DNA of 63,726 nt, counting the filler, from an uncultured archaeon (GTDB lineage: Archaea > Nanobdellota > Nanobdellia > Woesearchaeales > CAIVOO01), in NCBI GenBank assembly GCA_903842985.1. It is 6 parts of 6 records of this genome, joined end to end, with 100 filler letters (N's around TTAATTAATTAA, not from the genome) between each part and the next. Parts side by side here need not be neighbours in the genome. Positions count along the whole stretch, not along the records: positions 1 to 16,527 come from CAIMOB010000046.1; 5 more parts are not named here. One strand, 5' to 3'. Position numbers and translations under genes: made by a program. Below are positions 1 through 63,726 of this stretch, one piece after another (position 1 is the stretch's first letter; each line of letters starts with the position of its first letter). Under the pieces are notes generated by a model, which did not search any database, was not told the DNA's origin, and was given only the letters and a program-made list of their open reading frames with translations.

Positions 1-650
1 CCATCATATGTTCCTGCGATATGGTACCATTGTCCTGTTGATAATGCTGTTGCTCCGCACCCTCCTCCCCAGTCTCCATAGCCAGTAACCCAAAAGCATG
101 CGTTATCTCCTCCTCCGTCCATTTCAAGCGCATACCCATAGCTCGAACTTCCTGTCTTTTTGACGAGAGCAGAAGAAGCGCTGAAACTGCTGAATTTTAC
201 CCACGCTTCCACAGTTATTGTCGAAGCAGGCTGTAACGAAGCACTATTTGCTGTATCTATGTAATCTCCGTAGCCGCCGGCGAAACTATAGGCGCAGTTC
301 CCTGTCCCAAAAACACAGTCGGTCGTCGGCGTCGTCGCCCCGTGGACTGTTCCGTCATTGTGGTTTGAGGTCTCATCATTTGCATTGCCGTTAAATTTCC
401 AGTAGCCGACCATATCCCCTGTCAGCGGATTTTCAGAGTAAGTGCGGTAAGTAGTTGTGTTAAGGTTTCCAGTGTATGCAATAAATCCAGTCATCCCTCC
501 GCTGAAGAAATTGTAAATGTCGTTCAGAACATCCCAAACCTTTGCCCCAAATTCAGAGACACCAGCTGAGATTTCGTCAGAAACATTTGCAGCAATGCCT
601 ATCTGTACAAGCAATAAAGCCACAACTATCAAAATCAGGGTTTTTCTCAT
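1..650 (-). CDS. Secreted LamG-like jellyroll (ConA-like) domain protein, runs off the window edge
   Basis: Manual translation from ATG at 650 (AGGTG RBS upstream): MRKTLILIVVALLLVQIGIAA signal peptide, then VGYWKFNGNAND, TITVEAWVK and GQWYHIAGTYDG, typical LamG motifs. Confidence 0.85.
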   Translation of the reverse strand, partial: MRKTLILIVVALLLVQIGIAANVSDEISAGVSEFGAKVWDVLNDIYNFFSGGMTGFIAYTGNLNTTTYRTYSENPLTGDMVGYWKFNGNANDETSNHNDGTVHGATTPTTDCVFGTGNCAYSFAGGYGDYIDTANSASLQPASTITVEAWVKFSSFSASSALVKKTGSSSYGYALEMDGGGDNACFWVTGYGDWGGGCGATALSTGQWYHIAGTYD

Positions 651-732
651 CAAAACACCTTTTAATTTAAAGAAATTAGTATATCTGCCATATATAAATG
701 TTTGTGTTTTAAAAATAAAGAAAAATAAAAAA

Positions 733-1572
733 TCAGCTCCATGTCCTTTCATACGAGCCGAGTATCCTGACTGTTATGCTGCCTTTCTCAAGCGCTTTAA
801 TTTTCTCTATGCATTTCTTGAACGCAGCAGAATCCATACTGCCTGCAATTTCAAGGTAAAACATCTGCGGCTCGCCGTTGCTCCTCAAGTTAACTTCATC
901 TATTGCAGGCCTCGAATGTATCTTCTCGATGTTCAATTCAATTCTGCCCAATAAGTCATGCAAAAGCCTTGGCCTGTCGATGCGGGGAGTTATTGCAACC
1001 ATTGTCAGCGGATTTTCCGGGACTTCGCTGCAGTAGTCCCTGGCAACAACATAAAAGTCAGTGAAGTTTTTTCTTCCGTGCTTCTTGTTTCCCACATCTT
1101 CTGCCAAAACAGCAATGTTTCCGAACGCCTCCTTCTTCGCTACCGCAAGCCCGCCGCCATTTACACATTCTTCTATTGCTTTTGAAGTGCTCGCAACAGG
1201 AACCTGCCGTGCATCTGGATAGTTTTGGAACAAATAATTTGAACACTGCGCCAGCGCCTTCGGATGCGAGTAGACCCTGCTGAAATCAGCGTTTCCGTTT
1301 TTCATCCCGATTGCAAACTTGACGTAAACTCTTTCTGCGCCGACAATCTTCAGATTGTTTTCATAAATCAAGTCGAGGCACTCCTGCACAAGCCCTTCAA
1401 GATAGTTGTAGCATGCCATCACCCCACGCTCTGCCTCTTCTTCAGCCACACTCCTTGCGACAGCTTCAATTGATTTTTCATCAATAAGCTCAGCTCCACT
1501 GAATTTTTTTGCAGCCATCTTCGCTGCATCCTCTGTGAACGTTCCTTTCGGTCCCAAATATGCGATTTTCAT
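733..1572 (-). CDS. pheA: Prephenate dehydratase (PDT + ACT-like domain)
   Basis: MKIAYLGPKGTFTE start, VYSHPKALAQC, VASTSKA, NFTDF, KIHSRP, ILGSY; GGAGGT RBS supports the start at 1572 rather than 1605. Confidence 0.92.
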   Translation of the reverse strand: MKIAYLGPKGTFTEDAAKMAAKKFSGAELIDEKSIEAVARSVAEEEAERGVMACYNYLEGLVQECLDLIYENNLKIVGAERVYVKFAIGMKNGNADFSRVYSHPKALAQCSNYLFQNYPDARQVPVASTSKAIEECVNGGGLAVAKKEAFGNIAVLAEDVGNKKHGRKNFTDFYVVARDYCSEVPENPLTMVAITPRIDRPRLLHDLLGRIELNIEKIHSRPAIDEVNLRSNGEPQMFYLEIAGSMDSAAFKKCIEKIKALEKGSITVRILGSYERTWS

Positions 1573-1594
1573 TTTGTTTACCTCCGTAAATTTG

Positions 1595-1654
1595 TCAAGA
1601 ACCAATGTGGTTCTTGAGCATGCTCAGAAACCGCAGGGTGCGGTTTCTGACATG
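1595..1654. repeat. Two abutting perfect hairpins in the pheA 5' leader
   Basis: TCAAGAACCA-ATG-TGGTTCTTGA (1595-1617) and TCAGAAACCGCA-GGG-TGCGGTTTCTGA (1624-1650), joined through GAGCATGCTC. Confidence 0.9.
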
Positions 1655-1742
1655 TTGAATCAGAACAGGCCCCTGTTTTCGCCGACGGCAGAGCGGTTTT
1701 TCAAACCAGCCGCGTTGAGAAAAAGCTTATGAGGGGCTGAAG

Positions 1743-1784
1743 CTAGCAAAAGAATTCAAAACCAAAAAATCTTGATTCAGCCAT
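1743..1784 (-). CDS. Putative Phe-rich leader peptide MAESRFFGFEFFC upstream of pheA
   Basis: ATG GCT GAA TCA AGA TTT TTT GGT TTT GAA TTC TTT TGC TAG; 5 of 13 codons are Phe; starts ~20 nt downstream of a TATA box. Confidence 0.7.
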   Translation of the reverse strand: MAESRFFGFEFFC

Positions 1785-1804
1785 ATTATCTCATATGTTT
1801 TGCT

Positions 1805-1822
1805 TATTTATAAATTTTTTGC
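1805..1822 (-). promoter_or_regulatory. Archaeal BRE/TATA promoter for the leader-pheA transcript
   Basis: Minus strand GCAAAAAA-TTTATAAATA, spaced as for a leaderless start at or near the leader ATG. Confidence 0.65.
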
Positions 1823-1827
1823 AGAAT

Positions 1828-3081
1828 TCATCCGAAAAGATTCTTCATAATTTTCTTCTCATCAAACTTCTCTAAATCATCATAGTTCTGCCCGACGCCG
1901 AGATAATAAATCGGCTTTCTCGTGACATAAGAAATAGAAATGATTGCTCCGCCCTTTTCATCCACATCAGCCTTTGCAAGCACAATGCCGTCAATGCCTG
2001 TCTTTTCTGTGTAAATCTCTGCCTGCTCAACCATGTCATTGCCGGTCAGCGAGTCACCGACAAACACCTTTATGTCCGGCTTCGTAACCCTCATTATCTT
2101 TGCAAGCTCGTCCATCAAATTAGCATTAGAATGGCTTCTTCCGGCAGTGTCAATCAGCACAACATCAATCTTATGCGCCTTTGCATGCTCGATAGCGTCG
2201 AACGCAACAGCTGCGGCATCTGCGCCGTAGTCCTGCTTTATGACTTTTATTCCCAGCTTGTCGCCGTGCTTCTGCAGCTGGTCTATTGCAGCTGCCCTGA
2301 ATGTATCAGCAGCGGCCAGGACACATGAAAAATTATTTTTCTTCAGCAGACTAGCAAGCTTCGCAATTGTTGTTGTTTTTCCGGAGCCGTTGATGCCAAA
2401 GAAACAGATGACACAGGGTCTTTTTTCCTTTAGGACATCCTTTATTTTTTTAAGGAAATCAGCCTTCTCATGAAGCAGGCCTTCGATGCTTTCTTTCAAT
2501 GAACTTTCAATTGTCTCCTCAATCTGCCCTCTTTTCAATTTTTGATTAACAAGCTTATCGCCCATATCTTTTTTTATTTTTTCTATGACAGAAAGCGCGA
2601 CATTGTTCTCAAGCATAGCCATCTCGAGCTCGTTGAAAATCGCCTCAAACTTATCTTCAGAAAGCGTTTTTGTGGTGAAAACCTCGCCGAACTTTTCAAA
2701 GAAACCCTTTTTCTCTTTTTCCTCTTCCTTGACTTCTTCTTTCTCCTCTTCGGCTTTTTCTTCTTCTTTTACAAATTTGTCCTTAAGCTTTGCAAAGAAT
2801 CCCTTTTTTTCAGGTTTTTCTTCTTCTGCCTTTTTTTCTTCCTTAATTTTCTTCTCTTTCTTCGATTTTTCTGCTTTTACTTCTTTTGCCTTGGGCTTCT
2901 CAGCTTTTACCTTCTTTGTTTCTGGCTTTTTTGCATTTTTCTTCGGCTCCAAAGAAAAAGTAGAACTTTTTCTGGGCCCAGTTGAACGTCGTTCAGCTTG
3001 GGTTTCCTCTACTTCTTCCTCAACTTTCTTTGAGAATACAGAAACCGCCTTTTTTAATTTGTCTTTCAGAAATTTAAACAT
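1828..3081 (-). CDS. ftsY: Signal recognition particle receptor FtsY
   Basis: Lys/Glu-rich N-terminus; GINGSGKTTT, DTFRAAA, DTAGR and KADVDEKGG SRP-GTPase motifs. Confidence 0.97.
   Translation of the reverse strand: MFKFLKDKLKKAVSVFSKKVEEEVEETQAERRSTGPRKSSTFSLEPKKNAKKPETKKVKAEKPKAKEVKAEKSKKEKKIKEEKKAEEEKPEKKGFFAKLKDKFVKEEEKAEEEKEEVKEEEKEKKGFFEKFGEVFTTKTLSEDKFEAIFNELEMAMLENNVALSVIEKIKKDMGDKLVNQKLKRGQIEETIESSLKESIEGLLHEKADFLKKIKDVLKEKRPCVICFFGINGSGKTTTIAKLASLLKKNNFSCVLAAADTFRAAAIDQLQKHGDKLGIKVIKQDYGADAAAVAFDAIEHAKAHKIDVVLIDTAGRSHSNANLMDELAKIMRVTKPDIKVFVGDSLTGNDMVEQAEIYTEKTGIDGIVLAKADVDEKGGAIISISYVTRKPIYYLGVGQNYDDLEKFDEKKIMKNLFG
2945..3003. repeat. Two palindromic hairpins inside the ftsY coding sequence, in frame
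   Basis: AGAAAAAGT-AGA-ACTTTTTCT and CCCAGTTGAAC-GTC-GTTCAGCTTGGG; they encode AERRSTGPRKSSTFSLEP within an otherwise K/E low-complexity linker. Confidence 0.7.
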
Positions 3082-3082
3082 G

Positions 3083-3481
3083 TTACCTTAACTCTTCTTC
3101 AATCTCCATTGCGCGCCTTTCAAGCATCTGCAGGTTTTTGAAAACCTCTTCCCTGAACCTTGCAAGCTCCAGCTTTTGTGACTTAAGCATTTCGGCTGCA
3201 TCATCGATTGTTTTTTCGACGGCAGTTCCTGCACCGACATTCACAATGCACTTTTTGTTGTCCTTTAATTCTCCCCTGAGGAAAATTCCCGGAGCCACAG
3301 GGAACATGACGCTTTCGTCAACGCCTGTTTTTCCGACGCTTTTGATTCCTTCAATTGAAATTTCAAGTTCGGCAATCTGCGACTCGATTGCAATTGCCTG
3401 CTGCTGAAGCTGCTTCATCTGCTGCCCGATAAGCTGCATCTCAAAGTACTTTTCCTGCATTTCCTTTTCTTTCTCAGGCAT
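3083..3481 (-). CDS. pfdA: Prefoldin subunit alpha
   Basis: Coiled coils flanking FPVAPGIFLRG...IVNVGAGTAVEK beta-hairpins. Confidence 0.95.
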   Translation of the reverse strand: MPEKEKEMQEKYFEMQLIGQQMKQLQQQAIAIESQIAELEISIEGIKSVGKTGVDESVMFPVAPGIFLRGELKDNKKCIVNVGAGTAVEKTIDDAAEMLKSQKLELARFREEVFKNLQMLERRAMEIEEELR

Positions 3482-4208
3482 TTTTCTCCTCTTTCGCTCC
3501 CTGAAGCTTAACTTCTATGTTTCCAAAGTCAATTTCCTGTTCCAAGTCCACCTTTCCCTGGTTTGTCAGGTGAAGCAGTGGTACGAATGTGTAAACCTTG
3601 TCTTCTTTTGTTCCGCCGTTTCCGATAAGGTCTGTGAAATAAATCTTGTCTTTTGTGCCGAACATTTTCTTGATCTGCTGATAAAGTTCATAAATAACTT
3701 TTGTTATGTCAACCCTCTTTTCAGGTACAAGCATCTGAGGCACTTCAACCTCCCTTAAAACCCTCCTTCTTCTGACTTCCAGCGCCTTTGTCAGCGCATC
3801 AATCAGGTCGTAGACAGAAACCTTTCTCTTTCTCGGCTGGGGCGTTTTTGGAATAAGTGTTATCTTGTCCATTGGCAGGTCTTTCAAAGGCATCTGGTCG
3901 TAATAACTATCCTCATCAAGCGCAGCCGGCGGGTTTATCATATTGTTCAGGTTTGCTATATCAAAATCCAAAAATCTTGTTGATTTTATGTGCAGAAGGA
4001 TAGCTGCAGCAAGCAGAACCTTTCCCGAAAGCCTGAAATCGAACTCATGAAGTTTTTTTACGACTTCTATGTATTTTTGTGCAAGCAGCGAGACATCGAT
4101 GTCCCATGCATCTATCTGCTCTGTCTTCACAAGCTCGTGGATTATGGACTGCCAGCTAATCTCATCTTCCTTCAGAAGCATGCTCAGTATATCCTCATTT
4201 ACTGCCAT
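3474..4208 (-). CDS. scpA: Segregation and condensation protein A (kleisin)
   Basis: IDAWDIDVSLLAQKY, SGKVLLAAAILLHIKS, RKVSVYDLIDAL, TFVPLLHL...LEQEIDFGNI. Confidence 0.92.
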   Translation of the reverse strand: MAVNEDILSMLLKEDEISWQSIIHELVKTEQIDAWDIDVSLLAQKYIEVVKKLHEFDFRLSGKVLLAAAILLHIKSTRFLDFDIANLNNMINPPAALDEDSYYDQMPLKDLPMDKITLIPKTPQPRKRKVSVYDLIDALTKALEVRRRRVLREVEVPQMLVPEKRVDITKVIYELYQQIKKMFGTKDKIYFTDLIGNGGTKEDKVYTFVPLLHLTNQGKVDLEQEIDFGNIEVKLQGAKEEKNA

Positions 4209-4331
4209 ATTCTTTTTTTAATATATATTATTTATAAATTTAACCCTTAAAAAGCGATAAATTTAAATATATCTGTATTCTCAGTTTGTTTTAACTCATA
4301 TTCAAAAAAAAATAAAAAGGAGGTTGTTCTG

Positions 4332-4883
4332 ATGGCAAAAAAGAAAAAGAAAGCAGCAGAAGCTAAGGAAGCAAAGCCCGCAAAGAAAGAAGAGAAGGGC
4401 AGATATATCACAGGAATTGTGATAGCGATAATAATTATTGTCGTGCTTATACTGCTCTTAAGGTCGTGCATGATGAAACCTGAAGCAGCACCTGTCAAAC
4501 CAACAGGACCGCAGGCGCCAGTTACACCAGCAGCACCAGGGCCATCCGCAGCTTCGGAAAAACCCGAAGAAATAAAGATGTGCTCAATTGACAATGCAAT
4601 TGGCTATGTTCCTGGAACATGCGCAATCGGCGCAGACAAGGTCTCATTGACTTTGAAGGGGCAGGGAGTTGCAGGAATTCAGGGTGTCTGGTTTTACATG
4701 ACAGATAGTGACGGAAAAGTCAATTATTGGAAAGACACGACAAGCGGAGCACAGGATGCGAATGTTGTATTCAGCGTTCCTGCAAAGAATATTGCAGAAA
4801 TGCTTGCGCTTCCAATGAAAGACGGCAAAGCTTGCTTTAACCAGAGAATATATGTAGTTAAGGCGTCAAGCTGCTTAAGATAA
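4332..4883 (+). CDS. Membrane-anchored hypothetical protein with Pro-rich linker and Cys-containing extracellular domain
   Basis: Basic N-terminus, one TM helix, AGGAGG RBS, T-rich terminator downstream. Confidence 0.8.
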   Translation: MAKKKKKAAEAKEAKPAKKEEKGRYITGIVIAIIIIVVLILLLRSCMMKPEAAPVKPTGPQAPVTPAAPGPSAASEKPEEIKMCSIDNAIGYVPGTCAIGADKVSLTLKGQGVAGIQGVWFYMTDSDGKVNYWKDTTSGAQDANVVFSVPAKNIAEMLALPMKDGKACFNQRIYVVKASSCLR

Positions 4884-4915
4884 ATTTTTTTTATTTTTTT
4901 ATTAAATTTTTTTAA
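4884..4915 (+). terminator. Oligo-T archaeal terminator
   Basis: ATTTTTTTTATTTTTTTATTAAATTTTTTT directly after the stop codon. Confidence 0.55.
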
Positions 4916-4971
4916 TTCTGGATTATTTCATCAAAACCTTTTTAAACAAGCATTGTTGTTTTTCCTTTAGC

Positions 4972-5059
4972 GGGCCCGTAGTCTAGCGGTTATGACGTCG
5001 CCCTTACAAGCGCATGCTCAGAAAGGCGAAGGTCCCCGGTTCGAATCCGGGCGGGCCCA
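4972..5059 (+). tRNA. tRNA-Val(TAC) with 15-nt intron at 37/38 (5009-5023)
   Basis: GGGCCCG acceptor stem, TCGCC/GGCGA anticodon stem, TTCGAAT T-loop, relaxed BHB around the intron. Confidence 0.92.
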
Positions 5060-5067
5060 TTTAATTC

Positions 5068-5478
5068 TTATAGATGATTTGCATTACAGAAATCCTCTTC
5101 TTTCATATCTTCAGGGAAAATCAGATATTCATAAAGCAAATCTTTAGCATCTTCTTCAACTTCCTGGACACTGTCCTTTGTTCTTAAATCCTTTGTAAAA
5201 AGTATCCCCTGCAAACCATCATAGGCGCTAATAACGCTTGCAACCATCATCCCAATTTTACTTTCAGCAGTATACGGGTCATTGGTCACATCATTTGCCA
5301 AGGAAACCATCCACTGTCCATATTCTTTTTCCATATATTTTTGACTGGCTTCGATATATTGTCTATTGCCTGCTTCGCCATTGTAGGCAATATTCAATAG
5401 TATCTCTTCTAAATCCTCAGATACTTCTTGCAGCTTTTCTAATTCTGCGCCCCCAAAAACAGCTAAAACATTTGCCAT
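5068..5478 (-). CDS. Acidic hypothetical protein
   Basis: 136-aa ORF with its own AT-rich upstream region; no motif recognised. Confidence 0.65.
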   Translation of the reverse strand: MANVLAVFGGAELEKLQEVSEDLEEILLNIAYNGEAGNRQYIEASQKYMEKEYGQWMVSLANDVTNDPYTAESKIGMMVASVISAYDGLQGILFTKDLRTKDSVQEVEEDAKDLLYEYLIFPEDMKEEDFCNANHL

Positions 5479-5509
5479 TGTAAAAGAGAATGAACACTAA
5501 CTTAAAAAT

Positions 5510-6256
5510 TTATTTCTTCACAACAACAAAATCACATTCGCTGTAAGAATACATTCTGCCCAGAATGAGTGTGAAACTGCCGAAGTCTTTCATTTCCTTT
5601 TTATTCATCCAGAATGTCTGGTTGTTAAGTGTCAGCTGGCATTTATCATATTGGATGTCCAGCAGCGTGAAATCCAATGATAAATCATCTCTTTCGTATT
5701 TTTCCTCTTTGTCGCCCTTCTTCAGCACAACTAAATTCGGATACCAGTCTCCGTACTTGTCATACAAGCCCCAGAACCGTAATCTGAATGAAGGGGTATA
5801 ATTTGCAGTCATGTTTCCAATCATACAGACAACTTCCTTGTCGTTGATAGCTATTTCCTGCTTGTCGCTGATATTCATATCACTGACTAAATAGTTTGGT
5901 GGGATTATGCTAATGAGCCTCATTTTGTTTTGTCCAGGGCTGAATTTTTCGTAGACCCTGTCAAGGAATGTGTAGCTTCCTTCGTGCCTCAGCACCTTGC
6001 ATCTTTCCCCAGCACCGCTGTTTTTTATCCATAAATAATAGTTAAACGGTTTGCCTGATTCGGTCAGAACATCAATCAGCACGCTTCCGTTTTCATCGCC
6101 GTAATAAACATAGTTATTCATCCCAGGCGTTTCATTGAGTATTTCGTTTTGCTCTTCACTATCGCAAATAGAATTCTTATTATTATCAAAACAGCTTTTT
6201 TGAGTGCAGCCTACCAGCAACAGCAAAACCGCAGCCAAAAACACCAGTTTTTTCAT
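5510..6256 (-). CDS. Putative lipoprotein
   Basis: MKKLVFLAAVLLLLVGC lipobox-type signal; CFDNNKNSICD motif. Confidence 0.75.
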   Translation of the reverse strand: MKKLVFLAAVLLLLVGCTQKSCFDNNKNSICDSEEQNEILNETPGMNNYVYYGDENGSVLIDVLTESGKPFNYYLWIKNSGAGERCKVLRHEGSYTFLDRVYEKFSPGQNKMRLISIIPPNYLVSDMNISDKQEIAINDKEVVCMIGNMTANYTPSFRLRFWGLYDKYGDWYPNLVVLKKGDKEEKYERDDLSLDFTLLDIQYDKCQLTLNNQTFWMNKKEMKDFGSFTLILGRMYSYSECDFVVVKK

Positions 6257-6359
6257 TGCGCCATAAATGGCATCTTCCAGCTTTTAAACTTTATGGTTTT
6301 GTATATTTGTATATTATAGAAATATTTATATATCATGATTAAGCGTTTGTTTATTATCT

Positions 6360-6433
6360 GCGCCGGTAGTCTAGCCTGGCTAGGACACGAGGTTGCCAAT
6401 CTTGTAACCCGGGTTCAAATCCCGGCCGGCGCA
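6360..6433 (+). tRNA. tRNA-Gly(GCC)
   Basis: GCGCCGG/CCGGCGC acceptor stem, TT-GCC-AA anticodon loop, TTCAAAT T-loop. Confidence 0.95.
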
Positions 6434-6500
6434 TAGATTATTTTCTTATTCGCTTATCCGCGAAAGTTTTATAAACAAATATTAAAGTTTTAAATTCATT

Positions 6501-6598
6501 GGGCCCGTAGCTCAGCCTGGTTGGAGCGCTGGTCTTATATGGCCGCCATTGGAGCTTAAGAGAGCCAGTGGTCCGGAGTTCAAATCTCCGCGGGCCCA
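6501..6598 (+). tRNA. tRNA-Ile(TAT) with 23-nt intron at 37/38 (6540-6562)
   Basis: GGGCCCG acceptor stem, CT-TAT-A loop; exon CTTA pairs with intron TAAG as the BHB central helix. Confidence 0.9.
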
Positions 6599-6603
6599 TA
6601 GCA

Positions 6604-6655
6604 CGCGGTCTGATAATCCCAGACGAGTTCACGAGTCGGGATTATCTTTATCGCG
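6604..6655. repeat. Palindromic hairpin downstream of tRNA-Ile, related to the element at 25129-25172
   Basis: CGCGGT-CT-GATAATCCC-A-GAC-loop-GTC-GGGATTATC-TTT-ATCGCG. Confidence 0.75.
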
Positions 6656-6695
6656 CGCCAATATTTATTTTACAGCGAATAGGAGAATCGAATAA

Positions 6696-7487
6696 ATGAT
6701 TTCAATAAAAGTCAGCAAATTAACAAAGAGGTTCAAAAGATTTACCGCAGTTAACAATATTTCATTTAGTGTTAACGAAGGCGAGATTTTCGCTTTTCTC
6801 GGGCCAAACGGCGCAGGCAAGACAACAACAATAAAGATGCTCACTACTCTTTTGGATCCTTCCAGCGGCACTTTGTCTCTTAACGGCGCAGATCCTGTAA
6901 AAGAAAAAAACACAGTTAGGAAAAGCTTCGGCATAGTTTTCCAGGACCCAAGCTCTGACGACGAGCTCACAGCATACGAGAACCTGGAGTTTCACGGCAT
7001 TCTTTACAAGGTGCCGAAAAAATTGCTTAAGCACAGGATAGAGGAGCTGCTGAAATTTGTCGAGCTCTGGGACAGGAGAGACAGCATGGTAAAGACATTT
7101 TCTGGCGGAATGAAGCGAAGGCTTGAAATTGCGCGCGGATTTCTTCATCATCCAAAAATACTTTTCCTCGACGAACCGACAATCGGGCTTGACCCTCAGA
7201 CAAGAAGCCACATTTGGGAATATGTGAAGAAATTGAACAAGGAGGAAAAGATAACTGTGTTCTTCACGACGCACTACATGGAGGAGGCTGAACGCGTTGC
7301 AGATAAAATAGCAATTATTGATCACGGGAAAATAATAGACATTGGAACTGCAAAAAAGCTGAAGAAGGACACGAAAACAAGGAACCTGGAAGACGCTTTT
7401 ATCAAGCTTACAGGACACGCGATAAGGGATGAGGAATCAACGCCAGCTGAAAATATGAGGATGAGGATCAGGGCGAGGAATAGGTAA
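6696..7487 (+). CDS. ABC exporter ATP-binding protein (DrrA-like)
   Basis: GPNGAGKTT Walker A, FSGGMKRR signature, LFLDEPT Walker B, TTHYMEEA. Confidence 0.95.
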   Translation: MISIKVSKLTKRFKRFTAVNNISFSVNEGEIFAFLGPNGAGKTTTIKMLTTLLDPSSGTLSLNGADPVKEKNTVRKSFGIVFQDPSSDDELTAYENLEFHGILYKVPKKLLKHRIEELLKFVELWDRRDSMVKTFSGGMKRRLEIARGFLHHPKILFLDEPTIGLDPQTRSHIWEYVKKLNKEEKITVFFTTHYMEEAERVADKIAIIDHGKIIDIGTAKKLKKDTKTRNLEDAFIKLTGHAIRDEESTPAENMRMRIRARNR

Positions 7488-7488
7488 A

Positions 7489-8235
7489 ATGGGCGCAATC
7501 TACATAATGTGGCTGAGGCAGCTGAAAAGATACTTTCGTTCAAAATCAAGATTGATCGGCGCATTTGGGCAGCCGCTGCTGTTTTTGCTTGCGCTTGGGT
7601 TCGGTTTTGGCCCTGTTTTCAAGCAGGCGGGGCAGGGGGATTATATCTCATTTTTGGTGCCAGGCATTGTAGCAATGACTGTGCTGTTCACTTCATTGTC
7701 ATCAGGGATTGAAATAATCTGGGACAGGCAATTCGGATTTTTGAAGGAAACACTGGTTGCACCTGTTCCCCGCCTGAAGATTATGATTGGCAGGACACTC
7801 GGCGGGGCAACTCTTGCAATTTTTCAGGCAATCATTGTGCTGCTCCTGTCATTGTTTGTGGGGTTCAAAGTGCCAGATGTCCACTCGTTTTTAATTGCAT
7901 TGATGTTTATGATTTTCATTGCTCTCATATTCACTGCATTGGGCACAGCGATTGCGTCAAGAATGCAGGATTTTCACGGCTTCCAATTGATAATGAATTT
8001 CCTGGTGATGCCACTGTTCTTCCTGTCAGGCGCTATTTTTCCGCTTCAGGGCCTGCCGAAAATATTGGATATTATAGTTAGACTCAACCCGCTCTCATAT
8101 GGAGTTGACGGCGTCAGGGGAGCATTGTCAGGAGTTTTCCACTACGGACTGGCTCTTGACCTTCTGGTGCTGGCGTCTGTCGCAGCTGTTCTGCTTGCCA
8201 TCGGAAGCTACCTTTTCTCGAAGGTTCAGATTTAG
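7489..8235 (+). CDS. ABC-2 type permease (DrrB-like)
   Basis: About six TM helices; DRQFGFLKETLVAP, FLSGAIFP, NPLSYGVD. Confidence 0.93.
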   Translation: MGAIYIMWLRQLKRYFRSKSRLIGAFGQPLLFLLALGFGFGPVFKQAGQGDYISFLVPGIVAMTVLFTSLSSGIEIIWDRQFGFLKETLVAPVPRLKIMIGRTLGGATLAIFQAIIVLLLSLFVGFKVPDVHSFLIALMFMIFIALIFTALGTAIASRMQDFHGFQLIMNFLVMPLFFLSGAIFPLQGLPKILDIIVRLNPLSYGVDGVRGALSGVFHYGLALDLLVLASVAAVLLAIGSYLFSKVQI

Positions 8236-8286
8236 ACAAACAAAACAAAACCTTTTTAAATGTGTGATTTAGCCCTTGATATCATT

Positions 8287-8410
8287 GCCCCGGTGGTGTA
8301 GTCCGGAAAACTTTTTAGAAAAGATTGGAAGTACTTTTTTAGGATGTTTGGACAATCAATCATCTCGGATTTTCGATCCGATGACCCGGGTTCAAATCCC
8401 GGCCGGGGCA
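8287..8410 (+). tRNA. tRNA-Glu(TTC) with 49-nt non-canonical D-loop intron (8307-8355)
   Basis: Removing 8307-8355 gives GCCCCGGTGGTGTAGTCCGGTCAATCATCTCGGATTTTCGATCCGATGACCCGGGTTCAAATCCCGGCCGGGGCA; GTCC/GGAC central helix flanked by GG|A and AA|T bulges. Confidence 0.88.
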
Positions 8411-8422
8411 TTTAAGTTATAT

Positions 8423-8558
8423 TGGGTTTGAGCATAGCGAAAACCCATACCTTTGATCAAACACAAAAAATGCTTTAAGGCATTTTTTGTGCCCAGAAAA
8501 TCTCTGATTTTCTTGGGCTTTAGTAAAGTTTGCACGGCTTCAATACTGGCCGGGGCAT
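8423..8558. repeat. Hairpin array followed by a degenerate copy of the tRNA-Glu 3' end
   Basis: TGGGTTT..AAACCCA, TTTGATCAAA, CACAAAAAATGC..GCATTTTTTGTG, GCCCAGAAAATC-TCT-GATTTTCTTGGGC; then CACGGCTTCAATACTGGCCGGGGCAT (8533-8558). Confidence 0.8.
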
Positions 8559-8592
8559 AATTTTATAAACAACCTCAAAATCTGTGATGAAT

Positions 8593-8700
8593 ATGAAACG
8601 AAGCTCAAGACGCTGGAAAAAGAAAGGGCAGATGCGCTGGAAATGGCAGAAAAAAAGAATCAAGCGCGAGAAGCGAAAGAGACAGAGAGTTAAAGCTTAA
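8593..8700 (+). CDS. rpl41e: Ribosomal protein L41e (eL41/eS32); not in the ORF track
   Basis: MKRSSRRWKKKGQMRWKWQKKRIKREKRKRQRVKA matches the archaeal L41e pattern KRSSRRWKKKG.MRWKW.KKR. Confidence 0.9.
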   Translation: MKRSSRRWKKKGQMRWKWQKKRIKREKRKRQRVKA

Positions 8701-8780
8701 TTCTTGACTACTATTTAGTGGTTAAAAATAGAAAGATTTATATACTGCAATATATAGAATTAGTTCTAAGGTGGTTATAT

Positions 8781-9275
8781 ATGAATAAATTATTGATTAT
8801 AGCTTTTATTGCAGTTTTCCTTGCTGGAGCGCTGTCTACAAGCTTAATTGCCACCATAAACGATTCCAATGCGCTGAAAACATTCCCTTTCTTTGGCACA
8901 GCACAGGATGTTTTATCACCTGCTGATCACATCAAGGAAGACCAGATACATGTCTACCAGAACAAGGTTGTTTTGGATGTTGCGGACGCTTCATGGGCTT
9001 CATTCACAGACACAAAGTCAATGGACCCGTTGCTTGACTCTGATTCAAACGGGATAGAGATAAAGCCAGCCTCTTCTTCAGAGATAAAAACAGGCGACAT
9101 AATTTCTTACGCATCTCCTTATGTTAATGGGCTTGTTATTCACAGGGTAATTGAAACAGGCATTGACGACAATGGCTGGTATGCAGTTGTCAAGGGTGAC
9201 AACAATCCATCAGCTGACCCAGGCAAAGTAAGATTCGGCCAGGTCAACGGCGTGCTTATTGGCGTGATTTACTAA
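8781..9275 (+). CDS. Signal peptidase I (Sec11/S26B-like)
   Basis: KSMDP, GDII, VIHRV, KGDNN..D motifs; N-terminal TM helix; AGGTGG RBS before 8781. Confidence 0.82.
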   Translation: MNKLLIIAFIAVFLAGALSTSLIATINDSNALKTFPFFGTAQDVLSPADHIKEDQIHVYQNKVVLDVADASWASFTDTKSMDPLLDSDSNGIEIKPASSSEIKTGDIISYASPYVNGLVIHRVIETGIDDNGWYAVVKGDNNPSADPGKVRFGQVNGVLIGVIY

Positions 9276-9307
9276 AATTTATAAAGAAATATTAAATAAT
9301 TCTGTTC

Positions 9308-10180
9308 ATGGACATCGAACCATGGAAAAAAGCAGGAAAAATAGCAGCTGAAGTGCTGGAGTTCGGCAGAAAGCTAGTCAAGAAAGACGCTTCAATTCTC
9401 GAAGTTGCTGATAAGATAGAGGCAGAAATAATCAGGAAAGGCGCAAGGCCAGCATTCCCAGTCAACATTTCCCTTAATGAAGTTGCTGCACACCAGACTC
9501 CTGAAATAGGAGATGAAAGAAAATTCAAGGATGAATTAGTAAAGCTTGATGTAGGTGTTGGCTATGAAGGTGCAATAGGCGACACAGCCTGCACAATTGA
9601 TTTGTCAGGCAAATATTCCAATTTGATTAAGGCGTCTGAAGAAGCGCTTGCAAATGCAATAAAACTTTCAACCCCAGGCACAACTCTTGGAGAGATTGGA
9701 AAAGCAATAGAAGAAACAATCAAAAGCCACGGGTTCGAGCCGATAAGGAATCTTTCAGGCCATGGGCTTGAGATAAATAATTTTCACGCAGAGCCGTCTA
9801 TTCCAAATTACGACAGCAAGGACGATACAAAACTCGAAGACGGGCAGATAATTGCAATTGAGCCGTTTGCAACAGACGGCGCAGGGCTGATTGTCGAGGG
9901 ACACAACGCAGAAATATTCCAATTGATTCAGCTGAAGCCATTGAGGGACATGACAGCAAGGCAGATGCTTGGGCAGATGATGGAGTATGAAGGCCTGCCT
10001 TTTGCTTCCAGATGGTTCAAGTTCCCGAAGTTCAGGGTGAATCTTGTTTTGAAGGAGATGGACAAGAACAAAATGCTGATTCTTTACCCGCAATTGATTG
10101 AGAAAAACAAGGGTATGGTGAGCCAGGCAGAGCATTCTGTTGTTGTCGGCGAGAAGCCGCTTGTGCTGACCAGAGTATAG
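9308..10180 (+). CDS. map: Methionine aminopeptidase type II
   Basis: AFPVNIS, AAH, KLDVG, GDTA, NLSGH, AIEPFAT, VSQAEH. Confidence 0.97.
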   Translation: MDIEPWKKAGKIAAEVLEFGRKLVKKDASILEVADKIEAEIIRKGARPAFPVNISLNEVAAHQTPEIGDERKFKDELVKLDVGVGYEGAIGDTACTIDLSGKYSNLIKASEEALANAIKLSTPGTTLGEIGKAIEETIKSHGFEPIRNLSGHGLEINNFHAEPSIPNYDSKDDTKLEDGQIIAIEPFATDGAGLIVEGHNAEIFQLIQLKPLRDMTARQMLGQMMEYEGLPFASRWFKFPKFRVNLVLKEMDKNKMLILYPQLIEKNKGMVSQAEHSVVVGEKPLVLTRV

Positions 10181-10215
10181 AAAAGTTTAAAAACTTCCTG
10201 ACATAAATAAATAAG

Positions 10216-10956
10216 ATGATAGATTTTAGCGAGTGGAAATATGAATTTAACTGGGAAGCGTTCAAAGAGGATGCTGTAGAAAATATTTCTTTGATGAAAC
10301 ATGTAATCTATGGGAATGGCGGGGACTACACTGCAGAGAACATGAATAAATTATTCAAGGCAGCTTACTCACTCAGTCAGATTTCAGGGAGACATAAGCT
10401 TAAAATTATGTACGACCTAAGCAGCGGCCTGGAAAACGTGTTCGGCGCCCTGAGAATGGGCGAAATTGAGGTAACGGCTGAATTTACAAGCGCAGTAAAG
10501 GAAAGCATTGGTTTGCTTGAGGAAATGGTAAATGAATACAGTTCGCAGGCAAATCAGGCAGGCAAGGTGGGCGCGAGCCTAAAAGGAATTTACGAAAATA
10601 GGAAAAACAGGCCGCCAAGCAAAAATGAAATTATGGAAAAATTACACCTGGATGATAACTTCTTCAAATCACTTACAGAATATGAAGAGCACAGGCTGGC
10701 AGAAAACATCAAATCAGGCAGACTAATCATGGAAATTAATGTTACATATCCAATTGATACTTTTGACGAGCAATTGACCAGGCTTAATACTGGTTTGAAA
10801 CAGCACGGAGAGCTAATCACTACACTCCCTTCTACTAAAGCATGCAAAGAAGATGAAATTTCATTTAAATTACTTGTTGCTGCTTTTGAAGACAAAGGAA
10901 CGGACATCATACATGTTGTTGGAGATGCCTCTGCAACAGTGTATGCCATTCAATGA
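10216..10956 (+). CDS. CheA-like Hpt (P1) + P2 domain protein with no kinase core and the phospho-His replaced
   Basis: NKLFKAAYSLSQISG aligns with CheA LFRxxHTLKG; LENVFGALRMGEI; LTEYEEHRL...FDEQL...LKQHGELITTLPS resembles CheA P2. Confidence 0.65.
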   Translation: MIDFSEWKYEFNWEAFKEDAVENISLMKHVIYGNGGDYTAENMNKLFKAAYSLSQISGRHKLKIMYDLSSGLENVFGALRMGEIEVTAEFTSAVKESIGLLEEMVNEYSSQANQAGKVGASLKGIYENRKNRPPSKNEIMEKLHLDDNFFKSLTEYEEHRLAENIKSGRLIMEINVTYPIDTFDEQLTRLNTGLKQHGELITTLPSTKACKEDEISFKLLVAAFEDKGTDIIHVVGDASATVYAIQ

Positions 10957-10972
10957 TTCTTATAATGTCAAT

Positions 10973-11521
10973 ATGAAAAAGAAATACATATTCATAATCT
11001 GGGCAGTAGCTCTTGCATTGAGTTTTTTCCTTGACAAATATTTTCTTGCAATCCAGAATTTCAGGAACCCTGTGCTTGACAGCGTGATGACAGCATTCAG
11101 CTTCATCGGCTCGTGGATAATAATTCCAATTCTGATTGTTGCAATTTTTCTCTGGAAAAAGCAGAAGCCCTTGGCTCCTGTGATGCTTATTGGACTTGGA
11201 ATTTCAGAGCTTCTGATGCAGACAATGCAATTAACAATTCCAAGGATGAGGCCGACAACAATAATAACAAAATACAGCTTTCCGAGCGGGCATGCTTCAT
11301 CTGTTTTTTCAGCAGTGCCTGTCATAAACAGGAATTTCAAAGTCTTCAGGTACTGCTGGCTTGCGCTGGCTGTGCTGATTTCATTCTCCAGGGTTTATCT
11401 TGGCGTGCATTATCTGAGCGATGTGGTTGCAGGCAGCCTTCTTGGGTATGGAATAACTTTATTTTTTATGTATTTGGAAGACAAAACCTCTTTTTTCAAG
11501 AAGCTAACGAGAAGGTTTTAA
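10973..11521 (+). CDS. PAP2-family membrane phosphatase
   Basis: RMRP, SFPSGH and SRVYLGVHYLSDV motifs. Confidence 0.92.
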   Translation: MKKKYIFIIWAVALALSFFLDKYFLAIQNFRNPVLDSVMTAFSFIGSWIIIPILIVAIFLWKKQKPLAPVMLIGLGISELLMQTMQLTIPRMRPTTIITKYSFPSGHASSVFSAVPVINRNFKVFRYCWLALAVLISFSRVYLGVHYLSDVVAGSLLGYGITLFFMYLEDKTSFFKKLTRRF

Positions 11522-11559
11522 GCGATTTATTATATATAAATTAAGCGAAACATTTTTAT

Positions 11560-11967
11560 ATGTCATCACTATTCGTTAGTGTAATGATTATAGTGAACGT
11601 TATCCCCAAAAAGATAGAGTTGGTCGACTTCAATATCAAAGATAATTCTGCAGAATTCAACATTTATTTTAATGACGGTCTTGACAGGAAAGTCTCGCTT
11701 TCAAGGGTCCTGAACGACTCTGAAGCGCTTTCAGAGCAGATGGTGACTGAGATGCGCTCGCTTGCCAAGAAAAACAACATGGGGCTGACAGGCGACTGGG
11801 ACGAGATTCTTGTGATAAGGATGGACAAGGAAGACGAATCAACCAGAAAATTAATGGGTTTCTTCGATCGCGTCAGGGAGAGAATGAAGGACATAAAGCA
11901 GACAAGGTCAGCAACAGGATTTCTCGACAAGGTTCATAGGTCAAAGATGCTGGTTGTGGATTTATAG
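11560..11967 (+). CDS. Hypothetical protein
   Basis: 135-aa ORF after a TATA box; exact start uncertain. Confidence 0.7.
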   Translation: MSSLFVSVMIIVNVIPKKIELVDFNIKDNSAEFNIYFNDGLDRKVSLSRVLNDSEALSEQMVTEMRSLAKKNNMGLTGDWDEILVIRMDKEDESTRKLMGFFDRVRERMKDIKQTRSATGFLDKVHRSKMLVVDL

Positions 11968-12066
11968 CAAACTTTTTCTTTAGAAAATCAAAAGTTTGAT
12001 CAAAAAGAAACTATTTGTGCCCTAGCGGAGAAAAATTAGAAAAGTTAAGAACTTAAAACTTTCTAA
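11968..12066. repeat. Intergenic hairpin array
   Basis: CAAACTTTT..AAAAGTTTG, TTTGATCAAA, TGTGCCC, TTAGAAAAGTT..AACTTTCTAA. Confidence 0.6.
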
Positions 12067-12230
12067 TGTTCGATTATGTCGTCGATATCCTTTACCAATT
12101 CTTCTGCGCTCTGCTCAATAAGAACGCTTCCTGGCGTGTCGCAGTAGGGGCACTTTGATGGAGGGTCCCTGTTTTCAGGATTCCTCGGACTAAACCGGAA
12201 AGTGCATTTTTGGCAAACGAATCTTACCAT
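12063..12230 (-). CDS. Small zinc-ribbon protein (55 aa); not in the ORF track
   Basis: MVRFVCQKCTFRFSPRNPENRDPPSKCPYCDTPGSVLIEQSAEELVKDIDDIIEH with two CxxC pairs; TATA upstream. Confidence 0.8.
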   Translation of the reverse strand: MVRFVCQKCTFRFSPRNPENRDPPSKCPYCDTPGSVLIEQSAEELVKDIDDIIEH

Positions 12231-12427
12231 GAGACTAGTAAATACTCATAAGTATATAAATTTTTTTATTACAAAAAGCCATCAGATTACTAGTTGTCCA
12301 ATAAAGCTTTTTGTAATGAATGCCACAGGCTTTGGCCTGTGGCTTTTTGTTAGATATTTACAATATTGTAATATTTACCTACTTTAAAGAGGTAAATTAT
12401 AAATACAAGTGTGTACTTCTTTGCAAT

Positions 12428-13588
12428 ATGGTAGCAGGAGACAAAGTACCAAAAGGAATAGATCCTGAATTTGATTATGAGCAACATTATATGGATAGCC
12501 AGCCTTCACCAGATGCAGCTAAACCCGCGGCAGAAGAAATCCCTTCGGTAGCGATAATTGATCCTTCTGGACAAGGCAAAGAAAATTACGTCGGGCCTGT
12601 GGGAGCCAAGGAATATATTGGTCCGGTGCCGCAGATAGCAAAGATGAAAATTCTTGAATCGCTCGGGGCAATTGGAGGGGCAATCAAGATAATTGGAAGC
12701 AACTTGTATCTCTCGCTTGAAAATCGCATCATAAGCCAAAAAGCAATGAAAAATATAATGAGGATTGAAGAGGGGGTTGAAGGAAAAATGATTGAAGAAA
12801 AAGAATTAAAACCTGAATTTGAACCGCCAAAGACACTTGAGGAGGCAAACATACTTGCTATGCGCTATTATTTGCGCGGAATCGGGATGAAAGACGCGCT
12901 TGAGCAGTTTCTGCAATACATAAAATTCAATGAGTATCTTAATCCTGTTGCAGTTGTGCCGAGGGATAAATTCATAGAAATTGTCAATGGTGACAACGCC
13001 AACCTTTACAATATCCTTAAAAACACAGACATCACCGACAAAATAAGCGAAAATGTTGTAATAGACAATTCGAGGCTGAAAACAGGCGGTTCCGAATTCA
13101 GCAACAGATACATCGAAGAAAATCTTAAGTATTATACTGGCGATTTTGAATCTGCAGAAAATAAGTCTTTTTCAATACCAAATTACACTGCGCTTTCAAT
13201 TCTTGTTCCCGACGCCTTAAGGGTAAAGTTTGTAAAATTTGCACAGGTAAACGAATCAAGCAGGGAGTTGCCGTTGGTGTCAATTGTGGAGAACAGGTTA
13301 TTCAGGGATGACCATATGAAAAAAGAAAACCTTGTGCCGACAGATGCCGAGTTAAGCGAATTTGTTTATGCAAGCGGCGAAAAAGTGATAACAGATTTGC
13401 TTGACTTTTTGCACGGATTGGACGAAGAATTTTCCCAGATTTCAGTATCGCTTCGCCACGAACCTGCGTTGGTCAATAAGCGCCTTAAGGAAGCAGTCTA
13501 CAGGAATATTCTTCAGAAAAACAACCCTGGGCTGTGCTACGCAGGAGACAATTCGCAGGATCGCCGTATTTGGAAGGGTTTAATGTAA
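12428..13588 (+). CDS. Hypothetical protein
   Basis: Long ORF; likely start MVAGDK; short internal repeat GKENYVGPV/AKEYIGPV. Confidence 0.7.
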   Translation: MVAGDKVPKGIDPEFDYEQHYMDSQPSPDAAKPAAEEIPSVAIIDPSGQGKENYVGPVGAKEYIGPVPQIAKMKILESLGAIGGAIKIIGSNLYLSLENRIISQKAMKNIMRIEEGVEGKMIEEKELKPEFEPPKTLEEANILAMRYYLRGIGMKDALEQFLQYIKFNEYLNPVAVVPRDKFIEIVNGDNANLYNILKNTDITDKISENVVIDNSRLKTGGSEFSNRYIEENLKYYTGDFESAENKSFSIPNYTALSILVPDALRVKFVKFAQVNESSRELPLVSIVENRLFRDDHMKKENLVPTDAELSEFVYASGEKVITDLLDFLHGLDEEFSQISVSLRHEPALVNKRLKEAVYRNILQKNNPGLCYAGDNSQDRRIWKGLM

Positions 13589-14530
13589 TTATTCTCCCCT
13601 GTAGAATTTCGCAGCTTCTTCTGGCGTGACAGAATTTATGCAGGCATCTGTCCCGAGCTCGTAGCCAGCCCAGATTGCCTGGCGCGGGCAGATTTCTATG
13701 TGGAAATGATAGGCAGGGTCGTTGTGGTAATGCAGGAAAAAGTTGTAAGGCACATTCATTTCCTTCAATTTGACCAAGACTTTTTTCAGTATCTCAGCCA
13801 TGTGCCAAAGCATGTTGTTGTCCATTCTTGTGATTGAGTTGATGTGGTGCTTTGGGAATATCCAGATTTCATAATGAAACCTTGAAGCGTAAGGCGTGAA
13901 TGCGACAAACAATTCATTTTCAAAGCACCTGCGGTAAGACCCTTTCTCAATGTTGATAATGTCGCAGTAGGGGCAGGACTGGAATTTCTTTATTGCGTCA
14001 AGCTCTTCGCGGACAGTCGAAGGGACAAAATTGTTTGCAATAATCTGCGTGTGAGAATGGACAATGGAAGTTCCTGCCTCCCCGCCATGGTTCTTGAAGA
14101 CATTCACATGCTTGATTCCATTAATTTTTGAAAGCTCAGTTATCCTGTCGGAATAAACTTGCAGGACTTCCTTTAATTCGTCAACACTCAGGTCAGCTGT
14201 ATGCTTCGAATGGTCAGGAGTCTCGACGATAATCTCATGCTTCCCAAATGCGTCTGAAAAAGTGAAAAACCTGTTGTCAGTCCTTATTTCAGAAACACCC
14301 TGAGGAACAACAGTTGCAAACTTATTTTGAAAAACCCTTATTTTCCAATTGCCTTTTTCGTCGGAAACCCTTGCAATCTCAGGCGGGGTCATCGATTCGT
14401 CGCCAGGGCAGAAAAAACAGGCAACCGGCTCTTCTTTTACCTCTATCTCTTTAATTTCGTGCGGCCTTTTCCCTCTTGCCTCTGAGACAATAACATACCT
14501 GTCCAGAATGTAATCCTTTCTCAGCTCCAT
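13589..14530 (-). CDS. galT: Galactose-1-phosphate uridylyltransferase-like (HIT superfamily)
   Basis: MELRKD, RGKRP, CFFCPG, NKF, GKHEIIVETPDH, FKNHG..AGTS..HSHTQ. Confidence 0.92.
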   Translation of the reverse strand: MELRKDYILDRYVIVSEARGKRPHEIKEIEVKEEPVACFFCPGDESMTPPEIARVSDEKGNWKIRVFQNKFATVVPQGVSEIRTDNRFFTFSDAFGKHEIIVETPDHSKHTADLSVDELKEVLQVYSDRITELSKINGIKHVNVFKNHGGEAGTSIVHSHTQIIANNFVPSTVREELDAIKKFQSCPYCDIINIEKGSYRRCFENELFVAFTPYASRFHYEIWIFPKHHINSITRMDNNMLWHMAEILKKVLVKLKEMNVPYNFFLHYHNDPAYHFHIEICPRQAIWAGYELGTDACINSVTPEEAAKFYRGE

Positions 14531-16350
14531 TTTTTGTCAACAGCTGCGTTGTGCGCCTGGATGTAATTGCTGAACAAATGCTTCCAGTCAGCCAGGCCAG
14601 CCAGCCTTCTTGCCTCTATTTTATTGTCAATCCTCTCCTCCTTTGAAAGCTTTGAATAGAAATAAAGCACATTGAACAGCTCATCAACAGACTCTTCATC
14701 TGTTTTATTTTGCCTCCTGCATACGAAAATTCCTTGCTCCTTTGCAATATCGCAGCTTGTTTCGTTGCAGACATCCTTCGGCCTCTGCTGGTTAATGAAC
14801 CTGCCGAAGCCGGCTAAATCAGTTGTGACAGATGCAACCCCGAGCGCGCCTGCCTCAAGGGGAGTGTAGCCCCATGGCTCGTAAATTGACGGGAAAACTC
14901 CCATGTGCCCGCCGATTATTGCATCATAATAGCTCAGGTCAAGCAAGCCGTCTGCGCCAGACATGTATGTCGGGTAAAACACAACCTTCACCCTGTCATC
15001 CTCAAGGTTGTCAAGACCTGTTGCCCTGAACAGGTTCAGGATTGGGTCGCGCCCCTCGTCAAACAAGTCATGCGTGCACATAAAAGGCTTTCCGCCCTTT
15101 GCGAACCTTAGCACCTTTCTTTTTGTTTCCGAGAGAAAATCCTCCGGAAATATAGTCTCCTTTGCCAGTCTTTTTTGGGAAAGCAGGTTTATCAGTATGT
15201 AATTTCTTATCTTTTCCTTGTACTCATCAACAGACTCCTTTACATCATTGTAATATTCCCTGTTCTCGACAAGCTCAGGCTTTATGTTCTTGACTCCGGC
15301 AGGTATGAAAAAGAACGCGACAAATGTCCTTTTGCTGTTCTCTTCCTTTAGCTTATTGTTTAATTTCGCCAGCGCTTTCAAAAACACATCAGTGCCCTTG
15401 TTGTGGAATTCGTATCTCGCGAATGTGAACAGTATGTACGTCTCGTCCAAATCAAATGCGTAATATGGGAAGAAATAATATAGGATAAATTCCTTGAACC
15501 TGAACTTCATTTCCGAATGCTTTATCGAGACATCCTCAAAGCTCGGGAACTCCTCCATGTCAAGGCCGTTCGGAAGCAGGACATCTGGCTTTTTCTTCAG
15601 AATATGTTCTGCCTCTATTCCGGTTATTTCTGAAACAGTTGTGAATATCTCTGCCTGCCAGGCTCCCTGTTTTTCCAGCTGGTATTTTGTCCAGATTCCG
15701 TAATTGTACGCTTCCTTGTCCGGGTCTATTTTGTCAAGAATGCTGTAGAGATCCCTCGAAGACGCAATAGATCTGCCGAGCATTGTCGCGTGCGTCGTGA
15801 AAACAGTCGCTACAGGGGCATCAACCATCTTTAAATGAAGCAGGCCCGCTGAGCTCAGCCACTCATGGAACTGCGCAACAATCTTTCTGCCAGGATAAAT
15901 CGCTGCAAGCTTTTCAATCAAAACGCCTGTGGCGTGGCTCCAGGTAATTGGCTCGTTAACATCCTGCGGGCAGTTTAACGAGTCAATCTTGAACTTGTCC
16001 CACAGCTTTTTCTTTATCTCATTTGTTTTTGAATAATACCCCTGAAAATCAATAAGTATTGCCTTTGGATTTCCCTTCACGAGCCAGTTGCCGTAGTGGC
16101 ATATTATGCCAAGCGCCTTGCATTCATCAAAAACTCTTTTCAATTCTTCAGACGGCACAACTTCCTCAAACTCGCCAATTACTTTCTGGTGGAAATAAGG
16201 CCCGATGCAGAAATAATTTTCATAGTGCTTTGTCGCCTGCATTGCCTTTGACATGAGCACAGTGTAAATCCCGCCAACCTTGTTGCAAACCTCAAAAGAA
16301 ACTTCGAGAAGTACATCTGCCTTTTTCACAACTGCCTCTTTTTCATTCAT
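14521..16350 (-). CDS. Glycogen synthase, GT3 (eukaryote-type) family
   Basis: EVCNKVGGIYTVL, FHEWL, TTHAT.LGR, RYEFHNKG.D, GVFPSIYEPWGYTPLE. Confidence 0.92.
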   Translation of the reverse strand: MNEKEAVVKKADVLLEVSFEVCNKVGGIYTVLMSKAMQATKHYENYFCIGPYFHQKVIGEFEEVVPSEELKRVFDECKALGIICHYGNWLVKGNPKAILIDFQGYYSKTNEIKKKLWDKFKIDSLNCPQDVNEPITWSHATGVLIEKLAAIYPGRKIVAQFHEWLSSAGLLHLKMVDAPVATVFTTHATMLGRSIASSRDLYSILDKIDPDKEAYNYGIWTKYQLEKQGAWQAEIFTTVSEITGIEAEHILKKKPDVLLPNGLDMEEFPSFEDVSIKHSEMKFRFKEFILYYFFPYYAFDLDETYILFTFARYEFHNKGTDVFLKALAKLNNKLKEENSKRTFVAFFFIPAGVKNIKPELVENREYYNDVKESVDEYKEKIRNYILINLLSQKRLAKETIFPEDFLSETKRKVLRFAKGGKPFMCTHDLFDEGRDPILNLFRATGLDNLEDDRVKVVFYPTYMSGADGLLDLSYYDAIIGGHMGVFPSIYEPWGYTPLEAGALGVASVTTDLAGFGRFINQQRPKDVCNETSCDIAKEQGIFVCRRQNKTDEESVDELFNVLYFYSKLSKEERIDNKIEARRLAGLADWKHLFSNYIQAHNAAVDKKWS

Positions 16351-16527
16351 ATAAACTTTGTTTCTTGTTTTGATTTTAAAAAATTTTCATACTATTCTAA
16401 AGTGAATACTAAAATTCAAAAAATAGTTATATATTTATATTAAAATAGTACTAACTTATAGCTTAATTTTAGTTTATGAATATATGTTATAACTATTTAA
16501 GTATTAACTACACAATTAAAACGACTA

Positions 16528-16627
16528 NNNNNNNNNNNNNNNNNNNNNNNNNNNNNNNNNNNNNNNNNNNNTTAATTAATTAANNNNNNNNNNNNNNNNN
16601 NNNNNNNNNNNNNNNNNNNNNNNNNNN
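16528..16627. other. Artificial contig-join spacer
   Basis: N-run + TTAATTAATTAA + N-run, 100 nt; same design at 36571, 38703, 40830 and 56052. Confidence 0.97.
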
Positions 16628-17676
16628 CGCCAAAAACAGTTGAGAAGCCTACACCAATAACAGAGGTTTCGTTTGAAAAACATATTGTTTATGCCTCAAG
16701 CCACATTTATTCTGTCGCGCCTGCTGACTTCAACAAGGACGGATTCATTGATATCGCTGCAGTTGATTTCACAAGAAATAACTATCTTCTGATAAATGAC
16801 GGCAAAGGAAGCTTCACGCCGACACAGCAGTTCGGCACAGGAAACTCAAAGGTGATAAGGGCAGCTGACTTCAACAACGACGGCTGGCCAGACCTTGTTG
16901 TCGGAAAGTACGGACCTGAGTCAGAGGTCTACATAAACAACAAGGACGGCACATACAAAAAGGTAATACTAAAAGAAGGCCTTGTTGAGGACTTGGTTGT
17001 CGCTGACTTCAACAGCGACGGCTGGATGGACATTGCCATGGGGGTTGAAGGCGGTCAGAACTATCTTTACATAAACAACAAGGACGAGACATTTGATGCG
17101 CAGTCCCAGTTTAGCAAGGACATGCATGTGCGCGCATTGGCTGCCTGCGACTTCAACGGTGATGGCAAGATGGACCTGGCGCTTGGCACCGACTTCCAGA
17201 GGAATTACATGTTCCTTAACAAAGGCGACGGCAGTTTTGACCAGCTAAGAGAATTCGGCGAGAACCACCATACGCTTTCAATGTCCTGCGCTGACTTTGA
17301 CAAGGACGGCAAGATGGACCTTGCAGTCGGCAACAACAACCAGGCAAGCAACATTGACCGCAACTACATCTATTACAATCTTGGAAACAATGTATTCTCG
17401 GCAAGCGACCCAATCATAGGCGCGACAAGGTCATATGCAATTGATGCAGTTGACGTCAACAACGACGGCCTGATGGATGTTGCAGTCGGCAACTATGACA
17501 GGCTCAGCGCTGTTTACACAAACCTCGGAACAAACGGGTTTGGCGAGACTGTTTTCCCTGAAAAGAGCTATGTGATGGACATTGCAGCAGCTGACATGGA
17601 CGGAGACGGCGACACTGACCTGGTATTTGCGCTTGACAAGGAAGGGGTTGCGATTTACGAGAACAAATTGAAATGA
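16628..17676 (+). CDS. FG-GAP/VCBS repeat beta-propeller protein, 5'-truncated by the gap
   Basis: Seven A(A/C)DF(N/D)xDGxxD(L/I)-type repeats; frame is open from the gap. Confidence 0.9.
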
Positions 17677-17990
17677 CTGTCATTGAACTGACGCACGAGA
17701 ACTTTGAATCAGAGACAAAGAAGAGCAAGCTGATAATAGTTGATTTCTATGCAAACTGGTGCGGTCCGTGCCAGATGCTGAAGCCCGTGTTCAAGAAGGT
17801 TTCAGAGGAGTTCAGCCAGATAAAATTTGCAAAGGTCAACATCGAAGAGGAGCAGGGGCTTGCAGAGGAATATGGAGTGAGGAGCATACCCTGCCTGGTC
17901 ATCTTCAAGGACGGCAATGAAGTTGAAAGAATTGTCGGCTACCAGAACGAAGATGATTTGAGAGAGAAGCTGGATGAGTTGGGTTCTTGA
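17673..17990 (+). CDS. trxA: Thioredoxin
   Basis: VDFYANWCGPC, GVRSIP. Confidence 0.96.
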   Translation: MTVIELTHENFESETKKSKLIIVDFYANWCGPCQMLKPVFKKVSEEFSQIKFAKVNIEEEQGLAEEYGVRSIPCLVIFKDGNEVERIVGYQNEDDLREKLDELGS

Positions 17991-20900
17991 TTACCTGCAT
18001 CCTGTAACTGTGCAGTATTTATTAACATCACATTCTTGGCCATAGCATGAGCATTTCTGTGTAATCTGATTTATCTTGTCAACAGCGCATTCCGGCAGAA
18101 TAGTTGGCGCAGCCGTCGAAACACAAGTTGTTTCTGTGTCAGGAGTTCCGCCTGTGCAACCTGCTGGCAAACTAGTTTTAATCTTTCTTGTCATCTTTCC
18201 GTTTAAACAAGCAGACCAATCCTCATATGTAAAATCAGTACAAGTAGGAGTTGTCGGCGTATTAGATTTTTCAGAAGCGGGCGCTGCCGCTGCAGGAGCA
18301 GGTGCTGCAGCTGGTTGCGCTGCAGGAGCTGTTGGCGGCGCTGTTCCATAATACTCAACCTTCAATCCTGCCTGGTTTGAAACGAACTTCGTGTAATAAA
18401 TTCTGTATTTTGTTTCGAAAATAGTAGACTGGTCAGCAAAAATAGTATCTTCTGGACCTTGTTCGACAGAAACAACTGCCCTGGCTGAATCTGCGTATAT
18501 AACTTTTATATCAAACGTCTTGTCGTAAATCTTTACTGACGTGTTTTGGTTGGCTCCAAGCGACAAACTGCATCTTATATTATTTCCTGCATTGTCCTTG
18601 TCGCATCCTTTGGCTGCCTGCCCACCAGTTATTATGTTAATTGGTATGTCCTTTTTCTGCTCTACGCCGCCGTACACGACAAGTGGAGCATCAGGCGCGT
18701 TTGCGCACAAGTCACCGCCGCCAAATGTTGAGTTGTTTGGATACCTCATCTGGAGCTGTATATTCCATTTCTCGCTCGGCGCTCCCGAAATTGAGAATGT
18801 AATTGTGAATGCGATTGCCGCATTTGCACTTCTCTTCCAGTTGGTATCAGAAGGTAATGTGCCAAGCGATGAAAGCGCGCCAATCCTCGCAAGTTCCACG
18901 CCGTCAATCTGTATTGCCCAATTATTGGTTCCTGCTACTGGAATGAGTTTAGCAACGCCGCTGATTGATTTTACATTTTTCGTATCAAGCTCCCAGTCGC
19001 CTAAATTCCTTCCTGTGCACTCTGCTTCTGTTTTCTTTAAGCAAGCATCGGTTAAGTTGTAATAAATCACTGCCTGTTTCATTTCCTTAACAGCAGCTCT
19101 TGGCTCAATGAGTACGCTTGCGCCTGCCTGCGAAGGTGTAACATCCGGCTTATTCATTCCAACATCGCTTGTTTTTATTGAATCAACAAGAGCGAGCGGG
19201 TATGTAGCTGCGATGTTTTCGCCAGTTACTGGTATGAATTTCCATCCTTCGGCACCAGTTGATTTTACGACACCTTTGCTGTCAACAACCCTGCCGTAAA
19301 GGCACTTGTCCCCGCCGAGGTTCCAGACTGTGACTTCAGGCGCTATGTTCCCGCCAGGATAGAACTCCTGGTTGTTTACTATGCTTGCAGCTGTTATCTG
19401 GGCAGCACCCCTGCTGTACCACATACCGCTTGCAGCGCACCTGAATTCTCCTGTTGACTGGTCAAATGTGCAGTCTGCAACATCCTTCTGCGTCTTGTCA
19501 GTTATCGGCGAGTAGAACACTGCGCTGTTCCCCTGCCTGTTCTCAGCAGGGAAGCATTCTGCTGCCTGCTTGGGGTCCTTTGCATACAATGTAATCTTGA
19601 CATGGTCATACCTGTACCTGCTTTCTGCATTCTTGTTTGCACTGCTTGTTATGAACTGGCCCTGCGCAACCTCTCCAGTGCTCTGTGCGAGCATTGTTGT
19701 CTTCTCGCTGGTTATATCAGTCCTGTCAAGGCAGTCGCATCCGTTTGGATTTTCCTTGTCTGTTGTTTTCCCGCATTCGATTCCTGTCAGCATCCCGCCC
19801 TGCCCGCCTGTCCCCAGCATTTCTTTTCTTGTTACGCACGAAAGCTGGACAGTGTAGCTCTGCAGGTCGCAGCCAGGCGCAATCATCCACGCCACATCAT
19901 AGTTGTAGACGCTGTTGAATGTATCTGGATTGAATGTGAGATAATACCTGTCTGCAGGGAATGCTGCTGCAGATGTTGTGAGCGGAGTCCTGTAGCCCGC
20001 GTCGATTATGTCCTGCATGCTTATGCCCCAGTCTCCTGTCAGCGCGCCCATGCAAATCTTTTTTGCAACAGCCCCTTCTCCGCCCTGCAGGAAATTTTGA
20101 ATCGCGGTATTCTCGTACTCAAACCCGCCAAGCTCTTCATACATTCCAGTGGCTCCGACCTTCAGCGCGCCTCTTATGAATGATGAATCAGGGTTATCAT
20201 TTGTTTCGCCGAAGAATGGGCTGCAGTCGCTGATAAGCAGTGTGGCAAACCAGGATGCAATGCTGCAGAGATATTGTGTAAATACCTCCCTGCACACGCC
20301 CGCTGTTCCTGTTCCAGATGTTTTTATCTGCTGGAAGCAGTTCCTCATCGCAGTTGCAACGCTCTTGACAAATTTCATCCTGTTGTAGATTCCTGTAACA
20401 TACAGGCACTGGAACGAATCAATGAGATTCCTCGGATTCATTGTTATCCTTTTGTCTGAATTGAATATGTAATGCTCAATCGGGCTCTGCCCGAAGCATG
20501 CAGGCCAGTCCCTTCCTGAATAATACTTTAGGGGATTATAAATGTAATATCCTGACTTGTCATCACGGTAATTCCACGCATTATCTCCTGCATCAATTCC
20601 CGCGCCTTTGTACTTACCGGTCTTGCTAATGCATTCGCAGAAATTATTTGGATTGCTTGTTACATATGTGCCAGGACTAGATGGATAAATGTATGCGTAA
20701 GAATCTCCCTGTGGAAATTGTTGGTCTATTTTTGCGCCAGATAAAACTATATCTGCAGGAACTTCTCGCCAGGTCTCCCATCCTTTCTTACTGCAGAATG
20801 TCTTGCAGTCAGGTCCTTTTTCATTTCCCTGGTCAGCTGACAGGAATGCCCTCTGCGCATCGTCGAGAGTCACGTGAAGCGCCGGTCCAGGCACATCACC

Positions 20901-23243
20901 GCACATTTTAAGTATATACGTGCCTGCATAAGTACCAGATGTGTCTGCTTCGTTGCCGTCCCAATAATAGTGATTATTTTTGTATTCGTAGCATGCTGTC
21001 CTGCCTCCAATGCCGCATCTAGCGCATGCATCACCAGTCGCTTTCTTTAGGACAACGCCTGTGCTTTCAACCTTTGTGCACAGGAGAGCGTCATCCCTTA
21101 ATTGAGTAAGCCTTGATACATCTTCAGTCTCTGTGAATCCAGCAGGCGCAGTGTGACCGAGGAACCTATCGCATGCTGTCCTGTAAAGCCAGTAGGTTTT
21201 TCCTTCATACCCCCACCAGGTGTTGCATGAAGGGCATTTATTTTCTAATTCCGTGTTGCTTAAATAATTCTGTTTATCCAATGCAGGGCATTTATCCGCC
21301 TCTTTCTTAAGTTTAGAACCGTAATAATCCCAGAAGCATACAACCCTTCTGATGATTGCTGTGAAAATCTTTACGCCGAATGCGCCGAGGCAGCTCCAGC
21401 CTGTTATCTGGACTATTTTGTTGAATGTCGGCTCTATTTTGTCGATGAATTCAATTGTCTTGTTAAGCCCGCTTATCGATGCGTCAAGAAGCTCTTCAGG
21501 AAGTATCTTTCTCGGGTCAATCTTTGTCATGTCAAGCTGGTACGAGAGAGGCAGGCATTTTATCTGGTATTTCTGCACTCTTGTCTGGTTGTATTCGCTT
21601 TGCTCTGTGTAGCTGACTGTAATCTTCAATGGAAACTCAAGGTCCTTGCCGAGTGATTTCCACCATTTGGCTGAGAATGTCTCAGGCGTCATGTTTGCGT
21701 CAGTCAGCCTTAAATTATCATACCTTACATACCAGGCAGTATTTGTTGGGTTGGGCTTCTGTATCATTGTTCCGCCCCTTCGGAGTATCTTGCAGGAGAC
21801 ATTGTATTTCTTGTCCTTGGCTATATCTGCTGAATTGCACAGATTATCAATTGTCAGCTGAGTGACCTTTGCATCTTTTCCAAGCCCCTGGTAGCTCATG
21901 TTCAGGACAAAAGAAATTATTTCGGTGCCTGACTCAAGCCTGTCTGTACTTAAGAGGTCAGGGCTCTGGTACTGTACAATGTTCAGGATGTTCCAGTCCC
22001 CGCCGTAGTAGCATGTAATTATCTTGTAGCTGAGTGCCTGCTCACCTTTCAAGCCAGCCCTGTCAATTGCAACCAGCTTCAGCTGCGCTGTCCTTGTCTC
22101 TTCCGGCTTTCTTCCAAGACTTGTCGCCAACTCTTCAGCAGTTGCCGCAGGCGAGCCAATTAAATTACGTATCCTGAAATATTCATTGAGGTCAACGCCC
22201 TTTATCTCAAAATTCCCTGTCTCGTCAGATGTTGTTGTTTTCGCAGAGCTGCTCGAATCGCCGTAGTAGAGCATAACTTTTGTAAGCGGTTTTGTCTTTC
22301 CGCTTACTGTTATTTCCTCTTTTCCTTCATAGTAAGTTGAGCCGGTCTGCGGTTCAACGTCTGTGAATGTCGGGGGAGTTGTGTCAAGATAGGTGACAGC
22401 AGGCATGTAGTCTGTGTTGTTCGCCTTGTCAGACACAACAAATTCAAGGTCATTCAGCCCTTCTGTAAGCGGAACAGATGCAGTGAATGCGCCTGACACA
22501 GTGCTTGAAGCGATTACCGAATTATTCCTGTAAACATTAAGCGTAGCCTCCTCGCTGACAGTTCCGCTGACCAGCGCAGGATTCTTGTCATAGAATTCTT
22601 TTACAGTCATGTTGAGCACAGGCTTGACATAGTCGACGCTGACACTAAACTCCTTTTCATTCTTGTTGCCTGCGTGGTCTGTCACCTCAAGCTTTATCTT
22701 GTTGGCTATATTATTCTCAAGCTTGACATCAGGGAATATGAAATACCCATCTTCTGCAACATCATCCTTGCCCCATAATGCCGAGTTTATGTAAACCATT
22801 ACTTGGGAATCAGGCTCCACATTGCCGTAGACGTCAATCCTCTGCTTGTTCCACCATGCAGGCAGGCTGGCGTTGATAAACGGCGGAACAGTGTCAGCTG
22901 CCAGGGTCGTGAACGAATAGTATTTTCCTGAATTGTTGTCAATCACAATACTGTCTGCTGTCTTTGCCTTTATCAGCGCGTAATATGCTGTTGCATTCTT
23001 CAAATCAGTGAATGGGATTGTGTAGTTCTGGGCAAGCTCTGTTGTTATTTTAGGCGGGTTGCTCAGGCGCGAGGAATTGGTGCCCCACCATACTTCTGCA
23101 AGGCTCGGCTCATCTGTGGTGAATTTTAATTTTGCAGACCTTTCTGTCACAGCGGTGACTGTTACGCCGGAAATCTCCAGCGCCTGCGCCAGCGGAAGGA
23201 CTATTATGAGCATGCACATGATTATCGCTATTTTGTCTTTCAT
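17991..23243 (-). CDS. Giant (1750 aa) secreted Cys-rich protein: Fn3-like + Ig-like repeats + hydrophobic helices + TSP1-like tail
   Basis: Signal peptide; DTVPP/DYVKP/DTTPP Ig junctions; many Cys; Pro/Ala linker then CTDFTYEDWSACLNGKMTR. Confidence 0.85.
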   Translation of the reverse strand: MKDKIAIIMCMLIIVLPLAQALEISGVTVTAVTERSAKLKFTTDEPSLAEVWWGTNSSRLSNPPKITTELAQNYTIPFTDLKNATAYYALIKAKTADSIVIDNNSGKYYSFTTLAADTVPPFINASLPAWWNKQRIDVYGNVEPDSQVMVYINSALWGKDDVAEDGYFIFPDVKLENNIANKIKLEVTDHAGNKNEKEFSVSVDYVKPVLNMTVKEFYDKNPALVSGTVSEEATLNVYRNNSVIASSTVSGAFTASVPLTEGLNDLEFVVSDKANNTDYMPAVTYLDTTPPTFTDVEPQTGSTYYEGKEEITVSGKTKPLTKVMLYYGDSSSSAKTTTSDETGNFEIKGVDLNEYFRIRNLIGSPAATAEELATSLGRKPEETRTAQLKLVAIDRAGLKGEQALSYKIITCYYGGDWNILNIVQYQSPDLLSTDRLESGTEIISFVLNMSYQGLGKDAKVTQLTIDNLCNSADIAKDKKYNVSCKILRRGGTMIQKPNPTNTAWYVRYDNLRLTDANMTPETFSAKWWKSLGKDLEFPLKITVSYTEQSEYNQTRVQKYQIKCLPLSYQLDMTKIDPRKILPEELLDASISGLNKTIEFIDKIEPTFNKIVQITGWSCLGAFGVKIFTAIIRRVVCFWDYYGSKLKKEADKCPALDKQNYLSNTELENKCPSCNTWWGYEGKTYWLYRTACDRFLGHTAPAGFTETEDVSRLTQLRDDALLCTKVESTGVVLKKATGDACARCGIGGRTACYEYKNNHYYWDGNEADTSGTYAGTYILKMCGDVPGPALHVTLDDAQRAFLSADQGNEKGPDCKTFCSKKGWETWREVPADIVLSGAKIDQQFPQGDSYAYIYPSSPGTYVTSNPNNFCECISKTGKYKGAGIDAGDNAWNYRDDKSGYYIYNPLKYYSGRDWPACFGQSPIEHYIFNSDKRITMNPRNLIDSFQCLYVTGIYNRMKFVKSVATAMRNCFQQIKTSGTGTAGVCREVFTQYLCSIASWFATLLISDCSPFFGETNDNPDSSFIRGALKVGATGMYEELGGFEYENTAIQNFLQGGEGAVAKKICMGALTGDWGISMQDIIDAGYRTPLTTSAAAFPADRYYLTFNPDTFNSVYNYDVAWMIAPGCDLQSYTVQLSCVTRKEMLGTGGQGGMLTGIECGKTTDKENPNGCDCLDRTDITSEKTTMLAQSTGEVAQGQFITSSANKNAESRYRYDHVKITLYAKDPKQAAECFPAENRQGNSAVFYSPITDKTQKDVADCTFDQSTGEFRCAASGMWYSRGAAQITAASIVNNQEFYPGGNIAPEVTVWNLGGDKCLYGRVVDSKGVVKSTGAEGWKFIPVTGENIAATYPLALVDSIKTSDVGMNKPDVTPSQAGASVLIEPRAAVKEMKQAVIYYNLTDACLKKTEAECTGRNLGDWELDTKNVKSISGVAKLIPVAGTNNWAIQIDGVELARIGALSSLGTLPSDTNWKRSANAAIAFTITFSISGAPSEKWNIQLQMRYPNNSTFGGGDLCANAPDAPLVVYGGVEQKKDIPINIITGGQAAKGCDKDNAGNNIRCSLSLGANQNTSVKIYDKTFDIKVIYADSARAVVSVEQGPEDTIFADQSTIFETKYRIYYTKFVSNQAGLKVEYYGTAPPTAPAAQPAAAPAPAAAAPASEKSNTPTTPTCTDFTYEDWSACLNGKMTRKIKTSLPAGCTGGTPDTETTCVSTAAPTILPECAVDKINQITQKCSCYGQECDVNKYCTVTGCR

Positions 23244-25186
23244 GGCATCACCACATTGAGCTTCGGCGCAGGAACATTCATTGAAAGGTTCTCGAGCTGA
23301 GTGTAATATTCTGCTATCTCGTCGTCTGTTGCGGTTCTCAGGAATTCCACGACGCTGAACTCAACTGAATCAGCATACTTAAGTTCTGTCCACGGCACAG
23401 TCCAATTGCCCTTGTATCCCCCAACCAATTTATCCTGGTCTGTCATGAATATGCTCACTTCATAGGTTGCATCCTTGTCAGCCAGAAGCTGGAAAGGATC
23501 AAGCTTCACTTCAGGGTCATTAGGATAAACTGCCATTGTTGTGAAGTCAGAATTCATGTCCTTGACCTGCACAAACACAGACTGCTTTGTTATGCTCCTC
23601 GGTGTCGGCGACGGAGGAACATACTTGACAACAGTTACGTTCTCTAATTTCTTTACCGGCGTCAGCTTAAGTATCTCGAATTTTTCAGGGACATTTGTTG
23701 ACATGAACTTCTCTGCGTCCAGGAATCCCTCTGCCTTGCCCCTCAGGATTCCGTTGATGCAGTAGGGGAACTGCGCATAGATTCCTGCAATCGCTCCCCC
23801 GCTCTTCCATTCAGATGCTCCCATGTCGCAGCTGAACATCAGGCAGGTGAATGTCAGGTTGACATCGGTGATGTCATCTCCTGTCGCTTCATTTATTGTC
23901 TGCACAGTCAGGTAATTTTCCTTTCTCTCGTCGCAGAACTGCTTTGAGAGCGGCGCGTCAGGAAGCATGAACGCTGTTGCTGATGTCACCTTCCTGCTTG
24001 CCATGTTGTGGTCTATTGAAACCCTGAATGGGAATGTGAATGTGAATGCACTGTGCCCCTTGGCAGCATCATCACTTATGGTGGCAATTACAGGATAGTT
24101 GATGTCATAGGTGAAGTGCCAAAGATGCAGGCAGACCCAGTCAAGCATCTTCTGCCCTTTTAATGGGTTTGATTTCATGAATATCCCGTTGCTTGGCCTG
24201 ACATGCATTTCAAAACCCCATTTGTCGTCGTATGTCAGGCTCGCCTTCATGTCATACTTCTTTTCTGTCACAGCCCAGATGTAGTGGTTTTTCTGGTAAG
24301 TGTAAATGTCATCTATTGGGATGTAATCTGTCTTGTCAATCTTTATCCTTGGGATGTTGTTCCTGACCAGCGTCTTTATCCTTTCAGTCACATTCGCAAC
24401 AGGCCATATCTTCGGCACACAGCTGAGCTCCACATCTGTGGTCGGGACAGCAACAGCAGGAGGCCACTGGGGCGACATAAACATAAGGTCAAGGGTTTTT
24501 TCCTCGATGAAGGCGTCAGAGTTCTCCTTATTCATTATTTGGACTGCAAGGTCGTATGCCATTTTAAGCCTCATAGGCACTTCTGCGATAAAATCATTAA
24601 GCTTGTAATTTGCCAGCCCTGACTTGCTTTTTATGTCAAGAGGCTGTGTGACCTTTACAATCACGTTGCTTTCAGCAGCAGTTGTCTGGACAGTGATGTT
24701 GCCCTGCTTTACATCAAACTGGTGCTGGAAATCAGTAAAATTATTGAGGCATGCAGGCATGCCTTTTTCAACATAGTCAGAAATCTGGACCTGGATAAAT
24801 TCAATCGGAGGCACATTGACTATGCCGTCATAATACCAGTAGGGCATTTTTATGCTGTCAATCGGCGAGATTGCAAGATAGCTTCTTGGATTGTACTTTA
24901 AATTTGCAGGCAGTTCAACATACCCTCCTGTTATTCCGACTGTCTCAATTGCTTCTGTTGCAAGCTTGTCTGCGCAGGATGTAACAAAATGGTAGACTGG
25001 CTCAACTTCAGGCGAGATTGTAACAGGCTGTGCAGCAATTCTCGCCCTTGCAATGAGCAGTACAGCTGTTCCAAGAAGTAGTATTACCCCTATAATTATG
25101 AAGGTTGTTATCTGCGCCCTTTTATGGTGCAGGTATGATAATTTCGATGAAGTCGGAATTATCTTTATCTGCGCTCTTTTTCCCAT
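23240..25186 (-). CDS. Large protein with class III (pilin-type) signal peptide, paralog of 33499-35802
   Basis: KRAQ|ITTFIIIGVILLLG; shares TSC, PYWYY, QIS.YV..CL..F, YDI.YP and P.C..GI with its paralog. Confidence 0.85.
   Translation of the reverse strand: MGKRAQIKIIPTSSKLSYLHHKRAQITTFIIIGVILLLGTAVLLIARARIAAQPVTISPEVEPVYHFVTSCADKLATEAIETVGITGGYVELPANLKYNPRSYLAISPIDSIKMPYWYYDGIVNVPPIEFIQVQISDYVEKGMPACLNNFTDFQHQFDVKQGNITVQTTAAESNVIVKVTQPLDIKSKSGLANYKLNDFIAEVPMRLKMAYDLAVQIMNKENSDAFIEEKTLDLMFMSPQWPPAVAVPTTDVELSCVPKIWPVANVTERIKTLVRNNIPRIKIDKTDYIPIDDIYTYQKNHYIWAVTEKKYDMKASLTYDDKWGFEMHVRPSNGIFMKSNPLKGQKMLDWVCLHLWHFTYDINYPVIATISDDAAKGHSAFTFTFPFRVSIDHNMASRKVTSATAFMLPDAPLSKQFCDERKENYLTVQTINEATGDDITDVNLTFTCLMFSCDMGASEWKSGGAIAGIYAQFPYCINGILRGKAEGFLDAEKFMSTNVPEKFEILKLTPVKKLENVTVVKYVPPSPTPRSITKQSVFVQVKDMNSDFTTMAVYPNDPEVKLDPFQLLADKDATYEVSIFMTDQDKLVGGYKGNWTVPWTELKYADSVEFSVVEFLRTATDDEIAEYYTQLENLSMNVPAPKLNVVMP
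25108..25180. repeat. In-frame 57-bp insertion: hairpin plus duplicated 16-bp site in the signal-peptide region
   Basis: TTATCTGCGC(C/T)CTTTT at 25108-25123 and 25165-25180; hairpin GCAGGTA-T-GATAATTTCGAT-GAA-GTCGGAATTATC-TT-TATCTGC. Confidence 0.75.
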
Positions 25187-25295
25187 CTAAATCATATTCA
25201 AATAATATTGCAGACTTTTTAAAGGTTGCGGGTTTTTGTATATAAACTGCGTAAAATAAAAAGATTTATATAGTTGTTATAATCATTATATAAGT

Positions 25296-25529
25296 ATGAG
25301 CACGACAATACAGCTGAAAGACAATACACTTGACAGGCTGAAATACTTTAAGGAATACTCAAAAGAAAGCTACGATGAAATTGTCAATAAGCTGATGAAC
25401 ATGCTTGAGGAAGGGGAACTTACTGAAATGGCTGCTAAAAAAATAATGCGCGGAATGGAAGATGTCAAGGAAGGCAGGGTAATAAGCCTGGAAGACTACG
25501 CTAAAAAAAGGGGAATCGCGCTTAAATGA
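25296..25529 (+). CDS. Antitoxin (RHH-like)
   Basis: MSTTIQL...LKYFK...ESYDEIVNKL, C-terminal EDVKEGRVISLE; overlaps the toxin start. Confidence 0.8.
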   Translation: MSTTIQLKDNTLDRLKYFKEYSKESYDEIVNKLMNMLEEGELTEMAAKKIMRGMEDVKEGRVISLEDYAKKRGIALK

Positions 25530-25801
25530 AATTCTCTGTTGACATTTCAGCAACAGCAGAAAAAGACCTGGATTCTTTTGACAGGAAAACCTGCAGCATT
25601 ATGCTCAAAAAACTTCTAAAGGTTGCTGAAAATCCACAGCATTTTCTTGAAAGGCTGTCCGGCTACACCTTATATAAATTAAGATGCGGCGATTACAGGG
25701 CAGTTATAAGAGTTGACACATCTAATAATATTCTGCAGGTTGTTATGGTTGACCACAGGGAGAATATCTACAAAAGGTTGCAGAAATTAATAGGAAAATA
25801 A
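25526..25801 (+). CDS. RelE/ParE-family toxin
   Basis: AEKDL, YKLRCGDYRAV, VDHRENIYK. Confidence 0.88.
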   Translation: MKFSVDISATAEKDLDSFDRKTCSIMLKKLLKVAENPQHFLERLSGYTLYKLRCGDYRAVIRVDTSNNILQVVMVDHRENIYKRLQKLIGK

Positions 25802-26614
25802 CTATTTCTGCTCAACCAAGCCTTTCAAATAAAAGCGCATCCAGCCCAATAAAAGAATGAGAAGGGCGATGCTTGCAATGGTTAAAAGCGTGCTGTTGAA
25901 GCTGAATATCTTGCATATTAATGTCGCAACAAGCGCCACAACTGCCATGAACACGTGAGGCACATAAAAGCTTGCCCTTATCTGCCCGAACATTGACGCT
26001 ATCGAGTTTCCTATCAAGTGTGTTTTTGAAAAGTTGCTGTAAATAAGGTTTAATAAATTTATTACAAATAATATGATCGGCACGAAAAGAGCGACTGAAA
26101 AGATAAAGCCAATTATGTTTACGGCGATAAGGTTTACTGTCACCTTGAACAGCAGCCAGTAAAATCCATACCTTATGAGTAATGCAATGACTGTGATTAT
26201 TGCAAATATTATGATGAACAGCGGCAGAAGGAACAGGTTCATCAGGAATGATTTTTTGTAGTAGCTGTAGCTGTGTTTTTTCCTGTTTATAGTTTTCCAG
26301 ATGTATGCCTGGCTTGCTGACCAGGCGAGGATTACCAGGAATAAATATATTATTCCTACAGCCACAAACATGACTGCAAATGACTTGAGCTGTCCAATGT
26401 ATGACACCATTTCAGGCGTGGGCTGTGAAAGGTCAAGACTTGCAAGAGAGGAAAGAACATTTGCTTTCGACCTTAAAATAAGGTCAAGCAGGTCTGTGAA
26501 TATTAAAGTGGATATGATGAATAGGGCGTCTGCAGAAATCACTTTTAAGTATTTGCTGTCAAGACTCATAAAGCTGTTCAGGAAGATTTTTAGTTTTTGT
26601 TTAAGCCATTTCAT
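25802..26614 (-). CDS. Polytopic membrane protein
   Basis: About six hydrophobic helices. Confidence 0.8.
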   Translation of the reverse strand: MKWLKQKLKIFLNSFMSLDSKYLKVISADALFIISTLIFTDLLDLILRSKANVLSSLASLDLSQPTPEMVSYIGQLKSFAVMFVAVGIIYLFLVILAWSASQAYIWKTINRKKHSYSYYKKSFLMNLFLLPLFIIIFAIITVIALLIRYGFYWLLFKVTVNLIAVNIIGFIFSVALFVPIILFVINLLNLIYSNFSKTHLIGNSIASMFGQIRASFYVPHVFMAVVALVATLICKIFSFNSTLLTIASIALLILLLGWMRFYLKGLVEQK

Positions 26615-26645
26615 TTTTAATGAACCTCTTTGCGCTGCATTTTAA

Positions 26646-29414
26646 TTACCAGTCTGTCGCAACCCCTGTCTCGTAAGACCCTCCTGTCGTCGTAGTTGTT
26701 GTTGGCGCTGTCCCGCTAATCTGCTCTGGCTCAACTGCTACAGCAGGAGGCTGTGACAGCTCCCTGCCAGTATTCATTATCTGCGCGCACATTCTCGGGG
26801 TGTACTTTCTTTGCTGATACATTCCATATGACTCAAGTCCTGCCGGAGGCGAAATCCATTCAATGCAGACACAGTCGTAAGGAGTTGATGATAGCTTAGT
26901 TATCATTCTTGAGCTCCTGTGATTGTAAATCCTGTTTGTTGAGTTAAGGAGCACTTCCTGAATTGTTTTTACTGTCATTCCATCCCTGCAGTCCCCTGCA
27001 GCCACCTTGTTGACAAGATTCAGTTCAAAATGCACGTAATCATCTCCAGGCTTGTTGTTCTTCACGAAAACATCAATCCTGTATAAGTTTTCTGAAACAG
27101 TTTTGCCCGATGCATTATAATGCGTAATTGTTGTCTTATCTGCATTTATTGTTGCAATCGAATCATAGCCATTTCCAGAGCCGAGGTCGTATGCGTATGC
27201 TGCATTTGCCGCAGCCTTGGAATCAGTGTACCAATTTCTTGTGGAGCATATCCTGCTCACCCAGCACTGCCTTCCGCCGAAGACGCCGTAAGCCTCCTCG
27301 CAGAAGCTTCTTGAAACTCTTTCATAGGCTGCCTGAATCGCTTTGTCTCCGCCCAGCCACCAGCCGCCCATGACGTCAGCAAATCCCTTGAACCTGTCGA
27401 CGTATTCTGAAGCTTGCATGATAATTGCAGAACCCTGGCTTATGTCAAACCAGAGCATGTTTGACTTTGCACCGTGAAGGTCAGTCATTTGTGTTTTATA
27501 CACGAGATTGCCCGCGCTATCCTTCAATAGCTCACCTGTTTTTGGATCTCTCTCTGCGTTTGTTTCCCCGCCAGTTCCTATGTATTCAACCTTTACAGTT
27601 CCATCTGGATTAATACTGTCCACTTTTGCATAACTGCCGTCTTTCATAGTAACAATATCGCCTACATTAGCGTAGTCTCCTGATGCAGCAAGGGCTTTAG
27701 CGTATGTTTGATCGTCCATTTTAGTATTAATATAGTTTTGATAGTCTTCTTGCGTTTCTAAGGTAGCAATAACCTCTGGCGGAACTCCTGCAGCTTTCAA
27801 TATATTTACTTGATCTGTGAAAATTGCAGTACCTTTATCAACATCATTTCTCACACCTAATGCAAACTCTTGGTTGACAATATCTAACTGCTGCTTTGAT
27901 ATATCCATTTTGTCTTTTTGTGCATTGAAATAATCCTCTACTTTGCCACCATACTCCTTAATTATTTTCTCGGCCAACGCTCTCTCGTCTTCGTTTCCTT
28001 TGAGTTTCATGTTTTCAAGAAATTGCGCATCTGAAACTTCACCTTTCTGTTTTGCTGCAAATTTGGCATAATCCCTCGAAACACCCAATGCAGTTTCATA
28101 TTCTTCTTGATTGTTCTTGACTTCTTGCTCCAGGTTTTTAAGCTTGAGTTCTGCGGTTTCTGCAGGACCTATTTGTGTTTCACCTACTATAGGTGCAGCT
28201 TCTTCTGTAGCAGCAGGCATAGTTGCGGTTTCAGTTGGACCTGCCGCTGTCGACACTTCTGATGATGGTGCTGACGTAGTTGTTATTGGTTGCAGATTTG
28301 CTAGGTTAACACCCGGAGCAACTGCAACTTCTTCTGGTGCAACACCTTTTACAGGTACAGCGACTTCTTCAGCAGGAGCAGGCTGAGAAACTGTTGCAGT
28401 TTCGACTGGCGCAGCAGGTGCTGCTGCGACTTCTGTTTTTGCTATATATTGTGTAAATCCTCCATCAGGCGTAAGGGTCCACTTTAGTTTTGTTTTTTGA
28501 TCAAGAAGCGTATATGTATACTTGCTTCCTTCAATAACTGAATACCCTTCAATTGTATAATCTTGATCATTAAGAGTTATTTCCTTTTCTCCTCCTTTTG
28601 TCATTAAAGTTATGTCAGGCAATGTTTCAATTTGATTCGCTGTCAATTGCTGGGGCGGCTCTGCAGCAGGTGCAGGTAGCGCTTGTTCAACTGGTTGTGG
28701 TACTGCAGCTAAAGCAGCAGTCCCTTTGGGCGCAGTAGGTTTTACTGTTTTATCAGAAAATAAGCTTGTCGAGAGAGGTTTTGCTACATTTGCGACATCG
28801 TATAAAGCGCTTCCCTCCCCAGCTATAAAATCCCCACTTTTGTCTATTACGCCTCTAAATCGTCCTTGGTTATCAATAACATTTCCATAATTATCATAGT
28901 AATATGTAGCGCTTCCTATTATTACAGGAGTTTTACCTGTTATTGGATATGTATATTTGGTAGATAGCGTCTCGCCAGTATTTGTTCCCGCAGAATCGCC
29001 TTTTGATGTTGTTGATGATAACGCTTTTACTTGCGCCAAATCTTCTGCATTAGTTTGAGTTACTCCCCCTCCGTTTTCTGTACGGACCATTGCAGTAGGA
29101 GTACTACCCAATGCAGCATCAAGACCGCCTTTTGCGTACGACATCTTTGATTCTAAAACTGAACAAGTTCCAGTAACACAACCACTGATATACTTTTCAG
29201 CACCTTGTGATATTTGCGGTCCGCATGTTGAAGTAATGCAAATCCAACGTCCATTTTTTGCTTGCCATTGTCCATTAAATCCATTCCCAGAACACGTAGA
29301 TGTTTTAGTTGATTCAAGATATGTACAACTTACTGCCGCTAAAGCTACATTTATATTTAGGGCAAGAACTATCAATAACGCGAAAATTGCCAATGCTGCA
29401 TTTTTCATTTTCAT
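26646..29414 (-). CDS. Large secreted protein (922 aa) with Pro/Ala/Thr linkers, coiled coil and Cys-containing C-terminal domain
   Basis: Signal peptide ending ALA; Cys-rich N-terminus; coiled coil at about aa 420-520; GGRQCWVSRIC. Confidence 0.82.
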   Translation of the reverse strand: MKMKNAALAIFALLIVLALNINVALAAVSCTYLESTKTSTCSGNGFNGQWQAKNGRWICITSTCGPQISQGAEKYISGCVTGTCSVLESKMSYAKGGLDAALGSTPTAMVRTENGGGVTQTNAEDLAQVKALSSTTSKGDSAGTNTGETLSTKYTYPITGKTPVIIGSATYYYDNYGNVIDNQGRFRGVIDKSGDFIAGEGSALYDVANVAKPLSTSLFSDKTVKPTAPKGTAALAAVPQPVEQALPAPAAEPPQQLTANQIETLPDITLMTKGGEKEITLNDQDYTIEGYSVIEGSKYTYTLLDQKTKLKWTLTPDGGFTQYIAKTEVAAAPAAPVETATVSQPAPAEEVAVPVKGVAPEEVAVAPGVNLANLQPITTTSAPSSEVSTAAGPTETATMPAATEEAAPIVGETQIGPAETAELKLKNLEQEVKNNQEEYETALGVSRDYAKFAAKQKGEVSDAQFLENMKLKGNEDERALAEKIIKEYGGKVEDYFNAQKDKMDISKQQLDIVNQEFALGVRNDVDKGTAIFTDQVNILKAAGVPPEVIATLETQEDYQNYINTKMDDQTYAKALAASGDYANVGDIVTMKDGSYAKVDSINPDGTVKVEYIGTGGETNAERDPKTGELLKDSAGNLVYKTQMTDLHGAKSNMLWFDISQGSAIIMQASEYVDRFKGFADVMGGWWLGGDKAIQAAYERVSRSFCEEAYGVFGGRQCWVSRICSTRNWYTDSKAAANAAYAYDLGSGNGYDSIATINADKTTITHYNASGKTVSENLYRIDVFVKNNKPGDDYVHFELNLVNKVAAGDCRDGMTVKTIQEVLLNSTNRIYNHRSSRMITKLSSTPYDCVCIEWISPPAGLESYGMYQQRKYTPRMCAQIMNTGRELSQPPAVAVEPEQISGTAPTTTTTTGGSYETGVATDW

Positions 29415-29417
29415 TTT

Positions 29418-30008
29418 TTATTCCAGCGTGAATTTTTTTATTGCAATTGTCTGGCTTCCAGATACCTCATCTATGATTTCTAAGTTAAGCTGGTATTCGC
29501 CTGTTAAATCGTTTGCTGTTGTATCAAAATAATTTTTTAAATAAACATTTTCAGCATTTTTTTCTACAAACCCGTCTTTTCTAATACCCTGTGCACTTAG
29601 ATTGTATGCTATATTGTCGTCGGGACCTGTCGTCAATATATTCTTTATGAATGAAATCTCCAAGTTACCTTCAACTTTTAATTTGGATAATCCGTTAACG
29701 ACAGCATAGATCCAGATTTTACTTCCTTTTTTGAATTTTCCATTAACATTCTCATCGCAGACATAATTATCATCAATATTATTGCACAGCTTAATTTCAG
29801 TTATTTTAAGTTCGCCTGGAATTATATTTTCTTCTGGCGCAGCTGGAGTTGTCACAGGCGTCGTCGGAGTTACCGGAGCTTCCTGCGTCATCGCCGGCTT
29901 TATTATCAAAAACCAGCTGACAGACAGCCCAACAATTATCAGAATAATAATTATGCCGATGAAGACAAACTTCCCCTTTCCGCTGTTAACTTCCTGCGTG
30001 CTGTTCAT
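29418..30008 (-). CDS. Membrane-anchored beta-sandwich (Ig-like) protein
   Basis: N-terminal TM helix, TP-rich linker, GEYQLNLEIID strand. Confidence 0.78.
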   Translation of the reverse strand: MNSTQEVNSGKGKFVFIGIIIILIIVGLSVSWFLIIKPAMTQEAPVTPTTPVTTPAAPEENIIPGELKITEIKLCNNIDDNYVCDENVNGKFKKGSKIWIYAVVNGLSKLKVEGNLEISFIKNILTTGPDDNIAYNLSAQGIRKDGFVEKNAENVYLKNYFDTTANDLTGEYQLNLEIIDEVSGSQTIAIKKFTLE

Positions 30009-33000
30009 GTTGAATTAGTCAAATCCTCAGTGCCTTCCCCTCTCTGCGGAAATCCCTTCTTTATTCCCCTGCATGAATCATACATTGAATTGCTGTACAT
30101 GTCAGTTATTGATGTTATGCCTTTTATGTCTTTTATCAGTTCGCCAATCATTAAATAGAGCTCATAACCGGCGCAGAGGTGCGATGTGATTTTTCCAACG
30201 AGACTAGAGATATAGCAGGGTAAAACGCAGGTCAGGCCGAGAGTAAGCCCTATTAAGTTAAGCTTTTGTGCAAATACTGACTTTGCTGCACTGCTGATTG
30301 AATCCATAAGATTTACAAAAGGAATAAGCGCAAATGCCTCGCCAACCCAGAACTGGCAGATTTCCTGCCCTTTTGCTGCCTTGCAGACCTGCATCGGAGT
30401 TCCGTCAGGAACAGTCTGCAGGCATTTGTAATATTCGCAGGAAATTGACCTTCCCTTTTCCCAGTTCTCGATTATTCCAGGAATACAGAGCGTTAAAACA
30501 CTCCATATGAGCGTGTTTTGGACAGCAGCATTGGAAGTTGCCTTTTCCCAGTCCGCAGACTCCGCAGCCCCTGTTTTCTGGGACAGCGACTTGAAGTTGA
30601 GCGACCAAACCTGGGTCATTTTTGTAATGACTTTGTTGTATCCAGGGATAAATCCTGCAAGTGTTCTTCTGCAGGAGACAAAGTCGCAGGCATAACTTAC
30701 CATTTGGTAAATTCCTTTTACGCCTTTTGTAACTGTATTTCCGCCGGTGCAAGTAGACACGCTTGTTATTTCCATATTTGCTTTAATAACCTGACCTACA
30801 ACAGGCCAGCCTGCAGCTGCATCACCCACAGTTTCAGAAATCTCGCTAAGGACCCAGAGCAAATTCGCGACAACATTTAATATATTTATAACCATGTTGA
30901 GGGTATTGCACATTGCCTTTACAAACCCGAAAACCATTTTTATTGTGCCCAGCGCCTGCCCCCAGCCAAATATCTGCCACTCTGTCCTCTTCATCTCGTC
31001 TTCAAGTGCCTTGTCTGGCTCGCCAAGATTGGCGTTAAACAAATCTATCTGCAGGGTCAGGTTTAACTTCTGAGGCGGAGGAAGCGTCCCTCTCAATTTT
31101 GATGTTATCTGCAGGACGCATTTCAGCTGCATGCTTTCATCAGGCAGCGGCTGCGATGTCAGGTGGAAAAGAAGCGTGACAGGATAAACATTGCCGGGCG
31201 TAATTGATCTGTCAGAGCCGGGCGCAAGATTGTATCCATACTCATAGTTGTTCATTATCTCCGGCTCGTCCTCAACTATGTTGTTCTTATACTTGCCAAA
31301 GACACAGTTCGTCGCTCTCACTCCAAGAATCCTTGCGCCGTCGTCGCCTGTGTACATTGTTTCAAGCGGGACTGAGAAATAAACAGGATAGCCGGGGTCA
31401 GGCATGACCTGTGCAGTTGCCCTGCTTACAGGTGCAACTGAATTGATTATTCGCCCTCCAGGTATTGTCCAGATGTTGTAGCTTTCATTGCCTGTCTCAA
31501 GAATCTCAACTGTTTCCTTGTGTGACAAAGTGTTGCCGACAAAGTCAGTGAAGTTCAGCGTCATGAAAGTGGTCATTGGCCCGTTCAGTATCGGTCCGAC
31601 CTGCCATTCGCAAACAGCAACCCCTCTTTTGTCGTCGTAGCTGCAGCTTCCTTCTTCAGCTGTTCCCCCTCCGGTAACTCTTGAGAAATCAGCAACAGCT
31701 GTGACAGGAGTGAAATCAGAAACATTTGCAACAACGTAAATCAAATCGCCTGACTTATGATGTTTAACAGGCCCAAGGTCGGTTATAGACATTACAGATA
31801 CGCCTTCGACCTTCGGCGCATCCTTGTCAAGCACAAATGCTCCCTGCGTATCTCCTGTGGCAGCGTTTCCAGCGTCGTCCTGCGAAGGCGCAATCACAGA
31901 GACAGGAAGCGCAACCCCTGTTGCTGTCGCTATTGTGTAGCTGCTTCTCAGCATCAAAGCAATTAATGCATACGCTCCAATGCCCAGGACATTTGATATG
32001 CCTCCACTAATGACTGCTTTAGCAGCAGCCTCTTCCTCAGGCGTCAGCGAGGAGGGTGCAATTGATTTTAATTCATTTTGTATTGCATCAATATTTCCTT
32101 TCCCAACCTGGAACCATCCTTCGCAGAGCCCCTGGTCGCATTTTGCAACCCTCATCTGCTTGCCCTGATAATCAGAATTGAAAGCACCCAAATCCAGGAA
32201 TATGTTGTTGAAGTCAAGCCCCGAGCCAACTTCATTGACTTTTACGTAAAGCTTGTTCCAGCCAGGACCGACATAGCAGACATTTGTGCATTCTGTTCCT
32301 GCGCACCTTTCCCTGCATTTGTCTGTGGTAATTGAAGTGATTTCAGGCTTTGCTGTGTCCAGGTTAAGTGTAACAGGAACTGTCTTTTCCATTACATTTC
32401 CGGCGCTGTCACTTGCTTTGAAAACCAGGTTCTTGGCTCCGCCTGAAAATACATTCATCTTGACTTTCCAGGTGAAAATTTTCATGTCTGGATTGCTTAA
32501 AGGAGGAGCAGCGTAAGGCATATCCTTCAACTGATCCTTGTACTGCTGGATGTCAACAAGCTCAGAAAGGTCCGCCCTCACAGTTGAAAGGGAAAGATTC
32601 CCTGTGTCATTGATAAACGCCTGCACATATGCATCTTCAGCCTGCGTTGAGATATAATCTATTTCAGTTCCTTCTGGCGTATAGTTGAGTTTTGGGTCTG
32701 TTGTTGATTTGCAAACAGGATTGCCTCCTACATTTGAAAAGTCATAAAATTCCTTGCACATGTTCGGCGACCTAAGGATTTTTACATCCTGGACAGTCGG
32801 TGCATCGTTGTCAATGAACATATTCTGGCAGATATAACCTGCATGCTCCAAGTTATCATACGCTATTATACATATTTTCTTGTTGCCTGTGCCTGGGACA
32901 TGGAATGTCTGCACTCCGTTAGGGATATAATTACAGTTGTATGGAGTCTGGTTTACCTGCTTTGTTGCAATTACACCATCATCTGCAATGAACTCAATCC

Positions 33001-33502
33001 TTTTTATGCCAGGGCAGCTTCTGCCCGGAGTTTCGGAAATGCTTGAAGAATCAACAGGATCATGAGTAACCTGGTACGAAACAGTTATGTTGCCTTTTGA
33101 CTGCGAAAATCCTGCAGCTGAAACAGTAACTCTTGGATTTATGCCATCAATGTAAACATAGCCTGTGAAATTCTCATCTCCGGCAGTAACAGTATATTCA
33201 TTTGCGCCAGGCCTCATGCTGTCGCTATCAACAAAATATTTGCAGTCAGTTCCGCCTGTGACGCCTGCAGCGCAGCTTGTGAATGTGTTCTCATTGTTCA
33301 GCTTCACATCAGATGCATTCAGGCCAGTCTTTGAGCTGTGCGCAAGTATGTTCACGCTGTCATATGTTTTCAAAAATCCGTCTACCTTGTCCTCGCCTGT
33401 TGTAGTCACGCTTAGGCTTGCAAGAACATTCGAGGAAATTATTGGGATGGTGATGACTAGGAAAATCATTAGCAATGCTGTTGACCAAAGATATGCTTTC
33501 AT
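30005..33502 (-). CDS. Large (1165 aa) secreted Cys-rich protein with Ig-like repeats and hydrophobic helical C-terminal region
   Basis: Signal peptide; DNDAP/DTAKP/DKDAP Ig junctions; C-terminal LCIPGII..C..C..VC..QEIC motif resembling the 1750-aa protein. Confidence 0.85.
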   Translation of the reverse strand: MKAYLWSTALLMIFLVITIPIISSNVLASLSVTTTGEDKVDGFLKTYDSVNILAHSSKTGLNASDVKLNNENTFTSCAAGVTGGTDCKYFVDSDSMRPGANEYTVTAGDENFTGYVYIDGINPRVTVSAAGFSQSKGNITVSYQVTHDPVDSSSISETPGRSCPGIKRIEFIADDGVIATKQVNQTPYNCNYIPNGVQTFHVPGTGNKKICIIAYDNLEHAGYICQNMFIDNDAPTVQDVKILRSPNMCKEFYDFSNVGGNPVCKSTTDPKLNYTPEGTEIDYISTQAEDAYVQAFINDTGNLSLSTVRADLSELVDIQQYKDQLKDMPYAAPPLSNPDMKIFTWKVKMNVFSGGAKNLVFKASDSAGNVMEKTVPVTLNLDTAKPEITSITTDKCRERCAGTECTNVCYVGPGWNKLYVKVNEVGSGLDFNNIFLDLGAFNSDYQGKQMRVAKCDQGLCEGWFQVGKGNIDAIQNELKSIAPSSLTPEEEAAAKAVISGGISNVLGIGAYALIALMLRSSYTIATATGVALPVSVIAPSQDDAGNAATGDTQGAFVLDKDAPKVEGVSVMSITDLGPVKHHKSGDLIYVVANVSDFTPVTAVADFSRVTGGGTAEEGSCSYDDKRGVAVCEWQVGPILNGPMTTFMTLNFTDFVGNTLSHKETVEILETGNESYNIWTIPGGRIINSVAPVSRATAQVMPDPGYPVYFSVPLETMYTGDDGARILGVRATNCVFGKYKNNIVEDEPEIMNNYEYGYNLAPGSDRSITPGNVYPVTLLFHLTSQPLPDESMQLKCVLQITSKLRGTLPPPQKLNLTLQIDLFNANLGEPDKALEDEMKRTEWQIFGWGQALGTIKMVFGFVKAMCNTLNMVINILNVVANLLWVLSEISETVGDAAAGWPVVGQVIKANMEITSVSTCTGGNTVTKGVKGIYQMVSYACDFVSCRRTLAGFIPGYNKVITKMTQVWSLNFKSLSQKTGAAESADWEKATSNAAVQNTLIWSVLTLCIPGIIENWEKGRSISCEYYKCLQTVPDGTPMQVCKAAKGQEICQFWVGEAFALIPFVNLMDSISSAAKSVFAQKLNLIGLTLGLTCVLPCYISSLVGKITSHLCAGYELYLMIGELIKDIKGITSITDMYSNSMYDSCRGIKKGFPQRGEGTEDLTNST

Positions 33503-35802
33503 TTGAACTCCGGCTCAAGGTAGCCCCGGTACCAGGTAGAGTAGTTTTCCAATTTTCCTGAAATTTCAAGGTCCTTGTGCTTCAATGCAGGCTTTGTTGT
33601 CCCGTCTTCGTTTATCACAAACCCGTCAGGCATGGACAATACATAAAATGTAAGTTTCCCTTTTCTTAAATCTTCCTTTGTCACCCTGAAGTATGTGCTC
33701 TCTGACTCGAACACAAGCCCGCCTCTTGAGAACTGATTAAACTCTAACATTTTCATTGTGGTGCATGTCTCGCTGCCAAACCCAATATAATTATACCAGT
33801 TTGCCTTGTAGCAGAATGCTCTTTTGTCTTCAGGAACAACTACCTTGTGGTTGAGTATTAGGTTAGCATTTACCTTATATCTGCCGGGTGCAAGGTCCAT
33901 TTTTTGGGAAGTATTCCAGTTAAATATATTTGTTGACGTGAAATCGTCTTCGCCTGCCTGCGGGATTCTCTCAAGTATAATAGTTGCTTGTTCGTTAGGG
34001 TCAAGGTTCACAGCATTAGAGTTGAACTGGAACCATCTGACCATGCTTTCAAAACCTGGCCCGCTTCCTTCACGGTAAACACCATAAGCAGCACCCATCA
34101 CAATACCAGGAACTCCCAAAATAGCACCAACACCTAGACCGCTTCTTATCGACTCGCCAAGGACACCTGTCCAGTCACTTTTTTTCTTCACATGCAGCTC
34201 AACTTCCTTCTTTTTTACATTCACAGTGATTGGAACAATCTTGTCAATTGAAGCAGTAACAAACTGCACATCCCCTGGTGCAGTGCTTATCTGCACACCT
34301 TTCATAATATAGCCGTATTCGCTGAACTGCACGATTCCGCCTATGCACTGGGGCAAACTTGCAATCAGCTTGCCTTTTTGAGTTACACCTATCTGGCAGG
34401 TTACGTCTCCGCACCTATAGCTGACAGAGACGTTACTAAGCATATCATCTGTGGCAGAGTCCTTTGCAATTAATGTGAAATTCTTGGTGACTTTCTGCTC
34501 TTCGTTGCAGAGCAGGGAAGCGCCGTATTCGATTGGAGGCAGGGAAAAAGAGTCTGCCTGAAGCGGATGGTTGTCCCTTATGTTTGCTTCAACAGCAAAA
34601 ATGAAATCATAGCCCCTGTTGTTAAATGCTGTCTTGTCTTTAATCTCTGCAACAATAGGGTATGAAATATCATACGCAGCCTCATACCTGTGCATTCCGA
34701 TGAAAGGCAGGAACTTTGATATTGACATTGATTCCGACTTCACTTTTTTCGCGTCGTTTATGTTCATGTAGATAGGCCAGTTAAGGTAGGAGAACGTAAT
34801 CCTTAGGTTTGGAAAACTCTTGTCAGTCGGAATAATAAAATCATCAACATTAAGGCGCTGCCTGACAGGGTCGCCGACCATTACCCTATTATAGTTCTGC
34901 GCGCCGCCAAACTGGAATCTTGGGATTAACGACAGCAGAAGCTGCTGGAAATTCTGCTTCACTGTTGACACCAGCCAGCCAGAAACAGAAGGCTGAATCG
35001 TTGTTTCAATATCATAAATAGGAGGAAGCGCAAATTGGTCAAGTCCTGAGTATAATGCAACGAGCTCTAGCGTTGTCATCTCAAAGAAACGCAGTTCATC
35101 TTCTTGAGAAACAATCTCGCTGGCAAGCGAATGAACATTTTTTAGGTTTACCGAAAGCGGGGCAATATACCTTGTCATCCTCTGCTTGACCCCGTTCTTT
35201 GTAACGTCAATGACATAATTGACTTCAACATAAACAGTTGTCTCGCCGATTGTTGTCTTTGTGCTTACATCGCTAACTTCAGCAACGTCAAAGCTTTCCT
35301 GCTTGAAATTCTGGAATCCCCCAAGGCAGGTTTTTAAATTTTCATTTACATACCTGCTTATCTGCGATTCAAATGAGATTGGGTCGGAGCCTGTCAATGG
35401 AGGTATGTTTTTGGTGATCACGCAGTCGCCTGAACATGTGTTCGGACTGCTGAGATAATACCAGTAGGGCAGCTTCAGCCCGGGAACAAAATACACTGCA
35501 TTTGTTTCTGTCGGATTTGTCATGCTTGCCTTAAACTGAGAAACATCAATGAATCCGCCCTGGCTTCCGAGCTTTCTTATTGCTTTTTCCCCAATCTGCT
35601 CGACGCAGGAAGTGATAAAGTCCTGCACTGGCTTTATCTCTAAAGGAACCTCTTCAACAGCTGTCTTCACTCCAACCGGCATCCCTTGCACCTTGTCTTT
35701 AAGATATATGACCAATGCACTTGAAAATAGCAGTATAACTCCGATTATTATGAATACTGTAATTTGGCCTCTTTTTCCCATTCTCATTGTGCCCTTAAAC
35801 AA
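33499..35802 (-). CDS. Large protein with class III (pilin-type) signal peptide
   Basis: MGKRGQ|ITVFIIIGVILLF; paralog of 23240-25186; extra Gly-rich hydrophobic segment GLGVGAILGVPGIVMGAAYGVY; true start may be the second or third Met. Confidence 0.85.
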   Translation of the reverse strand: MFKGTMRMGKRGQITVFIIIGVILLFSSALVIYLKDKVQGMPVGVKTAVEEVPLEIKPVQDFITSCVEQIGEKAIRKLGSQGGFIDVSQFKASMTNPTETNAVYFVPGLKLPYWYYLSSPNTCSGDCVITKNIPPLTGSDPISFESQISRYVNENLKTCLGGFQNFKQESFDVAEVSDVSTKTTIGETTVYVEVNYVIDVTKNGVKQRMTRYIAPLSVNLKNVHSLASEIVSQEDELRFFEMTTLELVALYSGLDQFALPPIYDIETTIQPSVSGWLVSTVKQNFQQLLLSLIPRFQFGGAQNYNRVMVGDPVRQRLNVDDFIIPTDKSFPNLRITFSYLNWPIYMNINDAKKVKSESMSISKFLPFIGMHRYEAAYDISYPIVAEIKDKTAFNNRGYDFIFAVEANIRDNHPLQADSFSLPPIEYGASLLCNEEQKVTKNFTLIAKDSATDDMLSNVSVSYRCGDVTCQIGVTQKGKLIASLPQCIGGIVQFSEYGYIMKGVQISTAPGDVQFVTASIDKIVPITVNVKKKEVELHVKKKSDWTGVLGESIRSGLGVGAILGVPGIVMGAAYGVYREGSGPGFESMVRWFQFNSNAVNLDPNEQATIILERIPQAGEDDFTSTNIFNWNTSQKMDLAPGRYKVNANLILNHKVVVPEDKRAFCYKANWYNYIGFGSETCTTMKMLEFNQFSRGGLVFESESTYFRVTKEDLRKGKLTFYVLSMPDGFVINEDGTTKPALKHKDLEISGKLENYSTWYRGYLEPEFK

Positions 35803-36570
35803 GTCATCCTATAAAAATCTGATGATATTTCTGAGCATAAATTAGGCATGTCCAGCTTCATTGAAGCGATAATCAGGCACATGTCTTTTTCAGCGCCTTC
35901 CTTTCCGCGGCAGATGTCTAATTGCTGGTCGCCTGTCTTGCCGTTAAGCTCGCTGACCAGATTGTCAGCGTAATACTTGTTCTGCGAATAAAAATCATAG
36001 CCGATGAATATGCCGATTAAAAGCACCAGCGCGATAAACAGTATCATGCACACGACAAATGCCTTGTCGACGAACATCGGCTTCCTCAGCAGGAATGTCT
36101 TTTCGAAAAAGTATTTTTTTTCAGACGCCACATACCATGCGCCAAGAAGATTGATGAAAAGCACAGTTGCAGATGACAAAAGAACCATGTTCCTTGTCGC
36201 GGCAAACTCTGTCCTGAGCGTGACAAGGGAGATGAGCGAATCAAGCACAGCAATTGCGAACCAGGCAAGAGAAAGATAGTATGCAAATTTTTTCCTTAAA
36301 TAAATGCCGCCGATGACAAGTCCGAGAACAATTATTGAGATAATTGTGCACAGCATCGCAGGAACTCCCTGTATAATCTGCCCTGCAAAGAATGCAATCG
36401 GCGCCTTCAGCCCGATAAAAAAATAAACAAGATTGAAAAAGAAAAGCACAGAAAGATAGGCAATCAGCACCTTCATCCCAAGCGGAATAACCCTTCTTGG
36501 CTTGTGAATCTCGTAGACTTTCAGCTTTTTTTGGTAGTTGTGCGAGATATGGCTGACTATATGTTTCTTA
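35784..36570 (-). CDS. Polytopic membrane protein with Cys-containing C-terminal tail, 5'-truncated by the gap
   Basis: About five TM helices; frame stays open up to the gap. Confidence 0.75.
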
Positions 36571-36670
36571 NNNNNNNNNNNNNNNNNNNNNNNNNNNNNN
36601 NNNNNNNNNNNNNNTTAATTAATTAANNNNNNNNNNNNNNNNNNNNNNNNNNNNNNNNNNNNNNNNNNNN
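36571..36670. other. Artificial contig-join spacer
   Basis: N-run + TTAATTAATTAA + N-run. Confidence 0.97.
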
Positions 36671-36709
36671 ATTTTTCTTGCCTCCTTGGTTTGTTTTATT
36701 TTTATTCAC

Positions 36710-37636
36710 TCAACTATTAGTTATATTTTCAACATATTCATACCAGCTGAAACCTCTGAAATTAGGGTCCCTTAGCTTCTTCTCAAGATTGTCAATACTA
36801 TTTATCATAACCTCGGCTGATAAAGACTCATTGTCCATAACCCATTTCTCAAGATCGGCGAGTTTTTCTATCAGGGTAGTGACCAAATTATACTTACTGT
36901 ACAAGCAATCAATTTCGTTCTTCTGAATTTTATATGACCTACCTGTCTTGACAACAGTCATGTATATGATATCCAATTTCAGAATGGCTTCTCTATTTAT
37001 TGTCTCAAGCCTTTCTTTGTACATTTTCAAGCTCTGAACATCCATCTGGTAACATTTCTCAGGGATTAACTCATGATCGACAACATCCTGGATATTATCC
37101 CCTTTGATTTTTACGGCAATCGCTTTGTCCATTTCGATTTTTTGAAGATTTATCCCCCTCTTGCAAAATTCGTATCTTTCGATTTTTTCTTGTAAATCAA
37201 CTAGTGTGCCGTACAATTTTGCTCTTTCACGTCCTTTCTGTATTATTGTGTCACGAAACTCGTTTTGATCCTTGAGCAATTGCTCTTTCTCAGATCTTAC
37301 CCTGTTTAGCTGCCTTTCATACAAAGTTTCCAATCTTGTTTCCCGTAAAACATGCCATGTTTCAATTAGGGGCCTGACAAGCAGGGGATATTGCATAGCA
37401 TACTCTCTAATCTTTAGTTTGTGATACATTTTTACCCGCTCCTTTCTCTCTTTTCGAGTTAAGGGAGTAAATTCTATTGGTTTATCGAGAAAGTCTGCAT
37501 TATCTGCCTCTTTCTGCGCATTAGGGATAGGTTCACAGATGTCGTCTAAATGTCTGGTAACAGCCTTAATAATCTCTGAATACCTCCGTTGCCTTTCTTT
37601 TTGTTCATTTCCGGTTTCCTGTGTGTCATCTGTCAT
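36710..37636 (-). CDS. Coiled-coil hypothetical protein
   Basis: 308-aa helical, charged ORF with AAGGAAGG RBS-like site. Confidence 0.72.
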   Translation of the reverse strand: MTDDTQETGNEQKERQRRYSEIIKAVTRHLDDICEPIPNAQKEADNADFLDKPIEFTPLTRKERKERVKMYHKLKIREYAMQYPLLVRPLIETWHVLRETRLETLYERQLNRVRSEKEQLLKDQNEFRDTIIQKGRERAKLYGTLVDLQEKIERYEFCKRGINLQKIEMDKAIAVKIKGDNIQDVVDHELIPEKCYQMDVQSLKMYKERLETINREAILKLDIIYMTVVKTGRSYKIQKNEIDCLYSKYNLVTTLIEKLADLEKWVMDNESLSAEVMINSIDNLEKKLRDPNFRGFSWYEYVENITNS

Positions 37637-37677
37637 CTTTCATCCTTCCTTGGTTTGTATTGTTCTTTGCTTTGATA

Positions 37678-38208
37678 TCAATCGATAAGCTTTATTTGCC
37701 TCGAATATTGATGAGTATCGTATCCTCTCGTGTGGACCTTCCTCAGCTGCTCCTCAAGGCTTGGCCTCTTGCCAAGGTTCGCCCTGAGCATTCCCATGAT
37801 GCTTAATCTCTCGTAGTCCATTTTTTCCAATCCGTCGTGATCAACCAGCTTTATGCCGAGCTTTTTCCCCATCTTCCTGGAGGATTCGGTGTACGTTCCT
37901 GTCGTTATCATCAGGTAATGGTTGTGCTCCACTATCTTTCCCCGGACATAAAACTCGACCACTTCCTCAAGACCGACCTCGCCGCCGGGGTAATGCTTGC
38001 ATTCCACTATGGTCTTTCCCGCAAGGTCCCAATATTCTACATCGATCTGGGCGACTATTTTGTTGCCGCCCCTTCCCCGCTTGAGCGGGTTTCGGAAGAG
38101 GACCTTCTGCTCGTAGAGCACATTCCTCCTGACTCTTAGCTTGCCCTGGTCACTGAAAAGCTGAGCCGCATATATCTCAAGCACAGAGCCTTGGAGGGTG
38201 GTGTTCAT
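37678..38208 (-). CDS. Mrr-like PD-(D/E)xK restriction endonuclease domain protein
   Basis: G..LE...A.LF, QIDVE, IVECKHY, V...VVEF, MITTGTYT, GIKLVD. Confidence 0.78.
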   Translation of the reverse strand: MNTTLQGSVLEIYAAQLFSDQGKLRVRRNVLYEQKVLFRNPLKRGRGGNKIVAQIDVEYWDLAGKTIVECKHYPGGEVGLEEVVEFYVRGKIVEHNHYLMITTGTYTESSRKMGKKLGIKLVDHDGLEKMDYERLSIMGMLRANLGKRPSLEEQLRKVHTRGYDTHQYSRQIKLID

Positions 38209-38432
38209 AGCCCTTCAATCACCCTGTCAATTGTCTCCTTGCTGGCGTCGTATTTGATGAAATCTTCCCAGTCTATATTGCTGATGTCTGGCAGATTCTC
38301 TGAGTAGTAGGATACGGGCTGGGACTGCTGCTCCAGCTCATTCCTGTACTGGTTCGTCGCACTGCATCTGCCGAGGGTATAAGCCAAAAGGAATACTGCC
38401 CCATAATTGAAGAGCTTCCTGAGCAGCCCCAT
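38205..38432 (-). CDS. Small membrane-anchored protein
   Basis: Hydrophobic N-terminus ending LGRC; GGAGGT RBS; overlaps the nuclease start. Confidence 0.6.
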   Translation of the reverse strand: MGLLRKLFNYGAVFLLAYTLGRCSATNQYRNELEQQSQPVSYYSENLPDISNIDWEDFIKYDASKETIDRVIEGL

Positions 38433-38433
38433 C

Positions 38434-38702
38434 TTATTTACCTCCCTGGAAGAGCTTGGTTATGTCTGTGTAGAGATCCATACCAATCCTCTTAGCCATT
38501 GTTCCCAAGGCTGGGCCATAGTTGTCTGTTGGTGTGACAGTTAGCTCATCCTGAAGTTGGTCAAGCTGCTGTATCGGGCCTGCGATGTCAAACACGTTTG
38601 TCTGGCAGACACCAAGGGTCTTGGGCACTCCTGCGCCCTGTACCAGGGCATCCATCAATGGGGCTGCGTTGTCCGGGCTGAGCTGGACCACTTCATTGCT
38701 CA
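38434..38702 (-). CDS. Hypothetical protein, probably a C-terminal fragment
   Basis: Open frame running to the gap. Confidence 0.55.
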
Positions 38703-38802
38703 NNNNNNNNNNNNNNNNNNNNNNNNNNNNNNNNNNNNNNNNNNNNTTAATTAATTAANNNNNNNNNNNNNNNNNNNNNNNNNNNNNNNNNNNNNNNNNN
38801 NN
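38703..38802. other. Artificial contig-join spacer
   Basis: N-run + TTAATTAATTAA + N-run. Confidence 0.97.
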
Positions 38803-38895
38803 AAAATCGCGAAACATTTATAAATAATATTGTCTTATAACCCCTTATAATGTGTTTTAAACGGGTTCTTACGAAAAGCAAGCGGGGGTAGAAAC

Positions 38896-39195
38896 ATGAC
38901 CATAAACCTTGGCGGAAACATAAATCTTGTGGGGTTCAAGGAGCTTGACAGGCCTACCTTGTTCATTGTGCGGAAGATGGTTGGCAATTACGTGCGGAAG
39001 CTGACAGACAGGGGAGCGAACCTGACAGAGGTGAGCGTCTCATTGAAGTCAGTGCACGCAACAGAGAACAGCCAGCTGTTTGAGCTGAAAGCGAAGGCAA
39101 TTGACAACGGAGCAATCCACGTAGCAGAGCACACAGACAGGAATCTCTTCGTTGCACTGGACAAAGTGATGGAGAAGATAGAGAAGAATATTTGA
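38896..39195 (+). CDS. Stand-alone HPF/RaiA-like (ribosome hibernation fold) protein
   Basis: 99 aa; C-terminal ELKAKAIDNGAIHVAEHTDRNLFVALDKVMEKIEKNI fits the HPF pattern AE...DLY.AID...KLE.Q. Confidence 0.6.
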   Translation: MTINLGGNINLVGFKELDRPTLFIVRKMVGNYVRKLTDRGANLTEVSVSLKSVHATENSQLFELKAKAIDNGAIHVAEHTDRNLFVALDKVMEKIEKNI

Positions 39196-39196
39196 G

Positions 39197-39808
39197 TTAT
39201 TGTTTTCCGCACCTGATATCTCGTGCAAGTTTTTCAATTCCATCAAATGCAGTTTCATACGCATTCGGTCCTGAGAAAAATTGTCCTTTATACGGTCCTT
39301 TGTCAATAAAATATCTGATCGCCGGATTAATCAGCGCAGAGATGTTTTCGCACAGCCTGAAATCGCTTCTGATACCGATAATGTGGCCGTGCCTTGGAGC
39401 GAAATAGCCGACTTCTGCGCACAAGCCATCGTCTGAAGCATGGCTTCCGTCAAACAAAGCAATCATGAATTTGGAGCGCGGCATCAATGTCTCATAATTT
39501 ACAATGCCAATTAAGTCATTGAATCTTGACCAGAATAATTTAAATTCTTTTGCACTCATTTCATCATTTAATTTTGAAAAATCAAGATATTCGTCACAGG
39601 CAGCAAACGGGCACAGCGGAAGAACTCCCCGTCTTTTTAATTCCGGATAAAATGTTTTTTCAAGATAATTTTTTCCAAGCGTGTTGAATCCCAATTGGCT
39701 GCCAATGTATGCAGGGACTAAAATCCTGAATTCAGTTTCAACAAGGCCTTCTTTGTTGAATTTATTCTCTCTAATTACCGAAGGCAGTTTCTTTAATTTT
39801 TGAGACAT
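39197..39808 (-). CDS. Nucleoside 2-deoxyribosyltransferase-like protein
   Basis: IALFDG...DDGLCAEVGY and IGIRSDFR motifs. Confidence 0.75.
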   Translation of the reverse strand: MSQKLKKLPSVIRENKFNKEGLVETEFRILVPAYIGSQLGFNTLGKNYLEKTFYPELKRRGVLPLCPFAACDEYLDFSKLNDEMSAKEFKLFWSRFNDLIGIVNYETLMPRSKFMIALFDGSHASDDGLCAEVGYFAPRHGHIIGIRSDFRLCENISALINPAIRYFIDKGPYKGQFFSGPNAYETAFDGIEKLARDIRCGKQ

Positions 39809-40023
39809 ATTGTTTGTTTAATGGCACCCTTATTTAAGTTTTTATAGAATACACTACAATAAAATTTAAATTGAAATGCTTTATTTTCAATATTCTAAAC
39901 AAATCCACACCCAAACACCTCAAACCCAATTATAATGCGTTTATAGACGCTATTAAGCCATTTTAAAAACACAAGATTTATAAACAAAACCAGCTTCCTA
40001 AACAGTATATTTTCTCGGCGAAA

Positions 40024-40716
40024 ATGGCAGAAGAAAAACAGAAATATGGAGCAGAAGAGATTCAGGTACTTGGAGGCATTGAAGCTGTCAGGAAAAGGCC
40101 TGGGATGTACATAGGCACAACTGGATTGCCTGGCCTGCATCACCTGGTCTACGAAGTGGTTGACAACTCAATAGACGAGGCATTGGCAGGCTTCTGCAAC
40201 AAAATAGGAGTAATAATCCATAAGGATAATTCAATCACAGTTATAGACAACGGGAGAGGCATTCCAGTTGACGTTCATCCTGAGCTTAAGGTGCCTGCAT
40301 TGGAAATAGTAATGACAACGCTCCACGCAGGCGGAAAGTTTGAGTCAAAAGTCTACAAGGTTTCAGGCGGGCTTCACGGCGTTGGTGTTTCTGTTGTAAA
40401 TGCATTGTCAGAAAAATTAGATGTCTGGGTAAAAAGAGATGGAAAGCTCTACCGCCAGACATTCAGGAAAGGGAAAAAGGCGTCTGAGCTGGAAATCGTA
40501 GGCACATCAGACGGAACAGGGACAAAAATAACATTCATGGCTGACAAGGAAATATTTGAGCTGATTGAATTCCATTTTGAGACGCTTGCAGCAAGATTGA
40601 GGGAATTGGCTTTCCTTAACAAAGGAGTCAAAATAATTTTAAAAGATGAGAGAACAGACAAGTCAGTTGTATTCGAGTACGAAGGCGGGATAGTCTCCTT
40701 TGTTGATTACATGAAC
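40024..40716 (+). CDS. gyrB: DNA gyrase subunit B, N-terminal ATPase part (truncated or chimeric at contig end)
   Basis: [72 protein letters not shown]. Confidence 0.93.
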
Positions 40717-40829
40717 CAGATGTTGCCGCGTCTGAAGTGGCTTGCTGCAGAAACCTACGGTTGTGAAGGTGCCTGCGTTGGGATCTCCTCTTTTCCCTTT
40801 GAGCCGGACCCCGCCAGCTGTAAAAGCAG

Positions 40830-40929
40830 NNNNNNNNNNNNNNNNNNNNNNNNNNNNNNNNNNNNNNNNNNNNTTAATTAATTAANNNNNNNNNNNNNNN
40901 NNNNNNNNNNNNNNNNNNNNNNNNNNNNN
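40830..40929. other. Artificial contig-join spacer
   Basis: N-run + TTAATTAATTAA + N-run. Confidence 0.97.
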
Positions 40930-40982
40930 CAAGCGGTAAGAAAAATGTAGTGCTGACTTTCAGCGCTGTTCAAGCGAAATAA
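40930..40982 (+). CDS. C-terminal fragment of a protein ending like 43382-45067
   Basis: SGKKNVVLTFSAVQAK* versus AGSRNVVLTFTAKKV*; oligo-T terminator follows. Confidence 0.6.
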
Positions 40983-41042
40983 AAATATTTTTTATTTTTT
41001 TATTTTTTTTAGAAAAGTATATAAATTCTTGCCAAACACATA

Positions 41043-42227
41043 ATGATAATGAAGAGGTTAACTGCGCTTTTAATATTCCTGCTGGTTCTTCCAATAGCTT
41101 ATTCAATTGGCGTTTCCCCTGCAGAGACCAAACTAAACTTCAAGCCGAACCTTGAGACACAGTTAACATACAACCTTAGGAGCAATATGGCCAATGCAAT
41201 GGACGTTGAACTTCGGCTTAGTGGTGATTTGGCAGAATACGCAACCCTGAGTTCAGATACGATTTTCATAAAACCTGGAGAATCTGGCCAGGCGACTGTC
41301 AGCCTGAAGCTTCCTGAAAAGATAGAAAAGCCAGGCGAACATACAATAATGTTCATTGCAACAGAATCAACAGGAACAGGCGGGCCTGAGGGCGCAAGGG
41401 GCGAGGTATTGTCTCCAATCACTATTTTTGTCCAATATCCGGGAAAATACGCTGAAGCGTCTTTGAATGCAAAAGATGCAAAACTTGGGAAGGATGCTGA
41501 GTTTATAGTAACTGTAAGAAATTTGGGAACATTAAAAATCAATGGCGCAAAGGCAGTCATTGACATTTACAGCGGAAATGAAAAGGTTGGTTCAGTAACA
41601 ACAGACGAGAAGCCAGTGGATTTGTTTGGCAGTGCAACCCTGAATGCAAAATGGAACACAAAAGGACAGAAGCAGGGAAATTACAGGGCAGTTGCAACAG
41701 TCCAGTACGACGAGAAAACAACAACTGCTGAACACAGGTTTATGATAGGAATTTTAAATGTAAAAATAATAAACTACACAAAGGAGGTTTACGAAAAACA
41801 GGTTAATGAATTCAAAGTAGGAGTTCAAAGCGAATGGAACGACCCTGTTGAAAATCTTTTTGCTGATGTTAAGGTGCTGGATAATAGCAAGGAATTAATG
41901 ACTTTTTCAGCTTCTGAAAAGAGATTGAACCCATGGGAAATCAAAAACCTAGCTGGCTATTTCAACACCGCAAACATTCAGGCAGGCAGCTATGACATAA
42001 GCATTGCGCTAACATTTAATGAGATAGGAAGTGATGAGAAACATTATTCATACAAAAATGGGACAATAGATGTGCTGACGGGAGGGGAAGTTGCAATGAC
42101 TGCAAAAGGGGGAGGAATGGGAAGGTATTTGACAACAACAAACATTCTGATATTAATATTGATTCTGCTTGTAATTATCAACCTTATCTGGTTCTGGAAG
42201 AGAAAGAAAAATGAAGAAGAGACATAA
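41043..42227 (+). CDS. Secreted multi-Ig-like protein with C-terminal TM anchor (COG1470/DUF916-like)
   Basis: Signal peptide, IGVSPA start, three beta-sandwich units (V.NLG, G.Y.A.ATVQY), TM helix + KRKK. Confidence 0.75.
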   Translation: MIMKRLTALLIFLLVLPIAYSIGVSPAETKLNFKPNLETQLTYNLRSNMANAMDVELRLSGDLAEYATLSSDTIFIKPGESGQATVSLKLPEKIEKPGEHTIMFIATESTGTGGPEGARGEVLSPITIFVQYPGKYAEASLNAKDAKLGKDAEFIVTVRNLGTLKINGAKAVIDIYSGNEKVGSVTTDEKPVDLFGSATLNAKWNTKGQKQGNYRAVATVQYDEKTTTAEHRFMIGILNVKIINYTKEVYEKQVNEFKVGVQSEWNDPVENLFADVKVLDNSKELMTFSASEKRLNPWEIKNLAGYFNTANIQAGSYDISIALTFNEIGSDEKHYSYKNGTIDVLTGGEVAMTAKGGGMGRYLTTTNILILILILLVIINLIWFWKRKKNEEET

Positions 42228-42651
42228 ATTTAGCATTTCAAATGCATTGGTTTTGCTGTTGATTGTTATACTCATAGTACTAGTAATTACGTCGATATTT
42301 TATTCCAGAAGCAAAATTTTGCATTATCAGGAGTATAACCTGCTCCTTAAAGTCACTAATGATACATCAGGCTTTGGCATAGGGATAATTCCAGGCATGA
42401 TTTATTTTGGAAAAATGTCTGCAGGCAACAGCGGAATGCAGCAGGTGGTATTAATGCACAATTACCAGGAGCCTGTTCTTGTGCAGATGGTTGTGTCAGG
42501 CAGTTTAAAAAACTGGGTTGTGGTTTCAGATAATAACTTTGTTCTTGAAAGAAATGTGAAAAAAACAGTGAATGTGACAGCAACTGTGCCAGAAGGCGCA
42601 TCGCTTGGCAATCATACCGGCAAACTCAAGATTTATCTTAAAAGAATCTAA
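42211..42651 (+). CDS. Membrane-anchored single beta-sandwich protein
   Basis: N-terminal TM helix; IYFGKM.AG; VTATVPEGASLGNHTGKLKI. Confidence 0.75.
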   Translation: MKKRHKFSISNALVLLLIVILIVLVITSIFYSRSKILHYQEYNLLLKVTNDTSGFGIGIIPGMIYFGKMSAGNSGMQQVVLMHNYQEPVLVQMVVSGSLKNWVVVSDNNFVLERNVKKTVNVTATVPEGASLGNHTGKLKIYLKRI

Positions 42652-42684
42652 AGATTTTTAAATAAAAACCAGTTATGGTCAGCT

Positions 42685-43359
42685 ATGAAAAGAAGTATGA
42701 AGTATTTACTGTGCGCAATTCTTGTTCTTATGTTGATTTTATCAATTTATCTTTTAGGCTCACCTGCAGAAAAAATATCCAATCCTTTAACTGGAGCAGC
42801 GGTGGTTGGATTTGAAATTGCTCCTTTCTGCTTCACCCCGCTTGATCATGGCTGGAATCTCGTATCTTTCTGCGCAAATCTTACAAACAAATCAATTAAA
42901 ACTGCGCTTTCGCAGATAAGCGGCTCATATAGATATATCCTGGAATGGAATGCTTCATCCCAGAACTTCATGATTTACAGCCCGCTTTCCTCTTCAAATC
43001 CCTTTACAAAATTCAATGAAAATCTAAGCTATTTTATTTATTTTGAAGGAAGCAACAAAACAAACCTTTACTGCCAGGGCACTAATTTCGGCAATTTGAA
43101 TCTGAGCCTTTTGTTCGGCTGGAACGCACCAACTTATCCTTACATGTTTACTGTAAACATAACAAAATATCTTTCAACCCTTGGCGGTAAATACAGGTAT
43201 GTAATGAAGTGGAATGCTTCATCCCAGAAATTCATGATTTACAGCCCGCTTTCAGCTTTAAAGCCGTTTGAAACAATACTGTCTGGCGAGGGCCAGTTTA
43301 TAAATATCGAGGATGCCGGAGGCGCCCACCTCTTTTACAACCGCACATATTTACAATAA
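42685..43359 (+). CDS. Secreted protein with two GWN repeats (copy 1)
   Basis: LDHGWNLVS and LLFGWNAP, internal repeat YRY..WNASSQ.FMIYSPLS; close paralog of 45185-45868. Confidence 0.82.
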   Translation: MKRSMKYLLCAILVLMLILSIYLLGSPAEKISNPLTGAAVVGFEIAPFCFTPLDHGWNLVSFCANLTNKSIKTALSQISGSYRYILEWNASSQNFMIYSPLSSSNPFTKFNENLSYFIYFEGSNKTNLYCQGTNFGNLNLSLLFGWNAPTYPYMFTVNITKYLSTLGGKYRYVMKWNASSQKFMIYSPLSALKPFETILSGEGQFINIEDAGGAHLFYNRTYLQ

Positions 43360-43381
43360 TTTTTTAAATAAGTGAATAATA

Positions 43382-45067
43382 ATGAAGAATATGAACAGGT
43401 TTTTACTTGCGGTATTGGTTTTATTAGCTGTTCCTCTTGCTTATGCGGGAGATGTATATACGGGGACATGCGACGGCTACATCCATTACATGAACGGCAA
43501 CGCCTTTTCCGGAGCAACTGTCACAGTTACCGTAAACGGGTGCTCTGGCGACGGCTGTGTTGGGCATTACATTTCTGAATCAACTGGCTATTATGTTATT
43601 GCCAACCTCAAACTTAACTCAGGAGGGACTGTTTCAGTTTACGCAAACAAATCAACTGCTACAGGCGTGAATACAGGAATTGCAAACCCGTCCGGGGCAG
43701 CAAGGGTCAATGTAACTGTGTGCAATCCGCCTACAAGTCCTTCGCTTACACCTCAGGCTGACCAGCACATAAATTCTGTCAGTTTGTCCTGGACATCTGG
43801 CACAGACCCATGGGGCTATACTCAGCATGACGAATTCCGATTGGATTTAGGAACTATAAACACAACTGCGAATAGTCCGCAATCAAAATCCGGACTTAGC
43901 TATAATATCCTACATACCTGGAGAGTCTGGACATGCAATGATCAATGCTGTTCTGCTCCGGGCTCAAGCACCTTTACAATAACAAATGCAGCGCCTCCGG
44001 CACCTAACTTGACAGCCCAGGCAGACACACACAACACATCTGTCTCGCTCAATTGGATATCTTATCCAGACTCTGAAAGTGACACACCAGTTCACAACGA
44101 ATTCCAGTTTGATTCAGAGGCAATAATCAATCCAGCAACATCGCCGCAAGCAATATCCGGACTTGTTTTAGGAACAGATCATACCTGGCGTGTCAGAACT
44201 TGCGATTCACTCGGTGAAGCCGCAGGCGGATGCTCTGCCTGGGTATCAGACAGCTTTTCAATAACAAATGAAGCGCCAACAGCACCTATTTTGGTACATC
44301 AGCCTTCAACAACATTAACTAATGTAAGTCTAAACTGGACATCTGGCACAGACCCTGAAGGCGACCCAGTCCACGACGAATTCCAGTTCAGTCATTTCTA
44401 TGATTTCTCAACCCTGCTTTACAGCAACACAAGTGCAACTTCTCCAACAATAATGACTAATCTTTCAAATGACAGCATCTATTACTGGCGTGTCAAAACC
44501 TGTGACCCAGAGAGATGCTCTCCATGGGCAACGGACTCGTTTATTGTTAGTCTATGCCCAGTATGCACTATCACATGCAGTCTTCTGGGGAATGTATCAA
44601 TTAATATAACCTCAGAGGTTTCACTATCTGTCAAATACAACGTTAACTTTGGAGATGGACGAGTTGTAGGAGATAACTTAAGTGCCACACTTGAAAGCAA
44701 CAACACAAACGCTATTGGCGGTACTTGGTCCTGGCCTGAACAATACATCAAAATTAAAAATGACGGAACAGTGAACGAAATGGTTAATGTTTCAGCAAGC
44801 GCATCAGCTGCCGCATGGATAGGCGGAACAGCTCCGGACTTTGAGATGATTGGCTGGGTAACAGAAGCAAACGCTTGCAATGACTCAGCCTATTTGAACA
44901 CATACAAGGAAATAAATACAGCTAATGCATCTGTTGCATTGTGCAAGAACCTAAAATCTGGAACAGGCAAAAATGAGTTTAATGCATCAGTTAAATTGGT
45001 TGTTCCATCTGATGCATTGGCAGGCAGTAGAAACGTTGTATTGACATTTACTGCAAAGAAAGTCTGA
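43382..45067 (+). CDS. Secreted Fn3-like repeat protein with C-terminal fibre-subunit-like domain (copy 1)
   Basis: Signal peptide; three repeats SL.W...D..GD..HDEF...WRV.TC; C-terminal NFG...IKNDG...VPSDA..G....LTFTA. Confidence 0.82.
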   Translation: MKNMNRFLLAVLVLLAVPLAYAGDVYTGTCDGYIHYMNGNAFSGATVTVTVNGCSGDGCVGHYISESTGYYVIANLKLNSGGTVSVYANKSTATGVNTGIANPSGAARVNVTVCNPPTSPSLTPQADQHINSVSLSWTSGTDPWGYTQHDEFRLDLGTINTTANSPQSKSGLSYNILHTWRVWTCNDQCCSAPGSSTFTITNAAPPAPNLTAQADTHNTSVSLNWISYPDSESDTPVHNEFQFDSEAIINPATSPQAISGLVLGTDHTWRVRTCDSLGEAAGGCSAWVSDSFSITNEAPTAPILVHQPSTTLTNVSLNWTSGTDPEGDPVHDEFQFSHFYDFSTLLYSNTSATSPTIMTNLSNDSIYYWRVKTCDPERCSPWATDSFIVSLCPVCTITCSLLGNVSINITSEVSLSVKYNVNFGDGRVVGDNLSATLESNNTNAIGGTWSWPEQYIKIKNDGTVNEMVNVSASASAAAWIGGTAPDFEMIGWVTEANACNDSAYLNTYKEINTANASVALCKNLKSGTGKNEFNASVKLVVPSDALAGSRNVVLTFTAKKV

Positions 45068-45184
45068 GATGTTTTTTAGAGAATTATACGCTTAAATAGG
45101 TTTATTGGCCATCATGCCGGCAAACTCAATGTTTATCTTAAAAAAAGATAAAGCTTTTTAAATAAAAAACAGTTCTATTATGTT

Positions 45185-45868
45185 ATGAAAAGGGGTATGA
45201 AGTATTTGTTCTGCGCAATCCTTGTTTGTATGCTGGTTTTATCGATTTATCTTTTCAACCTCCCTGCAGAAAAAACCGGCGAAAAAACACCCAGCCCCAT
45301 GACTGGCAGGGCAGTGGTTAGACTTGAAATCCTTCCTGTCTGCTTCATCCCGCTTGAGCAGGGCTGGAATCTCGTATCTTTCTGCGCAAATCTTACAAAC
45401 AAGTCTGTTGAAGGTGCGCTTTCGCAGATAAATAAATCTTACAGATATGTCATGGAATGGAATGCTTCAGCCCAGGAATTCATACTTTACAGCCCGCTGG
45501 CGCCAATAAATCCTTTTGACAAGTTCAACGAAAATATGAGTTATTTCATTTATTTCGAAGACAACAAAACAAACCTTTACTGTCATGGCAACAATTTTGG
45601 TGATTTGAACCTGAGCCTATTGTCCGGCTGGAACACGCCAACATATCCTTATGAGTTTACAGCAAACATAACAAAATATCTTTCAACCCTTGGCGATAAA
45701 TATAGGTATCTGATGAAGTGGAATGTTTCAAGCCAGGAATTCATGCTTTACAGCCCGCTGGCGCCAATAAATCCTTTTGAAACAATGCTGTCAAGCGAGG
45801 GCCAGTTTATTAACATTAATGATATTGGAGGCGCTCACATCTTTTACAACCGCACGGATTTGCAATAA
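45185..45868 (+). CDS. Secreted protein with two GWN repeats (copy 2)
   Basis: Tandem paralog of 42685-43359. Confidence 0.82.
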   Translation: MKRGMKYLFCAILVCMLVLSIYLFNLPAEKTGEKTPSPMTGRAVVRLEILPVCFIPLEQGWNLVSFCANLTNKSVEGALSQINKSYRYVMEWNASAQEFILYSPLAPINPFDKFNENMSYFIYFEDNKTNLYCHGNNFGDLNLSLLSGWNTPTYPYEFTANITKYLSTLGDKYRYLMKWNVSSQEFMLYSPLAPINPFETMLSSEGQFININDIGGAHIFYNRTDLQ

Positions 45869-45890
45869 TTTTTTAAATAGGCGAATAATA

Positions 45891-48011
45891 ATGAAGAATA
45901 TGAAGAGGTTTTTACTTGTTGCATTGGTTTTATTAGCTATTCCTGTTGTCTATGCGCCAATATTGTTGGGGACGTGCGATGGTTATATTCATTATATGGA
46001 TGGCAGCGTTGTTTCCGGAGCAAGTGTCACAGTCACAGTAAGCGGGTGCTCTGGCGACGGCTGTGTCAAAACAGTAACCTCTTTCTCAAACGGATACTAT
46101 GATGTTCCAAACCTCAACCTTAATCCAGGGGGGAGTGTTTCAGTCAGCGCAACCAAATCAACTGCTGCAGGCTCGAACACAGGCATTGCAGATTCGTTTC
46201 AGGCAGCAAGGGTCAATGTGACTTTGTGCGCGCCACCTTCGGTGCCAACACTTACGCCACATGCCGACCAACACTCAAACAGTGTATCTCTTTCCTGGAC
46301 ATTTGGCGCAGACAGCTATCCTACGCATGATGAGTTTCAGCTGGATGGAATCACAAACGCAACTGCGCAAAGCCCGCAATCAAGATCCGGACTTAGCTAC
46401 GGTCCACCAACTTATACTGGGGCAACTCATGCCTGGCAAGTTCGCACTTGTAATGCAATGTGCTGCTCTGGATGGCAATCAAGCAGTTTCATGATAACAA
46501 ATGCAGCACCAACAGCGCCAACACCAATACACCAGGCAAACACACACAATACATTTGTCTCGCTAGCCTGGACATCAATATCTGGCACAGACTCTGAAGG
46601 CGACACAGTTCAAGATGAATTCCAGTTTGATTCAGACTCAATAATCAACCCGGCAACATCACCACAGTCAAAATCAGGACTTAGCTACGGCCCGACTCAT
46701 ACAGGGTCAGCCCATATTTGGCAAGTTCGCACCTGCGACTCAATCGGCGCATGCTCTGCATGGATACCAGACAGCTTTTCAGTAACAAATGCAGCACCTC
46801 CAGCACCTAGCTTGACAGACCAGGCAAACACACATAATTCTTCTGTCTCGCTCAAATGGATAAATTACACAGACCCTGACGGTGATTCAACTTATAATAT
46901 ATTCAAATTTGATGGTGCGGTTGTAAGCTATGCAACGTCTCCAATAGCAGAGACAGGTCTTATTTTTGGAACAACACATACCTGGAGCGTTCAAACCTGT
47001 GACTCAATCGGCGCATGTTCAGCTGAGATATCAAAAAACTTTTCAATAACAAATGGAGCGCCAACAACGCCTCATTTGGAGGACCAGCATTCTACCCTAA
47101 ACACAACAGTGAAGCTTAATTGGACATCTGGCACAGACCCTGAACATGATCCTGTCCATGACCAACTCCAACTCAGCCTTTACTGCGATTTTTCGAGCTT
47201 GGTTTATGATAACGCAAGTGCAATACCTCCAACAACAATTAAAAACCTTTCAAAAGACAGCATATATTACTGGCGTGTCAAAAGCTGCGACCAGACAAGT
47301 TGTTCTGCATGGGTCACTGACTCATTTTTTATATTTTCTTCATGCCCTTCCTGCCCAACCTGTCCTTCCGGCGGAGGAGGAGGAGGCGGGGGCGGCGGTG
47401 GAGGAGGAGGCGGAGGATTTGAGGTTCCTTCCTGCAAACCTTTCTGGGCTTGCAATGACTGGGGTCCTTGCACAAACGGAGTTGCAAGGAGAGTGTGTGT
47501 TGATGCAATGAGCCGTTTCACAATTCCAGATTTAATAATTCCATGCAGAGTGGCAGTCAATCTTCGAGAAAATGCCAATCTTGGAAACCTTGATGAGCAT
47601 GATTTGTTCGACATGCCATTGTCATTTGACAAAAAATGGATTTTCATATTTGATGGGGTAGAACATTCATTGACGATACTGGGCATTTCAGGCAATTCTG
47701 CAGAGCTTTTAATAGATTCTGAGCCGATAACTGTTACTGTAAAACTTCACGAATCAAAAACAGTTGATATAACTGGAGATAATTTAGATGATATCATGAT
47801 TACATTAGAGAAAGTATCAAATAATTCAATAGAAATCTCACTTGTTGCTTTGAAGCCAGAAACAAAATTTAAAATACTGGAAAAGCCGATAAGAATAGCG
47901 TCAAGGGAGCTTGGAAGGCTCTGGCTCCTAAGCGTTGTGATATACCTAATAGCGATACTGGAATTGATTTCTTTTATCTATTTGTATAAAAGACACAAGA
48001 AATTCCGTTAG
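45891..48011 (+). CDS. Secreted Fn3-like repeat protein with poly-Gly linker, TSP1-like motif and C-terminal TM anchor (copy 2)
   Basis: Start MKNMKR inferred from copy 1; four repeats; poly-Gly run; CKPFWACNDWGPCTNGVARRVCVD; TM helix + KRHKKFR. Confidence 0.82.
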   Translation: MKNMKRFLLVALVLLAIPVVYAPILLGTCDGYIHYMDGSVVSGASVTVTVSGCSGDGCVKTVTSFSNGYYDVPNLNLNPGGSVSVSATKSTAAGSNTGIADSFQAARVNVTLCAPPSVPTLTPHADQHSNSVSLSWTFGADSYPTHDEFQLDGITNATAQSPQSRSGLSYGPPTYTGATHAWQVRTCNAMCCSGWQSSSFMITNAAPTAPTPIHQANTHNTFVSLAWTSISGTDSEGDTVQDEFQFDSDSIINPATSPQSKSGLSYGPTHTGSAHIWQVRTCDSIGACSAWIPDSFSVTNAAPPAPSLTDQANTHNSSVSLKWINYTDPDGDSTYNIFKFDGAVVSYATSPIAETGLIFGTTHTWSVQTCDSIGACSAEISKNFSITNGAPTTPHLEDQHSTLNTTVKLNWTSGTDPEHDPVHDQLQLSLYCDFSSLVYDNASAIPPTTIKNLSKDSIYYWRVKSCDQTSCSAWVTDSFFIFSSCPSCPTCPSGGGGGGGGGGGGGGGGFEVPSCKPFWACNDWGPCTNGVARRVCVDAMSRFTIPDLIIPCRVAVNLRENANLGNLDEHDLFDMPLSFDKKWIFIFDGVEHSLTILGISGNSAELLIDSEPITVTVKLHESKTVDITGDNLDDIMITLEKVSNNSIEISLVALKPETKFKILEKPIRIASRELGRLWLLSVVIYLIAILELISFIYLYKRHKKFR

Positions 48012-48682
48012 TTCATAATTCCAAATAAAGTCAAAAGCAACCTATCTGCAGCCTTTACCAAATTTATACCCTCGCCGCTCAATTCTACGCAGTTTTCATG
48101 AACAGAAATGTTCAGGCTTCCGTAAGGGTTTAGAACTATTGCAGGCACACCTGAATCACAGTCTATAATTGGCCGATTTGCACAGGCATCTGTTATGTTT
48201 TTTGTGCAGGCAGCGATTGGAGTTGTGTCAAGGGTCTGCGCGAGATTTATGCTAAGCTCAGATGCTGCAAGCGCGACATAATTAAGCCCCTGTGCTGTTG
48301 GGTCGAATGTTAAATAAACCTGTTTGAACTTGCTTAATCTTTTTACTTCCTTGTCTATGGATATATCTTGAAGCTGCAATGGCCCGAAGTGAAGCGGAAC
48401 ATTGTATATTATATCTCCTCCTGTCTTCTGCATTTCAACATACCAAAGCCCTGTTACGTTTGTGAAAACAAATCCGCCGTATGAATAAGACTGAACTTTT
48501 GGAGTTTGATTGTAAAAGTACCTCAGCGCAATTATCCCCCCAAAAATAACAATCAGGAATATAAAAAAGTAAATCAGGAATTTTGAACTGTAATCTGTCT
48601 CTTTTTCAATATGCTTTTCTTCATTATGCGCTTTTTCCTCGTGCTTTATTTTTCTTATTTTTTTCTTCTTACTCATTTTCAA
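48008..48682 (-). CDS. Membrane-anchored conserved hypothetical protein
   Basis: TM helix, Y.GF.F, YLTFDP, PII.C, C..LSG...DRLL..LFGI; paralog of 48669-49235. Confidence 0.78.
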   Translation of the reverse strand: MKMSKKKKIRKIKHEEKAHNEEKHIEKETDYSSKFLIYFFIFLIVIFGGIIALRYFYNQTPKVQSYSYGGFVFTNVTGLWYVEMQKTGGDIIYNVPLHFGPLQLQDISIDKEVKRLSKFKQVYLTFDPTAQGLNYVALAASELSINLAQTLDTTPIAACTKNITDACANRPIIDCDSGVPAIVLNPYGSLNISVHENCVELSGEGINLVKAADRLLLTLFGIMN

Positions 48683-49235
48683 TTACTCCAAAAACACCAT
48701 AAAGCAGCCTGTCCTTAAGCTTTAGCGGGTCCCCATCAAGTATTAGGCAGTTGCCTTCCTCTTTTATTACATTTTTTGTGCTGGGCTCCAGAACAACAAC
48801 AGGCACAAACTGCGTTGCATTCTCGCAGGTTATTATTTGAATCCCATATTTGTTGTTTTTGGTCATTCCGTTTGCAACGTAAACATTAATCAGCATAAGT
48901 TTCTGGTTCAAGTCGAACTGCGCAAAACCAACCGCATCATTTGTCTGGTTTGGGTCATAGGTTACGTAAACCATCCTTGAATTCAGGATTTTATTTTTTG
49001 CGTTTTCACTTAGGTTTATTGATTCAACCTCTGAAGGGAAGTAATCAAAGGCAGCGTCTTTTCCATTTATTTTAGTTACCCATTTCAGATTTTTCTTGTA
49101 GAAATCGTGATTTTTGTATGTCATTGACTCCTGGTCCCTTTCCCCAAAAATAAATCCAAGAACGCTCGTAACCATTATTGCTGCAATAAACACGGCAACG
49201 TATATTGCCCCCCTGCTGCGTTTTTCCTTTCTCAT
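48669..49235 (-). CDS. Membrane-anchored conserved hypothetical protein
   Basis: TM helix, YVTYDP, IITCENA..VPV, CLIL.G...DRLLYGVFGVI. Confidence 0.78.
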   Translation of the reverse strand: MRKEKRSRGAIYVAVFIAAIMVTSVLGFIFGERDQESMTYKNHDFYKKNLKWVTKINGKDAAFDYFPSEVESINLSENAKNKILNSRMVYVTYDPNQTNDAVGFAQFDLNQKLMLINVYVANGMTKNNKYGIQIITCENATQFVPVVVLEPSTKNVIKEEGNCLILDGDPLKLKDRLLYGVFGVIENE

Positions 49236-49313
49236 AAGCTGATTTTAACATTGGTTATTTAAAAAGCTTTTGGAGTGGAAACATTTATATTCAATATTAA
49301 ATTTTATTTAAAA

Positions 49314-50003
49314 ATGGCCAAAAAAGGAGCAATAATTGAGCTTAGGGATGTCTGGAAAACATATCAAATGGGTGCAACAACTGTGCAGGCTCTTAGGGGA
49401 ATCAGCCTCCAGATATTTGAAGATGAGTTTGTTGCTGTCCAGGGCCCGAGCGGAAGCGGAAAGTCAACTTCTGTAAACATGATTGGCTGCCTCGACCTTC
49501 CTACAAAAGGGTCTATTTTCCTGGATGGAAAAGATATTTCAAAGCTTTCTGAATCAGAGCTCGCGCAGATAAGGGGCAGGAGAATAGGGTTTGTTTTCCA
49601 GCAGTTCAATCTCATTCCAACACTTTCTGCAATAGAGAATGTAATGCTGCCAATGACATTCCAGGGTGTTCCTTTTGAAAAAAGAAGGGAAAGAGCAGAG
49701 AATCTTTTGAAGCTTGTTGACATGGATGACAGGGCAAATCACAGGCCTTCTGAGTTGAGCGGAGGCGAACAGCAGAGAATAGCAATAGCAAGGGCACTGG
49801 TAAATGACCCAGAAGTTGTACTGGCAGATGAGCCAACAGGAAACCTTGACAGCAAGACAGGCGCCATGATAATGGATTTCCTGAAAAAGCTGAACAAGGA
49901 GGGAAAGACAATAGTAATGGTCACGCATGACAATAACCTTGCAAGGAAGGCAGAAAGAGTAATCTTTTTAAAGGACGGAGAAATAGTTAAACACTTAAGT
50001 TAG
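49314..50003 (+). CDS. ABC transporter ATP-binding protein (LolD/MacB-type)
   Basis: GPSGSGKST, GFVFQQFNL, LSGGEQQR, LADEPTGNLD, VTHD. Confidence 0.95.
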   Translation: MAKKGAIIELRDVWKTYQMGATTVQALRGISLQIFEDEFVAVQGPSGSGKSTSVNMIGCLDLPTKGSIFLDGKDISKLSESELAQIRGRRIGFVFQQFNLIPTLSAIENVMLPMTFQGVPFEKRRERAENLLKLVDMDDRANHRPSELSGGEQQRIAIARALVNDPEVVLADEPTGNLDSKTGAMIMDFLKKLNKEGKTIVMVTHDNNLARKAERVIFLKDGEIVKHLS

Positions 50004-50009
50004 GGTGAT

Positions 50010-51254
50010 ATGATGAGAAAACTGCTTTTAATGCTTCTTTTGATGGTGCCGGTAGCTGCTGCAATCGAGACTTCGACCATCACCCCGACAGTTGATTTTT
50101 CACCTGCCTATTTCCAGGTTGTGGCTACAAAATATGAGCCTTATCCTGCAGAGCCAGGCTCCTACGTTGATTTATGGCTTAAAGTAAGGAATATAGGCGA
50201 TACAAAAGCGCCTGATTTCACGCTTACGCTAAAGCCAAAATTCCCTTTCTCGCTTGACCCTAATGAAAACGCAGACAGAAGCCTTGGGGAGATTCTGGCA
50301 GGCGAATCAGTTACTGTTCATTACAAGGTAAAGGTTGACGAAAATGCCGTTGAAGGCGATACTGAACTTGATTTTGAATACACAACAGGGACAAGCGTAA
50401 CAATGGACGGCGCTGTGACAATAAAAATACAGACAATTGACGCAGTTCTTTCTGTTGATTCTGTTGGAACCATGCCTGAAAGCGTTGTGCCTGGCGAGGC
50501 ATTTGACATAAACGTAAAATTGAGAAATAATGCAGATTCGTTTTTGAAATATGTGACAGTCGGCCTGCCGCTCATAAGCCCAGCAACCCATGCAGAGCTT
50601 CCATTCACGCCAGTCGGCGGAGGGATTGTCAAGACGCTTTACCAGGTTGGGCCTGGAGAGGATGCAAAATTTACATTCAAGCTGGTTGCGAATCCTGACG
50701 CAGAATCAAAGCCATATAAAATTCCAGTGATAATAAACTATTATGATGACCTCGGAAGGCTTTACAATCTCTCAAACATTGTAGGCATTATTGTGGGAGC
50801 TGAGCCTGACATTTCCATCAGTGTTGACAGCTCAACAATCTACGGCAAAGGTCAGACAGGCAACCTGATATTGAAAGTCGTGAATAGGGGGCTGACTGGC
50901 ATAAAATTTATGAATGTAAAACTGAAAGACAGTGCAGATTACGATATTCTCTCGCCGAAAGAGGTTTACATAGGAAACATAGATTCTGATGACTATGAAA
51001 CAGCTGAATTCAAGGTTTACGTAAAAGGCTTTGAAGATAGCACGCTGAAACTCCCATTAATACTGGAGTACATGGATGCAAACAATAATCCATACACAAA
51101 GGACCTTGAACTTGAGTTTAAGGTGTACAGCGCCGAAAAGCTTGGCGTGAGCAGCGGAAGCAGCCTGGGCACAATAATCTTTATCTTGATTGTCCTTGTC
51201 ATCGCTTACTTTGTCTACAGAAGATGGGAGAAGAAAAAGCGTAAAGTAAAATGA
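50010..51254 (+). CDS. COG1361 S-layer-domain protein with C-terminal TM helix
   Basis: YEPYPAEPG..V.LW.KV.N.G, PG...I.V.L.N, YIGNIDSDDYET; TM helix + basic tail. Confidence 0.8.
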   Translation: MMRKLLLMLLLMVPVAAAIETSTITPTVDFSPAYFQVVATKYEPYPAEPGSYVDLWLKVRNIGDTKAPDFTLTLKPKFPFSLDPNENADRSLGEILAGESVTVHYKVKVDENAVEGDTELDFEYTTGTSVTMDGAVTIKIQTIDAVLSVDSVGTMPESVVPGEAFDINVKLRNNADSFLKYVTVGLPLISPATHAELPFTPVGGGIVKTLYQVGPGEDAKFTFKLVANPDAESKPYKIPVIINYYDDLGRLYNLSNIVGIIVGAEPDISISVDSSTIYGKGQTGNLILKVVNRGLTGIKFMNVKLKDSADYDILSPKEVYIGNIDSDDYETAEFKVYVKGFEDSTLKLPLILEYMDANNNPYTKDLELEFKVYSAEKLGVSSGSSLGTIIFILIVLVIAYFVYRRWEKKKRKVK

Positions 51255-52468
51255 TAAGAGATTACCTCAGAATTTCTTTTTTCAATTTTAAAAATAGGAA
51301 ACTAAGGGCTTTTCTTACTGTTGTCGGCATTTTGATTGGAATGACCGCAATAATTTCGCTTATTTCTCTTGGGCAGGGAATGAAGGACGCCATAAACAGC
51401 GAATTCGAGTCAGTCGGCATCGATAGGATAATAATCAGCGCAGGGGGCGCGTCATTCGGGCCGATGGGAAGTTCGCTTGCAGTCAAGCAGCTGACTGAAG
51501 ATGATTTAGATGTAGTAAAAAAGTCAAAGGGTGTTGAAAAGGCAGAAGGCATCCTGTTCAAGACCGCAAAAATCGAATTTAATGGCAAGGTTGTTTATGC
51601 GCAGGTTGGAGGAACCCCGACAGACGCGGATTCAAGAAAAGAGATAGAGAATGTTGGGCTTTTCAAGGTAGAGGACGGGAGGCAGTTCAAGGAAAGCGAC
51701 AAGTATGCAGCGATTCTTGGTTATTCAGTTGCGCATGACATGTTTAAAAAAGACTTGAAGACAGGCGAGAAAATTCTTATAAATGATGCTGAGTTCAAGA
51801 TTGTAGGATTGCAAAGAAAAGTCGGCAGCATAATTCATGATAATCTTGTAAGGATTCCTTTATCAACTGCGAGGGAAATTTTTAACGAGAAAACCGAGGT
51901 TTCATCTATTTTCGCGAGGACAAATCCCGGATTTGTACCTTCTGATGTTGCGGAAAATATAAAATCTGATTTGAGAAAACACCGGAATGTGAAGGAAGGC
52001 GAGGAGGATTTTTCTGTCCAGACATCCCAGCAGCTGATAAGCAGCCTTAACACTATTCTGACTTTGGTTCAGGTTGTAATAACAGGGATAGCGGCAATCT
52101 CGCTTTTTGTCGGCGGTGTCGGCATAATGAACACAATGTACACTGCAGTGACAGAAAGGAGAAAGGACATCGGCATAATGAAGTCAATAGGCGCGAAAAA
52201 CAGCCACATCCTGATTTTGTTTTTGATTGAATCTGGAATGATCGGCATTGTCGGAGGCGCGCTTGGGATCATTCTTGGTTTTGGCATAAGCTTTCTTGTC
52301 CAGCTCATTGCAGAGGCATACGGCATTGTTACATTAAAAGCTTCATTTTCGCTGTTTTTGATAGGAGGGGCGCTGATTTTTTCATTCCTTATGGGCACCA
52401 TTTCAGGAGTCACGCCTGCTATCCAGGCATCAAAGCTGCAGCCGGTTGAGGCATTGAGGAAAAAATGA
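51251..52468 (+). CDS. MacB/FtsX-family ABC permease
   Basis: RAFLTVVGILIG, IAAISLFVGGVGIMNTM, ER..DIGIMKSIGA, PVEALR. Confidence 0.93.
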   Translation: MIRDYLRISFFNFKNRKLRAFLTVVGILIGMTAIISLISLGQGMKDAINSEFESVGIDRIIISAGGASFGPMGSSLAVKQLTEDDLDVVKKSKGVEKAEGILFKTAKIEFNGKVVYAQVGGTPTDADSRKEIENVGLFKVEDGRQFKESDKYAAILGYSVAHDMFKKDLKTGEKILINDAEFKIVGLQRKVGSIIHDNLVRIPLSTAREIFNEKTEVSSIFARTNPGFVPSDVAENIKSDLRKHRNVKEGEEDFSVQTSQQLISSLNTILTLVQVVITGIAAISLFVGGVGIMNTMYTAVTERRKDIGIMKSIGAKNSHILILFLIESGMIGIVGGALGIILGFGISFLVQLIAEAYGIVTLKASFSLFLIGGALIFSFLMGTISGVTPAIQASKLQPVEALRKK

Positions 52469-53673
52469 TTGGAGACTACTTCAAACTTTCAATAAAGACA
52501 TTCAGGGCAAGAAAATTGAGGTCCTGGCTTACGATGATCGGCATATTCATAGGAATAGCTGCAGTTGTCTCCCTTGTCTCGCTTGGGCAGGGTCTCCAGA
52601 AGGCAATCGGTGATTTGTTTAACCAGATGGGAACTGATAAAATCATGGTAACTGCGGGGTCAGCATTCATGGGCCTTAGTGTTGGCGGGATAGAGTTAAA
52701 AGAAGGGGATTTGAACGTCATCAAAAAAGTTTCGGGAGTGGACCTTGCAGGAGGTTATATTTACAAGTTCGCGCAGATGAAGTTTAAGGACCAGACAAAA
52801 TACACCTATGTTATAGGATACCCTCTTGATGAGTCAAGAAGGTTGATAGCAGAAGTAGCATATTTTAAAATCAGTGAAGGAAGGGAGCTGAAACAAGGAG
52901 ACAAGTACAAGGCAGATGTAGGCATATCCTTAAGTGAGGGAAAGCTTTTTTCAAAGAAAGTCAGTGTTGGGGATAACATAGAGATAGAAGGGCGTAATTT
53001 TAATGTTGTTGGAGGAATGGAGAGGATTGGAAACCCCCAGGATGACGCGCAGGTTTACATTCCAATGGAGACTGCGCGCGAGATACTGAATGTGCCTGAA
53101 AAGTATGATATGCTGATGGCAAAGGTTTCAGATGCAGGCGCTGTCCAGCAGGTTGCTGATCGAATTAAAAAGAGGCTAAGAGAATACAGAAATGTAAAGG
53201 AAGGCGAGGAGGACTTCAGTGTCGAGACAATTAATGACTTGAGGGACACTTACGGCACAGTCATGGCAATCATACAGGCAGTTGTGATTGGGATAGCGGC
53301 AATCTCGCTTTTTGTCGGCGGTGTCGGCATAATGAACACAATGTTCACATCTGTGCTTGAAAGGACTTCGCAGATAGGCGTGATGAAGGCTGTCGGAGCT
53401 GCGAATCACGACATTTTGATGATATTTTTGGTTGAGTCAGGCGTGCTCGGGCTTCTCGGAGGCGCAGTGGGGATAATTTTTGGAATGCTTATCAGCAAGT
53501 TTGTCTCTTATATCACAGTTCTCGCAGGCATAACATACATAGAATCCTATTTCCCCTGGTATTTGATTGTAGGCGCCTTGGCTTTCTCGTTTATTATAGG
53601 AATGATTTCAGGGGCTGTGCCAGCGTACAGGGCAATGAAGATGAAGCCCGTTGACGCGCTCAGGTATGAGTAA
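52465..53673 (+). CDS. MacB/FtsX-family ABC permease
   Basis: RSWLTMIGIFIG, IAAISLFVGGVGIMNTM, ERTSQIGVMKAVGA, PVDALRYE. Confidence 0.93.
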   Translation: MIGDYFKLSIKTFRARKLRSWLTMIGIFIGIAAVVSLVSLGQGLQKAIGDLFNQMGTDKIMVTAGSAFMGLSVGGIELKEGDLNVIKKVSGVDLAGGYIYKFAQMKFKDQTKYTYVIGYPLDESRRLIAEVAYFKISEGRELKQGDKYKADVGISLSEGKLFSKKVSVGDNIEIEGRNFNVVGGMERIGNPQDDAQVYIPMETAREILNVPEKYDMLMAKVSDAGAVQQVADRIKKRLREYRNVKEGEEDFSVETINDLRDTYGTVMAIIQAVVIGIAAISLFVGGVGIMNTMFTSVLERTSQIGVMKAVGAANHDILMIFLVESGVLGLLGGAVGIIFGMLISKFVSYITVLAGITYIESYFPWYLIVGALAFSFIIGMISGAVPAYRAMKMKPVDALRYE

Positions 53674-54631
53674 GCATGGACAAATAAGAATTCAGCTTTT
53701 TATTAACTTTTTCTTTCAAAATCTCATCCAACTCCAGCTTTTCAACTTCATCTTTCCAGTTGATTTTTGGCAGTTTTGTCAAACTGCCTTTGAATTTCCT
53801 TCCTGCCTCTTTTGCTGACTGTTCTATTGCTTTTGCTTCTTTGCTTCCAAATGCCTTAAGTGCAGGAAACTTTGAAATTGAATTGGCGCCTGCTTTCAGC
53901 AGCAATGGCACACGGTCAACTTTATTGAGCCAGATGCCTGCCAGAATTTCTATTTTTGGGAACGCGATTCTTGTTCTTGCAATCCACTCTGCCTGGTACT
54001 CGGCAGACGGCATTTCCCTGCTCTCGAATATGGTTCCTTTCTGCGGATTCAATGAGTAGAAGTAGATTTTGTCTATCTTGTGCTTTTCAATGAAATCTTT
54101 TAATAATTCGAAATCTTCAATTGTTTCACCAAGCCCGAGAATCATTGTCATTGCTTTCTTTAGGTTGTATTTTCCGGCAATGTCAAGCATATTTTCATAG
54201 GGCGCAGCTGGCTTTGAAGGGCAGACAAAATCATGCAGTTTTGGATTTATTGCTTCAATGCTCGCGACAACCCCTTTGGTGTACGGCAGATATTCTTTTA
54301 TTTCTTTCTCGCCCAATGCGCCAACATTCAGCCAGAGCTTTCCGCAGACCTTTGAAACATTCTTTATTATCTCTTTGAAATTTGCCTGCGAATACGCGTC
54401 AATTCCTCCGGAGAAAGCGCCAATCTCCCAGCCAAGATTTTTGCAGATAATAGCTTCCGCAATCAGCGACTCTTTGCTTCTCACAGCGGTCTTGTCAGGC
54501 TGCGTTGACATGTAGCAGAACTTGCAGTTTCTTATTTTGCAGTACCACGAGAATAAGATAGCCCTTTCAAACCAGGTTTCTGCTGGGAAGTTCTGCAGGA
54601 ATACTTTATTTGCTTGTTCTAACGCGTCCAT
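53660..54631 (-). CDS. Radical SAM protein (biotin synthase-related)
   Basis: CKIRNCKFC cluster motif, SGG, ILGLGET, LNPQKGT, ARTRIAFP, AGANS. Confidence 0.82.
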   Translation of the reverse strand: MDALEQANKVFLQNFPAETWFERAILFSWYCKIRNCKFCYMSTQPDKTAVRSKESLIAEAIICKNLGWEIGAFSGGIDAYSQANFKEIIKNVSKVCGKLWLNVGALGEKEIKEYLPYTKGVVASIEAINPKLHDFVCPSKPAAPYENMLDIAGKYNLKKAMTMILGLGETIEDFELLKDFIEKHKIDKIYFYSLNPQKGTIFESREMPSAEYQAEWIARTRIAFPKIEILAGIWLNKVDRVPLLLKAGANSISKFPALKAFGSKEAKAIEQSAKEAGRKFKGSLTKLPKINWKDEVEKLELDEILKEKVNKKLNSYLSMLTHT

Positions 54632-55103
54632 TTTGTATGCATTTCATGTAAACATGCCATTCCCTTCTTTCATCGTAATATCTTCCTATCTGCATATAGC
54701 CGCTTTTCTTCAGGTCTGAAATCTCTTCCCTGTTTGTTGATTCGGCAGTGTTTATCATGTACCTGATTCCGTCTTTTTTGAAATAAGGCTTCAATGTCTC
54801 TTCTATGCTCTTTCTTATGCCTTCTTTTTTATGCTCCGGCACAACAAAGAATCTGCTGAAATCAGCATAGTGGTTTCCGTTGCCGTTTTTTCTGATGGAG
54901 TATGACATAATCCCTATTGGTTTTTGGTCTTTCTTTATCACAAATAAATTTAAGTCAGGGTTTGACAGCTCTTTTTCATAGCTTTTCAATTCAAACTCTT
55001 TCTCTGTGTCGCTTAATTCTCTTTTTACTTCAACTTCCTCCTGGTAGCCCAGCAAAAGCTCTTGAATCCCTTCTATTTTTTGTGTTTTTCTTATTGTTAA
55101 CAT
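54606..55103 (-). CDS. GNAT-family acetyltransferase-like protein
   Basis: FVIKKDQKPIG, SRFFVVPEHKKEGI, LKKSGY..IG. Confidence 0.68.
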   Translation of the reverse strand: MLTIRKTQKIEGIQELLLGYQEEVEVKRELSDTEKEFELKSYEKELSNPDLNLFVIKKDQKPIGIMSYSIRKNGNGNHYADFSRFFVVPEHKKEGIRKSIEETLKPYFKKDGIRYMINTAESTNREEISDLKKSGYMQIGRYYDERREWHVYMKCIQNGRVRTSK

Positions 55104-55119
55104 TTTTACATTACTCGAA

Positions 55120-55192
55120 AGCCCCCGGTGAGAGTTGCACTCACGATCTGCTGATTACGAGTCAGCCGCTATAGCTACTAAGCCACGGGGGC
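55120..55192 (-). tRNA. tRNA-Thr(CGT)
   Basis: GCCCCCG/CGGGGGC acceptor stem, GCTGA-CT-CGT-AA-TCAGC anticodon arm; atypical T-loop TGCAACT. Confidence 0.85.
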
Positions 55193-55200
55193 GGATATCA

Positions 55201-55356
55201 CTATAGCTTTTTGAGAATATCCTCTTTTTTTGGAAACTTCTTCTGGCATTCGAAGCAGACGGTGTGCTTCTTGCCTTTATCATCTTTCACATAAGTGCCA
55301 ATCATCTTTTTCAAAAACGTCTCTTCAATCTTTTTCCTGCAAATCTCGCATTTCAT
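55201..55356 (-). CDS. Small CxxC...CxxC zinc-binding protein (51 aa); not in the ORF track
   Basis: MKCEICRKKIEETFLKKMIGTYVKDDKGKKHTVCFECQKKFPKKEDILKKL. Confidence 0.78.
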   Translation of the reverse strand: MKCEICRKKIEETFLKKMIGTYVKDDKGKKHTVCFECQKKFPKKEDILKKL

Positions 55357-55409
55357 ATATATTTTTGGGGCAGAAGAATTTATAAATATATCTGAAAATA
55401 ACCAGCATT

Positions 55410-56051
55410 ATGAGAATAGCAATTATCAGGAAGGAGCGTTGCAAAGGCGGCTCTGACTGCCCGTATTACTGCATGGCTGCATGCCCTGTGAACAGGGTAG
55501 GAAAGGAGTGCATCAAGCCAGGCGCTGACAAGAAGATAATAATAGATGAATCGCTGTGCATCGGCTGCAGCATCTGCGTAAAGAAATGCCCCTATGAAGC
55601 AATTTCAATAATTAATCTTCCAGAGGAGCTGAAGCAGAAGCCGATACACCGCTACGGGATAAACGGATTCCAATTATACAATCTGCCTACGCCAATCTTT
55701 GGCAAGGTAGTCGGCATTGTCGGGACAAATGGAATCGGGAAATCAACTGCAATAAAGATTCTTGCAGGCACACTGAAGCCGAACTTTGGAGGAGATAAAG
55801 AAGCAAGCTACGATGAACTGATTGAATATTTCAAAGGCACAGAAGCGCAGTTGTTCTTTGAGAAAGTCAAGGCAGGCGAAATAAAAATTTCATACAAACC
55901 GCAGGCAGTTGACCTGATACCGAAGCACTACCATGGCAAGGTTTCTGTTTTACTCCATAAATCAGATGAAAAAAACCAGTTTGATAAAATAGTAAAAGAG
56001 TTTGATTTAAAGGAAATCCTTGACACCGATGTTGACAAGATAAGCGGAGGG
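55410..56051 (+). CDS. rli: Ribosome recycling ATPase ABCE1/RLI, truncated by the gap
   Basis: N-terminal Fe-S motifs CP...CIGCSICVKKCP..AI.IINLP, HRYG.NGF.L, GTNGIGKST, ISGG. Confidence 0.95.
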
Positions 56052-56151
56052 NNNNNNNNNNNNNNNNNNNNNNNNNNNNNNNNNNNNNNNNNNNNTTAAT
56101 TAATTAANNNNNNNNNNNNNNNNNNNNNNNNNNNNNNNNNNNNNNNNNNNN
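56052..56151. other. Artificial contig-join spacer
   Basis: N-run + TTAATTAATTAA + N-run. Confidence 0.97.
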
Positions 56152-56261
56152 TGCTGTGCAGTTGTCAGCAGACCTATTTTTTTAGGGAGCTTTTTCAATG
56201 CTTTCTCTATTACAGGCATTATATCAACTTCAGCTTCTGCAGGAATAAACAGCCTTTTCAT
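56152..56261 (-). CDS. Probable diphthamide synthesis Dph2-like protein, N-terminal fragment
   Basis: MKRLFIPAEAEVDIMPVIEKALKKLPKKIGLLTTAQ fits the Dph2 pattern FIPA...IGL.TT.Q. Confidence 0.55.
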
Positions 56262-56287
56262 GATACTGCCTAAAAGAAGGAGGTTTT

Positions 56288-56809
56288 TTAAACCTTTTTA
56301 TTAATTATTGCGTCAATCGCGTCTACAAGATTTTTTGCAGCATAATCAGCTTCAGACTTCTCGCCTTTCCCAGTCATTACACTTATTGTTTTGCAGCCGG
56401 CGTTCCTGCCCATATCAACATCTGCTTTTTTGTCACCAATCATGTAGCTTTTTGACAAATCAATATCGAAGTCTTTTGCGCCATCTAATATCAACTTTGG
56501 CTTAGGCTTTCTGCAATCGCATCCAGCATCTGGATGGTGCGGGCAGTAATAAATTCTGTCTATTCTACCGCCATGCTTTTCTATCTCTTCCAGCATGTGC
56601 TTTGTAAAAATCTCATAATCCCTTTGAGTATAAAACCCCCTGCCAATGCCTGACTGGCTTGTTATGATTATTATCTTGTAGTCTGTTTTCGCAAGCTTTG
56701 TCAGTGCTTCAAGCACACCAGGAATAAATTCAAGGTCCTCTATCTTGTGCACATACTCCTTGTCAACATTTATTGTGCCGTCCCTGTCCAAAAATACCCC
56801 TACATTCAT
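56288..56809 (-). CDS. gmhB: HAD IIIA phosphatase (GmhB / histidinol-phosphatase family)
   Basis: FLDRDGTIN, TSQSGIGRG, CPHHP..CDCRKP, MIGDK. Confidence 0.88.
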   Translation of the reverse strand: MNVGVFLDRDGTINVDKEYVHKIEDLEFIPGVLEALTKLAKTDYKIIIITSQSGIGRGFYTQRDYEIFTKHMLEEIEKHGGRIDRIYYCPHHPDAGCDCRKPKPKLILDGAKDFDIDLSKSYMIGDKKADVDMGRNAGCKTISVMTGKGEKSEADYAAKNLVDAIDAIINKKV

Positions 56810-56840
56810 GCAATATCAAAAAAACAAAAAGTATATAAAA

Positions 56841-57293
56841 CTAACTGCCGAACATCTCACTTACTGTTTCATAGAGCCACTGGAAGCTGTCCCCTATTTT
56901 TCCAGTAATGTCAAGGCTGTTTCCGTTCTTGACAACGTCATTTTTCAGCACCGGATACCTGTTTCCAGTCATATGGTTTACAAGGTACGCAACAGATTCT
57001 CCCTTTTCATTTTTCTGCGTTTCAACCCACAAGTCATAAGGTTCATTGCTGAATCCCTCAGGCGCCTTGTATCCGCTGTTGAAATCCTTTTTTGTCCTGT
57101 ACGAGAAGCCAATCAGCTCTTCAAGTATGTCAGCTCTCTTGTGCTCTACAATCTCCTTCTCAAGCTCTTTTTTGAGATAGTCAGGCCGTTTCTGGCTCAT
57201 CCTTTGCTCTATCCCAATACAGCTTCTTGCGCCAATTAAAAGCCCAACTGCCACGCCTCCAGCAATAAGTCTTTTCTTTAATTTTGCATCCAT
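56841..57293 (-). CDS. Membrane-anchored hypothetical protein
   Basis: N-terminal hydrophobic helix; GGAGG RBS. Confidence 0.7.
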   Translation of the reverse strand: MDAKLKKRLIAGGVAVGLLIGARSCIGIEQRMSQKRPDYLKKELEKEIVEHKRADILEELIGFSYRTKKDFNSGYKAPEGFSNEPYDLWVETQKNEKGESVAYLVNHMTGNRYPVLKNDVVKNGNSLDITGKIGDSFQWLYETVSEMFGS

Positions 57294-57350
57294 TTTTCCT
57301 CCTAGCCGAGAACCAGTTGTTTGTATTAGGCAGCCAGAGTATATAAATGC

Positions 57351-57374
57351 GCGTTGTAGCGATCGCTACAACGC
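57351..57374. repeat. Perfect 24-bp palindrome in a divergent intergenic region
   Basis: GCGTTGTAGCGA|TCGCTACAACGC. Confidence 0.9.
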
Positions 57375-57407
57375 AGATAAATAAATTAAAAATTCTTATT
57401 TATTTGC

Positions 57408-57743
57408 ATGGAAGAGAAACTTTTGTTGAAAATAGCGCTTGTCTGCAGCATTGCAGGGGTATTTCTGCTGTTTATTATTTCAGATGAAATCCCTCCGAAC
57501 GAGAAAACAATAAGCAATCTTGAAAATAATGAGAACGTTGTTTTGAATGGGAAAATCACAAAAATTAATGACAAGGGAGATTTGCTGATTGCAGAGCTGT
57601 CACAGTACAATAAAATCAGCATAATAATATACAAAAAGGATTATCTTGACTTGAGAGTTAATGATAACATAGAAGTTATTGGCACGACAGAAGAATACAA
57701 CGGCAAGCAGGAGATAATTGCAGATGAGGTGCGGTTGATATGA
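57408..57743 (+). CDS. TM-anchored OB-fold protein
   Basis: N-terminal TM helix; V.L.GKI..I...DNIEVIG..EEYNGKQEIIADEV. Confidence 0.75.
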   Translation: MEEKLLLKIALVCSIAGVFLLFIISDEIPPNEKTISNLENNENVVLNGKITKINDKGDLLIAELSQYNKISIIIYKKDYLDLRVNDNIEVIGTTEEYNGKQEIIADEVRLI

Positions 57744-58945
57744 TTGAGTTCCTTATCTTTGCCCTTATCGGCTGCTTCTTTGGAATAATCACAGGCGTGA
57801 CACCAGGCATCCACATAAACCTTGTTGCAGTAATTTTGCTGGCTGTTTCGCATTATCTTTTCAAATACTTCAGCCCTGTTTCAGTCGCCTGTCTCATTGT
57901 TTCAATGTCAATAACACACACATTTCTTGATTTCATACCTTCGATTTTTCTTGGAGCGCCTGACGACGACACAGCACTCTCTGTCCTGCCTGGCCACAAG
58001 CTTCTGCTCAGGGGAATGGCTTACGAAGCAGTAAGACTGACTTTAATTGGCAGCCTTTTTAGTCTGATAATAACAATTGCATTAATCCCTCTTCTTTTGA
58101 AAATTATTCCCTGGATTTATCTGAATATTAAAAGTTACATTGGCTGGATTCTGCTTGCAGTTGTTCTTTACATGATTTTCAAGTCAGGAAATCCAAACAA
58201 AATATTCTGGTCAGCATTTGTCTTCCTTCTTTCAGGGATTTTTGGGCTGATTACATTCAATCTGGGGCTGAAGGACCCGCTTTTTCCGATGTTTTCAGGG
58301 ATGTTCGGAATTTCAATGCTTTTTATGAGCATTTTTGAGAAAGTCGTGATTCCGACGCAAAGAGTTACTGAAATGATAAAGCTGAAAAAGAAAAATATTG
58401 CAAAGGCGCTTGGCGCAAGCGTGTTTTCCGGAACTCTTGTTTCAATTTTTCCCGGGCTCGGCCCTGCGCAGGCAGCTGTCATGGGAAGCCAGATTGTCGG
58501 CAGAATCGGAATATATTCCTATCTGATTTTGATTGGCGGAATCAATACTGTTTCAATGCTGATTGCGCTTGTGACAACATTCACAATAAACAAGGCAAGG
58601 AACGGCTCAATTGCAGTTGTTCAGCAGATGCTTGGGAGCACGGACATGAAATACCTTGTTGTTTTTGTTGCAGTTGCATTGATTGCAGGCGGAATTGCAA
58701 CATTTTTATGCCTCTGGCTGACAAAAATCTTCGCAACATTGATTAACATAATAAATTACCAGCTTCTCTGCGTGATTATAATCTCGCTGATACTCTCTTT
58801 GGTGTTTTATTTCAGCGGATTCCTCGGACTGATTGTGCTGATTGTAAGCACATTAATTGGCTTTATTCCGCCGCTGATTCCTGTTCCAAGAACGCAGATG
58901 ATGGGCTGCCTGCTTCTGCCTGTCATATTATATTTTATTTTGTGA
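57740..58945 (+). CDS. TctA-family (COG1784) membrane protein
   Basis: GIITGVTPGIHIN, DFIPSIFLGAP, LSVLPGH, PGLGPAQA. Confidence 0.88.
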   Translation: MIEFLIFALIGCFFGIITGVTPGIHINLVAVILLAVSHYLFKYFSPVSVACLIVSMSITHTFLDFIPSIFLGAPDDDTALSVLPGHKLLLRGMAYEAVRLTLIGSLFSLIITIALIPLLLKIIPWIYLNIKSYIGWILLAVVLYMIFKSGNPNKIFWSAFVFLLSGIFGLITFNLGLKDPLFPMFSGMFGISMLFMSIFEKVVIPTQRVTEMIKLKKKNIAKALGASVFSGTLVSIFPGLGPAQAAVMGSQIVGRIGIYSYLILIGGINTVSMLIALVTTFTINKARNGSIAVVQQMLGSTDMKYLVVFVAVALIAGGIATFLCLWLTKIFATLINIINYQLLCVIIISLILSLVFYFSGFLGLIVLIVSTLIGFIPPLIPVPRTQMMGCLLLPVILYFIL

Positions 58946-60037
58946 TTAAGGCAGCCACGTCTTCTTATTTTCTAATTTCTTTGGAAGATAATCTGTTATG
59001 ACGAAGTTAAGTCCCCACTGCGCCAATGCCTGCTGTTCTGCCCTTTTCTTCATTGCAAGCATCTGCTTCAGCGCCTTCTGCCATTCTGGGTGATATTTTA
59101 CAAATGGGTCATTCTTCAATCCATCCTGTATCCTCTTGACGTCAACATCCTTCAGCGGATGAGAAGGCAGCTTGTAATCAATGATGTCCTGCGGAGTAAC
59201 TCCAAGAAACTGCGCATTCGGAACGCAGAAATACTTGTTTATGTGCGCGGCATTGCCTGAGCCGACCTTTAATGTTCTGTAAATGTTAAGGTATCCGTAG
59301 CAGTCGCCGTCAACAAAGCAGTAGACAGGCAGTTTTTTATCGTCGCTCAACCTTCTTATGAATCTCCTGCAGGCCCTTGTCGGAACACCTCCAAGCGAAA
59401 TAAGGATGCAGTTGGCCTTTTTCCAGTAGGCGTGCTTTACAAGTCTCTGGTACATACCTGCTGTTTCAATCGCAAGAATGAACTTAGCATCTGTCTCAAA
59501 ATCCAGGTGCTCGACAGAGCTCGGGACAGAATAGGCGCCTGTGCCCATCTTTGTGCAGTCAATCCTTACTTCCTTTCCTGTTGTAGGATCCTTATCAATG
59601 ACAATCAGGTTGCCTGAAACATCCCCTCCCTTTTCCTCTGGGATGAACCCAAGCTGCTCCCTGTTTGTCATGAACATCGCTTCAACGTCATCCATTATTG
59701 TGTCTGACTCAGCCTGCTCAAGGAAACGCACCTCGCCCCAGTTCTTTGAAACATAATATGCCTCCCTTTTTGTTGCAATGTCGTCTGTCTCAACCAGATT
59801 TTTTGAAAGCCCGAGCATTTTCAGTGTCTGGGCGAATGTTTTCACAGTTGAGACGCTCATCGACCTTGTCTTGAACTGGTTGTCAAGCTCGAAATAGCCT
59901 ATCTTCGGGTCGTAGGTTACATTTGAAAGCGAACGAAGCGGCGCAGAGAGCTCTGGCTTTTTCATTGCAATTATTTTCTTGTAAACATCACTTGCAAGCG
60001 CCTTTATCTTGTCCAAAACATCATTCTCCCTCTTCAC
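58946..60037 (-). CDS. top6A: DNA topoisomerase VI subunit A
   Basis: TKREAYY (catalytic Tyr), QAESD...[29 protein letters not shown]. Confidence 0.96.
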
Positions 60038-61661
60038 TTTCCCCTCCGCCCAATATTCCTAATTTTCCTTCTTCTTTATCATGAACAACTTCATATAATT
60101 CCTCAACCTTTCTTGATTTTTCAAGTATCTCCTTTAACGATGAATTTATCCTGTCTTTTTCCTTATCAGAAAGCTGAAGCAGCTCTTTCAATGCCTCACC
60201 GACATGAGGCAGATACTTCTCAATGTACCCTTTTTTCTTCAGCTCGTCAAAAACCCTTCTTTTCTTGCTTACGTATCTTAAAAGCTCCCTTCCGCATTCC
60301 TGCAGCGCCAGCTTTATCTCCTTAACTATTTCAGGATAATGCGCAATTGCTTCCTTTGCTTCTGAAGTGAATGGCGCCCAGACAGAAGCAAGATGTACAA
60401 GAATGACAATCGGGCCAACAGGCAAAGCGCCCGAGCTTTGCTGCATGCCGTAACTTTTCCAGCTTGTTGTTAATATTGATTTTGTGATTGCACAAGACCC
60501 CTGCTGGTAAAGCAGCGGAACCCTATTTGCAAACCTTAAGACATCTGCCTGTTTTTCCTTCTCAAGTTCACCGCCGTAAGCAATGCAGCATTCTATCACA
60601 AAAGGGTTTCCCCTGTAAACAGACGGCGGCCTTGTGACAGATGTATAAAACTCCGCTTTTATTTCCTTCTTCAATCCCTTCTCAAGCAGTTCAGCTCCTA
60701 TCGGCACAATGCAGTCAGTGGGCGGCGCAATTATTTTTGTCTCCCTTATGGCCTTAATCAGCCTTTCTGCCTGCTGCATATTTATCTCTGTTGCCTTTGT
60801 GTTCGGCGGAATTGCAGCTTTTTCGCAAATTTCCTTTAAAGTCCCTGCGCCGACTCTTGAAAACTCATTCATGAAGAAGCTCTGCACTGTCCTTGCTTCT
60901 GTATTCCTCAGCATTTTTATCAGGATTCCAAGCTCAACACCATAAGGATGCGGCTTTATCTCCTTCGGCTCCCTTGGCAGCTCGCTTGTCGCCCTCGGGA
61001 AAATCATCTGCTCTGCTTTTGGAGTTGTATAAATTATTGTAACATGCGGGTTGACAATTGCAGTCTCTTTTAGGTATTCATCAACGCTCTGCATCCCTTT
61101 CTGGTAGGTTCCTTCAATATCCATCTCTATTCTTGTCCCATGCTCCTTTTTCCATTCAACTATTCCTTCTTTGATTATTTCAGGGGAGTTTGCTTTTGTG
61201 TCAATGTGAAGCTCGTACATCTGCGCAGGCTCGTCAGGTGCAATCTTTGATATTATCTTTGTGGGCCTTCCTGTTGTCAGCTGGGCATACAAGACAGCTG
61301 CGCTTATTCCGATTCCCTGCTGCCCCCTGCTCTGCCTAAGCCTGTGGAACTTGCTTCCGTAAAGAAGCTTTGCAAATATGTTTGGTATTTGCTTCTTTAC
61401 TATTCCCGGACCGTTGTCCTCGACAATAACCTTAAAGCGGTCGTTCTGCATGTCAATCAATTCAACGCTTATTTCAGGCAATATTTTCGCTTCTTCGCAC
61501 GCATCTAATGAATTATCAACTGCCTCCTTCACAACGGTCAGAAGCGCCTTTCGCCTGTTGTCAAACCCAAGCAGATGCCTGTTCTTCTCGAAAAATTCCG
61601 CTACAGAAATCTCCCTTTGCTGTTTCGCCAGTTCATGCGCAATTGCTGCCATTAATTTCAA
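60021..61661 (-). CDS. top6B: DNA topoisomerase VI subunit B
   Basis: [50 protein letters not shown]. Confidence 0.97.
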
Positions 61662-61691
61662 CTATTTTTGTTTTATTTTAAAAGCTTTCGC

Positions 61692-62231
61692 TTAAAAAAT
61701 GGATTTTCTCTTCAAGTCCCTTCTCTTTTTTTCAAGAAAAGTGTAAACTTTTGAATGGGGGCTCCCTTTTACAAGCATTTCTACTGCTTGCTTTGCAATT
61801 GCAACATTTTCAATCAATCCAATCATTGAAACTGTTTTTCCGTAGATTGTTACGCTTGTTTCTGTCAGCTCCTCAATCGCGACCCTTGTCTTTCCTTCGC
61901 TTCCAATCAGCCTTGATTTTATTCTTATCATGTCATTTCTTGACTTGCCTGCATATTCCTGCAGGTTTATCATCTCAAATGCGTAATCCTGGTTAAGAAG
62001 CCTCATTGCAACTTCAGGATTGAATCCCCTGCTGATTGCCTGCACAATCTCCTTTGCTGTTAAAATTCCTATGCTGTCCTTTCCATTGATAAAAACATCC
62101 CCTTCTTTTGAGTCAATTGTTAATTTCGATTTTGTGGCCTGCTCTATTTCCTTTTTTATCTCTCCTTTTTTTCCGATTAATACAGCTATCCTGTCTTTCG
62201 GTATCTTTATTTCATGCTGGTATTCCATCAT
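61692..62231 (-). CDS. KH-domain rRNA-processing protein (Dim2/Pno1-like)
   Basis: RIAVLIGKKG, AISRGFNPE, RLIGSEGKTR, GSPHSKVY; conserved rio1-KH-top6B order. Confidence 0.92.
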   Translation of the reverse strand: MMEYQHEIKIPKDRIAVLIGKKGEIKKEIEQATKSKLTIDSKEGDVFINGKDSIGILTAKEIVQAISRGFNPEVAMRLLNQDYAFEMINLQEYAGKSRNDMIRIKSRLIGSEGKTRVAIEELTETSVTIYGKTVSMIGLIENVAIAKQAVEMLVKGSPHSKVYTFLEKKRRDLKRKSIF

Positions 62232-62258
62232 TTTTAACGAACCTTATGAGTTTAACAA

Positions 62259-62337
62259 CAAAAATCTTTTAAAGATTTTTGAGTGCAAAAAATCCTTTTG
62301 GATTTTTTTGCAAATGCCCGCAAATCTTTGATTTGCG
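62259..62337. repeat. Three-hairpin array between rio1 and the KH gene
   Basis: CAAAAATCTTT-T-AAAGATTTTTG, TGCAAAAAATCC-TTTT-GGATTTTTTTGCA, CGCAAATC-TTT-GATTTGCG. Confidence 0.85.
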
Positions 62338-63036
62338 TCATATTACCTTTTTCTTCAGCTCTTCCTCGCTTGTTTTGACTCCAATCTTATTGAAAAATTT
62401 TGAAATATTCCTTATGTCCCTGTCCAAAAGCTCATCTGCATTTAAGCTTTTTGTTGAAGTGCCCTGCGAAAAATCTATTAAATATGGCCTGTCGTTCCAG
62501 TTAAGTATGTTGTATTCTGACAAGTCAGCATGGACAATTCCTGCCTTGTGAAGCTTTTTCATGTTCTCAATTACGCTGTTAAAAAATTTATCCTTGTTTT
62601 TCGGCCATTCATCCTTTACCCTTGGCGCAGGGTTCTCGTTTCCAAGGAACTCGAGCACAAGCACGTTATTCAGCACAGCAATTGGCTTCGGGACATCAGC
62701 ATTTACTTCCCTTGCAACCATAATGTTCCTGTATTCTCTCTGGACCCAGCTGAAGATTATCTGCCTTCTTGCCTTTCTCAGCTTTGTATACCTTACATCC
62801 TGTTTTATATAATCATACATTCTCTTGAAATTGCAGGCCTGAAGCAGGTATATCTTGACAGCAATCTTCTTATTGCCTTTTAAAGCCACATATACATTTG
62901 ATTCCTTCCCAACTGCTATTGGGCTTTCAAGCTCGTCAAAATGCCCCTGGGTGCTTAATTTATGCAGTGTACGCAGCGTAAACTCATCAAATACGTCTTT
63001 ATACACCTTCCATTCTTCCCTTACCTTATTTGTCAT
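62338..63036 (-). CDS. rio1: RIO1 serine/threonine kinase
   Basis: GKESNVY, AVKIY, W..RE..N, VHADLSEYNIL, IDFSQ, RDI.N. Confidence 0.95.
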   Translation of the reverse strand: MTNKVREEWKVYKDVFDEFTLRTLHKLSTQGHFDELESPIAVGKESNVYVALKGNKKIAVKIYLLQACNFKRMYDYIKQDVRYTKLRKARRQIIFSWVQREYRNIMVAREVNADVPKPIAVLNNVLVLEFLGNENPAPRVKDEWPKNKDKFFNSVIENMKKLHKAGIVHADLSEYNILNWNDRPYLIDFSQGTSTKSLNADELLDRDIRNISKFFNKIGVKTSEEELKKKVI

Positions 63037-63118
63037 ATTAGTGGCTCAATAGTTAGTATATGCACTATTTAAAGGTTGTTTTAAACCCTGTTTATTAAAC
63101 AAACGACTAATGGTTTTA

Positions 63119-63271
63119 TTAGTTTATTGTTTTTTCAAGCACGACCTTGTTTCTGTCAAAACTAATCTTTATACTATCTCCCTTATTCCAGGCAAGCATT
63201 TTCATTGCTTGAATAGGCAAAGTAATAAACATCTGTCCTGACTTCATTTGTTGTAGTTTTCTGCTTTCCAT
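63119..63271 (-). CDS. AbrB/MazE/SpoVT-type DNA-binding protein (50 aa); not in the ORF track
   Basis: MESRKLQQMKSGQMFITLPIQAMKMLAWNKGDSIKISFDRNKVVLEKTIN fits RK.Q...ITLP...W.KGD. Confidence 0.78.
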   Translation of the reverse strand: MESRKLQQMKSGQMFITLPIQAMKMLAWNKGDSIKISFDRNKVVLEKTIN

Positions 63272-63429
63272 TTTTTGAATACCCTCAACCTTTGACCAAA
63301 CAATGAATAAAACAAATCCTTTAAGGCTGTCTCATAGCCTTGAATAAACTCCTCTCTTATGTTCTTTCTGGTCCTTACCCTTTGAATAAGGCAATACATA
63401 CACTTTTTAATTCCGTTGCGTGTTATCAT
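63244..63429 (-). CDS. Small hypothetical protein
   Basis: 61-aa ORF with CxxC and GYETALKDL, overlapping the AbrB-like gene. Confidence 0.45.
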   Translation of the reverse strand: MITRNGIKKCMYCLIQRVRTRKNIREEFIQGYETALKDLFYSLFGQRLRVFKKWKAENYNK

Positions 63430-63512
63430 TATGAAATGTAGTTCATCTCGGGGGTGTATAATTTCTTGCCTTTGAAATCCTTGCGCAGTTGTTTAATGTC
63501 TTTGTTTGGCAT

Positions 63513-63680
63513 TTAGCATTCATCTTCATTGTGTTCATCAAAATAATATTTCTTTTTGGCCAAAGAAATCATTTCTACTTTGTTATCTTCTACCAAAAGG
63601 CTTACAACAATAGGCCTGCCAATATCCTTGTGGAGTTTCAATAGCCACGCTTTAAGTTCTTCAGCATTCTTTTTTGCCAT
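63513..63680 (-). CDS. Small hypothetical protein (55 aa)
   Basis: MAKKNAEELKAWLLKLHKDIGRPIVVSLLVEDNKVEMISLAKKKYYFDEHNEDEC; part of a packed run of short ORFs. Confidence 0.45.
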   Translation of the reverse strand: MAKKNAEELKAWLLKLHKDIGRPIVVSLLVEDNKVEMISLAKKKYYFDEHNEDEC

Positions 63681-63726
63681 TTTAATTGCTCTTTCAACAT
63701 CTTTTCAAATTCCTTTTTGCTCTGAA

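Follow-up and report, generated by a model that had tools for sequence, protein, structure and literature searches.

In the tnaC leader of Escherichia coli, a stalled ribosome masks a loading site of the termination factor Rho, and free Trp is sensed through the nascent peptide at the stop codon. At pheA of E. coli, an upstream open reading frame (uORF) with clustered Phe codons is followed by RNA structure that depends on the position of the ribosome, with an intrinsic terminator and the 2:3 and 3:4 alternatives of the leader RNA. This pheL-pheA leader is a leader-peptide attenuator (PMC3082878). Mycobacterial poly-cysteine short ORFs are leaderless, carry the cognate codons at their 3' end, and act by sequestration of the Shine-Dalgarno (SD) sequence (bioRxiv 10.1101/834739). 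In the thrS operator of E. coli and in yeast HTS1, an mRNA hairpin carries the cognate anticodon in a 7-nt loop (PMC9976931, PMC6542539). A search of the open-access literature found no published archaeal leader-peptide attenuator. Older reports are said to describe putative trp leaders in Thermococcus and Methanothermobacter.

Here we describe a leader in a window of 63,726 nt (several contigs joined by N) from an uncultured archaeon of the Woesearchaeales, in which a Phe-rich uORF and a conserved stem precede a prephenate dehydratase (PDT)-like gene on contig C46. From its sequence, we regard this element with moderate confidence as a putative ribosome-sensed Phe attenuator, in which sensing of charged tRNA-Phe on the uORF would decide whether transcription continues into the next gene. 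The element resembles a leader-peptide attenuator but is without the terminator and antiterminator of the pheL family. As at pheL-pheA, a clustered-Phe uORF before a pheA-type gene is followed by RNA structure that would fold according to ribosome position. Here, however, the promoter is an archaeal TATA promoter, the uORF is probably leaderless, neither an intrinsic terminator nor 2:3/3:4 alternatives are present, and a single long, conserved stem carries the invariant GAA loop, with no match to any Rfam family. Like the mycobacterial ORFs, it is probably leaderless with cognate codons at the 3' end, yet it has no conserved SD switch. Similar to thrS and HTS1, its hairpin holds the cognate anticodon in a 7-nt loop; unlike in these systems, the gene is not a synthetase gene, the hairpin is far from the ribosome-binding site and tied to a cognate-codon uORF, and binding by phenylalanyl-tRNA synthetase (PheRS) is putative. 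With tnaC it has in common the proposed hiding of a termination-factor site by the ribosome, but the element here is spaced relative to hungry codons, and FttA/aCPSF1 is the factor proposed.

The leader, its promoter and the Phe-rich uORF

The source genome (879 kb, 92.65% complete) contains no match to pheS or to tRNA-Phe, and the assembly is therefore incomplete. The genes scpA, prefoldin and ftsY lie upstream on the minus strand, and a 255-nt gap separates ftsY from the PDT-like gene, whose ATG (1572) is 170 nt from the uORF stop (Table 1). The leader with its hairpin insertion recurs in DNA contigs of one study, which may be the source sample. The TATA box has an A-run in front of it and lies 22 nt ahead of the uORF ATG, and in homologous loci a TATA match is found 27-31 nt before the uORF start in 16/20 (the start being hand-picked where several were in frame; single-start loci agreed in 7/9). 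Because of this spacing, the uORF is probably translated without a leader.

Table 1. Coordinates of the Phe leader and its neighbouring features, counted along the whole window
Feature	Position	Strand	Remarks
BRE-like A-run and TATA box TTTATAAA (1814-1807)	1807..1821	-	Leader promoter, directly 3' of ftsY stop
uORF MAESRFFGFEFFC*, probably leaderless, 13 codons	1743..1784	-	Phe codons 1769-1764, 1760-1758, 1754-1749; three U4 tracts
P1 5' strand	1732..1737	-	Begins 11 nt past last Phe codon
Internal loop 5' side, C-AUAA	1727..1731	-	AUAA in 15/20
P2 5' arm, pyrimidine-rich	1708..1726	-	Holds the U-tract of the earlier note; folding and alignment
Tip hairpin GGU-UUGAAAA-ACC	1695..1707	-	7-nt loop, GAA at 1702-1700
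P2 3' arm and internal loop 3' side GAAA	1675..1694	-	Folding and alignment
P1 3' strand	1669..1674	-	Alignment
UUCU right after P1, candidate pause/cleavage point	1662..1665	-	Putative function; <=8 nt from P1 in 15/20
Pair of palindromic hairpins (1654-1619, 1617-1595), inserted dispersed repeat	1595..1654		Outside conserved element
Shine-Dalgarno GGAGGU of PDT-like gene	1580..1585	-	At 1585
PDT-like gene, 279 aa, PDT and ACT-type fold	733..1572	-	NFTDF replaces TRF, HSRP replaces ESRP

An earlier note on this DNA had pointed out the 13-codon ORF, with Phe at five of its last eight codons, and had located a TATA box, a U-tract (1725), two long-range pairings, two AAACCGC copies (1699, 1646), GCGGUUU (1634) and GGAGGU (1585); all of these are present at those positions. 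A conserved Phe-rich uORF before pheA-like genes of relatives, which the note had proposed to look for, does exist, with synonymous variation between UUU and UUC (62/22). Among 20 homologous leaders, Phe accounts for 84/256 in-frame codons vs 57/472 off-frame triplets, compared with a mean of 29 and a maximum of 43 in-frame Phe codons in 5000 mononucleotide shuffles, while genome-wide Phe use is 4.5%. Frame 0 is the most Phe-rich frame in 19/20 leaders, and as a control, an ORF with three Phe codons was found upstream of just 1/43 viral chance matches to the stem pattern. The homologous uORFs have 12-17 codons, with 3-6 Phe codons near the end and unrelated N-termini (e.g., MTRDSILKFVFSFF, MRAQSKQGFFSFFR, MSKSFTFKFNFYFY, and MRANSFFGFSYWF). 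A U4 tract lies inside the uORF in 17/20 and is absent from 3/20.

The conserved stem and its distribution

All 20 copies share one layout, in which the Phe-ending uORF is followed by a helix (P1), an AUAA/GAAA internal loop, a second helix (P2), and a tip hairpin with a YUGAAAA loop. P1 covaries, with 96% of cells paired vs 74% in shuffles, and P2 has 76% vs 62% (20 copies each). These counts come from a loop-anchored script with the register picked for maximal pairing, which was used because the model-fitted alignment A6 misregisters P1 and P2 (a control slid by +2 scored above it, 0.302 vs 0.238) and the RNAalifold consensus retained just the tip. The AUAA/GAAA internal loop, which we take to be a UAA/GAN-like motif, is kept in 15/20 on each side, and a variable internal loop separates P2 from the tip. 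The tip hairpin itself (1707-1695) is the most conserved feature and was overlooked in the earlier note. Its three pairs are GC in 20, GC in 20, and a closing pair that is UA in 16, CG in 3 and UG in 1 (n=20), and its loop is CUGAAAA in 16/20 and UUGAAAA in 4/20, following Y32-U33-G34-A35-A36-A37-A38, the pattern of the tRNA-Phe anticodon loop. The loop was not imposed by the search for 16 gene-found and three triplet-free copies, and the tip 13-mer class has a single copy in the source genome. A register of the loop resembling lambda boxB was ruled out, as covariation backs the 7-nt loop.

The stem is marginally stable (z -0.07 to -3.97 in seven folds), its 5' arm is richer in pyrimidines than its 3' arm (64% and 33% respectively), and one member, L192, has a much shorter stem than the others. 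No Rfam family matched the leader at gathering score, and both a T-box riboswitch (which has an antiterminator bulge and, in stem I, a specifier codon, where the conserved triplet here is an anticodon) and an SRP RNA were ruled out. No motif like the GAA-loop stem was found in the open-access literature, and it appears to be new. The 241-nt leader has a folding z-score of -4.18 vs -0.30 for the conserved stem alone, the former because of two inserted hairpins. This 60-nt insertion is missing in L002 and L033, the two closest relatives, both of them near-identical over uORF and stem even though the genes on either side differ at synonymous sites, and related single palindromic hairpins are present on C14, C38, and C41 of the same genome. 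The earlier caveat, that the two strong hairpins resemble a dispersed repeat family and may have nothing to do with regulation, was thus right.

Between the last Phe codon and the internal loop there are 17-24 nt (standard deviation 1.9), and between the stop codon and that loop 11-21 nt (standard deviation 2.9). The spacer shrinks as codons intervene between last Phe and stop (Spearman -0.82, with kin not independent), and Phe-stop copies have spacers about 5 nt longer than Phe-X-stop copies. P1 starts 10-17 nt past the last Phe codon in the 20 copies; in Haloferax, the ribosome shields 15-16 nt counted from the P-site codon, which corresponds to 9-10 nt beyond the A-site codon (PMC7261190). 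These distances place the stem in register with the last Phe codon, near the expected 3' edge of an archaeal ribosome. With a 10-nt 3' footprint, the median predicted P1 probability is 0.86-0.89 when the last Phe codon is in the A site vs 0.02 at the stop, by nearest-neighbour folding with an assumed footprint and canonical pairs only, and with shifts at 9 or 12 nt. The drop exceeds 0.3 in 14/20, and 6/20 show no switch at 10 nt. Folding with and without a footprint, as the earlier note had suggested, opens P1 at the stop in those 14 copies but gives no SD switch: mean SD accessibility is 0.37 in free RNA, 0.48 in the stalled state, and 0.45 at the stop, with no conserved change between ribosome states in the 20 copies. 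An alternative 3' (3:4-type) hairpin gained more than 0.3 probability in 3/20, a bacterial-type intrinsic terminator was found nowhere in positions 1500-1900 of the window, and a U4 tract after P1 is not conserved (just 8/20). Pairing of the loop with the Phe codons was rejected as a switch, being no better than in two shuffles (mean z +0.44 and +0.51).

The copies were collected by several searches. A PDT search of 401 genomes of the order gave 67 with a match, for the best 30 of which loci were fetched, and a further 6 metagenome and 29 GTDB loci were added. A covariance model built from 12 copies matched 12/68 genomes, all directly before PDT and two of them new, and a pattern search with the triplet left free added three copies upstream of other genes. 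A pattern with GAA fixed matched 11 of 401 genomes of the phylum, seven of them real (one new, G283) and four being chance matches without a Phe uORF. The genomes scanned included G137, G212, and G214, which are unpublished and enter the denominators only. In the triplet-free search of 401 genomes, every match having a paired stem carried GAA and no version of the stem with another anticodon was found; non-GAA matches were about as many as in a reversed-pattern control and were without a stem, as judged by eye. All 43 matches to the stem pattern in viral contigs were judged to be chance. In Aenigmatarchaeota (151 genomes), one match was real, and three weak ones were rejected.

The resulting 20 intact copies represent 12 families of this order, a single family belonging to a different order, and one genome of the Aenigmatarchaeota, after leaving out the truncated L036 and repeats of counted leaders (L034, L037, L039, L040, L044, L050, L064, L066, and L214). 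As three, four and two copies fall in single genera, independent lineages number about 14. No second copy per genome was found. Titled records with the same gene subfamily and leader belong to Ca. Woesearchaeota, Nanoarchaeia and Aenigmatarchaeota. Three loci (L048, L203, and L205) have an aromatic uORF and no GAA stem, and four (L041, L193, L194, and L198) have neither. One decayed copy, L007, has an ATG followed immediately by a stop, an alternative frame without a stop, and a lost loop G.

Downstream genes and other cognate leaders

The element precedes PDT-like genes in 16 cases, a DAHP synthase gene in one, and ORFs without a known function in three (n=20). Some of the linked PDT genes are without an ACT domain, and one is a PDT-PDH fusion. 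Two of the three ORFs gave no homologues, the proteins of L213 and L216 are not clearly related, and ESM Atlas was without result for that of L212. The window protein matches PF00800 (E 1.5e-37), and its model (pLDDT 90) has the PDT fold (TM 0.82 to 3MWB). TRF is a catalytic motif of prephenate dehydratase (PMC13217925). While Thr and Phe of this motif are invariant, Arg is replaced in 56/56 aligned subfamily members and missing in 15/16 element-linked PDTs, and the window protein reads TDF. A chorismate synthase match was obtained in only 1/19 carrier genomes (1/12 at >=90% completeness) and a CM_2 match in 1/5. The earlier description of the gene product as a Phe-biosynthesis enzyme calls for caution, given the missing TRF Arg and the 18/19 carriers lacking chorismate synthase. 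The element marks orphan genes in probable auxotrophs, and as a guess, the downstream genes may scavenge prephenate or arogenate.

Stand-alone archaeal PDT genes mostly carry the GAA-stem leader family, PDT genes within aromatic operons sit directly after tyrA, and the element was absent in 20/20 bacterial members of the PDT subfamily. Cognate leaders of other kinds are present in the same order: Thr leaders in 2/30 thrS loci, Val leaders in 1/30, Ile leaders in 2/30, Leu leaders in 0/9, and leaders with a plain hairpin and no cognate loop in 7/20 fetched aromatic-operon regions. Six of the seven operons with such plain leaders have chorismate synthase in the fetched region (N-termini read by eye). 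No leader was found in 30 pheS loci. These other leaders share with the Phe element a probably leaderless uORF that contains cognate codons and has a hairpin a short way past its stop, but their hairpins are plain and unrelated in sequence, and model R1 does not match them.

A putative Phe attenuator and its alternatives

In the attenuator that we favour, translation would start from the transcript's 5' end. When Phe is scarce, the ribosome would stall on a Phe codon placed in its A site, covering the U-rich Phe codons, while the stem would stay folded just beyond the 3' edge of the ribosome with its pyrimidine-rich 5' arm hidden, and the polymerase would read through into the next gene (ON). 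With ample Phe, the ribosome would get to the stop codon, melt the base of P1 and depart, and FttA/aCPSF1 may then end the transcript early at the exposed U-rich RNA (OFF). The GAA loop and the AUAA/GAAA loop would likely form a docking surface for a trans partner, with PheRS or the stalled ribosome as candidates, that reinforces one of the two states. FttA/aCPSF1 would be the likeliest effector, because there is no RNA-only terminator and because the factor, whose KH domains bind U4 tracts, cleaves nascent RNA (PMC8716108, PMC13675443) and is encoded here; full-length FttA scored above the family cut-off in 4/5 genomes tested, G000 among them. The earlier note had likewise leaned towards U-tracts and FttA over a bacterial-style terminator, and this part of it is supported.

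The attenuator model is supported by the same layout in 20 loci of about 14 lineages with differing neighbour genes, by the frame-specific Phe enrichment, by the register with the last Phe codon and the predicted opening of P1 at the stop, by the U4 tracts inside 17/20 uORFs, and also by the cassette heading DAHP synthase and PDT-PDH fusion genes. The joint breakage of uORF and loop in L007 counts for it as well, in one case. Against it stand the U4 tracts (8/20 after the stem, and none in 3/20 uORFs), the lack of chorismate synthase in 18/19 and of the TRF Arg in 15/16, and the three downstream ORFs of no known function. Further, the model does not explain the invariant loop. Stem conservation exceeds what the model needs, since other cognate leaders in this order make do with plain hairpins and L048 has its uORF without a stem.

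That loop is the starting point of a dual-sensor reading, in which the tip mimics the tRNA-Phe anticodon, PheRS is the main reader, and the uORF is a second input. Free PheRS would bind the tip when tRNA-Phe is charged (OFF), and uncharged tRNA-Phe would titrate PheRS (ON), as at thrS and HTS1. We consider this dual sensor unlikely. GAA-containing loops are common in structured RNA, which counts against it, although the loop conforms to Y32-U33-GAA-R37-A38, its C/U variation being that usual at position 32, the closing pair covaries while G30-C40 is kept, and the paired stems of the triplet-free search all carried GAA. In other organisms, PheRS recognises G34, A35, A36 and G30-C40 (PMC9976931), and titration by uncharged tRNA has a precedent (PMC6542539). 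Compared with the host tRNA-Phe of two genomes, the arm agrees at 32-36, 38 and G30-C40 but differs at 37 and 31-39, where the tRNA has G37 and a purine at 31 and the element A37 and a pyrimidine. None of the 30 pheS loci carries the element, a cognate anticodon-like loop is present in 0/5 Thr/Val/Ile leaders, so that the loop was never seen changing with the amino acid, and, with the stem 20-119 nt away from the SD, initiation could not be blocked simply by binding. Anticodon mimicry by the GAA loop is suggestive. A cis version of it, in which the stem folds into the empty A site and the GAA loop pairs with the hungry UUU/UUC to lock the stall, would account for the spacing on the last Phe codon, for a loop that matches the cognate anticodon exactly and has a purine on its 3' side, and for the 10-17 nt to which the 3'-side length from tip to internal loop is held. 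The mRNA hairpins that can dock in the A site, such as the dnaX and HIV stem-loops, need a distance of 11-12 nt between stem and first P-site base (PMC7282821), whereas the stem here is 16-23 nt away, and that of L192 is much shorter. We consider pairing in cis very unlikely.

Translational control, with the uORF ribosome governing downstream SD access or re-initiation, would suit a leaderless uORF as in the mycobacterial ORFs (bioRxiv 10.1101/834739), a P1 5' strand (CUCUU/CCCCU) that is weakly anti-SD-like, and a Val leader of the same order (L242) that folds over its own SD. It is improbable given the lack of an SD switch between ribosome states and a P1-to-SD spacer of 20-119 nt that tolerates the 60-nt hairpin insertion. 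In the earlier note, stalling on Phe codons was taken to control read-through or RBS access. For RBS access, the switch would consist of alternative pairing that involves the leader, both AAACCGC copies and the pair of strong hairpins. These pairings do exist here, and the P1 probability in free RNA of this genome is just 0.24, but the hairpins are absent from both closest relatives together with GCGGUUU, the partner for which AAACCGC was to compete. The long-range pairings fared differently from each other: CAGCCCCU/AGGGGCCUG is the real, covarying P1, while the helix between leader and spacer cannot form intact in L002 and L033, where it is broken. With no conserved change in accessibility either, such a switch is extremely improbable. 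A unit of uORF and stem acting alone, as a trans RNA or peptide or as a relic of a lost aromatic operon, with the downstream gene incidental, would fit its retention before three unrelated ORFs (two without homologues), the missing PDT match in 4/5 genomes, and the mostly missing chorismate synthase. It seems a very remote prospect, as 17/20 copies precede aromatic-pathway genes of two enzyme families, the element is without exception in sense orientation, with a start codon 29-129 nt further downstream, the N-termini of the peptides are not conserved, and no genome was found to have a second copy.

Beyond the attenuator itself, the element could be a portable Phe sensor that combines the hungry-codon uORF with a functional anticodon mimic, read by PheRS or by the stalled ribosome in cis and gating FttA-dependent termination, and that switches on scavenging genes in archaea unable to make chorismate. 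We hold this larger picture only tentatively, as a possibility of rather low probability. The element family is a compact, alignable test object for the roles of FttA/aCPSF1 and of transcription-translation coupling in regulation without Rho or terminator hairpins. Should the invariant loop with its cognate anticodon prove functional, tRNA charging would be read there by a new means. The cassette also flags an orphan, non-canonical PDT subfamily and three proteins of no known function as Phe-linked in probable auxotrophs, and these Phe-linked genes are a lead on how DPANN archaea acquire aromatic amino acids.

Cognate uORFs before synthetase and aromatic genes

Leaderless uORFs ending in a run of the cognate codons stand upstream of aminoacyl-tRNA synthetase genes, with Thr before thrS (L090, L102), Val before valS (L242, where a hairpin downstream of the uORF covers the SD) and Ile before ileS (L265, L272). 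Nine loci (L142, L143, L145, L148, L151, L152, L153, L203, L205) have Phe/Tyr/Trp-rich uORFs with plain hairpins, lacking the conserved GAA-loop stem, at the head of aromatic operons or prephenate dehydratase (PDT) genes; the L143 uORF has two Trp codons and precedes apparent trp genes. Many of the genomes that have full aromatic operons place pheS directly downstream of pheA (L116, L117, L119, L121, L122, L128, L129, L130), and therefore PheRS may come under the control of the operon leader as well.

Repeats and paralogues

A palindromic repeat with arms TCAGAAA/TTTCTGA, doubled between the stem and the PDT-like gene, is dispersed as single copies in the same genome (table below), and a similar form occurs upstream of thrS in L103, from another family of the same order. 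It resembles a mobile, REP-like repeat. Contig C50 carries two 1.6-kb stretches, 77% identical, which are tandem paralogues.

Coordinates of repeats, paralogues and short PDT-like genes
Feature	Record	Position
Doubled palindrome	window	1595-1654
Single palindrome	C14	93094
Single palindrome	C38	8160
Single palindrome	C41	21910
C50 paralogue	window	42605-44164
C50 paralogue	window	45105-46682
ACT-less PDT-like gene	L004	1279-1887
ACT-less PDT-like gene	L005	1399-1998

The PDT subfamily and its leader

The PDT subfamily with TDF/HSRP motifs is common to DPANN archaea and scattered bacteria (alignment A5), the latter including Verrucomicrobiota, Lentisphaerae, Planctomycetota, Anaerolineae and others; the leader was absent from its bacterial loci (20 among L043-L067). 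Records L040 and L050, titled Methanosarcinales and probably mislabelled, contain a DPANN-type PDT gene with the leader. The window's family includes two genomes in which a short PDT-like gene lacking the ACT domain faces two Lrp-type regulators; its neighbor is tyrS in one genome and, in the other, a PLP-decarboxylase-like gene. L048 retains the Phe uORF MLKYNKKFEFIFF with a short U-rich spacer in place of the stem, a minimal natural variant suited to testing U-tract masking.
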